A stretch of 64,000 nucleotides of DNA from Macrostomum hystrix (taxonomy: Eukaryota > Animalia > Platyhelminthes), in NCBI GenBank assembly GCA_950097015.1, contig CATNEN010000031.1:434001-498000 (forward strand), in the 5' to 3' direction. The position numbers and the translations under genes were made by a program. Positions 1 through 64,000 of this stretch are shown here, piece by piece. The notes beneath the pieces are model-generated. The model was not told the DNA's origin. It saw nothing but the letters and a program-made list of their open reading frames with translations, and ran no database searches. The stretch's first letter is position 1; the number at the start of each line of letters is the position of its first letter.

Positions 1-87
1 CGTGCGAGTGTTTGCACGAGTGGCCGACCAGCCACTTGCCTTCCATACAATGTTACTGCGAAATCATGTGTTTGGAAACCATGTCTA

Positions 88-2740
88 AATGATCTGGGAG
101 TGTGGATACCAAAGCTGGGAGTGTGGATACCAAAGCTGGGAGTGTGGATACCAAAGCTGGGAGTGAGGAAACCAAAGCTGGGAGTGTGGAAACCAAAGCT
201 GGGAGTGTGGATACCAAAGCTGGGAGTGAGGATACCAAAGCTGGGAGTGTGGAAACCAAAGCTGGGAGTGTGGAAACCAAAGCTGGGAGTGTGGATACCA
301 AAGCTGGGAGTGTGGATACCAAAGCTGGGAGTGTGGATACCAAATCTGGGAGTGTGGATACCAAAGCTGGGAGTGAGGAAACCAAAGCTGGGAGTGTGGA
401 TACCAAAGCTGGGAGTGAGGATACCAAAGCTGGGAGTGTGGATACCAAAGCTGGGAGTGAGGATACCAAAGCTGGGAGTGTGGAAACCAAAGCTGGGAGT
501 GTGGATACCAAAGCTGGGAGTGTGGATACCAAAGCTGGGAGTGTGGAAACAAAAGCTGGGAGTGTGGATACCAAAGCTGGGAGTGTGGATACCAAAGCTG
601 GGAGTGTGGATACCAAAGCTGGGAGTGTGGAAACCAAAGCTGGGAGTGTGGATACCAAAGCTGGGAGTGTGGATACCAAAGCTGGGAGTGTGGATACCAA
701 AGCTGGGAGTGTGGATACCAAAGCTGGGAGTGTGGAAACCAAAGCTGGGAGTGTGGATACCAAAGCTGGGAGTGTGGAAACCAAAGCTGGGAGTGTGGAA
801 ACCAAAGCTGGCTGATCTGGGAGTGTGGATACCAAAGCTGGCTGATCTGGGAGCGTGGATACCAAAGCTGGGAGTGTGGATACCAAAGCTGGGAGTGTGG
901 AAACCAAAGCTGGGAGTGTGGATACCAAAGCTGGGAGTGTGGATACCAAAGCTGGGAGTGTGGATACCAAAGCTGGGAGTGTGGAAACCAAAGCTGGGAG
1001 TGTGGAAACCAAAGCTGGCTGATCTGGGAGTGTGGAAACCTAAGCTGGCTGATCTGGGAGTGTGGATACCAAAGCTGGCTGATCTGGGAGTGTGGAAACC
1101 TAAGCTGGCTGATCTGGGAGTGTGGATACCAAAGCTGGCTGATCTGGGAGTGTGGATACCAAAGCTGGGAGTGTGGAAACCAAAGCTGGGAGTGTGGATA
1201 CCAAAGCTTGCTGATCTGGGAGTGTGGAAACCTAAGCTGGCTGATCTGGGAGTGTGGATACCAAAGCTGGCTGATCTGGGAGCGTGGATACCAAAGCTGG
1301 GAGTGAGGAAACCAAAGCTGGGAGTGTGGAAACCAAAGCTGGGAGTGTGGATACCAAAGCTGGGAGTGTGGATACCAAAGCTGGGAGTGTGGAAACCAAA
1401 GCTGGGAGTGTGGATACCAAAGCTGGGAGTGTGGAAACCAAAGCTGGCTGATCTGGGAGTGTGGAAACCTAAGCTGGCTGATCTGGGAGTGTGGATACCA
1501 AAGCTGGCTGATCTGGGAGTGTGGAAACCTAAGCTGGCTGATCTGGGAGTGTGGATACCAAAGCTGGCTGATCTGGGAGTGTGGATACCAAAGCTGGGAG
1601 TGTGGAAACCAAAGCTGGGAGTGTGGATACCAAAGCTTGCTGATCTGGGAGTGTGGAAACCTAAGCTGGCTGATCTGGGAGTGTGGATACCAAAGCTGGC
1701 TGATCTGGGAGCGTGGATACCAAAGCTGGGAGTGAGGAAACCAAAGCTGGGAGTGTGGAAACCAAAGCTGGGAGTGTGGATACCAAAGCTGGGAGTGTGG
1801 ATACCAAAGCTGGGAGTGTGGAAACCAAAGCTGGGAGTGTGGATACCAAAGCTGGGAGTGTGGAAACCAAAGTTGGGAGTGTGGATACCAAAGCTGGGAG
1901 TGTGGAAACCAAAGCTGGGAGTGTGGATACCAAAGCTGGGAGTGTGGAAACCAAAGCTGGCTGATCTGGGAGCGTGGAAACCTAAGCTGACTGATCTGGG
2001 AGTGTGGAAACCAAAGCTGACTGATCTGGGAGTGTGGAAACCAAAGCTGGCTGATCTGCGAGTGTGGAAACCTAAGCTGGCTGATCTGGGAGTGTGGAAA
2101 CCAAAGCTGGCTGATCTGGGAGTGTGGAAACCAAAGCTGACTGATCTGGGAGTGTGGAAACCTAAGCTGGCTGATCTGGGAGTGTGGAAACCTAAGCTGG
2201 CTGATCTGGGAGTGTGGAAACCTAAGCTGGGAGTGTGGAAACCAAAGCTGGCTGATCTAGGAGTGTGGAAACCAAAGCTGACTGATCTGGGAGTGTGGAA
2301 ACCTAAGCTGGCTGATCTGGGAGTGTGGAAACCTAAGCTGGCTGATCTGGGAGTGTGGAAACCTAAGCTGACTGATCTGGGAGTGTGGAAACCAAAGCTG
2401 GCTGATCTGGGAGTGTGGAAACCTAAGCTGGCTGATCTGGGAGTGTGGAAACCAAAGCTGGCTGATCTGGGAGTGTGGAAACCTAAGCTGGCTGATCTGG
2501 GAGTGTGGAAACCTAAGCTGGCTGATCTGGGAGTGTGGAAACCTAAGCTGACTGATCTGGGAGTGTGGAAACCTAAGCTGGCTGATCTGGGAGTGTGGAA
2601 ACCTAAGCTGGCTGATCTGGGAGTGTGGAAACCAAAGCTGGCTGATCTGGGAGTGTGGAAACCAAAGCTGGCTGATCTGGGAGTGTGGAAACCAAAGCTG
2701 GCTGATCTGGGAGTGTGGAAACCTAAGCTGGCTGATCTGG
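88..2740. repeat. Tandem minisatellite with a 21-bp unit (GGGAGTGTGGATACCAAAGCT) and a 30-bp variant carrying a 9-bp insert (GGCTGATCT)
   Basis: Units read directly. 21-mers dominate the left, 30-mers the right. It explains ORFs 53..1012, 85..552, 100..2805, 102..815, 1232..1441, 1661..1954 and 1713..1964. Confidence 0.97.
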
Positions 2741-3586
2741 CCTGGGAAATCAAAGCGAAGTGGAGGGCAAAACTAGATCAAGGGTGTGAGAACATAGGTG
2801 GCTAATAGCATGCTGTAGCAGCTGAAGTGCAGCAGGTATAGTGGAAGGAACTTTAGGTGCAGTTTTCATAATAAAGATGGCAAGAGTGATAGCTGGAAGC
2901 CAGGATGGCATTTAGAATCGCTGGTTACAGTGTCGCAACCATAACTGAGGCAATGCCCCACATTAACTGACAGGTCAACCCCACCGCAACCCACCCAGAC
3001 CAGCCAGTGCGCAGAATTACAGATTCGTAATATTTCCGCATGATACCAGCCTTTCTTATCCCGGGCGTTCATTGGCAGGGGACAGAATAAACAAGTCGCA
3101 TCTGTGACCGGATGGCCATCCGTATTGGCAGGCAAAATCCTTAGTAATGCACAAAGATCCCACAGGATTGCTGCAACATTACCAGTCCGAATCCCTCTAC
3201 CTGTCGTTAAACTGTACCAAGTTGTGTCTTAACAAAGACAGACTAAAGCCTTCCAGTGTGACCGTGTATAGCCAATGAGTCACAACCTACGGATTAATTC
3301 TGCTTTAGCCAAATCTGAAAGTTTATCACACAATTCCTTTAAAACTTTGGTTTGGAAAATGGGGATAACATTGAAAAGGTGGAGTAGCCTGTCTAATCCC
3401 AAAACGATGTCGATACACTGGTTAAGGGCGGAAGCAGAGCTTCTTTTAACTGGGGCACAGCTCGGTGGGTCAGGGAGTGAGGTGGGCGCTCCTCAACTGA
3501 TACAAGATCAAATAAAGGTACTTCCAATAGTCTGAAATGATTAATATTACTACTACTATTCTATCAAAGCTTATACTGTATCAATC

Positions 3587-3887
3587 TACGAGCTAGTTAG
3601 TTAAACGTATAATACGGGCTGTATACTCGCATGGGCAGTCGCACATCATTTCATGTCAGTACGAGCTAGTTAGTTAACGTATAATACGGGCTGTATACTC
3701 GCATGGGCAGTCGCACATCATTTCATGTCAGTACGAGCTAGTTAGTTAAACATATAATACGGGCTGTATACTCGCATGGGCAGTCGCACATCATTTCATG
3801 TCAGTACGAGCTAGTTAGTTAAACATATAATACGGGCTGTATACTCGCATGGGCAGTCGCACATCATTTCATGTCAGTACGAGCTAG
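3587..3887. repeat. Tandem repeat, about 73-bp unit, 4 copies plus a partial
   Basis: ACGAGCTAGTTAGTTAAAC...CATTTCATGTCAGT starts at 3588, 3661, 3733 and 3806, with a partial at 3879. Confidence 0.95.
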
Positions 3888-3889
3888 AC

Positions 3890-3990
3890 GCAGCTACGAA
3901 AAGCCTCAAAGCCTTCTCTCTGCGGCTGCGCCCCAAACAAATATGGCCTCTTCGCGGAATCGAGCTCATGGACCTCTGGCACTCACCCCT
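3890..3990 (-). mobile_element. Truncated copy of SINE-like family B
   Basis: Reverse complement shares GGGGTGAGTGCCAGAG, GAGCTCGATTC and TTGGGGCGCAGC...GAGAGAAGGCTT...GGCTTTTCGT with the copies at 6589-6945 and 33735-34050. Confidence 0.65.
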
Positions 3991-4400
3991 TGAATACTGG
4001 CTAAATGGCTAGAATAGTTTAAACTTAGAAGAATACGAGTTCCATATGGAATATTTAGAAATATTTAGCTTCAAAATGAGCCCTAAATGGATTTAAATTT
4101 TTTCTATTTTACTTGACAATTTTTATGGCCGAACAGACGCTATTTTTAGAGGGCAGACATGATTGAGCACTAAGGGTGTGGGGTGGTGGCCACCCGGCCT
4201 TCCACAGTGGGAAGACAGCAACACGGGAGGGAGAAATTGTAGCCGTCAAGAGCAAAGCCAGGCGGGTGACTCACGCCAGGCCAAATCTTGCTCACGGCTT
4301 CTCGGGGAATCCTAGGCTTGGCTGACTCACTGTCGCTTTTATGGTTAGAGGAAAATATTTAGGATACACAGGCAAACTGAGACAAGTGAGCTTAACTCAC

Positions 4401-7400
4401 CTGGGCGTCATCCTCTGTCACAACGATCTTTAGGCTGGCCCGGTTGAAAACAATCTTCAATATGCGCTGCCTGAAATTTCATTAGTGACTGATGAAAGCT
4501 AGCCTTCTCTACAAATACGAGTAAACCATCAAATTATAAGGACAACATCAACTGCTTTCACAGATCTCTTACCAAAAGAAGAAGCCGATTTTTTCTTCTC
4601 CATCATAGACCAGGATGCCGGCAGGTGTGAGGCCCAGCTGGTAGGTGCGATCGTCCTTGCCCTTCAGTAGGAGCAGTTGGTTTTACAATAACAGAAATCT
4701 AGTCCTTTATTTCCTTTTCTGACATCTGAGTGCCTTACTCACAATCCACTCAACTTCAGTGTTTCAGCAGCGAGGCCTTCAGGACCTCAGCCCCACACTC
4801 TCAGGACCTCAGCCTCACACTCTCGAGGTATTCAGGACCTCAGCCCCACACTCTCGGGGTATTCAGGACCTCAGCCACACACTCTCGAGGTATTCAGGAC
4901 CTCAGCCCCACACTCTCGGGGTATTCAGGACCTCAGCCACACACTCTCGAGGTATTCAGGACCTCAGCCCCACACTCTCGGGGTATTTAGGACCTCAGGC
5001 CCACACTCTCTCGAGGTATTCAGGACCTCAGCCACACACTCTCGGGGTATTCAGGACCTCAGCCCCACACTCTCGGGGTATTCAGGACCTCAGCCACACA
5101 CTCTCGAGGTATTCAGGACCTCAGGCCCACACTCTCTCGAGGTATTCAGGACCTCAGCCCCACACTCTCGAGGTATTCAGGACCTCAGCCCCACACTCTC
5201 GAGGTATTCAGGACCTCAGCCACACACTCTCGAGGTATTCAGGACCTCAGCCCCACTCTCTCAGGACCTCAGCCCCACTCTCTCAGGACCTCAGCCCCAC
5301 TCTCTCAGGACCTCAGCCCCACACTCTCGAGGTATTCAGGACCTCAGCCACACACTCTCGAGGTATTCAGGACCTCAGCCACACACTCTCGAGGTATTCA
5401 GGACCTCAGCCACACACTCTCGAGGTATTCAGGACCTCAGCCCCACTCTCTCAGGACCTCAGCCCCACTCTCTCAGGACCTCAGCCCCACTCTCTCAGGA
5501 CCTCAGCCCCACACTCTCGAGGTATTCAGGACCTCAGCCACACACTCTCGAGGTATTCAGGACCTCAGCCACACACTCTCGAGGTATTCAGGACCTCAGC
5601 CCCACACTCTCGACGTATTCAGGACCTCAGCCCCACACTCTCGGGGTATTCAGGACCTCAGCCACACACTCTCGAGGTATTCAGGACCTCAGCCACACAC
5701 CTACAGGTCAACCTCAAGACTAGTTGGGGGATATTTTCCGCATGTAAGAGCGAAATTTCAGCAGCGCTCTTTAATACGAATGGTTTAATACAGGCACAGC
5801 GACAACTGGCGAGTCAGAGAAAAACCAACTGACAAAGAAATTCGCAGCTTAAAGTACAGAAATACGTCTTCCTTAGTCGCAGGGATCAGCTACAGCCAAC
5901 GGAGGAAAGATGCGGTTTACCCTAGCCCAGTTCCTCACCTGCACTTTGTGCATATCCACTCCGTAGTTGTCCAGGTATTTCACTTTGTTCAGGTACATCT
6001 TTTCGCAGAGGGCCGGTGTCAAATTGCGATTGCTAAAGATTTTATTTTTCAAAAGAGGAAATGAGGAAAGTTCGTTTTTAGACTTAACGATGCCACGAAT
6101 CACGTGGTTAATTAAAGCAATCACAGGAAACGAGCCGCGGGACTCACGCGAGCTTCTGGTACTCCTCCAGCACCATGGCTTCGAACTCTTCGCTCTGCTT
6201 CTCCTCCGGCAGGAAGCGGAACTGGGATACGAAGGCCAGTCCGTGCTTGTCCGGGTCGTAGTCGCCTTCCTCGGCTGCGGTGGCACGGTTGGTTGAGTTG
6301 AGTTTATGGGAGCTGAGAACAATAGAGAGAGCCAACTAAACAACAGGTCACTTCCTACTCACACTGGATGACCAGGGCGGACATCTCCGCTGCTTTCTCT
6401 TCATCGCCGACCACCAGTTTTCCGGCGGCCAGATCAGCTTTCAGCTGCAGCACGTACAGGTAGCTGCAATGCATTGTTGAGCATAGAAAGCAGTGCTTTA
6501 AAATTTAACTTTGGTTCTTTATGAATAGTTTTTTCAGTCTTCGATCCACACATAATATAATTGATTTGTGATCACTTGTCAAATGCCCTAATAATATAAT
6601 AATAATTGTAGGAGGGCTCCAGGCAATGGCGCATCATTTGGTGACAGTAGACCCGCAGCCAGCGAGCAGGCCATTTTGGCCATGGCGATATGACTCCTGA
6701 GCACACACGCACACAGATACCGTACACAGGCATACACTCTCACAGGTGTGTACATCTGCCCTGACTTTCTCATTGCCAGGCATTGTACACACTGTGCTTT
6801 GGGTGTTGGCCCTCAAGGGCGTAAATTGCACGAAAAGCCCACAAGCCTTCTCTCCCCCGCTGCGCCCCAAGTAAATGTGGCTCAAGCTCAGGGAGCTTGG
6901 TGCGAGAGACAAACGCGTTGGACCACTCTGCCACTCACCCCATCATATCCCCTAAGTACTCGTAGATTATAAAATATACGAGTATCATTCAAATCCCCTA
7001 AACAGTCTCATTCAAATCCCCTAAACACAGTCTCATTCAAATCCACTAAACACAGTCTCATTCAAATCCACTAAACACAGTCTCATTCAAATCCCCTAAA
7101 CACAGTCTCATTAAAATCCACTAAACACAGTCTCATTAAATCCCCTAAACACAGTCTCATTAAAATCCCCTAAACACAGTCTCATTCAAATCCCCTAAAC
7201 ACAGTCTCATTAAATCCCCTAAACACAGTCTCATTCAAATCCCCTAAACACAGTCTCATTCAAATCCCCTAAACACAGTCTCATTAAATCCCCTAAACAC
7301 AGTCTCATTCAAATCCCCTAAACGCAGTCTCATTCAAATCCCCTAAACACAGTCTCATTCAAATCCCCTAAACACAGTCTCATTAAAATCCACTAAACAC

Positions 7401-9501
7401 AGTCTCATTAAATCCCCTAAACACAGTCTCACTAAAATCCCCTAAACACAGTCTCATTCAAATCCCCTAAACACAGTCTCATTAAAATCCACTAAACACA
7501 GTCTCATTAAATCCCCTAAACACAGTCTCATTAAAATCCCCTAAACACAGTCTCATTCAAATCCCCTAAACACAGTCTCATTAAATCCCCTAAACACAGT
7601 CTCATTCAAATCCCCTAAACACAGTCTCATTCAAATCCCCTAAACACAGTCTCATTAAATCCCCTAAACACAGTCTCATTCAAATCCCCTAAACGCAGTC
7701 TCATTCAAATCCCCTAAACACAGTCTCATTCAAATCCCCTAAACACAGTCTCATTAAAATCCACTAAACACAGTCTCATTAAATCCCCTAAACACAGTCT
7801 CACTAAAATCCCCTAAACACAGTCTCATTCAAATCCCCTAAACACAGTTTCATTCAAATCCCATAAAGACAGTCTCATTCAAATCCCCTAAACACAGTCT
7901 CATACAAATCCCCTAAACACAGTCTCATTCAAATCCCATAAAAACAGTCTCATTCAAATCCCCTAAACACAGTCTCATTCAAATCCCATAAAAACAGTCT
8001 CATTCAAATCCCCTAAACACAGTCTCATTCATTCGAATACTCTAAATACAACAACTGATAGCTAAAGGCCAACAGACCAGGTGAGTTCCTCCTTTAGGTA
8101 GGTGTCAGGCTCGCTCGAGAAGAATTTCACCACAAATCTGAGTGTGTAGGGCGGGCCAGCTAGAAGCAGTTGAAGTTGATGAGTGGAAAATAATTAGTTT
8201 TTTTGCGTGACAAGAATATATTTCAACAACTGTATTTAGCAGCAAGCATAAGCCACTCACGCATAGTCTTCTTGATCTGCCTCTTCAGCGACTTGGTGGG
8301 GTCAACCCAGTAACGGACACTGTGAAAGTCGGTGTACTGCAGGCCAAAGTATTCGCGCTCGCTTTGAAAGTCCAAGTCATTGTAGACAAGCTCATACAAT
8401 TCGCTGCCTAAAATTTGCTTCTACAATTTTGAAGCCAAAATGTTAAAACAAAAAAGCTAGGCAAATTAATTTTACACCTTACATTCTGGCACAGTGGGAT
8501 TGGAAATAAATGATTCAATGGTTTCCAGGACAAAAATTTAGCCAATGAAGACAGATTGGTTACCTCAGATATAAGTTAAGCTAGTTAAACTAGACAGAGA
8601 CAATGAAACTTAGTAAATTATATCCTATTTTCAGCCTAATTTTTAGATCCATAATCCAATACCGTTCAAATGATTTATTCACAATTGCAATAAGTCAATA
8701 ACCACTGCATGAAAGGAAGATATTTAAAACATAAATTTTATAATATGGAACAATTATTAAAGATATGCAACTGTTTAGTCAAAGACATTAAGGGTTACAA
8801 ATAAAATCAAGAACTAACACAAATAAATAGGCAATTGTTAAATATATTTTTTTTCATTTCCTAATAGGAGCCTTTATATATATGAATTTAGCCATATACA
8901 AGGACTAGAATTTACAACAGTACACTGGCACTAGCCACTAGCTTAAAATTTAATATCCAATGCCCATAAATGCAAGCTAAAATTTCTAGAGACCCAACAA
9001 GGCTGCCAACAAAACATCTAAAAAGTAGAATGCATGTTTCTTTAATTAAATATTTTACTAATAGGCAAACATAGTTAATAATATTACATTTCTTACATTC
9101 CACATTGGATTCCTTAAGTCTGTTAATATGATACTTAATATTTCTATTACGAACTACTTTAGTCTACCAAAACAAACAGATATAATTAAGGTAAGCACTT
9201 ATCTTTGCCTTGATTAACATATAGAACAAAAAGAAAATGTACAACATTAAAATTAGGCTTTAAGAAAACAGCTAGCAGCTCAATATTATGCTGCATACTG
9301 TTCGAGTTTCTAGATAATTATAGATTTTGTATCTTTGGTCAATGGTAACATGTGAGTACTTACGTTTACATAAAAGTTTGCCTCTGTATTGTCAAGATAC
9401 TGAACAATACAATGAAGTGTATTTCTATCTTGTGACCCATCAGCATCGTCGCGAGTTGATCTAGGTCGCAGGTGGTGAAAAAGTCGACGAAAAAACTGCA
9501 T
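4401..9501 (-). CDS. EPB41L5: FERM-domain protein of the Yurt/Mosaic eyes/EPB41L5-EPB41L4B type; 5' part only, remaining exons probably left of the window
   Basis: Phase-compatible exons at 9364-9501, 8261-8420, 8078-8159, 6363-6463, 6148-6274, 5939-6032, 4573-4661 and 4401-4470. Joined translation includes [18 protein letters not shown]..|[32 protein letters not shown]..|[21 protein letters not shown]|[12 protein letters not shown]..|..[19 protein letters not shown]|[24 protein letters not shown]|[18 protein letters not shown]. This matches remembered Yurt/EPB41L5 FERM N, M and C lobe motifs (FFRR N-terminus, GLTPxG, GxFFW, VVxEDD). Confidence 0.9.
4778..5700. repeat. Tandem minisatellite, about 31-bp unit (TTCAGGACCTCAGCCCCACACTCTCGAGGTA) with 22-33-bp variants; intronic in the FERM gene
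   Basis: Units read directly; explains ORFs 4730..4990 and 4759..5832. Confidence 0.95.
6589..6945 (-). mobile_element. Putative full-length tRNA-derived SINE (family B) in FERM intron 3
   Basis: On the minus strand there is an A-box-like TGGCAGAGTGG (6923-6933) and a degenerate B box. The body aligns along about 250 bp with 33735-34050, and the copy ends in an (ATT)n tail at 6589-6608. Confidence 0.6.
6985..8030. repeat. Tandem minisatellite, about 25-bp unit (AAATCCCCTAAACACAGTCTCATTC); intronic
   Basis: Roughly 40 units read directly. Confidence 0.96.
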
Positions 9502-11675
9502 TATGATTTGTAGTGCTTCTTTTAGTAGGTCAAATTAGCTTTCAATACGTAATTTATATTTTGGTGTCGTGTCGTTTAAATCTTTTTTATATAGCTTAGA
9601 AATTAGGCCTAGCCGTTTAAAAATTAGTATAGCTACGCAAGAAAATATGACTTTCGTCTATGACCACTCGTCTGTCAGCCAACAAGAAGTGAGGGAGGCT
9701 GTTCTTGAATCGGATATGACACTTGTTAGTTCGTACTTCGTTTTGCAAGCACTTAAATTTAATTGCTGAAAAGTGGGATTCATAATAAATGTGATTTTTA
9801 GGAGTCATTAACTCTGAATAAAATTACTTCTTATTTGTGACAATAGTAAATGCTGCTGAGTTAGACATCAAACATCTATGTTGTTGACCAGTAGCATTCT
9901 TAATGGTGTGATTCAAAATACATTTGTTTGTTTGTTTCTCCGGTGTCTAGTGTCAAACTCGATGAAAGGAGGATCTCTAGGATTCGCAACTGACAGAAAC
10001 GGCTGTTCAAATTTGTGCCATAATAGGCCTTTATGCGTCTAAAAAGGCGGTCTATATCATGCTACGATATCACATAGCATGATATGGACCGCCTTTTATG
10101 CGGTTTTCGCCGTGCTCTATACCGCCTAACGTGCATATACGGGCAACTGAGACTTAGGATTATAAATAGAAAAAAGACACATAGCCATCCTATTTCGTAA
10201 AAAACTCTTGTTTTTACTGACGCTACGAGTTCGTTATGCAACATGGTGTGCTAGCCATTATTAAGAGTTGAGTTGATTTAAATCTACCACAAAATTTATC
10301 GTCGTCTATGTGATAGAAGGTTTTCTACGAGAGCTATCACAGCTATAAATTTCACAGGTAAGATACAATATTTGCTTGAGTTAAAGTTTCAGCAATTCGA
10401 ATTTTTAGAACGTAACGTTAAGTCGTGCGATTTCGATATTCAGGGTGCCGAACGTCGTATGGAATAAGATTTTCCAGGAGTTCCAGTGGCAACCATCGGG
10501 CGTGCTCTTTTTTTCCCACTGGCTCATTTCGCTCATGTGATGGAAAAAATAAAATAGTTAATAACCTGACTGCTGTGGTGACCAATCAATTTTGAAGTGA
10601 CAGTCAGCTAGACGGAGAGTTACTAAAATAGAGTGGCTTAAGTTATGTTTCGTGCGTTGCGCAACTTCATGGAGTGTTGTTTACGAGAGAAGGCAACCAA
10701 TGTACAGTGTTTTTTATTAACTTGCCCTCGTGTTCTTTCGTAACTTCCGTCACGAAGCTAGAGTTTTTTTAAGTTAAGTAAGATTTAAAGTGATCACAGC
10801 AAAATAGTGAAATTCTGTGTGGTCAAACGAATCATGTGATTTGGTCTCTCGCTTGAGGGCAGTGTGCATGTGAATGAATTTCAATTTGCGTATTATTCTT
10901 TCCGATATTGCCTGTGTTATTTAGATAGCAAATTTATGCGAAATATGTCATTTTGATGACACGAAATTCGGGGACGCATTGTGGAAACGTCGAAATGTTA
11001 TACGGGCATGCAAATTCATGAAGCTATATTCTCACATAAGACGTACTACATTTATTTTTGACAAACGGTAAAATATGTTACGAGTGAACTCGTACAAGGG
11101 AATCAATCAATCTTCTTGAACTCGTTCTAACTCTTCTAGATGTATTCATCCTTTTATCAGACACCGACAATGTATTTTTATTTGACTGTACAACAAAGGA
11201 CAATTATATAGTATAGCAATTAACTTATGAAAATTAACTATTGCACAACTAAGCAAGAGGAATTTCAATGGAGTACTTTGGGGCAAGAAGTGGAACTGTC
11301 AGCTTTGAAACAGCATGAGAAAAATCCCGAACCAAATTAATAGGTGTCATAATGTTCTTCAATGAATCGTCAGTCATTTAATTATTTAAAAAGGAAACAT
11401 GAAGTTTAGAAACTGAACTAACGGCCCTTTAGGGCAATCGACATATGGTTGTAGTCTTGAAACTAGATGATGACTTAATATGGTGAGTCATCGGAAAAGC
11501 AGCATAGGGATGATCTACTTAAAATTTTGATGGCATTCGAGCACAATTTGCAATGCTAGATAGTATAGTATGTGCTGATAGCCAAGCAATCTTAGTCACA
11601 TTTTTAGGCGTGCTTTTGGCCGTAAATAGCTACTGTAGTTAATTTCAGCAGCAAAAACATTGATATATTCCTAAA

Positions 11676-14600
11676 TTAGATTTTGCCTCGCTTCTTCCTG
11701 TCAGCAAGGCATTTCATGATCGTGGCCATTTGAACCTCGGTGAAGTTGAAAATGCCGATGATAGCGGTCAAATGCTGCAGACCCTGGTCGCGGTCCTTCT
11801 CGGTAAGATAGTGGAACATTGAATCGCGCAGGAATCTGAAGTCGCAGGGTATGCTATAGTGGTGACTAAAGATTAAATAATAATACTGCAGTTATGCTAA
11901 TCTTTTCGCCTGGTGCTAATCAATTTTGCTGCCTCGAGTATGAATTTGTTTTTCAATAAACTTCTCCTTTCTTTAAGTATTGTCTAGGTCAAAGAATTCT
12001 TTGAGTAGTAAAACTTATACCTGAGTTTTGCATCCGCTTCAGTTGCCGGCTGCTCACTTTCTGAGTAGGTCTCCATCAGTTTCAGCGTCTGCCACTTGTG
12101 CAGGTCTTGCTGAGTAAGCTCCAGCTTTTCAACCAATTCATCGATGGACACTTTGTCCGGCTCCTGGACAGCCAGCTTTTCCAGCTGAAAAGTTTGAATT
12201 TCCGCTGATTATAGCCGTTTACGACGTGTTGAGCGAAAAATTGGAAGTTAAAGCTGACACTGGCTCACTAGAAACCTATATACATAAATAATTTGTAAAA
12301 TAAGTTTTACCTCATCCTGCCGCTCAAACTTAGCCGACTCCTGGCCTTTGCGGTACATCTCCAGGTAGTACTGCTGGTGGCGCCGCTCGCGCTCCTCCAT
12401 TTCTTGGCGCAGTCGGGCCACCTCGCGCTCCAGTTCCTCTTCGCGTCTCTTTACTTCGCCATGTAGGGCGGTGAGCGCCTGATAGTCCAGAGTCAGTTGA
12501 TCAATCTCGGCCTGGAGTTCAGCAATGAAGTCCTCCTTGTCTTTGACTGCGGCGCCGATCTCCTCCGCCTTGGCCCGAGCCGCTACTTCGATTTCTTCTT
12601 CGCGGTCCGTGATGGCCTACAGAATCGGTGTAAGTAGAAGAAAAGCTATCGCAATAAGAATCATGTCGTATAAGTTTTTATTCAAAAACTCACCTGATAA
12701 GCTTCCTGCAACAGTCGACGCAGCTCTTTGACCTCGGACTCTTTGCGCTGCAGCGGCGTCAAGTACTGATTCTCGTTGTTGGCCTCCAGGGCGCGATTGG
12801 CCTCCTCCTGCAGCTTCTGCATGCGTCCTCGGCTGGCTGCTGTCTGTTTGATCTCGACCGCACCGCGACTCTCTGAGGAAAATGGGAGTTTCATGTCAAT
12901 GAGCGATCTGGTTTATCATACGTAACTGTCAGCTCTGGGTATCTATTGTACTTTTTCGAAGGAAGCAAGCGATGTGATACACTTTTCAAAATGCCAAAAA
13001 CTTACCTGGCATGGGCGTTGCCTTGGTGACATGCTGTAACTCGGTGCAGTCGGGAGTGCGCTGGGTCACCCGGTGAACTCGGCTGGATGGCGCCCGCAGT
13101 TTGGAGGTGCCTTCCGCTCCCCCGCCATCTGGGAATACTTCGCTCGAGCCGCCCGATTCTGTCTTGCTGAGCTGCGAGGAATTTGACCTGCGGAGCTCAT
13201 CCATCTTCGCGGCTCCGGAGTGAACGCTCTCGGCAGCAGCCACCGAGTGAGAGTCAACGTTAGCTGAGACTGCCGGAGTATCTCCAACTGTCGCCCGTCG
13301 AGGAGTAGCTGGCACAAAGGTTTTTGTCTTGAATGTTTTGCTCGTTGCATCTGCAGCCGAGCCAACTCGTGTCTTCTCGCGGGTTGACACAGACGCAGCT
13401 GCAGCCGCTGCCGCCACAACCACCGGCTTTTCCGCAGTGATCGAGCGCCGTTGGGTAGGCTTGTTTCCTGCCACTGCTTTCTCATCTTCGTCCTTTGTTG
13501 TAGCTGCTAAAGTTTTACGCACTGTTGGCTGCCGCGTCTTTGTCGGGGCTGCAACCGCCTTGGCATCCTTCACTTCCTCCGTTTGCTGCGGTGGCTTAAT
13601 TGAAGGAATAGTTCGAGTGGCTGAGGTGCGACGCACTGGAGTCGTTGCTTTGTGCTCATCGATACCGTGAGTCTCATCTGACTCTGCTTTAGGTGGAGTT
13701 GGAAGTGCTGTTGGTCTTTTACCTATTACCGGTGTCTTCTTTGGCTTGGGAACCGCGGATTGCTCATCTTTTTTATTTTCAGCTTCGGCTTTCGTATGAG
13801 GTCGAGAAGCCGCTTGTTTCGTCTTGGCAGGTGCAGGGATGAGCTTACTTGTCCCAGCCGATGGCGCCTTCTTGGTCTCCATCGTCTTCTTCTTTTTCAT
13901 ATCCTGTGACAGCTTTATCTTCGATTCGGTCGACTCTGCGGTTGTCGATTCCATTGCCTCAGCCTCCTTCGGTGCCTCCTGGCTCTCAGTCGAATCGATG
14001 GTCTCCTGCGCCACGTCTTGCTCATTTTTGTCAACCTGACTAACATCCTCCTCTTTCTTTTCAAGCTTCTCGGTCGACTCATTTGACAGCTCCAATGTTT
14101 CAGCCACCTCTTTACTTTCAGTGTTCTCAACGAGGTACTCTACATGCTCTTCGGCTTGCTCCGTGGCTTGAGGTCCCTCATCTATCTCATCCCTATCTAT
14201 CTCGTTTAAAGCTACTGGATCAACTGAGATCGTAGCCACGACATCCTCCTCTACATTCTCTTCGCGGGCCTGATCACCGTCAGCATTAACATCTTCCTTG
14301 CTGTCTGAGCGCTCGGTCGTTACAGCCGCGCTTGCATCTTCGACTTTCGTCTCAGAGGCTTCCTCTCCTGTGGCTGGCTCCTCTGGCTGGGCCTCCTCTT
14401 TTGGTAGCTGATTGACATCTTTAACATCGTCACGATCAGTGCTTAACGCATCTTCCACCATAGGCTGCAACATTTCCTGCTGCGCCTCAGTCAGCGCTGC
14501 TGCCTCTTCAGCCTGTTCTTTCACCACTTCATGCTCTTCAACTTCCGTCTCAGCAGATACTGCTAGCTCAGCTTCCTGCTCCTGATCCTGCAGCTGCTGC

Positions 14601-14872
14601 TGAGCCGAATCCTCACTGGAAGCTGCATGTTCCGTTGGTTCTGCCTCATCTGCGCAGGATCCATTCGGCAGACTTGGCTTGAGAGCATTCTTCTCGTCCA
14701 CAGCCTTCACCGACTGCAACGATCCGTTGTCCGCATCTGCATCCATGTGTTGACTGCAATGCTGAATGCCCACTGAACAGGTTCTCGCCTCGCTTGCTTT
14801 CGCTGCTGACAATTCTTCTTTCTTCTTTGGCTGGCAATCGCCGTCTGCTGCCGCCGCCGCCTCTAGTGACAT
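11676..14872 (-). CDS. qtc: Quick-to-court-like coiled-coil protein with a C-terminal GRIP-like domain and a long disordered N-terminus
   Basis: Exons 13006-14872, 12694-12872, 12311-12616, 12021-12184 and 11676-11853 are phase-compatible with canonical GT-AG sites. YLEMYRKGQESAKFERQDE-LEKLAVQEPDKVSIDELVEKL and DFRFLRDSMFHYLTEKD..HLTAIIGIFNFTE resemble the remembered Drosophila Qtc MYxKGQE/KVSIxEL and GRIP motifs. The start codon is tentative. Confidence 0.72.
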
Positions 14873-17751
14873 TGTATCGGTTGGAGACCGGAGGGGGGCT
14901 GACTTCCTTGCTGGCGGAGTGGGGTGGAGGGGTCGGTCCGAATGGTGCTGGGACTTGACTGTGGAGAGGGTGCTACAGGAGCGAGTTCAGCGGCCCTAGG
15001 GTTGGGCCTGGAGACCGCTGCCCGAGACAGGCCAAGAATGCGGAGAGGGCTGGGCTTCGGTTTAGCTCGTATCGATTTCTAGCCGCCCCACCTCCGTCAT
15101 TGTGGGTCCTCGACTGCGCTGTTGTCTGTAATATCATTTCCAACTATTTCAACTGCAGCCCGAGAGCGTGACTACTCACCCCACTGACCAACTGTCGGGC
15201 TAGCCGCATTGACTCTCAAACCCGATTGCTTCAATGGTAGTCACCCTGCCCCCTCCCAATACTCGTAATAAACTAAAAATTAATTTCAGCAGCTCAATGG
15301 CGGGAGAATGTATCCCTGTTCAAGTTTCCTTATTCCAATTCCACTTTGCTTTTCAGCCTTCCGAGCGGATTCTTGTAATCTAGAATGACTTACTTTTTTA
15401 ATCCCCGCGTATCTGGTGAAGACGCTTAAGAATGAAAAAATTGTCAGTTGACTATTTCTCCGCACCCTGGCTCCACAACTGTAGTCAATGCGCTTCAACT
15501 ATCCAGTTCCACACTGTAGCCAATCGGAAATAAACTGCCAACTTGTCGTTTACTTGCAACTAAAGATTCATTTGCGAGCAGGACAGGGTCGGTATTAACT
15601 AAACGGATTCCGGTTAGTTTATTGGGAATGTTTAGCTAGAAAGCTAACGCCATCCTAAATTTAAGAATTCTTGGAGCTTGTTTCATTTGTCTAAAAATAC
15701 AAAGCCTTTGATTGTTTCATTGTGGGGCCTGACTTTGAAGGGCTGAATATTTACGATTGTCACAAGTCCGCAGAATATTGTGAGGTCCAAATCACATCAA
15801 CACACTGCAAGACGAATTTTTTTAGCAACTGTTCGTGGTGTTCGTGAGGTCGTGGTGTTCTGTGTTCTGTCGAAACAAGCAAAAATACACGTGTGTGCGC
15901 TAATGTCATGCTCGTATTGAGCCCTACCAGTTTTAGAGAGTTTAGTTTGATCTTAGCTCCTATCCCGGCAGCGGAAATTTCAGTCCTTGGAATTTGAAAT
16001 TGGAATTTCTGGACACGCAAGGATTATTGAATTGAATTGAATTGAATTAAATCGTCCCTTGGATTTTAGGAGAAGCTTATTGAATTTATAAATTACGGGA
16101 ACTGGCCATTGCATAGTAAGGCCCAAAGCGGCAAAACTAAAGAACACAAAGGAATTTCTATAACTCAAGTGATAGACTGAGCTAGGCCGTACATAGGGAA
16201 TGTTTCGCTCGAGTCAAATGTGTTAGCTTTAAATCATAAAAAACTTTTGATTCACTGACTCCAGAGAAAGCTTACCTTTACGCTTCATTTGCGTTAATGA
16301 CGATGACGTCGAATAAGATTGTACTACAAGTTGGTTCCGCAAGCCAAGTAGTCTAATTATTGTTGTAATTTTGCTGCAAAAATTCACTCGATCTATAGTG
16401 ACACGAACTCGCTGGGTGGAGGCAAGTGGGAATACTACAACCTGCGTTATGTCTCCCAAAGTAAGGATATATTTTCTTTTCTCTATCCCGAGCCTATCCT
16501 GTCCTCCCGTTCTCTTCCCCTAACTTTATCCCAAGCCACAAAACAAGGGAAATGAAAGCAACGGCCTCTGGCGCTTGAGCACGACTCCCAAATGCATGTG
16601 AGATCACGAGAGTATGAGCACGAATAAAAAAAAAATTTGTGTATTATTTTGATCGATCGAACCCTTAATAGAGAAAGCATTGACACGCCCCTGAGTGCGT
16701 ACTCACAGTTGACTCACATTCCTGAAAGCGTCTCGTGCCTTATAACCGGGTAGTTTATCTGTTTAGTGAGCTTTTTTGATTATCTAGAGTCTCACTCAAG
16801 TACACCATGTTGACTTAATCTCCAGAGACAGACCCGTCTCCTCAACGTATTTCATTTAATTAGATAATCTGCTATGGTGAAAAGTGTTTCCACCAGCTCG
16901 ACAATTGAATGAGGCCGAGTACTTTTAACCATGGGCTATGATGAATTAAACGGCGTTTATTTCTATGAAGTCCGATTGCCCAGTGAGCATTCAACGATTT
17001 AATGGGCTCAGAATGCAGACTTTTTGAGCCATAGACAACAGATTCCATACTTAGAAAAAGCCCATTAAGCGTCCAATAAATAAGCAATCCGATTTTGTGT
17101 CGCGACCCGACTCGGTCGTTTACTGACCGCGTCAATTACATAATTGTCTATGGGTCGAGCCAAGTGGCAATAAAATAACCCGACTTGAAATCGTTGTCTA
17201 TGGCCTAGAACGCTGCTGGACTGCGTTTCTTGGCTGGATGCTTCAGCCAAGCTGTCTATGGCCTAGGGCCGCTGAGGACTGCGTCACATTGGCCGTGGCG
17301 AAAAACTTCTGTAAAGAACATCTCAAGTACATTGTCAAATGAAAAAATTCAAAATTGTGTTACCAGGTTTTGCTAGGTTTGACAGCGCAGTGACTGAAAA
17401 GCTTAGCCAAGTAATTAATTGGCCAATTTTAAATTTCTTTATTTTACACATCGTTTCATGAGAACAAATTGAGATGCGGTAATTGCTGATGCTGCAGCAT
17501 TGCGCGCAAACATTATGTACACTCGCACCCTCTCATTTAATCGCTAGTTCAAGCGAATAGAAAATATTATATCAACTTGTACAGCAATAACCTACTAGTA
17601 GTAGTGTGCGAAAGCATAATATTGCTTTTTAAGCATAATTCTTTATTTTGAAGTCTGGGCTCAGCCTAAAATTTGTATTTACAAAAAAGAAAAAAGAAAA
17701 AGCAATAAGTCAAATACTCGTAAGATGTGATAAAAAGTGTTCAGGGATGTT

Positions 17752-20700
17752 TCAAACGAAGCTGGCCTCAGTGTACGGACTGAAGGTAGGATAGTGCTGC
17801 TGCTGCTGCTGCTGCTTGGTAGGCGAGGTGAGCGTGCCTGCTTTGTTGCCGTCAACACAGAGGCCGGGCGGAGGATGAACCAGGTCTTCGTTTACGCTAT
17901 CCTGCACAGCTCCGATTGCATGGAGGGTGCCTGACGCCCCGGCGCCTTTGATCTCGTAGTACATGTGCAGGCCGGTATTGTAGTGCTTAGCTCCGCCAGT
18001 GTCGCCGGTCTGTCGGCGGGCCAGCCGGACTGCGGTCGTGTCCAGCGGCTGATAGTCCTGGTGCTGAACGCGATCGGAGTCGACTCCGCTGGCACCGGCT
18101 GCTGGGCAATTGAAAAAGGAGTTAGGGAGATGGTTTAGAAAAAAATTGCATTGGTTGCCATAACGATGAGGTCTACGACAAGTTCTGGAACTGGAAACAA
18201 AACCTAAAAACAAAAGTAAAACAAATCAATCTGCTCAATTGAGACTAGCTTGAATCGGGGAGGTGCAAGAACTCACCGGGACACGGGCTGGTAGTGCAGT
18301 ACCGGGCGTCCCTGCCGCCTGCGGTCCTGTAACCGTACATGCCAGCTGATGTTGTCGGCTTTAGCTGCAGGTTTGTATTATAGGTGCAACAGTCCTCCTG
18401 TAATTTCGGTAACAGTTTGAATAATGCAGGCGGACAATTAATTCGTTGTCTACAAAATCATAATGGATAAATAAGACTGGGATTATAAAATATATGATGA
18501 ACTGATCGGCATTAATGGAAAAGTACCTAAAGTGGCCAACTTCAACGTCGCAATCGCCCAGAGATCAAGGTCCCTAAAATCTCTCTGTCTCGCGGGCTCG
18601 GGGAAGGGGGAAGCCGAGGCCAACGCCAGAGAAGAGGATTTGGGAGATTGGGACTCTATTGGGGATGTTGCAACCTCTTGGCAATCAGATTATCAGCGGC
18701 GGCACTGTCACTGCAGCTTCCAAGCCTCTTCAAGTAGATTGAAGCCCAAACTCCCTTGGCTGAGTCGCAGCTGAGCTCGCGGCTTCATCATATTATTGGA
18801 GGCAGCGATAAAGAGGCGGAAGGATAAATTAGGAGTGAGAGGAAGGCGAAAGGGGATATTGTGGCTGGGCGGAGGAACTTTCTAAAGGAAATCTACGGAA
18901 ACAGGAAAAAAATATCTGCCAATTCTTAAATTTGGCCCCAATTTTTATGTGGCTCCCGTTCTTAATGAGCTCCGCTAGCAGAGCAGAAGGGTCATGTGTT
19001 AATTGGCAATTTACTGCATCCCTATATTCGAGGTAGTTCCCTAACGGTCACCATTGTAATCAAAGTAGTTCTGATTCAAAGCTCTTGAGCATTCTTCTGC
19101 TAATGAAAGTCAATTCGCTTCTAATATAATGATTCCCAATCATCACCTCTCCGTTATTGAAGTCCTTGTAGGCCGGTGGCATGTCGTAGGAGCCGGATAT
19201 CATCTTCACATCCGCATGCTCCGCGTCTGTAATGGATGAGCATTCGAGTAGGCATCGTATGATACAAGCGAGCTGAGTGCGACGGTGAACTACAAAGCAC
19301 TGATGTCAACAGATTTAGGACGCATAAGTAAATTATCAGAGTCATTAGCCAAGCAAAGTGATATTTACTGCCACCCAGTTATAGTTAATGGTAGAAGGTC
19401 AATCCTTCCGCATTGTACTGTGAAGACCCGGAAATTCACATATATGACGTATCACATTGAATATTTGGGCCCAGGTAAGTCGGTGGAATGAGATCAAGGA
19501 TGAGCAAGCAATTTGTTTCTTCTAGCATCAACGAAAGCGCAGCGCTGAAATACTTAGCAGGCTAGCAATAGATTTCATTTGCTAAGCTGAGGTTTCCATT
19601 TCTTCTCAGTCCACTCGCTGACCTAACTGATTGAGCCATGGCTACACAGAGCAGCACTTTACTTCCCGCCCACCGCCAGTTGTCTGAATCCGAGCGGCAC
19701 TAAGGACCCCGAAGGCGCGATAAGCCGGCCGCCCTGAGCCATCTCTCCTCTCCGCGACTCGAGGCCGTGACCGGCAGCAGCGCTCCACGCAATCGCTAAT
19801 GAGAACTGACTCCGCCCTTGTGTGTCCCCCTGCGACCCTCCCTCAGCGCTGTCCGAGTGCAGCTCGAGTCTCACTCTTCGATTCTTGGAAACCTCTTCGG
19901 GGTATATTCTGCCCCCCAACCTTCCTCAGTTCCAGCCCATTTTAGAAAGAGAACAAGAGAAGAGAAGACCGAAGTGGAAACGAAGGGAAAGAAGTTGAAA
20001 AGGGCGGGCAACTCGCAAATTATAGACAGCTCAGCGGCTGTTGAAAATCGATGCAAAATCAGCTATGGAAAAGAAGTGCCCATCACAGGATCCGGCCGCA
20101 ATGGCTGCGATTTATTCTCTCATTCGTCTCCACCCCTCATCGCCCCCGCTGTCCGAGCCTGGTCGAACGATTTCTCTTCTCACTCGGGACTGCATGGGAA
20201 TCCACAGGTGGGATCCGGAAATCGAATAGGATTTCAGTTGTTGTCCAGCGATGGGATTCCCTGCGAATGCTTCCTTTCCCCCCTCTCATCATATTTGGGA
20301 TCAAACAGAAGAAGGGGATGAAAACTGAGGTGGGGGGTGAAATCCCTAAGAGAGATGGATGAAAGGCATTTTTATGTATTCTTGTCTATTTTTTACATTA
20401 TTCTTTGTGTATGAAGCTGGACTCATAAAAACCCCGGATTTAACTTAGCGAAGCACTACAGTTTCTCTTATTTTGAAACTATTTAGGGACTTCAATTTTT
20501 TTATTGTACTGCTTCTAGTAGCCGGTTTTACCAGCAACGCACTACGAGTATTTTGAGTGCATGAAAATGCCTTCGCTGCACTACCTGTCGTTTTTTGACT
20601 GGAGGATATGGTATATTTAAAATATGCAAATATTTAAAATATGGCCGCTTACCTTGACCTGCTGTCATAGCAACCACTGGCTGTCTGCTCTTCTTGGCGT

Positions 20701-23700
20701 AAACAGAGCGCTTACGTACAATCAGACAGACAACTGTCACAGTAGCAATGCCCAGCACCAGGAACATGACGGACAGGCACACTACGACGATCTCGTTGCC
20801 CAGGCCGCCCTTCCCTCCGTTCTGATCGCTGCCATCTCCGCTGCCTCCGCCAGGCGAGGCGCCTGCTTCGCCTCCGCCGCTGGCGCCGCCCTGGTAAGCG
20901 GCGTCACGCCTATCGGCGATGTGCGCCCGATAGACGGCCTCGGCTGAGCAGTTGGGTGGCCGTCCCCGGTCGCAGGCTCGCAGGCGCAGCAGGAAGTCCC
21001 TGGTGTGCTGGCCATGCAGCGCCTTGTTTATAAGCACCAGGCCGGTGCGCCGGTCCACGCTGAACAGGTCGAGCACCTCAGCCCGGTTCAGCAGTTCGTA
21101 CTCAACAATTCGGTTGTCTCCATCATCTGCATCCTCGGCCAGCACCTGGCCGATGCTGTTGCCAGGTTCGCGTTTTGTCACCTGTCGCACATTATTTTAT
21201 ATTAGATTGTGTTAAACATTTTCGCTTTACGCTTTTTTCAATTGCTGTTAAGAAAAAATGGGATATTACCGATACATTCATACCTGAAACACCTCAGGAT
21301 GCTCTGTTGACACTCGAAAAACGGGCCTGTTGTCGTTCTCGTCCTCAACAGTGACGGATACCAGACATGTGCCTGTCAGCGCGCCGTGCCCGGACCTCGG
21401 TTGGTCCTCGGCCAGCACTCTGAATGAATAGTGCGCCTGCCGCTCCCGATCCAGCGGCGCCGATGTTCTAATCTCGCCTGTGCGTCGGTCGACGCTGAAT
21501 GCGCGCCAGTCGGTGTCTCCCCCGCGGTCGTCCAGCCGATAAGCCACCACACCGTTTCCGTTCTCGCGCTCGTCCTCGTCCTGCGCTTCAACCACTCCGA
21601 CAGCGGCACCGGCGGGCCGATTCTCCGACACGCGAAGACGATATTCCGGCTGGCGGCACACTGGCTGCCGATCGTTAGCGTCGATCACGCGGATCGTGAC
21701 TGTCGCGGTGGCGCTCAGGGGCGGCTGTCCGCGGTCAGTAACTAGAACGCGCACTGTGTAGCTGGCCTGCCGCTCTCTATCAAAGATCACGAGCGGCTTG
21801 AGCTGTCCAGTTTCGGCGTTTATTTCGAACAGTCGTTCTGCCTCGGAGTCGCTGGGGTCGAGGGAAAATCTCAGACGACTGTTCTCGCCTTCATCGGCAT
21901 CGCGAAAATGTTCAATCAGCTTGCCGTGCAGCGGACGTCGCTCCGCATCCTCCTCCAACGCCTAGAGCAGGTGTTTTTATGAATCCATCATTAGTTATGA
22001 TAATCGCTACCTTGTTTTAATTTTTCATGTTTAGTAATTTATAGGGCCACCCGAAACTACTTTAGAGCAATGTCAGGCGTTCTGATCTCTTCTCTAAGTG
22101 CATCAAAATATTTGCACTCTAGAGCTCAATTTCTCACTATGTCTTAACAAATTTTAGCCTGGTTGCTAGGATATAAACTAAATTGACCTCCACAGAGTTT
22201 CAAGAGAGAATAGGACCGTCCTTTGTTCAGTTTGAAGTTCACTAAAGTGTTATTAGGCGTCTTTTATTTCAAAGGTAGGAGAAGCCTTATTGTCACCTGG
22301 TTCGTATTATACCTTTGTCATAAGGCGTGGGCGACTAGAACTAAATGAGTGGCAGATTGCGAGCAGCTGTCAGTTCAGTGTCGAATAAAATATGCTTCTA
22401 TTACTAAATCATCAAATTAAAACCTTTGAACCCTCCTAGATTGATATTCAAATGAAGTATCAATAATAACAGTGAATTTGTAAACAAAAAGTACTTCTTT
22501 CCTTATAATTTGCATTTTGAAAGATACGCAAAAAGCAACCTGAAAGAAGCTCACTCACCTGGAAAACGATCGGCCCAGTCACCATTGGCGGCGAGTCGTT
22601 GACGTCCTCGATGTCCACGCAGTACTTGGCGCTGCCCTCGAGCCGTTGCGAGTCCCGGCAGAGAATGCTGAAGCAGGCCTTATTGGAGATCTCGCGATCG
22701 AAGATTCGGTTCGTCACCAGATCGAACACTTTCACCTGCAAGATAATGTACAATTTGCGTAGGATGCCAGGTCACTTTTCTCCTGCGATTCTTCTTAGTA
22801 GTGTTGCATATTTTATGTCAACGTTTCATTTCCTGATCAGACAGGGCGGGGTTTGGCGGTCCTGAGTGTTCAGTGTCCTAATTTTCAGTTCAGACCTCCA
22901 ATTTTGGCAGGTCCCATAGTTTTAGCGAAGCCTACGGGTCAAACAAAAAGTAAAAAAGGGTCAATAGTATAGAGTTGCTTTGCTCAACGCCTAATTAAGG
23001 AAATGGGCCGTCAGTTTCTCCTCTCATCATGCCTCCTCCGCTTCAAGACGCAAATGACCAGAGATAGGCCTCTCATTTTCCAATTGCACCTCTTCTCATT
23101 ACAGATTGCAGACCTATTAGGAGATGACAGGCTTCACGGATCTGGAATGGGTACTAATGGCCCCTGTTCATTGCCGATTGCGATCCGAGATCAGGTTGGC
23201 CCAAAGAGTGGCCTCTCATTTTTGCATTCCCGAGTCTATCATTTTATTCCTTTGTACATACCATCCCATGCTATCGAATCTCATGACGCAACGGGTGTGA
23301 GGATTCAGGCCTGATTAGTTTCCACACCTGGACATGTGCCCTGTCATCTTTATGTTAATCAAATGCGATTCCTGTCTCATAAACCATGAGCAGCTTTGTC
23401 TCAATTGCTGATTAATAGCTCCACATCGGTGTCTGTCAGCATTGGCATGTAGTTAATGAGTTAGGGACCCATGAAAACAGAATGTCTCACACATTCTCTT
23501 TATGCTATCTCCAGTTGGACAGTGCGCTAATTATCCTACGAGCGTAGCAAATAGAAGTTCAACTCCACGACTAAAAACGCAACCTTTTGAGAGCCCACTC
23601 GACAAAAGAATGATTTTCGCAGTCAGTTAAGGTCAGAGAGTCAAAAGCAATGGGAATTGCCTATTTCAAGAATCAAAAAATCCGTTCAGGGGTGCGCTAA

Positions 23701-26700
23701 TTTCCAGATTTTTTACAATTTTCTCTCTCAGTTTTAGCAAATCGATTCCTCCATAAAGTGTGGAGGGTGCGAAAAGGAGAGAAAACGAGGCAATCTCCAT
23801 TCTAATCCCCTCGGGAGGTCTCGACAGCGTTCGTCCGATTCTCTGGGTCTTTTCGCCTGCACGCATTGAAGTCGAACAGAAAAAAGCTAGGGAAAAATAG
23901 GACCAACCGGGATTAAAACATGACTACGTGCGACCTCAGGGCCGTGGGCTGCTAGAGACCGAGGAGGATCTATGAATGTCTGAGGCTGTTTCTCCTTACC
24001 AGGTAATGGCTCAGTGCGGCTGCCCGCATGCTGGGAAATAATTCCTATTAGCATTTTTAGAGCCCAGCTTTTGTCACTTGCCTTCTGCGCTAATCCTGAA
24101 TTCCCCTACAGATCATGGTGCGTGAATTGAACCCGGCTTAGCACCTACCAAGAGTCTTTGTCCTATAGAGGAGTTGTCCATGAGATACTAAATAGCTTTT
24201 AATGATTAGAAAATTGCTCTACAACGTTTGTCTTGTCTGTTCTGTCAGACTATTCTCGGTCCAATCAATCGCTTATTGGGGTACTTTGAATCCAGTCAGG
24301 GTGTTAAGCTGATTATCTGATTAGCCATGCAGACTTCTTCGTGCTTTCGCTTGGATAGCTCACTGAAAACTCATTAACCCAACTTTCGATCTCAGCCTGT
24401 AGACGTCATGCTCAAACGTCCTACAGACTATGGCCTTAGCTTTACTATAACGATGCCAATCAACCTTTATGAAAATTAATATTTCAAGCAATTGGTTAAT
24501 GTCTAGCTGAATACTGAATTCGGAGACGAGACATCCTTCGCTTAAATGCGTACAGAGAGCTACAGTATGTGAATACTGCTGACCTGAGTCGCTGCAATTT
24601 CATATTGAATGCCTCCCGCCATCTGCAAAGCTTCTTACCGTGGACTCTGAAGTGCTGCCTGAACCATACGTACTGGTGGACGGCAGCAACAAGAACGGCA
24701 ATTCCTGCCGATCCTCGCCCGGTGGCACCCCTAAGTTGCCGGCTGAACTCAGCGAACGGTCGCCACCAAAGGTGACGCACTGGACATCGTCGCCAGTGTC
24801 CGGATCGCGCACAATCACCTCTGCGATCTTGCTTCGCAGGGCCATATTCTCAGGTATGCGAGGCTGCGGTGGGCTAGCAGTGCAACCGGATGGCAGGAAG
24901 CAGGTCTCGATCACTGGTGGCTCATCGATTTTGTCCAGCACCACTATGCTGACGGTGGCGGTTGCAGTCTTTCGATACTCTTTGTCGTGAGCATTGTCTC
25001 TCGCAATCACCTGATTTTTTCAGGAAAATTCGGCTTTGTTCTTGGCAAAACCAGCGTTTGAATTATGGCTAACCCAGAGTTTGAATCATGGCTAACCCAG
25101 AGTTTGAATGATGGCTAAACCAGAGCTTGAATCATGGCTAAACCAGAGTTTGAATCATGGCTAAACCAGAGTTTGAATCATGGCTAAACCAGAGTTTGAA
25201 TCATTGCTACACCAGAGTTTGAATCATGGCTAAACCAGAGTTTGAATCATGGCTAAACCAGAGTTTGAATCATGGCTAAACCAGAGTTTGAATCATGGCT
25301 ACACCAGAGTTTGAATCATGGCTACACCAGAGTTTGAATCATGGCTAAACCAGAGTTTGAATCATGGCTAAACCAGAGTTTGAATCATGGCTACACCAGA
25401 GTTTGAATCATGGCTACACCAGAGTTTGAATCATGGCTAAACCAGAGTTTGAATCATGGCTAAACCAGGGTGTGAATCATGGCAAAATTTTTCTTTTGTC
25501 ATTAAATCGAATTCTCTACATTTAAATTTTGTTATCTTATAACGTCATAATGATATATATTTGTATGATAATAATTGTGTCTATTATTCATTTAATGTTG
25601 TTCTCAATTTTCTACAAAAGCGGCTAATATAAAAATTCAACTGCGGAACATTGTCAACTGGGGATCATCATCAATGGGGACTCATCATCAAATGGGGGAT
25701 CATGGTCAACTGGGGGAACATTGTCAACTGGGGATCATCATCAATGGGGAGTCATCATCAAATGGGGGATCATTGTCAACTGGGTGATCATCATCAACTG
25801 GAGGACCATTTCAACTGGGGGATCATTGTCAACTGGAGGATCATGGTCAACTGGGGGATCATTGTCAACTGGGGGGATCATCATCAATGGGGACTCATCA
25901 TCAAATGGGGGATCATGATCAACTGGGGGATCATTGTCAACTGGGGGAACATTGTCAACTGGGGATCATCATCAATGGGGAGTCATCATCAAATGGGGGA
26001 TCATTGTCAACTGGGGGATCATTGTCAACTGGGGGATCATTTTCAACTGGGGGATCATTGTCAACTGGGGGATCATTGTCAACTGGGGGATCATTGTCAA
26101 CTGGGGGATCATTGTCAACTGGGGGATCATTTTCAACTGGGGGATCATTTTCAACTGGGGGATCATTGTCAACTGGGGGATCATTGTCAACTGGGGGATC
26201 ATTGTCAACTGGGGGATCATTTTCAACTGGGGGATCATTTTCAACTGGGGGATCATTGTCAACTGGGGGATCATTGTCAACTGGGGGAAAATTGTCAACT
26301 GGGGGATCATTGTGAACTGGGGGATCATTGTCAACTGGGGGATCATAATAGCTTTAAAAAAGCTGAAAATACAGCTGCTAAAAAGTATATACTAGACGAA
26401 TTAAAAATATTTCTGCTCCCCGAAGGGGGGCAAAAGTTGCTAGTTCGCTTCTAAAAATATGCGACCAACCAACTCACCTCAAAGTGGAAGTTCTTCTTCG
26501 GCATTCGATCGTAGTCCAGACGCTTTCGAATCAGAATCCGACCGTCAGGCAGCACTGAGAAGAACTGCCTGGCCAGCTGCTGGTCGTCGCCGGCTGTGGC
26601 AGCGAAGTCGTACACAACGGTGCCGTAGGCGCCGGAGTCTTTGTCTGTGGCATGCAGCTGCAGAATCGCGCTGTTAACTGGCTCACTCTCGTAGATTGGC

Positions 26701-29700
26701 TTGAGTGGCGTGTAATATGCCCGATCGAATTCTGGAGCGTGATCGTTCACGTCGATGATGATTACCTGTAGCAGGATGGAGCCCGTCTGTGGTACGTTAC
26801 CCTCATCAATGGCCACGAGAGTCATGTTGTAAGACTCCTTCTCTTCGCGGTCGATCATTCGCGACGCCTCCAGAGACAACCGGTTCTCTTCTGGCTTTTG
26901 CTTCAAAGAGAATGGCGCGCCAAGATTCTCCAAAGTGTAGCGAATTCTTGCGTTCTTGCCAAGATCTTTATCCTCAGCAGCCGGGATGTCTTTGTATTTG
27001 CCCGGTCCATCACCGTCGAGGAATTCAACGCGAAGGACGCTGCCAGTCACCGGCCATTGTGGCTGGCAGTCGTTGATATCGTTGATGAGAATAAAGACAT
27101 CTACTTTCTGGCTTAGCGACTCTTGGTAGATGGAGAACTCGATCCTGCAGCACGTGGATTTGATTATTGTGGCTATTGGTTATGTACTCGTACTTTTGTT
27201 TCGTATGTTCAACCATTGCTCAGAAATTAAAAATCATAAATTTTTCTTGATTGTTCAACCTTTACTCTCGTACTCGTATGTATCCTATAGAGATAATACG
27301 AGTATTTACCCAAGTAGTTTAAACATGGCGCTATAAAGTCGCTTTTTCTCAGAGGACTTTCAGTGATATGTCCCGCCCCCCAGGCCTCATTCCGAAAAGT
27401 GTTTAGTTGCTCATATTCTTGGCCTGAGCAGGCATAACTGTCGAGTAAACTGAAACAATTTCAAATATCACTTCCAGCTGTTCTGATTATCTAGCGATAA
27501 GCTGAATCAATTATTCCGCTGTTTGATAGGTGGCCATAATCCCTGGAGTAAACATGCACAGTGAGCCGCATGTGGGCTTGCGGAAGGGCTATAGCAAACG
27601 CGGACGGTAGGGAGCAGTGACTATCTTCCCATTATCCTGTCCATTATCCACCTGTTCCCCGAATGCAACACAGGAGAAATTTGTTTGCAAATATGGGTTG
27701 GCCTCTCAGCCGTTCTACAATTCTCGCCCCCTCTCTATTCTCTTGTACCCTGTTCTGCTTCCATTTAGGCTCCTGTCTGTCGCTACACAATGCGGGACTT
27801 CATTACTCAGCGGAGCTGTGCGAGAGCCACTCATCTGGTGTGTAAAGTGTGTTTGTGATAAAATAAATATTTCATATATCCGCGGGCATTTGCAGCAAAT
27901 AGACTGAGAAGCGGAGAGAGACGGAATTTGTCTGAGTCGGAGGTCTTGTGAGAGTGGGCTGGTCAGGCCAGAGAAGCAACTAGTTCCATGCTTTGGTGCA
28001 GGACTAGCAAAGGCAGTACGAGGTATGGATAATATCTAGCGAAACCTGCAGGCACTCTGCAGGGGTAGAGGGAAATGCTGGTGTCTAGCGGAGGTGACAA
28101 TGGGTCAGGAATAGCACTTGCACCCGACACCGCTGCAAGACACCACTGTACCATGAACTCGCAAGTCCTCATGTGGACTGTGCTCAATTGAGCGGTGACG
28201 AATGGCCATGTTTTCCTGTGTTATAATACCAGTTTATTATGCTCCAACTTGGTCTCAGTTCTGGGACAAAATGGGAAGATAAGTAGAGCTCAGGAAAAAA
28301 CCCCTGCTCCAGTAAGAGCCCTCGATGAGTGGCAGACAGAAATTTTATCATCCATGGTTTCCATAATGATTTCCATAAAATGCATCTCAATCATAAATTT
28401 AATGGACACCTTTCACGCCCCTAACACTCGAACAAGATCTAGTTTTGATGATTCATGTATCTGACGAGCTTACATTTTTTAAGGTTCGATAACTCGAAAC
28501 CAATTCTAATTTCAAGCGCATTTTACTACACCTGATATAATTTTAAACGGAAGTTTTATTATATGAGGCACTGAATATACTTTTTCAAGTCATAAGATCG
28601 ATTCGAATCCGTGGCTGTTAAACACTACAGACTAAATCAGGCTGTCAGCAGAAGCGTCGGACTCGTCTCCGAGGCTGTAAAACACTACAGACTAAATCAG
28701 GCTGTCAGCAGAAGCGTCGGACTCGTCTCCGAGGCTGTAAAACACTACAGACTAAATCAGGCTGTCAGCAGAAGCGTCGGACTCGTCTCCGAGGCTGTAA
28801 AACACTACAGACTAAATCAGGCTGTCAGCAGAAGCGTCGGACTCGTCTCCGAGGCTGTAAAACACTACAGACTAAATCAGGCTGTCAGCTTGGAAGCGCG
28901 GGGCGCTGCAATCTCATCCAATAATGCGACCCGCATGCAGTTATCCCCCATTTCCTCAAGTCATTCAGAGGCCCTATCCAGGCCGCGACCTAAATTGAAT
29001 TCCTTAAGAAAATCACCATGGAAATTGGATTTATCGTACCGGAGCTCCTCAGATCTGCTGGGACACTGCCTACCGTCAGATGGGGATGCCACTCTACCAG
29101 GGATGCGGGCACTTAGAATACTTTTTTGAGGTATCTCCAACAATGAAGCATTCCTCAGCCTGATATGGTATGCGGTATCAGTGTTTGTCTTTTTGCTTCT
29201 TATCTGATTACGCAATCGCACTAGCGTTTAGAAAGGTTGTATCGGCCTTATCTCCAGTCGGATATCTTTATTATTCACAACAGTTTTTTGCATCTCCACC
29301 AGAGAGTAAAAATCCTAAACTTTCACCCTTTTTCTTTTGGATATTCCGTCGAAATGGATTGGCAATGTTGTAAAATGACATAGCAGTTTGTGTCTACTCG
29401 AAAGGAAGAAAATGAGCAGTAATAAGAAATGATTAAGAAGGCAATTCAATTATGAGTCCTTTCTGTGAAACAGAACAGAACAGAACAGAACAGAACAGAA
29501 CAGAACAGAACAGAACAGAACAGAACAGAACAGAACAGAACAGAACAGAACAGAACAGAACAGAACAGAACAGAACAGAACAGAACAGAACAGAACAGAA
29601 CAGAACAGAACAGAACAGAACAGAACAGAACAGAACAGAACAGAACAGAACAGAACAGAACAGAACAGAACAGAACATAACAGAACAGAGCAGAACAGAA

Positions 29701-30132
29701 CAGAACAGAACAGAACAGAACAGAGCAGAACAGAACAGAACAGAACAGAACAGAACTGAAGAAAATATCTTACCTGCACTGCGTTGGATTAGAGGGACAC
29801 AATGCCTCCCGATCGACACGTCCCTTGACTCGGATGTCGCCAGTGTCAGGATCTACCTCGAACAGGTCCCTGGGATTGGATTTCTGAAACAGGTGAAACT
29901 TCTTGCCAGCGGTTGGGATCTTGTGCACATCATAGTGATGTGCCTTCACATTGCCGATGATTGTGCCGTTTGGCAGCTCTTCGTCCATGCTGAATTCCAG
30001 TGCGCCGGCCGGTACCACACAGTGCCAGCAGCAGATGAGGCAGGCGACAATCAGGACTGTCCGAGTTGCTGGGCCACTGTCAGAACGTCTGGCCATAGCG
30101 GGCCAAAGCTGAAAAAGCATCGGTAGCTGCAT
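17752..30132 (-). CDS. Protocadherin with 7 cadherin repeats (delta1-like), single TM segment, about 1099 aa
   Basis: Exons 29774-30132, 26478-27144, 24639-25010, 22559-22735, 21284-21961, 20653-21181, 19147-19226, 18277-18364 and 17752-18101 total 3300 nt in frame. Features: signal peptide; EC1 EELPNGTIIG..DREALCP..C; repeated DRE and DxNDN motifs; TM IVVVCLSVMFLVLGIATVTVVCLIV followed by RKR. The three small tail exons are less certain. Confidence 0.9.
25043..25487. repeat. Tandem repeat, 23-bp unit (CCAGAGTTTGAATCATGGCTAAA); protocadherin intron 2
   Basis: About 19 units read directly. Confidence 0.95.
25636..26346. repeat. Tandem repeat, 18-bp unit (GGGGGATCATTGTCAACT) with a degenerate, block-duplicated left part; protocadherin intron 2
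   Basis: Units read directly; explains five overlapping ORFs between 25651 and 26454. Confidence 0.95.
28613..28889. repeat. Tandem repeat, 60-bp unit, about 4.6 copies; protocadherin intron 1
   Basis: Sequence lines 28621, 28681, 28741 and 28801 are identical; explains ORF 28611..29129. Confidence 0.97.
29468..29757. repeat. (ACAGA)n pentanucleotide microsatellite immediately next to the protocadherin exon 1 donor
   Basis: About 58 units read directly; explains ORFs 29433..29819, 29450..29779, 29452..30126 and 29465..29680. Confidence 0.98.
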
Positions 30133-30921
30133 TAACGGAAGACATTCAAGTTGAATCTTAAAATTATCTGGTTAAAAGCAACAACAACTTACAACTATAT
30201 CGAGCACGAAGACAAGAATTGTAGGAATATTCTTATTCTTTCAATAATTTGAGTTGTGCTCTGAAAACTAAAATGCTATATGCACAGTATAAGGCAGCGT
30301 TTTGTTTTGTAGCAAACGCTTTGACTACAGCCCCCCTTATTGCAGTTCAACTCTGCCATATTTCATCCGAATCCACCCCCCCGGAGTGCGAGCGAGCCCA
30401 TTGGCCAGGGCCCGCGGTATTCTGCCTGCATGCATTGGTCCCTGTAGGGCAGTAAATTGTGCGGACTCTGCAGAAACTGAGGCTCTGGGGGCGCCAATCC
30501 CTTGGCCTAACCCTAACTGAAAGTATCCCGTTGGGGACTCGGAGAGGTTGCTGACAGTGAGTAGTCAGTTTCAATCTTCTGGTCAAAGCACTGTCTTTTT
30601 CTGTGACCACTTTATTGTACCTTGGGGCGATACAAGCAGAAATATAGGAGTACAGAGATTTCTCCTGAATTTCTCCTGGCTTTTTGAACTGTCCCACTCG
30701 CGTAAGATCAGGGTTCAGCTTATTGCTTCAGGTCTAGTTTTTGCATCTGCTCTGCGCTTCCAAATGATTACTCATGGTCTCTCTCATATCACTTCTGTGT
30801 GAATGCGGAAGGCTGAAGAGCTGTTCGAACTATTCTTCTGCTGCACAAATGCACAAATGCCACATAGTTGGCTCTTTACATATTGTGCTTTCTGTCCACT
30901 CTAATAGCCAACTCTACGTCA

Positions 30922-31839
30922 CATTCCCTCATTCCCTCATTCCTCATTCTCGCATTCCCCCATTCCCCCATTCCCTCATTCCCTCATTCCCTCATTCTCG
31001 CATTCCCCCATTCCCTCATTCCCTCATTCCTCATTCTCGCATTCCCCCATTCCCCCATTCCCTCATTCCCTCATTCCCTCATTCTCGCATTCCCCCATTC
31101 CCTCATTCCCTCATTCCTCATTCTCGCATTCCCCCATTCCCCCATTCCCTCATTCCCTCATTCCCTCATTCTCGCATTCCCCCATTCCCCCATTCCCTCA
31201 TTCCCCCATTCCCTCATTCCCTCATTCCCTCATTCTCGCATTCCTCCAATACCACCTTCCCGAATTCTCGCATTCTCTCATTACCACCTTCCCAAATTCT
31301 CGCATTCCCACATTCTCGCATTCCCACATTCTCGCATTCCCTCATTCCCCCATTCCCTCATTCTTGCATTGCCCCATTCCCTCATTCCCTCATTCCCTCA
31401 TTCTCGCATTCCCCCATTCCCCCATTCCCTCATTCCCTCATTCCCTCATTCTCGCATTCCCCCATTCCCTCATTCCCTCATTCCTCATTCTCGCATTCCC
31501 CCATTCCCCCATTCCCTCATTCCCTCATTCCCTCATTCTCGCATTCCCCCATTCCCCCATTCCCTCATTCCCCCATTCCCTCATTCCCTCATTCCCTCAT
31601 TCTCGCATTCCTCCAATACCACCTTCCCGAATTCTCGCATTCTCTCATTACCACCTTCCCAAATTCTCGCATTCCCACATTCTCGCATTCCCACATTCTC
31701 GCATTCCCTCATTCCCCCATTCCCTCATTCTTGCATTGCCCCATTCCCTCATTCCCTCATTCCCTCATTCTCGCATTCCCCCATTCCCCCATTCCCTCAT
31801 TCCCTCATTCCCTCATTCCCTCATTCTCTCATTCCCATA
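30922..31839. repeat. Low-complexity (CATTCCCT/CATTCCCC/CATTCTCG)n array with an internal duplication of about 367 bp
   Basis: The marker CTCCAATACCACCTTCCCG occurs at 31244 and 31611; explains ORFs 30774..31969. Confidence 0.95.
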
Positions 31840-32548
31840 TTCTTCAGTCTATTCTGATATAGTTTTTTTCATTTTATCTGTCAATCTCGGTGTCAGTCTG
31901 AGTGCTAATTGCGACCTGCTTTGCGGACCCATAGGCGGACCTGCTTTGCGGACCCATGGGCGGACGTGAATTAAAGCGGCATGGAACCGAGTTATTGATT
32001 TATTGATCTGCCATAAAAAGCCACAAAGCCATGAAGAGGCGGCACAGGAAATTAACTGTCGAATGGCTTCGTATCCGCCAGGCGATAACCCAAAGCACCG
32101 CTTTTCCGAGATCAAGTGAAAATGATTAACTAAACGCTTTCATAAAGAATATCACCTGTCCAGTGGCATGAACGAATTGGAGCTGAGAAAGAAGGTCACA
32201 TGCATGGGAGCAGGCTCCTGGGAGCACCCACCCCCACCTAGAGGACACCCATGCGGACTGACAGCTGTTTGTAGAAATCGAACAACGAAACCAGACAAGC
32301 GGCACGCGGACTGGCCTGTGTGACATTTCGAGCCGGTGAGTTTCTGTTGAACTAGCAAATATTGAAGAGATGAAGTCACGCTTGCACTTCGAGTCCTAGT
32401 TATGTAGCTCGAAGTTTCACTATTTCACTGCAGAATCTTTCAGTGAAAACTACCTGCTGAGCAACAATCTATAAGGGGATCGGCAACAAACTCCTACAAG
32501 TTTAAATAGAGAAAACTCAGAATCAACATATAAATTTTCTTAGAATTT

Positions 32549-32588
32549 TGCCAATGCATTTCGACCACAATCGGTCATCTTCAGGGCA
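32549..32588 (-). ncRNA. Minimal type I hammerhead ribozyme motif (inverted copy)
   Basis: Exact reverse complement of the motif at 33102-33141. Confidence 0.75.
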
Positions 32589-33101
32589 GACACATCAATT
32601 AAACACACAGAACCAAGTTATATATATTTTAAGAAATGAAAACTGTACATTGCAAAGTGCGAATCAATTTCGGTGCAGTCCGGTTGACAAGAGAAAAAAA
32701 ACAACAACCAAATAAAGTTCAACGACGCTTCCAGGGTTAAGGAGCATTGGATTAGAAATTCTGCCATCAATGAGCATCTTCTCTCGTGTAACTCCTGTTG
32801 CAATAAGAACTGTTGTGATATGTTTAAAGTAATCCTGTAGCCAAGAGAAAAATTGAATATTCTCGAGGCTATGTACATTAAGGCTCAGAAACCATATTTG
32901 AACAGTCAGTTAGCCATGGGGGGTGCAAGCCGCCAACTCAATGTGTTTTAGCTATGGTAGAAGCGTCGTTGAACTTTATTTGGTTGTTGTTTTTTTCTCT
33001 TGTTAACCGGACTGCACCGAAATTGATTCGCACTTTGCAATGTACAGTTTTCATTTCTTAAAATATATATAACTTGGTTCTGTGTGTTTAATTGATGTGT
33101 C

Positions 33102-33141
33102 TGCCCTGAAGATGACCGATTGTGGTCGAAATGCATTGGCA
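33102..33141 (+). ncRNA. Minimal type I hammerhead ribozyme motif of a Penelope-like element
   Basis: TGCC (stem I), CTGAAGA (core), T, GACC-GATTGT-GGTC (stem II), GAAA (core), TGCA (palindromic stem III), TT (UH site), GGCA (stem I'). Confidence 0.75.
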
Positions 33142-33734
33142 AAATTCTAAGAAAATTTAAATGTTGATTCTGAGTTTTCTCTATTTAATTGTTGTCAAGC
33201 GAGCTACTCTACCTGAATCCTACAAGTTTCTGCTCAGCTTCTGGATGCTTATGATGGGCCAAGGCCTGACTCATTGAGGGAATGCCAGGTTGCTGCAGCG
33301 AAATAGTGAAACTTCGGGGGAAAGCTGAGGAATGCAGGCCACGTGCTGCAGACTCTTCAGTCAGTATCTGAGACAGCTCAGGCTTCATGCCTTGCTTTCT
33401 TGTCTGATTGAAGCAGCAGTCGCGAAGGGCTTACGACTTCCGCGCAGTCAAATACAGGCATAGCCCCGCTTTGTGTTTTTACTTTTTCCTAGACATTGTC
33501 TGCTCGAAACCGGACGTGCAGTTGTGGGGTCCCCGTCTCCACCCGGAGGAACAGCTCCGAGAATGCTGTATGACAGCTGCACAAGTCAGAATCATTCATG
33601 TGATTTTAATCTTTTTTGTCTTGTCTGAGCTGGAAAGTAACAAGCTTAAAATAAACTGAATAGCAAGTGAAGTCTCTAAGATTATATTGATCAACATCGT
33701 GACCCAAGGACGATCTACAAAGCAGTTAGACACT

Positions 33735-34050
33735 TCCAGAAGGCTTGGTCTCCAGAACGCGTTGGCCTCTCGCACTGTGAGCTCGATTCTGCAGTGAGTC
33801 CACATTTATTTTGTGCGTAGAGAATGTTTGAGGGCTTGTCATGCAGTTGAAGCCCATGAGGGCCAACTCCAAAGGCACAGTGAGAGTATACACGGCATGA
33901 CCAAGAAAAATTCAGGGCAGCTCTGAACACCATGCACAACCCTGTGTGATTTGTGTGCTGTATGTAAAGTACTGTTTGCGTGTGCATCCAGGAGTTAGCC
34001 AGGCCCAGGAATGGGCCACAGCCCACTGTGCCACAGCCCTCCTTCAAACA
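33735..34050 (+). mobile_element. Diverged copy of SINE-like family B
   Basis: Collinear matches to the reverse complement of 6600-6930: AACGCGTT.G.CTCTCGCAC, CCACATTTA, TGAGGGCCAAC..CA.AGGCACAGTG, TCAGGGCAG, CAGGAGT and GCCCTCCT.CAA. Confidence 0.7.
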
Positions 34051-36226
34051 TTGCGCTCGTATTACAAATACTAAACGATCTGCATCTGTTATTTAATACT
34101 GTTTAATACTGTTATAAAATACTTAGATGCTAAAGATGAGGCCATGAACAGAACAGGCTACTGCGATATAGGGTGCGCTGCCTCCGCTCGCCTATGCTAT
34201 AAATCAGCACTGTGACACCAGGAGGGCGGAGTAGAGGTTTCCGAGGGCAGAGTGCAAAATCTGCTTCTCAGTTACCGAGGGAACGCTCTCACGCTCTGTC
34301 TGGTATCAAGGATCGCTCCAGCTGCGCTGCTTCACAGAGACGCTTTGTTTTGTTTCTGTGAAGCGCTGCGCTCTGCAATAGACCGCATAACAGTAGAAGT
34401 CCGCTGCGCCAGAGAACAAAGCGCCCCAGTTTCGCATCAAGTCATTCAGGGCTGAAATATTCGCACATCGCACGGACCCCTTATGGTTGCTATGCACAGC
34501 CAAAATACTATTGGCTGTTCGTTCTTCAGCTTGGGGTGCGAGTATCGAAAGTGGTCTCGTAGGGGTCTAGTAGATACTAACAAGAGTCGCATTTGAAAGC
34601 TGAAGCGAGTTCAAGACATCATCGACTGTAGCTAAATTTCCTTCGTTTTCTTTTTATTTCAATTTTTTTCATTCAGCTATAGCTAGAATCTGCGGCCAGC
34701 ACAAGGCGCAATTTTTACTTGGTGTCGCGTGGAAAAAGTTTGCGAGCCTAATCAGTCGCATCGGATTGGGTGGGGCGCAGCCCGAACAATGTGCACGCAA
34801 CAACACGCTAAAGAAATATATTGCGCACAATTGCATGGGGAGTTTGCCTCTCTGAAAAAAAGCAGCGCGTTCAGCTGCATTCTAAGCTGTCGATTGTCAG
34901 CTATAATCTGCAGTTTCCGCTAAGCAGCATAGGGCGGCGACTGTCAGCAGACAAATTCACTAGTTCTATAGTTTCAGGGCCCTCCAAACACCCTTCCGGT
35001 CACGGAGCTGCAAATTTGTGACTTTTTGGACCTTGGCGTTGGGGAGTCAGGTTTCATATCCGGTTGTAAGTTGGGTCTGATTTTTTTATTTCAGAGAGGA
35101 GGCTGAGGCTGAAGCGGACCATGTATGCACGTCATTGTGTCAGTAATCTATATTTATTCGGGTAGATTCAATACTTTGAGTTCTATACATTTTTTTCGAT
35201 TAGGGTTCTCTAATTTCAACGATAAAATCTGCTCATCGTTTTCTCATAAAGTATAATAGATAAGTGGTATCCTGTTAGCAAGGAAAATAAGACATGCTAA
35301 GAAATTTTCGTGATGCTTAAAAATATTAAACTGTCATTGAGTATTGGTAGTGCCTAATGCCCATAGAAACATCATCGATGACCGGAGCTGAGCACTCTTC
35401 TCACTTGGCATTGTAAAACATTCGAATGCAAATTCATGCTCAATTCTTAGCTCGAACACTGGTTGAACTGGTTGAACACTGATTGAACGCAAAGAAGGAG
35501 GAATCTTTCAGCTAACGAGAAGCATAAAAATCGCAAATGATTCGTGCCTTTGGGTAGGAATTAAATTTCCCAGAGTCTTTGCACTCATAGTCGCAATGGA
35601 GGAGCAGTTACGTTTCACAGTGGGTGGCAGGGTACACATTGGGTCTTTAGTTTTCTTTTCGATGACTAACTGAAATCCGAGCAACAATTTATAGATGGAG
35701 CAGCAGGCGATGTAGCGTGGAAGGCCGCGGATGTTTGAGTTCTGCCTTGGCTCCAGCCAGTCCTTCCAGTTAAAAATTAGCAAACATTTGTGATGGAGAG
35801 GTCCGGCCGACTGCTGAGTTTTCTCTTGAAGAAATCTTCCCCAGTTGCCCTCTTCCCCAGAGTCCACACGCGGCGTGAATAAATCCCAGAATGGGGCTGA
35901 TTTTGACCAGCCGCCATATTAGACTCCCCGCATGAGGAGGTGGGGTGGGGGAGAGGAGTCGCCAACAGGTGGCTTGGCGGCCGGCGTGTTCCCATAAAGA
36001 GGATTCAGGAAGATGTGGGATTCGCACGACCAAGTTTTGAAGAAGCCTGAAGGCCAAAGCGTGTCATTCTATCCATTTGAAGCCCCAGTGCCGCTTTGGC
36101 TGATGGTGACGGATATTCCACTGACCACTCCTAGACAAGGCGCCGGCAACCTCCGGCTGACGAGCCACAGATAACTCATCTCACTGAGCTCTTACTCATC
36201 TCTACTGTCAATCAGTAATGCCTGGC

Positions 36227-36493
36227 GGGGGTTGTAGCCTGCTTAGAGTGTCGGACTCGAGACAAGAAGGTCGGGGGTTCGATTCCCGACTCCACTGGAA
36301 CAATTTGTGTCCTTTAGCAAGGCACTTTATACTGCAGCGTTGCTTTAGTTCACCCAGCTGTTGAATAGGATTAGCTGGGGTAATTGAGGGTGGGTGTGGC
36401 ATTCCCCCAGTCCATGGACTGAAGAGCCGTACACAGCCTTTAGATTCGCGTAATAGCTGCGGCTGTTGATGATGATTATTATTATTATTAATA
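36227..36493 (+). mobile_element. tRNA-derived CORE-type SINE (family A), full length
   Basis: tRNA-like head with B box GGTTCGATTCC (36276-36286). GTGTCCTTTAGCAAGGCACTT (36307-36327) resembles the MIR CORE motif GTGACCTTGGGCAAGTCACTT. It ends in a (GAT)n(ATT)n tail, and a second copy lies at 41647. Confidence 0.8.
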
Positions 36494-37959
36494 TTACACA
36501 GCCAGTCCAGCCCACAGTCGCCTTTAGATTCGCACTATGGTCTGTGAGGTAGACCCATGTGGCCAAAGCAATGCTCACCACTTAGAGTGGCGCATTGTAT
36601 AAGGCATAATTTCACAAATTGTATAATAAAAAAGTCGCATTTAGACTGTTGTATGAGGGCCAGCATGTGATCTGGGGCCGACGCCCGATTTTGAAGCCCA
36701 TGGCCCGATCCGAGATGTTTTTCAGCGGACAAGAACAGGGATTGATGGACTGTTTTCAGACGAGGGAGGTCCAGAATCTGAACTGACCATCGGCTCTGAC
36801 TCGCTCCTGTTATCGAATCGCTGTTCGCTGGGATCCAGCGCAGTATGAATGGCTGTGTTGTTCAACAGCTAACGCCAACAACCCCTACAAAAGCCTGGCT
36901 GCGACACCAGCTGATCTGACTGCTAAAGCCGTGCCTTCTGCTGCCGAACACAATCGCTAGATGGGCACAGACTGATACAGAGTCAAAGATGCAGACAGTA
37001 ACTGTCGCGGATGCTTTTTTGGATGTGGTTGCCGGGGGGGGAGACAAGGCCGAATTTTGCCAAGGGAGGTGCCGCGGTCTCTTGGAGGTGCGCTGTGCCT
37101 CCACGCAGCCCTACCCAGCCGGCATCCCCATCGGTATTTGGTTAATTGAGACTGACTGTACTGCAGCCGAGGGACCCCTTGCTAACCAAGCCATCTCTGA
37201 CTGACTGCAGCACAAGGCTCCGTTGGTGTGCGCACATTTGCGAATGTAGATACAGCCGGTATTCGCGACCCCAGCACCTTCACTGCCTCGGAAACTAAGT
37301 GAACAAAAAGCTAGACCTGTAGCATTGCCAATCTTGTTGCTAAGCTGTGGGCCATAGCATACACTAAGCATTTAGCCATTTACCCAATAGACAACAGTTG
37401 CCATGCTTGCTTGCCCATTGAAAACACACGCACTCTCACCTAATTAATGTCTAGTTAGCCTCACTTCTACGATGGAAATCTCGGATTCGCGCCCGATTTG
37501 CGCCGATGTGCCGGGGAGCTGCGCGTTTCTGCTTAAAACAACAGTGTATGCAAAACTGCTGCATGGGCATCTCAAATTTCCCTGATAACCAGCGGTTTGA
37601 GGAGGAACGCACTGAGAACACCCAGGCCTTGTCATTGGACTCTAAATAGGCCACTTATAAGATTAGACATCTGGTCTAGCCCATCCCATACTGTAGTGAG
37701 CTAGGAGAGAAGTTCAACTCACACGAGCTTCTCTATATCTAAGCTGTAAGAATTCGGTAGGGAATTAACTGGAGTGCGGCATGCCTGTAGGAAGATTCAG
37801 GTACTAACATCAAATAGTAAATAATGATATCAGAAACTGCTCCGATAAGATATTTTTACTCCTGGCTAGACTGTAAGTGATCAGAAGCTCAAACACCAAT
37901 TCAAGCAATCTACTGCAGTTCGATATTAATATTCTCTTTAAAAGTAGACAGTATAATAC

Positions 37960-38418
37960 TACAGTAGGGTGTTTCAAATACTCACTGCCTACTTCTCGAT
38001 AGCTCCCAAACCGAGTGACCTATTTTCGTGAAAGTCCATCATCTGAATCTAAATTTTCCGCTCTTTACGCTGGACTAACTTTCAAAGCCGTCCGAGTCAG
38101 CATCGTCGAGATATTCAGCGACTCTTGTCGGGGACGCTTGTGACAACGGCAACTAAGACTGCTATATAACTGAACAGACCTCTATAACGAATCCATATTA
38201 GTTCAATCATGAAGTTTTGTGAGCAGAAAATATACCTCTATGGGTGGTTTTTCTCACAACCAAACAAGAATCATTGAATATCTCGACGACGCCGACGTTT
38301 TGTGATTCTGGAAGTCATTTCATCGGATAGAGCGGGAAATTTTATCCAGAGTTCTGAATTTTAACGGCGATTGGTTAAATTTTTTGGGAGATACAGAAAA
38401 AATGTGGGTACCCCCCAC
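37960..38418. mobile_element. Decayed MITE-like palindromic element
   Basis: Nested inverted segments: 38096-38117 vs 38275-38296 (20/22 matches); AAATTTTCCGCTCT vs AGAGCGGGAAATTT; TAGCTCCCAAA vs TTTGGGAGATA. Confidence 0.5.
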
Positions 38419-38879
38419 GTGGTCTTTCCTCTGTTAAGCCAAGAGAATCTAAACATAATTTAATACTAACCGCTTGAGTGGGCACAAGCAATACAGGTAG
38501 TGAATCAGACATTTCAAATGATGCGGTCAGCTGCAGTAGCATAGCTGCAACCCAGTAAAAGCCTTAGGAGTCATGCTGCTGCTGCTAGTCTAAATCTCTT
38601 CTGATTTTCTCATGCTTTCGTGGACAGTAGCCTCGGATACATGGGAAATATTCTCACGGGAGCGCTAGCACGGTGCTTTCTTTAAGCACTAAATTTACAA
38701 TCCAGTATCCAGGGTGTATCGAATTGATATGAAATCTTATTTCAGAAAAGCATTACTGAGCTGAGAGCATTAAGCTGCGATGGCCTTCAATCCGCTCCGT
38801 CCCAGTCCTACAGGAGGCGGCAGGTTTTCTCATGCACTTTCATGGGCTACACTTTTTCAGCAGGAGGTGCAACTCCTTC

Positions 38880-39060
38880 CCCCAGCAGTCCTTCAGGACT
38901 TGAATCTTTCCCAGCAGTCATTCAGGGCCTGAACATCTTTCCCAGCAGTCATTTAGGGCCTGAACATTTTTCCCAGCAATCATTTAGGGCCTGAACATCT
39001 TTCTCAGCTGTCCTTCAGGGCCTGAATATTTTCTAGCAGCCCTTCAGGGCCTGAATCTTA
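38880..39060. repeat. Degenerate tandem repeat, about 30-bp unit, about 6 copies
   Basis: CCCAGCAGTCATTCAGGGCCTGAACATCTTT and variants read directly. Confidence 0.85.
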
Positions 39061-39724
39061 GCCCCTGAACCACTGACCTATAAAATCCCTGGGCTACAAG
39101 TAATCCCTTTTGAAGAATAAAGATCCGAAGCCCTGTCAGACGGGGCCACAAAAGATGCTAAGTGAATTCTCGTTTCTCTGTTGAGAGATGGGGTAGGTAC
39201 CCTAGGCGCATACCTTTCCTTCTAAGTAGGCATGCTCTCTCTCGCGGCAAATCTAAGCGCAGAATCATACAGACGCAAGGCTAAACAAGACTGATCTACT
39301 ATTCGTTGGTGCAGTGATGCAGCAAAAATATTTCCCTCCAACGGAACAGGACAGAGGACCGAAGCGAGCCTGTCTGTGCGGCCCTCTGTTTGTCAACTCT
39401 GACACAGTCGGGGGATGCTGGGTCGGTGGTTGATGTTTCTTTGGGGTCGGTCGAGCCCATGTTCCAGCAAAATCGACTGATTTAGGGACTTTCGGTGTTG
39501 CATTCAGCTGTTCCTTCGGCCTTTGCACCCAATCTAATGCATATGCTTGCTATTAGACAGACTAGCAGCATAGATGTCTGCGTGGATTCCAGCCACCTAA
39601 AGCATTTCAGCTAAAAGCCTTGAATTTGGAGCGCAGTGCCTGTTTCTGCATGAGGCATTTAATTGTAATAGTTATATATACGAGCAAGCAAGGCTCGTAG
39701 CAAGGCTATTCAGCTTTCTAGCTT

Positions 39725-41069
39725 TTCAGCTACGCGTAGATGTTTGTACTTCAGCTAGATGCTAGTACTTCAGCTAGATGCTTGTACTTCAGCTAGATGT
39801 TTGTACTTCAGCTAGATGCTAGTTCTTCGGCTAGATTCTAGTTCTTCGGCTAGATTCTAGTTCTTCAGCTAGATGCTACTTCTTCAGCTAGATGCAAGTT
39901 CTTCAGCTAGATGCAAGTTCTTCAGCTAGATGCTACTTCTTCAGCTAGATGCTACTTCTTCAGCTAGATGCTACTTCTTCAGCTAGATGCTACTTCTTCA
40001 GCTAGATGCTAATTCTTCAGCTAGATGCTACTTCTTCAGCTAGATGCAAGTTCTTCAGCTAGATGCTAGTACTTCAGCTAGATGCAAGTTCTTCAGCTAG
40101 ATGCTACTTCTTCAGCTAGATGCTAGTACTTCAGCTAGATGCAAGTTCTTCAGCTAGATGCTTGTACTTCAGCTAGATGCTTGTACTTCAGCTAGATGCT
40201 TGTACTTCAGCTAGATGCTTGTACTTCAGCTAGATGCAAGTTCTTCGGCTAGATGCTAGTACTTCAGCTAGATGCTAGTACTTCAGCTAGATGCTAGTTC
40301 TTCGGCTAGATTCTAGTTCTTCGGCTAGATTCTAGTTCTTCAGCTAGATGCTACTTCTTCAGCTAGATGCAAGTTCTTCAGCTAGATGCTACTTCTTCAG
40401 CTAGATGCAAGTTCTTCAGCTAGATGCAAGTTCTTCAGCTAGATGCTAGTACTTCAGCTAGATGCAAGTTCTTCAGCTAGATGCAAGTTCTTCAGCTAGA
40501 TGCTAGTACTTCAGCTAGATGCAAGTTCTTCAGCTAGATTCTAGTTCTTCGGCTAGATTCTAGTTCTTCAGCTAGATGCTAGTACTTCAGCTAGATGCTA
40601 GTTCTTCGGCTAGATTCTAGTTCTTCGGCTAGATTCTAGTTCTTCAGCTAGATGCTACTTCTTCAGCTAGATGCAAGTTCTTCAGCTAGATGCTACTTCT
40701 TCAGCTAGATGCAAGTTCTTCAGCTAGATGCAAGTTCTTCAGCTAGATGCTAGTACTTCAGCTAGATGCAAGTTCTTCAGCTAGATGCAAGTTCTTCAGC
40801 TAGATGCTAGTACTTCAGCTAGATGCAAGTTCTTCAGCTAGATGCAAGTTCTTCAGCTAGATGCTAGTACTTCAGCTAGATGCAAGTTCTTCAGCTAGAT
40901 GCTAGTACTTCAGCTAGATGCAAGTTCTTCAGCTAGATGCAAGTTCTTCAGCTAGATGCTAGTACTTCAGCTAGATGCAAGTTCTTCAGCTAGATGCTTG
41001 TACTTCAGCTAGATGCAAGTTCTTCAGCTAGATGCAAGTTCTTCAGCTAGATGCTAGTTTTTCAGCTAA
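39725..41069. repeat. Tandem minisatellite, 19-bp unit (TCAGCTAGATGCAAGTTCT / TCAGCTAGATGCTAGTACT)
   Basis: About 70 units read directly. Confidence 0.97.
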
Positions 41070-41646
41070 GTTAAACTCTGTCTAACCAGAATAACCAATT
41101 GGAACACTTTTTGCGCAGCAAATAGACAAAAGTTAGCAAAAGCTTATATTGATTTTTGAACATGATATTAATATATTTAATGTCATAGTTGCTTCAATTT
41201 ACTTACATTGCTTGCTGGACGAATTTACGGTAGGAAACTAGTAACTTTATCAGCTCGTTTGAGCTGTAACTGATTAGTCTTACTGCTGCAACAAGAAGAG
41301 CTTCGCGAGGACAAAAAAGGAGTCCACTGCAAAGACTAGCGTTGAGCCTAAAAAAAGGCTTTTGCAAAGACTGAAGGCTCCTTCTGCTCTCGGGCCAATA
41401 GTGGGCGTATCTCACCCACCTCAGCCATTTCGTCTTTTTTTAACAGGGGCAGCTGCTGGCCGACCCACCTATTAAGCAGTCGAAATTGTGTAAGTGCGGC
41501 CATGCAAATAAGCGGAACTTGACAGTTTTTCTTCCCTTATCGCTATTTACGAAGTTATTTGTGAGTTGTTCTCTAACCCAGGTTTGCTAGCAATGATTCT
41601 TGCATTCCAGCCATGCTGTCTAAATTGACTGCTCACCTGTTAGACA

Positions 41647-41882
41647 GGGGTTGTAGCCTAGGGGTTAGAGCGTCAGACTCACGGCTCGAAGGTCAGTGGT
41701 TCATTTCCTGACTCCACTGCAACAAAATGTAAAATTTTTGAACAGCAAGACACTTAAGTCTGAATTTTTGAAGTTCACCAAGCTGTTAAATGGGTACCTT
41801 GCGTCAGCTGGGGTAATTGAGGGTGGGTGTGGCGTACCGCCCAGTCCATGGACTGAACAGCTGTACAGCAATAGCTGCGGTT
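41647..41882 (+). mobile_element. Second copy of CORE-type SINE family A, followed by short CACCTGTTAAAC repeats to about 41970
   Basis: Shares GGGGTTGTAGCCT, GACTCCACTG, AGCTGGGGTAATTGAGGGTGGGTGTGGC, CCCAGTCCATGGACTGAA and ATAGCTGCGG with the 36227 copy; also has CTGTTAAATGGGTACC. Confidence 0.8.
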
Positions 41883-44556
41883 CACCTGTTAAACAGGAGT
41901 TTTCACCTGTAAAAAATAGTGTTTACCTGTTAAACTGAGTTTTCACCTGTTAAACAGTCTGTTCACCTGTTCGATAGATCGCCTAGAAAATACGCAAAGT
42001 TTCTGTACCCTAAATAGACATAAGGAATACAAGAGAAAGTATCGTAAAAGAATCCAAGCTTTAGATCAGGATTCTGCCGCAGCAATCCTGTGTTCCTTCA
42101 GTGACTAAGGGGTAGTAAAATAGAGGCTTAGCAGCTTGCGCTAGTAATTGCAGCCTTGGCAGGCGTGTAGGCGTGATGGAGATAACGGCTTTAACTCCTC
42201 AAACAAGGACAGTTGTGTTTATTTTAAGCACACAAATTATGCGCTTCATCAGGAGAATTCGGTGCAATAAATTCCATTGCATTTACCTATTGACAAGGAC
42301 AAGAATCAGTAATATGCGCTAAAGCCTGGAGGAACATCAGCGGTTTCTAAATTTTAGATACGCTCGTAGTTGCTTTCACAACAGAAAGCTATTTTTGTAG
42401 TCCATGTTTCGACTCCTAACAGAGAGGACTGGAGTTCGAATATCAGCCTAAGGAGTCGTGTCATTAAGCAAACCAAATAGCAAGATTTTCGTAGAGATTT
42501 TTTGGGTGGGCGGTACAGGCTGTGCATGTGGCCCGACTGGACTATTTGGGTAGTTTCTATCAATGAATCGAGTCAAAGACTACGTAAGCAATAATATTGG
42601 AACAGGCATTGGGGACATTGCTTGGCGCTTTGCAGCGTGACGCAGCTTCTCCATGTACGCCAGTCTCAAGGTCCTCGTGGGCCTGCTCAATCACGGCACA
42701 CCGGCTGTATTTCACGGTGGCCTGAACACGCCAAAACGGACGCTACATGTCTATCGCTGGGGGACTAATTTTTTGGTAGAAAGACGGAATCCTCGAGGCG
42801 ATTGATGGGGAAGAAAGGAGTACAGCATCAGCGAATACTGGAAGACTGGCCAGCAGTCTGTCTCTTGCGCTGGCACTCAGGCATTAAGATGTAGAGTGAG
42901 GTCTTATGACATTCAGTTGTTCGACAGGACATTATTCAATGTCAGCCGCTGGGCTATGTAATTGGCTTAGTTAGAGGTGCATGGGGCGGCCTGTACGCAG
43001 CTGGGCGCATACTTCTCCGATGTCTTCCTGACCCCAGCTGATCTGCGGTCAACCGAAAGTCAAGTGCCGCCGCGCAAAGGTGAGGACTGACAGTCAGAGG
43101 GAAGTGAGATGGGGAAAAAGACAGAGACTAAGGAAGCAGAGAAGAGAGGTGTGACTATAGATTGATTTGGACTGGAGGGCGCGTGCGGAAGAGTTTTTTA
43201 GCGGCTTAGGCTTAGCTGGGCTATTGAACACTCGAGTTGAGAAGAGAAGAAAACGGGCTTTGGTGTCTGCAGTTCCTCAGTGGGTATTGCTTGTGGACTT
43301 GAGCACCGACTCTTCGCCGGTTGACAAGAGGAAGTCATTAGCAAGTTCCAGATTTTTTCTTGGGTGCCGGATGGACAGTCGGTATTCCTACTTGAATTTC
43401 CTCGACCTGGAATTCTGTTCAGTTGCTCGCCTCCCGGTCCCGGGTATTGTATAGCAGTTTTTCACTGAGATCGAAGGCACCAATCTGACGCCAGTTAGGC
43501 ATCGTATTGATGCGCACTTATAGCCTGCGACTTCATGTGAGCTTTCGACTGGGCACAATAGCTCATCCTGTCAACTAGTGACAATGCTACTGTGAGTACA
43601 GTGAGCATAGCATTTAAATGCGAGATCCGCAACACTGAAAATATTCGGTTGCCCGGCTCTCTGAAAGTAGCGAAAGAAGCCGCCGAATGAAGCATTGCGA
43701 GTATCGGTTTGAGATTGCTGGGACCCATGAGCTTTGGACCCGCAAGGTACGCAAGATCTTTGGACCCAGGAATCTGCCTTGGTCTAAATCATGCGGTAGA
43801 CGAAACTAGATCTAAAATACAAGGGAAAGATATCCTATGCTAGATGCTGCTTTATCAACTGCTACTCAAGCTTAATTCCCCATTCGCACAGTCCCAGATG
43901 ATCCCAGCGGGGCCAGCCGTCTCATCCCTGACGCATCTCTGCAGACAGGGGGATAAAACTCAACTGCAAGAGGGGATAAAACACAGCCGACTCAGCTCAG
44001 CCAAGGCAAGGGGCTGCGGGAATTGGCTGCTCGTCCACAGTCTCCGCCTTCCTCGCCTGCTTGATGAAGGGATCAAGGGCTATAACTTGTAATCCGAGTT
44101 TATCGCGCGGAGTCATCTGGGCCGGCGGTCCTGACTGTCTCAGCTGCTGCTGAGCCTCTGACTAGCGTTGAGGCCAGATTGATCAGACTCGCCCCACACA
44201 CACGGATCTCCCCACCCACAGAGCCACCGCTTCACAATTAGCTTTAGCTTCATTTCTACTGGAAGCTGTGCATTCTTTTTAGAATTCCAAGTAATGCCCC
44301 CAATTGCCACAGATACTAGAATACTAGAATACTAGTGTACTGTAGTATCTGTGTACATTTCGCACTAACCTGTGTCAAGAAACTTTGTGAAGGCATTGCC
44401 ATTGCGAGCGTATATATATCAGCTCTTTTGGCTTATAAATATTCGATTGGATGGGTTTCATTCTTCAGACTGTAATACCAAACACAGCTCTAGCTACTGT
44501 TAGAGTAGTATAGCGTCAATACTCAATTTGTGCTGGCGATGTCCGCAAAAAAACGG

Positions 44557-44775
44557 TGTGCCTTCTCATTCGGACTGTTTTGCGGCTGTCCCAGTATGTG
44601 CTGCACCGGTGGAGTGAGCTCGTGTGCCTTCTCATTCGGACTGTTTTGCGGCTGTCCCAGTATGTGCTGCACCGGTGGAGTGAGCTCGTGTGCCTTCTCA
44701 TTCGGACTGTTTTGCGGCTGTCCCAGTATGTGCTGCACCGGTGGAGTGAGCTCGTGTGCCTTCTCATTCGGACTC
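44557..44775. repeat. Tandem repeat, 66-bp unit, 3.3 copies
   Basis: Units start at 44557, 44623, 44689 and 44755; explains ORFs 44516..44977. Confidence 0.96.
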
Positions 44776-46087
44776 TCGAGCTTCGAACTTCCAACGGCAT
44801 GTAATAAAATGAAACTTTGCTACAATAAAGAAGACTGGAAAATGTGTAAGAGCAGGCATTTTGTATGCTTTTGAAGTGCAGACTCGGAAATATATTTAGT
44901 GTACACGGAAGGGCTCTAGAGGTAAAATTACACATTGATTGATTGATTATAATATCGATTGACAAACCCACAACCAAAAGCAGCTAAAATGGACACAAAA
45001 CAGATACTGATATAAAATAGACAACTATATAGCGAAAACGTGAGCGAGTGATGTGGTGACGACGATGACAGCGGAATCGCTTGTGGACTCTTACAGAGTA
45101 AGAGCAAACAAACAAGCGGTAAATGAGCGAGCAGCATCAGCCGGTGACCTACTGGCTGCAATCCAAGCAAACACGAAATGCAGAGCGCGCAACATTTGCT
45201 ACTTTAGTGTTTGCCTTTCCCAATGTATGTAAGAATGCATCAGAGCCTTGCCTGCGTTGAAAAGCAAAAAAAATCATATTCATTAGACAAAATCTAATGT
45301 GTGTGGGCATAAAACATCTTGCACGCTGATATGTGCTAGCCTAGCGAATGCTCTTTGCCCTATACAGGTGACAAGGGTAAATCTGGATTTGACTGGGCGA
45401 TTCCAAATTGATTCTATCGATATTTAATTTACAGACAGGTCGTTGATCCCTTTCTCTAAGGTCGCTCGACCATTTCCAGGCGAAATTAAGACAAGGGCGT
45501 CCATTTTCATCCCAAATGAAACGATGGACAGTCTATGTTAACAGGATTTGGGTTGATTTAACCTTAATTTTGGCAAGCAATTTTCGGATAACCATGTAGC
45601 CTGTGTGCTGATGGTGCGGGTGCGAATTCAGAAGGGCAAATATCTTGCATCGTAATATTTTAAAAAGCAAGCAAAAAGACAAAAGACAGAAAGAAAGCAC
45701 GATAAAGACATTTAACAAAACTGCACATCAGGACTGAAAGAGATAACTTCACTGGCGCACAACACTGTTACAGTGTACGGAGGGAACACGCGAGCTATTT
45801 TCTAGACTTTGCGTTTCTATTAATTTAAAATCGCACCAAAATGCCTTTGCAAAAGTTTTTTACGTCGTTATTAAAGAAAATACTCTGATAGCATTTTGTT
45901 CACTTTGGCGCGATTATAAATTAAAAAGGAACGCTTCTTCAGCGCGTGGGAGAGGAAAAACGGTTAATTAGCATGACTGGAGAGACAACGAATGGGATAT
46001 CAGGCGCAAAATTAGCTACAGTTTTGTCTCATAACATAAATTTACTCTTGCAGTTCGCAGGGATTAACGTTGGGATGGGAAAGTATT

Positions 46088-48034
<1,947 letters not shown>

Positions 48035-51000
48035 GCCGTCCCTAACGCGATGCGCTGAATGCACCTGCGTTGAATTCAGTTTGCATTGCGGCTTTACTAT
48101 GGTTATACTGCAAGTAGTGCATATACAAAATCACCTAGAGTTTCGAAAAATACGAGTAATATTTTGTCTTCAAGCTTCCCCATTTCATTGCCTTGCAGAG
48201 ATTTCAAAGAACAAAGACGGCGAAGTTACTGCCTCGTCTTGGAAGCCCTGCGAATAATTATCACAGAGAGCTTATTGGTTCGAATGCAGAGAAGGAAAGT
48301 CAGAAGAGAGCCTTGCTTGCACTACGCGAGGGGATTGAGTGTGGGTCGAGAAGGGAGCTTTCCTGTGAACTGACTGCCGCTGCCTCTTCACTGCACCTCT
48401 TAGCTTGTCCTTTTCTTTTTTCTCTCCCCTTTTCTTCTTTCTTTATCCTCCCAGCCACCCCGCTCCCTTCCTCTATCATCTGTGGACAAGGGTGGTCGCT
48501 GGCAAGCGCTGCTGAGGACAGGCTGGTGGGGTATCCGTGAGTCCCCTTTACTGCTCTACTCTCCTTTTCTCTTTTTTGCCTCCCTTTCTAAATCCGCCTG
48601 GCAGCTCCCCCCAAATCCCAGCGACTGCTGCACTCTGGCCTGTCATCCACACGCGGCGGCGCACTCAGTCACAGAGCGCGCAAGGAGGAGTGGCGAGAGA
48701 GAAAGAGAGCGAGGCTGTTAGAAATTTTTAAAGGATGGCGGCGAGTGGATGAACTGAAGGAGTTAAGAAAATGGATGCGAATCCGGAGCAATTTCTTCTT
48801 TGCAGTTTTTTCTCACTCTCGCTCTCTAGTCTCCTTCCGCAGCGGTTCGGCCAGTGGAGACGCGATGAGGAGGGTTGGGGTTGGCGGATAAGTCTTCGGC
48901 TCGAGTGGCCATTGATTTTCATCAGGCAGGGCAGGCGGATATTATCAAGGCTTGGCTTGAAAACGCTACAAGCTCGGCAGCGCAAAAGAGACTGGCAGTA
49001 GCTCAAAGCGGATAAAGGTGGAAAGCTGGGCCAAGGTCGCTCCCAAAGACTTAATCTCCAAGCCACCTGAGGATGGCCCGCCGAGGGCAGGGGCACGATA
49101 AGAGGCAAAGAAGCTTCAGGCAGAGAAAAATAGAGAAGATACATGGAAGCCAAGGGACTGACTCATCGAAGATTAGCTCGAGGCGAGCTGCCTCTTTGAA
49201 AAGTTTCGGGGTGAGACGAGTGCCTTCCAGCGCAGCGAGCACCACAGTGGGAACCGCCATTGCTAAACACTCAATTTTAATTCTCACTCTAATCTAACTC
49301 CAAACCATACCTATAGCCTTTAATACATGCATGCGCAGGCTAACACACACCGCTATCTGAGCCTTCTGTAACCTTGGATATATTGAATGAACCGTCAGTG
49401 ATTGTCCCTACCTGGCCTCGGTGTTTACACCGAATACAGAACGGCGGTGGCTTTTCAGAGTAAAAATTCAATGCAAATTTCATTTGATTATACGGATACC
49501 TCAAGCGAGTGAATCGCGTGAATAGGCTTTCATTGACACATTTATTATCATGCCAATCCTTTTTTGTGTTAGCAATCGCATAGTTTTTTATAGTATTTAA
49601 TATTTGCGGAGCATCTAATTGATGACTGAGAAGCTTTTAGGCAAACAGCGATAGCCGAGCTGGTTGTCCAATCCGCCATCCGCCAATCGGATTCCTAAGT
49701 TGCAAAACTAGAACTTACTTATGAGTACGGGGAAAGCATAAGCCAAGCCCAGTGTCCCATTGTTGAGTACAAAGCAAATTTAAACCTGTGGAGAACAAAC
49801 AATGTGAAAAACTGCAAGTGCTTAACATGCAAATCGCATGATTTTCCACTTTCAGTGCGTTACTGAGGGTGGCACGATGAATGGGATGGCGCTGCCATTG
49901 GGAGTGGGGAGCTGCAGAACGCTGTCCTTTTACAGAATGGATGAAGTTCTTTTATATCCCAGTCCGGACACGCGGCTGATAGGTGCACAGAAGACCATGT
50001 TGCCGACCCATTGAAACACTCATCTGCCCAGCATACTGAACCTAATCGAAGTTGTGAGAAAAAGTGCACTGTCATGTCCCTCTTATTTGGCATTATTTTA
50101 GACGCTGTGAATAGGTCTGAATCCCGCCAATGTGGGACCGAAGGTCACTGCAGATTAAATGGAGTGGGTAGCGAAAGAAAGCTTAAGTAGAGGAAGTGCA
50201 TCATGGTGTGTGCTTGACCGCATCGAATGCAGATAAATACCATTAAATGGTATTGAATGGTATCAATAGCATTCAATCCATTCAATACTTTTTGAAAAAA
50301 CATTGCCATGTTAATCAGCCATTAATTTCCTTCCTCATACTTGTGGCTGTAGCAAAAATGCACAGTGAAAGCAGCCTCTGCCTGCACAATTTGTACCGAA
50401 ATTCCAAGTATTGGGCAAAGATTACTGTGCGATTCTGTTAGAAATTTAATAAGTCTTAGCTCTTCTAAAAATTCTAACCGCAGCAGCTGCGCTCCTGACC
50501 TGTCTCAGAACAGGGACGAAAGAAGTCACGATTTTTTAAAGGCTCGGCTCAGGTCTAGAAGTCTAGCGAGTGCTTTTCTGCTTCTGCATTTCACGCTTAG
50601 CTGGGCACTGGGAAAGTGAAGCTGAACTTTTTGCTGATCTCTGGAACACAAAGCCGTGACCAACTCAAACTAGACCAAGGAGCTCCGACAGTGACCCATG
50701 TGCCGAACCAAAGAAAGAGAGCCGTAAGTCCTAAATATTTACCTGAGGGTCGTTCTTGTCCCAAAGTTTGCAGTCAACCGGTGGCTTCGTCAGTCTATGC
50801 ATTTCTTAGAATATGTGCGCGTGCGTATAATTTTCTTTTTCAGCCGAGCTGTTTTCGTTGGAGCTATTCAAGCGAATGGTAGGATTGGTAACACTGTGGC
50901 TGAATAAATTGGCTTGCCCCCACCCTCAGTGTGAGCGCATGGGACCTTCCGCTGTAGAGAGTTCCGTGAGAACGGAATGAAAAGCGACCTCGGGACAAAG

Positions 51001-54000
51001 CGTAAATCATCACAGGCAAGCTTTGGAAGCAACGAGAGAGATCGAAAGAAATCGGATTCATAGAAAGAGGCGAGAAGAGATGAGAAGAAAGTTGGATGCG
51101 ACGATAGAATGGATGGCAGTCAATCTCAATTAGCGAGTTGGCCTCTGATAGACTTTCATCATTGTCGCTATAGTTCAGCACGCAGAGAATAGTCATCCGT
51201 TTCACCCATCCCTATCTAATTTATACAGCATTATCATTGAATATGAAGGTTTCGCTGAGATATAGGCAAACCGCTGCTGAAGCCCATTCTGAAATAGCTT
51301 ATTAACAATTCAGCACCATGGATTTTTCCTAGAATTCTCGATTGCTTTGAAAAGATGCAGAGACGAGAGGTGCGAAAGTGTGCTAGTCCCTAACCAGTGC
51401 AGCGAAGTAAATGATTCGTGAGAAAAGACGATGGGTTCTCAATTTTTAAGACACACATCTGGGAGTTTAGATTTGACATGAGTGAACGGCTGTCTTCTAA
51501 ATAGCCGGCTTAACAAGCCAACGAAGATAGACTTTGTAATGACGAAATGGAGGAATTTAACATCAGCGGACTTTCAAGTTCCGACTGCTTGGGCGCAGTA
51601 AGCCGCTGAATTGTTGACTTAAAGTGGGGACTCAAAGTGACACAAAACGATACTTACTATAATTAAAGTGGACAGATGTGTCCCCCTTACTTTTTGTCTC
51701 CGATAAGCCGCGGGACAGGTAGGCCTGAAGTCAACATTCATTTGGGACTAGAGTGCAAGGATGGGACTGGCCGGCACAGTGCCTGTAGGTGGTTTATGGC
51801 TTATTCGCAATCGTAGCTGATTCTCTCTGGCAAACTCAGCTTAGCTTAGAAGTGCGCTTAAATTTATGGGACTTAGGGTCGGAGTTGGCCACTAAGAGCG
51901 ATAGGCACGCCTGAGCAGGCAGTTAATACAACGAAATCCCTAGAGGGCTTTCATCTTGTAAGAAGAATGACTTGAAAAGTTTGCCAAGTGAGGAAAAGCG
52001 TAGGATTTTCAAAGACATTCGTATTTTTGTACGTCTTGAATTTGGTCGCAATGTGTGCTGAAATAAGCAGGGTCTTGCTTCCTCTCTCTTATAACTGAAA
52101 CTTCGATCGATGTCCTCTTGCTCAAGTGAGATTTTTTCTTCTAACATGCCGCTTTATTCATATAAGAGAGAAGACAAATAGGCCCGCTGCCTCCTTCTTT
52201 CTCGATTTCCTTTTTGGCCAAGCCCGTTAGATGTCTGCTATGGGAATCAAATGAGCCAGGGGATCTGGTGCGAACGAGTCTCCCAGTCCCGATTCCATCT
52301 CGCCTAGCTATTTCATGTCGGTATCCTCGGTCCATATCCTCAGTTCAATCAAGAAGATTAAAGGGGAAGAAAGATGCTAGGGAGACGGCTTGACCTGCCT
52401 TTCTACATTCGGCAGACAAGGCTCTGGAGCCGCTCCGGATCTTCTTGAAGAAAATGCGATTACACGGGCCTCTGCGGAAAGTGGCAATTACAGAAACACT
52501 TGTCGCAGCCATTGACGCTGCGGCAGTCCTGCCTTGTCGCACCTCCCATGCACCCACTTCACGGAAGCAATGAAGTGGCCGGCATGGCGTCAGTCAGCTC
52601 AGATACTTCCCCATAAGGATCTGCGGTCCACAGTCCTCATCAGAATGCCGTTTGGTGAGACGCCGGGCTGAACAGGCAGCGAGGCAGGCAGGTACAAGCT
52701 ATTAGGCACTGCCAATCATTTCTCTAGAGAAGATGAGCTGTTGTCAGCCCCGGCTGATGGACTAGCAGAGATGTGACTAAGCACGAGCTAAGCGTAGTCT
52801 TCCCTAATATTGAGACCATCTGCTCGACAGACTGCGAATCTTACGCGACTTTGGAATACTTTAGAGGCTTTGAGGCGTAATTACACGTGTACCACTTACC
52901 GTCCTTCGGCAATAACGGGACAACTCGTGTTCGGAAATGACCTTAAAATCCTCTTTAACTTTAACTAAGAATTCAAACACTTCACCTCTGCTTGAGGATC
53001 AAGGCTCAAAGCGCGAACAAAGCTATACATTGCTTTAAGAACTTACAAACAATGAACCCGCAGGTCGTCACGGGGTCACGCGATCGATGCGAAAGCATTT
53101 GGGTGAGCGGACTCCGAGTATGACTTGAGCTATGACTCTTAAGGAAGTCGTTCGTTCGAGTCGGCCATCCTGTCCCACCCACCTCGCTGTCTGTCTTTCC
53201 CCTCGATGTGCGTGTTAAGAAGTGCCAAATCGATTCCCATTTAGGGCTAGTTGCCGCTCTGTCCTTCTCTGTTCAACTAACTATTCCTCGCTTATTTTGC
53301 TTCTTTCTGGAACAGCGTCCTTCATCGCTCTGCCACTGTCTTGGCATTGAGTCGATCCCATGTTCTCAAAGCTGTCCCAGTGTCTCTTTCAGGGGGGTCG
53401 AATTATGGGAGCGGAAATTAAGGCAGTGCAAGTTTTCGCTACGCCAAATAGGCTGTCGTAAGTGCAGTGAGAGCAGCATTCCAAACTGCTCTGCGAAGCG
53501 TAGATAGCGAGTAGATTGACTGGCAGCATTGGGAGCTAGTCTAATGACCAAGTCCATCGATGCATATGCTGATAGAAAAAATCTAAGGAAGAGAAAGGAG
53601 AGTGAAGGAGAGAGGGTAGGCAACTATCCGCACTGCACTAACCCAGAAGATAATCGATGCTTTGAAAGATAACATTAGTGTGATGAGGCACTGCATATAG
53701 CAGCACACTGGGGACAAATTACGCGAAGTAGAGAAGCCTTTGCTTAACAGAGAAACAAAACAACAATTACCTGATGTAGCCTGCAGCATTCACCCATGGA
53801 CTTGGTTCGATTGTTAAGTTCGATATGAACAGCGTCCTATATAACTAGTCGATGCAGCAGGGGCCTCTTCAGTTACACCCAGCGCAAAATAACTCAAATT
53901 AGCTCGCGAACGCAATTTAGGAATGAGCTACCGGAATCTAATACTCTCTATGAGTCGCTTTAATGACATATGAAGCGACCCAGTCACCCAAGGGACATCA

Positions 54001-57000
54001 GAAACTTACCTTTCATTCCAGTATTATTATTCCTAAGCTGAATATTTAACCGGCCTATCCTAAAAATTGAATTTCTACCCGATGTTGACAATGGCGATGG
54101 GAAGTCAGCAGTCGCGACAGTCCTTCCTTCTATTTGGTAAGGCACAAATTCAGGTCCTTTAAGACCTGAGCAGAAAGTGAAATTGAGTCACTGATTTGAG
54201 TTGTCTAACCCAGTTTTGTCCCCCCTGGCAAATTGCCAATCTAGCATGCCCTTCTTTTATCTGCAAACTGACAGCTTATGGAGTTCACTTGTCTATTAAG
54301 CAGCGACGCTCATGCAGGAGTGCGCTACCATTCACACTCGACCGCGAGTCCTTTAAAATACCCCAGACAACAGCAAGAGCAAGTAGGCAGACGGGCGCGG
54401 GGCTGCGTAACGGAGGGCACAGCTGCGATGGGGCGCCCTGTCTGTCAATTAGGAAGCGAGAGGCGGGAGTTCTTTTACGAGTAGAGTCTATCGGTGTGGA
54501 GCCCCTGCGAACAGGTTAGAATGGACGGGAAGTGCTAGGAGGCCAACAATGGTACGGACTGTGAGGTTTTGTTGGGTGCGTCATTAAAAAAGAGGCAAAA
54601 GTTTACTTGGCACGGAATTCTTAGTTAACAATCTGCATTTAAGTTAGATATGCGTCCAGAAGGACAACATGTACGACAGGTCGGTCAGTAAAGCAGCGCG
54701 CCCAATCTAGGAGGAATTTTCATACTCTGCAGGCTATGAAAGGTTTCGTAAATTCATGGACTTTTTGTAAAAAAATGCTTAAGTGCAAAACATGTATTAG
54801 CATGCGTCTCAAAATACTTTTCTGGTTGACTGCAGTCTTTTATCAAGACACTAGATACTAGACACCATTTTCTTATACAGTCTATCTCTTGTATCTATCG
54901 TCAGTCTACGGTATTCCTCGATTTCTTAGCTATTCGGCAATCGGCAAAACCCCTTCTCCAAACAGGAACAGAGTAGTCTGACGAAACTTTATGAGAATAC
55001 ATTAAGAAAAAGGTACGCCTAAAAGAAATACCCACGGGAGAATTTCAGCCTGAAAAAGATATATGTGCCCTACCTGGCTGGCGCAGTCCTCTTCGCTGAT
55101 GTGTGTGAGCCGGTGACAGATCACTTGGCCGGGGTAGCGCTCGGTAGTGAGCCCTTCGGCTTGCAGATCAGCTGCCCAGGCTTTTGGCCAGGACCAGAAG
55201 CATGTCATGGGACAGGGCCCGGTAAGCCTAAAGCAGAGAGCGCCAATGGGAGAGGACTCCGCAGCGCCCAGTCCTTATGGTCGAACGGGTCCGCCTCTTT
55301 TTAATTTGCAGGAGGGAGTGGAAAAGCAGCTCTGAGGGTCAGTCAGGGAGGGTGGCGCAGCGTTGGAAAGCAAGTGCCGCCTGCTGCTGCTTCGGCCGCT
55401 GCTCACTTAAAAGCAAAACTGAGCTAAGAAGGAGTCAGGAAGGCCGCCGCAGCACGGAAGGTGTTGTAGAAAAAGAGAAAAGGCCTCTTCCTCCGGCTCC
55501 GTCCTGCTCGTCCTCTTAAAGAGGTGCCCAAAATCCTTTCCTACGCTCCACCCCGGCCTACAGGGTAGACAAGGATTGGACAAGGAGGCCGAGAGTTGAA
55601 GGCCCGATAAAGAGCGGGAAGAGAAGGCCGGTGAAAATATACAGTACAATGCTCCCCTATCTGTCTCACCGTGTCTCCTTCTCCCCTTACTCTCCCTCTC
55701 GCCCCGGATAGTGCACAGGATTGCGGGCGCGCAGGAAAGAAGGATAAAGTGGAGTGAGGAGGATTGGAGAAAAGCATGGCTCTGGTTTGGCCCAGAGCAG
55801 TGTGAAGCAGTGCTAAGCTTTGAGGCGAACAATATAACGTGATTAGAAATTAAAGTAGAAACGAATCCCTGTCGGAATTGGGACCCTTTGGGCTGCGCTT
55901 TTTTCTATTAAAATTGTTTTCCTTGGCAGATGAGGTTGTTGTTTCGAAAGCGAAAATGATTGATTAAGAAAGGGCGATTAGTGCCATAACAAGTCAACGA
56001 TGCGCGTCCAATTTTTAAGGAAGAGCAGCTAAAGCTGGTCCTGTAGAATGTAGATGTTAACCCATTCCAGGCACAGGCACTAGATACGTCTTGTTCGTTT
56101 CTAAACTAAAGCAACTTTCCTCGAATAGACTTGATCGACTACAGTCTTTTGAAAACGTCGATCTCCCCCTCTCGCCAGGAGCTCACTCTCGGTGATTCAC
56201 CACTGAGACTGCGTGACTGTTGCTGCACGCTTCCAAAATGAAAATAAATTGGGAAAATGCGAAGTAGAGTTAGGCAGGGACATTCGGGAGTGAGCAACAT
56301 GTCGGTGGCAGTCGCACTGGGGGTGCAATGTAACAGAGTTCCGCTTAGCCTATTAGAGCCACGTGTAGAGATTAAGACACGAGTCTGTTGCGCAGATTGG
56401 AAGGCAATGTTATGCAGACCATGAGATGAAATCGCACTCAGAATGCCAAATGTACTGTCTTACTTAAGAGCGATAAATTCTTATCGCTGTGGTACAAGAG
56501 TAACAGGTGAGTGGTCCGTCATTTGCACAGCATAAAATCGATTGGTGCTTGCATTCTTACCGCCAAAGGCCGATGTCCGTTCTGCTGGACGCTGACAGAC
56601 TCTACTGGTGGGTTAAAACTTGAAAGCTGATGATTTGAGTGAAAATGAGACCAAAAAGGCCTGCGAAACTCTACATGAGCATAATATAGGTCAAAGAAGA
56701 CATACTTGAAGTATTTAAGTCAGATATTGTCCTGGCCAGGTTAGTTTTAAAACAGAGCTTTGCCCGTGTTGCAAGCCCGCTGTCACTATGATTTCCACTC
56801 TATTTGCCTTTGCTATAACATCGTCGCATGCCGTCTCTCCATTTTTGGTTGGTGCGTGTGTGCTGTGCGTCCTGTGCGTGCCCTGTGCGTGGCGAAAGGC
56901 GCACAAAACACTAACATGACGCACTGAGAGGAGAACCCTGAGAGACGTACGCTCCTTTCCCTCTCCCCTCACGCTCCAGTTGTCTCCCTCAAAGCCGCCT

Positions 57001-58264
57001 GCATCTCCGCACATCGGGGACAGAACGGACATTGGGGATCAGGATTTAGCCCGTTGTTGCCTTACTCTCAGCGTATCCAGCGTTGCTTCTGGAAGATGCG
57101 CGTTGGAGTCGAAAGTTTCTCTTGCGGCTTCCACCCATGCCCCAATTTCCGTACCCGCCTTCTGTCCCACCTCGCTTTCACTGCCCTCACTGTACAGGGG
57201 TGATGCCGTGCCTATTTTTAGTATCTGATGCGCCCCTACTCCCTGGGCTTGGTTGGCCGGTGGGACGAAAATATCAGCTGAGGGCGAAGTTGGATGGCGC
57301 GATTCTAAAAATAGAATTATCGAAAACATTCCACATTTCGAAGCGCGCGCAAACAGTGTTTTGTGTGTGATTTCCTACCCTAGTGCGGTACCGTTCCGTG
57401 CAAGTCATCTTTTAGGATTAGGTGACGCAAGCATCAATTTATGTTGATGCTCACGTCACCTAAATATATTATGGTTTTGATATATTAATGAATTTTTTTA
57501 TAGAGTATGGACCTTGCACTGGGCTGCTTAATAAACTACTCTCAGATTATGAAGGAAGGGGTTTTGGTTGCAATAGCAGCCTTGTAGGCATGGAAAAATC
57601 AATCTAGATTCCCCTGGGCCCTGAGAGTAGGCAGACCAACTGTGCTTCGTGAAAAAACATAGCGCGACTCTCTTTTTGATTGCACGAGTACTCCATTTCT
57701 TCTCGCATTCTCTCTCCCCACTCCCTCAATTGAAAGCATGACTTGGCAAAGCAGAGCATATGGCAGGAAGAGTGAAAAAAATATTGAAATATTGCTGCAG
57801 GAGAAATACTGATCAGAAGCAAGCCTAAAAATGGTAATAAAAAAACATCTAGTCTAGGCACGTCCGAAACTTCAGAAACAGAATGTGCTTTTAGCCCACC
57901 TACGATGTCAATCGTACCTACTAGCAGTTACCCAAACTTCAAGGCTGAGCTTTAAGCCGCATGCTCATCTATAATTCTAGAAAGATTTGATGAGCTTGCG
58001 AGGATTAAATATCTTTGCATCATAAAGTATTCCCTAGACCTCCTATCACTAAATGAATGCACCTTTGGCTAAATTCTGCACTTCATTCTTGAATTTTAGT
58101 GGACAGTACAAAAAAATTCGTTGTCTGTGTGCAAAGTACAGGATTCGATTCAATCTAAAGTCAAACGATTATTTCCTGACTATCAAGGGATGGGGACCTT
58201 GTCACATTGTACCCATTGACCCTCAAGTGTCAATCTAAGTTTAGGATCATGCAGAATCACTCAC

Positions 58265-58435
58265 CATAGTGCAATTGTTATTCTGTTCCTCATCTGACGA
58301 CTCCCTGTCCCTGCCGCCGGGGATGCCGACGCCTCCACCGGGCGGGCTAGATCCCGGCGGGCCGGAGGACTGCCAGAACTTCAAGAAGTCCAGTTTGAAC
58401 ATGCTGGATTGGGTGGGCAGGGCGATGGCGTGCAT
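58265..58435 (-). CDS. Candidate isolated coding exon, possibly a distal first exon of the NDR kinase gene
   Basis: GC-rich open frame MHAIALPTQSSMFKLDFLKFWQSSGPPG..SSDEEQNNNCTM ends at a consensus donor ATG|GTGAGT in phase 0. This is compatible with the phase-0 acceptor at 48064. Confidence 0.4.
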
Positions 58436-58913
58436 CGATGTTAGTAAACTGGATGGCGGGGCACTGCTTCAGTAAAAAGAATCTGACGGAACACAGAACG
58501 CTTCTGTTAAATGTTTTTTTTGGAAAGCTAGAAATCTGTACGGTAACTATTTTTCATAATATTGTGAAATGTTGGCTTTTGGTATGAAACCGCGCACAGT
58601 TTCTCGACTTTAAGAAGATAAATATACCGTCACGCTATAGTTTTAGTTTGCCAGCAAAGGCACGCGCCTGTCAACCAACCCCCGACCTCTGGGGCGGGTT
58701 CTGCTGTTTTTGTTGACTGTTCCATGAAGCTAACAAAAAGGCACTAATGCGGAGGGTTCAGAAAGACAATGCGAGATGGCTAGTGGGCATGCATTGGGCG
58801 ACGAGCTATTGGCGGGCTTCTGAGTGCGCAGAATCACACCACCCGTTTTTGTGGCCTTGTGGGTGTGTCACGCGCTTCCAGGCCTGTTAAAATGAACCAT
58901 AAAGTAGTTATAA

Positions 58914-60946
58914 CTAGACTCTCTGTGGAAGACCAAAATCTTCGCCTTCGAGGCGGATAAAACCCGAGGTCAGACCGGGCCCACCACCGTACCGGCCAAT
59001 GAAGGGTCCTCGGACCCCAAGGCTGGGACTGGGGGCAGGGCCCAGTCGTCCCGCCAAAAAAGGCCAGAGCGTGCCATCGCTGGCAGCTCTGAGCGTCGCC
59101 CCGCGCGTGTCACAAAGCGCCGGGGCCTTCTCCAGCGGGCCTCCGAGGTGGTGCGAACCGCCAAGATGGCCCAGCTGCGCGCTGAGATGCGCGGTGGCCC
59201 ACCGGGGCAGGCGCCGCAACCAAGGGCTACGGGGGAGGCCTCAGAGGTGCCCAGCTCCATCGAGCAGGGCCCTTCGAGCGCCCCTCCCACGGCCCAGGGA
59301 GCGGTGTCGGCTCCAGTTGAGGGCGACTCTGGGCCTGGGCTCGGGGCCGGGGGCGGGGACTGGGCGGCTGACGCCGTCGAGTTCCCGTCTCCGGCTCGGG
59401 GCCTGGGCACGGAGGAGCCCATGGCTACCGACATCGACCCGGAGGAGGAGGACCGCCTTCTGGCTGGGTCCCCCTCCAAGTAGACCTCTGCCTGCATGAT
59501 GATCCCCGGAATATCATGTCTGCAAGTTAACACCCAGCACTGCGTGGCAGCATCAGTCAATCTGATGCGCACGACAGAGCGCATGATGCCGGGCCTTGTA
59601 CTTGTGCAGGAGCCCTGGCTATCAAAGAACAAGCCAAGCAACATTCCTGCTGGCTATGACTGCTTCTGCATGGCAGACTCTGTCCGCCCTAGATCACTGA
59701 TCTATGCCGCAAAAGCCTTAAATGCGTGGATGAGACCCGATCTCTCTAACGGGGACATCTGCGTCATCCAATCTGCACACATTGTGCCTAACAAGTTGAC
59801 CCTCGTGGCATCCGCCTACCTGGCAGGCGACGCCCCCGTGGTTAGCGATACCCTCGTCGCCCTCTGTGAATTCGCCAGGGCACGAAACTTCGAGCTGCTC
59901 CTCGCGGGAGATGTAAACTCGCATCACACCCACTGGGGTAGCTCAAAAATCAATGACCGCGGCGAAGAGCTCCTGGCCTTCGTCAGCGGCACGCCTCTAA
60001 ACTTCTGCAATGTGGGCAACACGCCCACTTTCGACAATGGGCGGTGGGCTGAGGTGCTTGACGTCACCCTGGCCTCACCCGGCATCCTCCCAAGGGTGCT
60101 GGGGTGGGAGGTGTGGGAGACCGAAAGCTCGCTCTCGGACCACCGTTTCATCCGTTTCAACATCGGCACCCCCGATAAGAAGCAAAAGCCTATTTGGAGG
60201 CGTAATGTCAGAAATACCGACTGGCCCGCGTTCAGCCAAAAGCTGCATGAGGGCCTTCGGGATTCTGACCCCTCCATGGCCATGGAAACCACGCAGGACC
60301 TGGATGGAGTGGCTGCCCTGCTGGGCGGCGCCATCACAGAGGCCTACGAAATGGCTTGCCCGCTCAAAGCCTACAAAGGCAAAAAATCGGCCCCCTGGTG
60401 GAACCCCGAGCTCGGAGTCCTAAGACGCCGAGCTAAGGCTCTCCAGAGGAAGCTGAAAACCTCGCACGACCCTGATGACAAAGAGGCCTATACTCGCGCC
60501 ATCCACGAGTTTAAGGGCCGGGTCAGAAGGGCAAAAGCGGACAAGTGGCGACAATACTGCGAAGGGCTTGAGGGCTCGCGGCCCACGGCCCGCGTGGTAA
60601 AGGCGCTCACCAACGACCGCTTCTCCAAGCTCTCATCGATTAAAAAGCCGGACGGCTCGATCACTGAGCGCCCGGAGGAAACGCTCGAGCTTATGCTAGG
60701 GCATTTCTTCCCGAGTGTACCGGCGCACTTCGGCCCAGACGACCACTCGCGTGGAGGTCAGGGCCTGGCTCAGTCACTCGTTACGAATGACCGCATCGTT
60801 CGCGCGGCTAAGTCATTCAATCCTTTTAAAGCACCTGGGCCAGATGGTATATATCCGGCCTTTCTGCATGAAGCGGTTAAAAATGGCCGCTTCCTCCATC
60901 TCCTCTGCAGACTTCTACGGGCCTGCATCGTGCTGGGCTACGTACT
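58914..60946 (+). mobile_element. Non-LTR retrotransposon fragment (R1/LOA-like): ORF1 C-terminus (58914-59483), ORF2 APE endonuclease and linker to the start of RT (59496-60946)
   Basis: APE motifs QVNTQH, LVQEPW, SAY, GDVNSHHTHWGS, NVGNTPTF, LDVT and SDH; linker TDW, PWWNPEL and WRQYCE; RT start KAPGPDGI. The sequence breaks off at GYV. Confidence 0.92.
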
Positions 60947-63089
60947 ATAAGACTTAGAAATCTGAATGGAATTTAAGCGAGCGTTAGTTGGTAACTAAAA
61001 CTAAAAATAGCAACAGCAGAAAGTGCGAGCAACCGAAAGGAGAATGATTAGACAAAATCCGCCCCCAGAGATTAACTATTCATTTCAGCGCAGGCCCGGT
61101 TCGGCATGACAGCAGCTGTGCCGACGTGGAGCTGGCTGAGACCGGATCCGCAGAGGCGCTGACGTGGAGCTGCCGGAGACCGGAACGCAGCTGTGCTGAC
61201 GTGGAGCTCCCGGAATCAACCCGGCCTACCCCGACCTGCAGCTGCCTGCATCGACCCAGCCCAGTCTGAAATTGGAGCCGCCCGGACCCGATCGGGAACG
61301 AGATCTGGAGGAGGCCGGAACCGCACAAGAAGACTGGATCGATGAAGGGAAAGGGGATAATGAACAGTAGGAAAGAGGTCTCAGTAGAATTGGGAACGCA
61401 TCCTAACTCAACTAAGGTATTTTCAGGACTTTTCCCCACCTCCCATAGAAAATGGGTTGGCGTGCCTGCTAACCAACTAGTTTAATGACAACAACTGTAC
61501 TAGACTCGAGGCTGCGACCTCACTCACCCCAAATTCTCATGCGTACTGTTGCTATGGTATTTTCTTCCCCTCGGATCGAGGGTTTTAAAGACATTATATA
61601 TATTGGTGCGGAGCGCGGAAAAAGATTCGCCGCTCCAGTTAGTTAGAGACTCACTTTGAGCTCCGTTTAGAAAATCATTGTGGTTGCGTTCTTTCTTAAG
61701 TAGAATCAGTGATAACGATCTAGAGATATCACCACTGCCAGCCGGTATACTGAGTATCGATAGTCGTTAGGAGTTATAGCCTTCAAGACTTTTAGACTGC
61801 AATAAACCGCTAGACAAAGTATAGGAAAACTACGAGTGAAGAAGAAGAGGAACACCAAACTTGAAGCGCTATACGTGGTTCCCAGACCTACGAGTCATCT
61901 AGTAAGCAGTCTACAATTTTCAACCTGACGACATCGACCAGTAATGGCTGAGTAATTTCCGACGGTGGAGGAAGGAACGCGGAAGGCCAGGATGAGTGCT
62001 GTCATACAATTGTTTCTCTACTAAGTAAATTACATCGTGTCGTAATAGGACATGTGCGTTTCTTATTGAAAAAGTTCAAAAAAATGTGATAAAATTCTAA
62101 AAACAAACAAAAAAAAAAAGTAGAATAGTTATGTACAAAGCTACGGTATGATTTTCCTTAGAAGAGAAATATTTAGCAATTGGTGAAGCAACTCACCAAA
62201 GCCGCATCAATAGCGAGGGGCTACCAGGAAGTTGTTTAAAACAAAGGACTATAGTCGATTTATTATATATGGTGTACTCAGTTAAAGAATTCAGGCAGCG
62301 CTGACCAGCATTACCACATATCAAAACTTAGGCTTTAAAAGAAGCCTTTGTAGGAGCCGGCCGACTCAACACAGGTAAAGGACCTGTCAAGTGATTTGCA
62401 GCATTAAAAGTACACCGGAAAGGGCTTTTTATTGTTATAGCGCGCTTCAATAGGCTCAGTAGGATAGCAGACCTTCTGAGGAGAGTTATACTCTTGGCAC
62501 GAGGGACTGAGCGGACACAGAGGGGGGAAGAACTCACTTAGGCTCTGTACACTGCGTCTATCTGACTCAACTCTCCAGCAAACGCGGCAGCCCGCCCATA
62601 GCGCTGAAGATCTGCTACACAGCGTGTTAGGGTAAGTATTTGTGCCCCCAACCTAGGTAGCCAGTCCACGAGACAACCTCGAGGCATTTCTGAATAAAGT
62701 GAAATGCGTAGCCCAACTAGCCGATAAGGCCGAAAGCGGAAAATTAAAATGCTTAATCATTAAAAGTGCATGAGTATAAAATGCTGCAACCATATTATTT
62801 AGCCGAGCGCACACTCACGATAAGCGCGACAAAAATGCACTTATTTATTTGTCTAAGGCAACAAAAATTTTTACATATTGACAGCACCACCTGGCCGGAA
62901 ACGTATCCGATACCTCTACCCCATTTCTCATATTTGAATTTCACTTAAAATTTTGTGAGATCCTAGATAGATCAGAGCACACACTGACAGGATACTTTGC
63001 TGAAGTCAAGCTGATTAAATACGCATCACTTACATTCATATCGTTTGCGGCCAACTCCGCAAAGAACCAATAGACTTGAATACCAGCAT

Positions 63090-64000
63090 ATGAATAACGG
63101 AACTCTTGACCAAGACATTCAAACAGGCACTAACAGAACTCCAGAACCCGGAGAACCTGAACAGCAACAACTGCAACAGCAGCCAGGAAACCAGTTAGAG
63201 CACGACGACGACAACCACGAGCATTCATCAGACTCGGACAACGAGGACAACGCAATGGATGATCTCCAGAACCAAGTCCGCGAACTACAGCAACGTCTAG
63301 CCATGGCACACGGCAGGGACCTACCAGCCATTGTCCAAGCTCTCAAGCTATCGGCAGGAGACTACGAAATGGGACAGCCATTTATCAAATGGCTAACCGA
63401 ATTTGAACTGCAGACAGCGACATATGGCCTAACAGATGGAGAAAAATGCCGCCTGCTACCACTCATGCTGCGCCCTAACGCACGTAATCAATACGCGGGA
63501 CTCCCACAAGCCGTCCGAGAAGACTATGGACAGGTACGAACACAACTCCGACAGCTGTATGACACCAGAGCGATAGACCGACCTACGGCGGTACTACAAC
63601 TCTCCATGAGGAAGATGCACCCAGGAGAGGACGTCAACAAGTTTATAGCCGACATCACACAACTGGTTGAGAACTCAGTGTTCCAAGAACCAGCTCCGGA
63701 AGGCGAGAACGACCATGACAGAGGCGCTAGAATCAACCGCAACAAGCGCATCATCCAGGACCACATCATGCTACACGTGCAACAGAATGCCACACCGGCA
63801 TTACGACTATATCTAGCCAGAGGACGTTACCAGACGGTCCCGGAGATGGTGCGTGAGGCGCTTCAATGGCAAGCACTGCGAGAGCTCGAACAGGAGTCCA
63901 ACGACATACACAAGCTGACAGCCATTGTAGCTCAGATGGAGACTACAATCAAGAAAGCGGATCAGCGCAACCAGGACCGAGGCCCACAGCCACAGAAAGA
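63090..64000 (+). mobile_element. LTR retrotransposon (Ty3/gypsy-like) gag ORF running off the window
   Basis: Open from ATG 63090 to the end of the window: ..PFIKWLTEFELQTATYGLTDGEKCRLLPLMLRPNARNQYAGLPQAVREDYGQVRTQLRQLY..RKMHPGEDVNKFIADITQLV.., the retrotransposon gag capsid pattern. It is absent from the ORF track because it has no stop. Confidence 0.75.

Follow-up and report, generated by a model that had tools for sequence, protein, structure and literature searches.

The 714 bp enclosed by two TCCTACAAGTTT repeats at positions 32504-33217 of the window (the whole 64-kb stretch of DNA that was analysed) are very probably one dead insertion of a canonical Penelope-like retrotransposon (PLE), that is, one with a C-terminal GIY-YIG endonuclease. 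The anatomy is that of a standard PLE insertion, in which a sense 5'-truncated copy abuts an inverted and more truncated copy, with a tail of ~30 nt on one side only and a 12-bp TSD. Each of the two arms carries a minimal hammerhead motif, which we regard as a conserved structured RNA element of hammerhead form residing in PLE 3'UTRs. The element type, the insertion geometry, the minimal hammerhead and all of the traits that a preliminary description of this DNA had flagged as unusual are already published for flatworm or other animal PLEs.

The 12-bp TSDs, the inverted 3' segment, the GIY-YIG tail, the 3'UTR and the 29-nt extension listed in the preliminary description were all recovered where it had placed them (Table 1). 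The TSDs that bound the insertion are perfect, and a genome search found both flanks to be single-copy. The arms (32502-32731 versus 32960-33188) are 99-100% complementary and differ by two substitutions and one indel. Between them, the centre of the insertion translates in the frame of 32733 as RVKEHWIRNSAINEHLLSCNSCC...EAMYIKAQKPYLNSQ...NVF*, with 88% amino acid identity to residues 79-155 of the 155-aa endonuclease encoded by a longer copy of the family (L031). Alignment with three sister copies (L002, L003 and L004) revealed deletions of 5 nt and 1 nt in this remnant, which explain its in-frame TAG at 32838-32840. The length of the tail can be read as 29-31 nt, owing to a 2-nt microhomology with the TSD, and the tail-less 3' ends of other family copies map to the equivalent of 33177-33193.

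Table 1. Features of the insertion and of its hammerhead motifs, in window positions
Feature	Position	Strand	Details
Left TSD, TCCTACAAGTTT	32492-32503	.	12-mer, 100% identical to the right TSD
Inverted arm, 228 nt, tail-less	32504-32731	-	5'-truncated copy of the family 3'UTR; sense-unit positions 229-457
Minimal hammerhead motif, inverted arm	32547-32590	-	model R1, 56.1 bits, E 1e-15; descriptor match
GIY-YIG endonuclease C-terminus remnant, 73 codons	32732-32951	+	stop codon 32949-32951; translation in the frame of 32733
Sense 3'UTR of the element	32952-33188	+	family alignment
Minimal type I hammerhead motif, sense arm	33100-33143	+	core-box pattern, stem descriptor and covariance model; TGCC...GGCA at 33102-33141
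Helix I of the motif	33102-05/33138-41	+	4 bp
Core CUGAAGA	33106-12	+	catalytic box
Extra U	33113	+	after A9
Helix II	33114-18/33123-27	+	5 bp: 4 Watson-Crick pairs and one G·U
GAAA	33128-31	+	catalytic box
Palindrome UGCA	33132-35	+	helix III
U16.1	33136	+	U17 is 33137
AATGTTG box	33160-33166	+	conserved in the alignment of 8 PLE family representatives; putative role
PLE tail, 29 nt, at one end only	33189-33217	+	no counterpart on the inverted arm
Right TSD, TCCTACAAGTTT	33218-33229	.	100% identical to the left TSD

By its sequence relationships, the insertion was assigned to a PLE family whose longer copies encode RT and GIY-YIG in one frame. The family comprises at least 50 variably 5'-truncated copies in the 220-Mb genome. 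The sense part of the insertion (32732-33217) gave at least 53 matches with many different 5' ends, mostly 84-97% identical (overall 71-97%, with a main range of 79-97% and one more distant family at 71%). RT-linked relatives, which the preliminary description had proposed to look for together with a full-length parent, are present in the genome. L002, of the same family and 97% identical, has one ORF of 442 aa with RVT_1 followed by GIY-YIG; the 2.5-kb copy L031 has a 379-aa RT ORF and a separate endonuclease ORF of 155 aa; and L074, from a sister family with 66-68% amino acid identity, has an intact RT-EN ORF of 713 aa. The translation of L074 contains the PLE DKG motif (GYDKGYG), seen in this sister family only, and a hammerhead motif lies 217 nt past its stop codon. 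The family does include RT-EN copies and an intact ORF exists in the sister family, but no uninterrupted full-length ORF was found among the scored matches of the window's own family, where the best copy has an open RT frame of 390 aa followed by a frame break. Canonical EN+ PLEs are described as having an endonuclease with a CCHH motif, in which two cysteines lie between GIY and YIG (PMC8557442), whereas here, as read by eye without a reference alignment, there is one cysteine in this interval and two histidines downstream (L002, VVYKFHCSVDQNISYIG; L074, VVYQFNCSVDQSTTYVG).

The hammerhead-like motif reported for each arm, on opposite strands, was recovered by a core-box pattern, by a stem-requiring descriptor and by a covariance model. 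In both arms its letters are TGCC-CTGAAGA-T-GACCG-ATTG-TGGTC-GAAA-TGCA-TT-GGCA, which is the modal sequence of the family, with an unmutated core. The boxes C3-U4-G5-A6-N7-G8-A9, G12-A13-A14 and A15.1-U16.1 are all present, and position 17 is an H and not G (CUGAAGA...GAAA-UGCA-U-U). Cleavage is predicted after 33137 in the plus-strand motif and between 32553 and 32552 in the minus-strand one. The two motifs lie 553 bp apart. A chance origin was considered and rejected, since the core-box pattern (CTGANGA-N(8-24)-GAAATGCAT) has two matches in the window, on opposite strands, versus 0.00 expected from 100 shuffles, and both the descriptor and the covariance model pick out just these two sites in both strands of the 64 kb (56.1 bits at the locus versus 10.7 for the next best match). 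A tandem second motif in the same orientation was found neither in the 64-kb window nor beside any examined copy of the window's PLE family.

The search with curated hammerhead models suggested in the preliminary description gave no support: the Rfam models Hammerhead_1, Hammerhead_3, Hammerhead_II, HH9 and HH10 had no match at E<=10, either in 6 kb or in a 121-nt slice. This miss is to be expected, because minimal hammerheads do not have the real helix III or the loops that the curated models require; they were originally found with descriptors. As for the palindrome, U17 lengthens it to 8 nt (AAUGCAUU), and in the cofold prediction the dimer is held by an AUGCAU/AAUGCAUU intermolecular helix in which A14 is paired with U17. 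Such pairing, as modelled, could compete with the active core.

The reading of the motif as a structured RNA element is based on its conservation among the divergent PLE families of the genome. Forty divergent GIY-YIG matches were taken for this comparison, and the sequence 3' of each was examined, in two batches. In 16 of the 20 flanks of the first batch a motif of the same build was present on the sense strand, ~150-250 nt past the stop codon, and none was seen on the antisense strands of these 20; the second batch yielded more motifs. The common build consists of CUGANGA, U, a helix II with G10.1-C11.1 as its closing pair, GAAA, a 4-nt palindrome, U and H, together with a short helix I. Thirteen distinct sequences, drawn from eight family representatives and forming about five sequence classes, could be aligned unambiguously. 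The catalytic boxes, the U after A9, G10.1-C11.1 (13/13) and A15.1-U16.1 are invariant among them, and the stems covary. In helix II (GACCG/UGGUC, GUCCG/UGGAC, GGCUAG/UUAGCC and GCACG/CGUGC) four of five pairs change on both sides, with 95% of the cells paired, and in helix I (UGCC/GGCA, UGC/GCA and AAC/GUU) three of five do so; the palindrome occurs as UGCA, CGCG or AGCU. Altogether, 8/13 pairs have changes on both sides, and 88.8% of the cells are paired, compared with 25-36% when the partners are slid; none of 500 shuffles reached the observed covariation score. Since the sequences were chosen by their core boxes, the conservation of the core is partly circular, but the stems lie outside that filter and are thus unbiased. 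This agrees with the preliminary assignment, in which a truncated PLE insertion carries minimal hammerheads of type I whose helix III is palindromic.

Moreover, the motif stands out from its surroundings. Across the eight family representatives, pairwise identity reaches 64% within it, compared with 29-32% in the rest of the 3'UTR, the AATGTTG box ~20 nt downstream being the only other conserved 3'UTR box among the PLE families. Within the family, 4.9% of the sites upstream of the motif differ and 2.9% of those downstream, compared with 1.7% inside it (Fisher p 1.5e-6), which we read as constraint in the replicating lineages and not at the inserted copies. In active elements, selection on the retrotransposon RNA would preserve the motif, whose role there may be self-cleavage as a dimer via the palindromic helix III, recognition by the RT, or both.

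The closest known counterparts are the minimal hammerheads of the PLEs of another flatworm, Schistosoma mansoni (Cercyon family), in which the motif likewise lies in a repeat 3' of the ORF. They have a nucleotide between A9 and G10.1, a short helix I of 4 bp, a conserved G10.1-C11.1 pair and palindromic positions 15.2-16.2, and they often come in pairs, one on each strand, separated by ~100-700 bp (Cervera and de la Peña 2014, PMC4209133). The CUGANGA and GAAA boxes, the unpaired nucleotide between A9 and G10.1, the G10.1-C11.1 pair and a helix I of 4-5 bp without a defined loop 1 are common to both. So is the palindromic build of helix III, which places the Schistosoma motifs in a dimer-dependent class. 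The differences concern helix II (5 bp here versus 7-8 bp in the main Schistosoma families) and helix III, which has the 4-nt palindrome UGCA, as in the Drosophila, rotifer and shrimp variants, in place of a bare 2-nt palindrome. In light of these data, the extra U after A9 and the 4-bp stem I, noted at the outset as oddities, turn out to be traits of the class (PMC4209133), the U being found in the sister families of this genome as well. A natural hammerhead with an extra residue at the same position, between A9 and G10.1, is reported to be active (De la Peña and Flores 2001, cited in PMC4209133); as far as this citation goes, it comes from a different source and is not borne by a retroelement. 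The AUU cleavage triplet, also singled out, satisfies the NUH rule with middling efficiency (PMC8879150). It is specific to the window's family here, and the sister families of the genome have GUC or UUC.

With canonical EN+ PLEs the insertion and its longer relatives share heavy 5' truncation, an abutting inverted copy, a one-ended tail and a variable TSD length, as well as an RT followed by a C-terminal GIY-YIG and the DKG motif, the latter in the sister family (Arkhipova 2006; Craig et al. 2021, PMC8557442). No direct (tandem) pseudo-LTR, in contrast, was found in the examined copies of the window's family, and, as read by eye, one cysteine lies between GIY and YIG where two are described.

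The head-to-head arrangement of the arms is recurrent. Among the best 150 matches of the hammerhead model in the genome, 26 pairs lie within 5 kb of each other, including that of the window, and all of them are in (-,+) order, with none in (+,-). In the ten head-to-head copies of the family that were examined, the tail is present on exactly one arm in every case, the tail-bearing ends falling at query positions 483-486 and the tail-less ends at 446-466. A TSD of its own, 9-14 bp long, surrounds the composite in eight of the ten, and since it surrounds the whole composite, each composite corresponds to one integration event. This is in line with what is known for other PLE insertions, which are heavily 5'-truncated, carry an inverted 5'-truncated copy and have an optional tail of 30-40 bp that is often found at one end (Craig et al. 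2021, PMC8557442; for the tail of 30-40 bp, also PMC11167929). The protein of a PLE from Anolis cleaves and extends both DNA strands in vitro, and it initiates reverse transcription at two neighbouring internal sites, one on either side of the tail (Frangieh et al. 2024, PMC11167929).

Judging from the anatomy and from this one in vitro study of a lizard PLE, a single integration probably yielded the head-to-head composite, in the following way. Both DNA ends of a staggered endonuclease break would prime reverse transcription; one arm would be initiated at the start site that includes the tail and the other at the tail-less start site, and the two would then be joined head-to-head. LINE-1 twin priming offers a parallel, as one integration gives rise to two head-to-head cDNA segments inside a single TSD, with inverted and truncated insertions; its endonuclease and RT are different from those of PLEs, and L1 inversions are not known to carry the tail signature or a ribozyme. 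The both-strand cleavage and extension and the two start sites of the Anolis element (PAc, Poseidon of Anolis carolinensis) fit the anatomy observed here, although PAc belongs to a different PLE clade and host, and its hammerhead overlaps the start of the ORF (PMC11167929).

The surroundings of the insertion bear on the question of a host function. A cadherin-repeat gene lies on the minus strand, with a first coding ORF at 29770-30132(-) that contains Cadherin and Cadherin_2 domains and whose start codon is at 30132. A distance of 2.36 kb separates this ATG from the insertion upstream of it, in agreement with the ~2.4 kb given before, and a 915-bp (CATTCCCT)n array lies between the two. A 362-aa ORF at 30774-31862 was rejected as a gene, as it corresponds to the (CATTCCCT)n array. 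Whichever way a transcript crosses the insertion, it would carry a single ribozyme strand together with the other motif in complementary form, rather than two ribozymes. In the predicted fold of the whole-element RNA (-448 kcal/mol), 237 pairs form between the arms and 44/44 nucleotides of the motif are paired with the other arm. Of 13 public runs with small shares, all available as Logan contigs, four were compared with the locus; they contained pieces of the element (90-99% alike) but none of the flanks, and neither ends nor telling junctions were seen. Such contigs cannot show RNA ends and are a weak test of transcription. Because a single transcript would have one ribozyme strand and a hairpin of ~230 bp would mask the motif, the motifs at 32504-33217 are probably passengers of a dead insertion, with no host function.

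Three other explanations were weighed against these results. In the first, self-cleavage is not the role of the conserved motif, or at least not the main one. The motif would instead be a structured part of the PLE RNA that serves in recognition, through binding by the RT-EN, or in dimerisation, by pairing two templates via its palindrome; its hammerhead shape would be due to descent, with cleavage dispensable. We consider this unlikely, even if several data point in its direction. The minimal hammerheads of PLEs cleave very poorly in vitro, monomers being inactive and dimers of low activity (PMC4209133), and in the Anolis PLE the hammerhead was not cleaved without the protein, insertion in vitro proceeded without a need for cleavage, and RNA-seq ends did not map to the site (PMC11167929). 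Moreover, U17 extends the palindrome to 8 nt in such a way that A14 is predicted to pair with it in the dimer, and the two arms derived from two start sites in every examined head-to-head insertion would fit paired templates. However, at least five sequence classes agree in every nucleotide required for catalysis, whereas their stems covary, a pattern that is hard to explain through protein binding alone, and the PLE hammerheads of plants, fungi and protists are fully active (PMC4209133). As a more specific and quite improbable extension, the palindrome-bearing motif may mainly serve to pair two PLE template RNAs, so that each DNA end of one break copies one RNA, from the tail or from the tail-less start; the by-product would be long-hairpin loci, a potential source of small RNAs that silence the family. 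Template pairing would account both for the exactly one tailed arm per head-to-head insertion and for a motif kept despite feeble cleavage.

Cutting of host transcripts by the motifs at this locus is, under the structure modelled above, unlikely, and the version in which the two motifs self-cleave transcripts crossing in either direction and thereby affect the protocadherin gene 2.4 kb away, as first proposed, seems to us very improbable. Both motifs do match the modal family sequence without core mutations, and their placement with respect to the cadherin ATG is suitable. Yet with one motif per strand no dimer in cis is possible at the locus, for a class that requires dimers; the complement of the motif is on the same transcript, where the predicted hairpin would sequester it; and nothing in the public runs indicated that the flanks are transcribed, in what is a weak test based on contigs only. 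With at least 26 such pairs in the genome, this one included, the pair is to be seen as a by-product of integration. Finally, one might put the palindromic structure down to faulty assembly, or to a foldback element or a DNA transposon bounded by terminal inverted repeats, given that the inverted structures of PLEs trouble assemblies (PMC8557442) and that the arms, together with the TSD, look like long terminal inverted repeats. This was rejected, and we regard its probability as close to nil: the perfect 12-bp TSD lies in single-copy flanks, the same architecture recurs at eight other loci, each time inside a separate TSD; the interior corresponds to the 3' end of an RT-EN gene; the two ends are unlike, as a tail is present at one of them only; and the arms differ by two substitutions and one indel, which is not expected of a collapse artefact.

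As a discovery the locus carries little weight, since it is an ordinary PLE insertion with class-typical minimal hammerheads and not an oddity. For annotation, it is useful to know that the stretch 32504-33217, which lies upstream of a cadherin gene, is repeat DNA, and the motif is a further example of curated Rfam models missing the minimal hammerhead class. The genome itself offers a clean comparative set, with at least five hammerhead sequence classes whose stems covary and with ten out of ten examined head-to-head copies being one-tailed. These one-tailed copies agree with the model of two start sites and both-strand priming that was derived from the lizard PLE in vitro.

The inverted architecture of the Penelope-like element (PLE) insertion recurs on a 4.7-kb scale in the sister family, where a head-to-head pair of near full-length copies, whose open frames span 666 and 750 aa, occupies a locus covered in part by L074. 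Same-orientation hammerheads no more than 6 kb apart were found only twice among the 150 best genome matches of the covariance model built from PLE hammerheads, and these two pairs are candidate tandem (pseudo-LTR) arrangements that might form cis dimers.

Coordinates of the elements, motifs and neighboring features
Feature	Location	Strand
Head-to-head sister-family pair	G000:C8:2492436-2497180	
Same-orientation hammerhead pair	G000:C31:624063-626626	
Same-orientation hammerhead pair	G000:C8:2497138-2503027	
Part of a PLE copy, window's family	L002:397-1725	
Part of a PLE copy, sister family	L074:1281-3422	
AATGTTG box	window 33160-33166	
24-nt inverted repeat, arms	window 32410-32433 / 33293-33316	
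(CATTCCCT)n array	window 30922-31836	
362-aa ORF (spurious)	window 30774-31862	+
267-aa ORF	window 25651-26454	+

The single-copy flanks of the insertion contain a 24-nt inverted repeat, one arm per side and 96% complementary; until the PLE inserted, the two arms were separated by ~133 nt. Between the insertion and the cadherin ATG lies a tandem array of ~115 units, of which an overlapping 362-aa ORF, having no Pfam match, is a spurious product. Further along, a 267-aa ORF with matches to hexapeptide-repeat and eIF2B-epsilon LbH is situated among the minus-strand cadherin exons.

When window 32534-33235 was compared with the contigs of a public wastewater metatranscriptome run (X2), contigs 90-99% like the element were recovered, none of the contigs compared carrying the insertion flanks. 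Therefore, the window's PLE family or close relatives are present in the wastewater sample.

The 3'UTRs of the PLE families are otherwise unalignable, and the sole stretch conserved besides the hammerhead is an AATGTTG box ~20 nt 3' of it, with equivalents in five other copies (L034, L039, L042, L045, and L056). A 66% identical family (L034) also has a 3' tail similar to the one in the window's family. Either the box or the tail could be a recognition site for the RT or the endonuclease.
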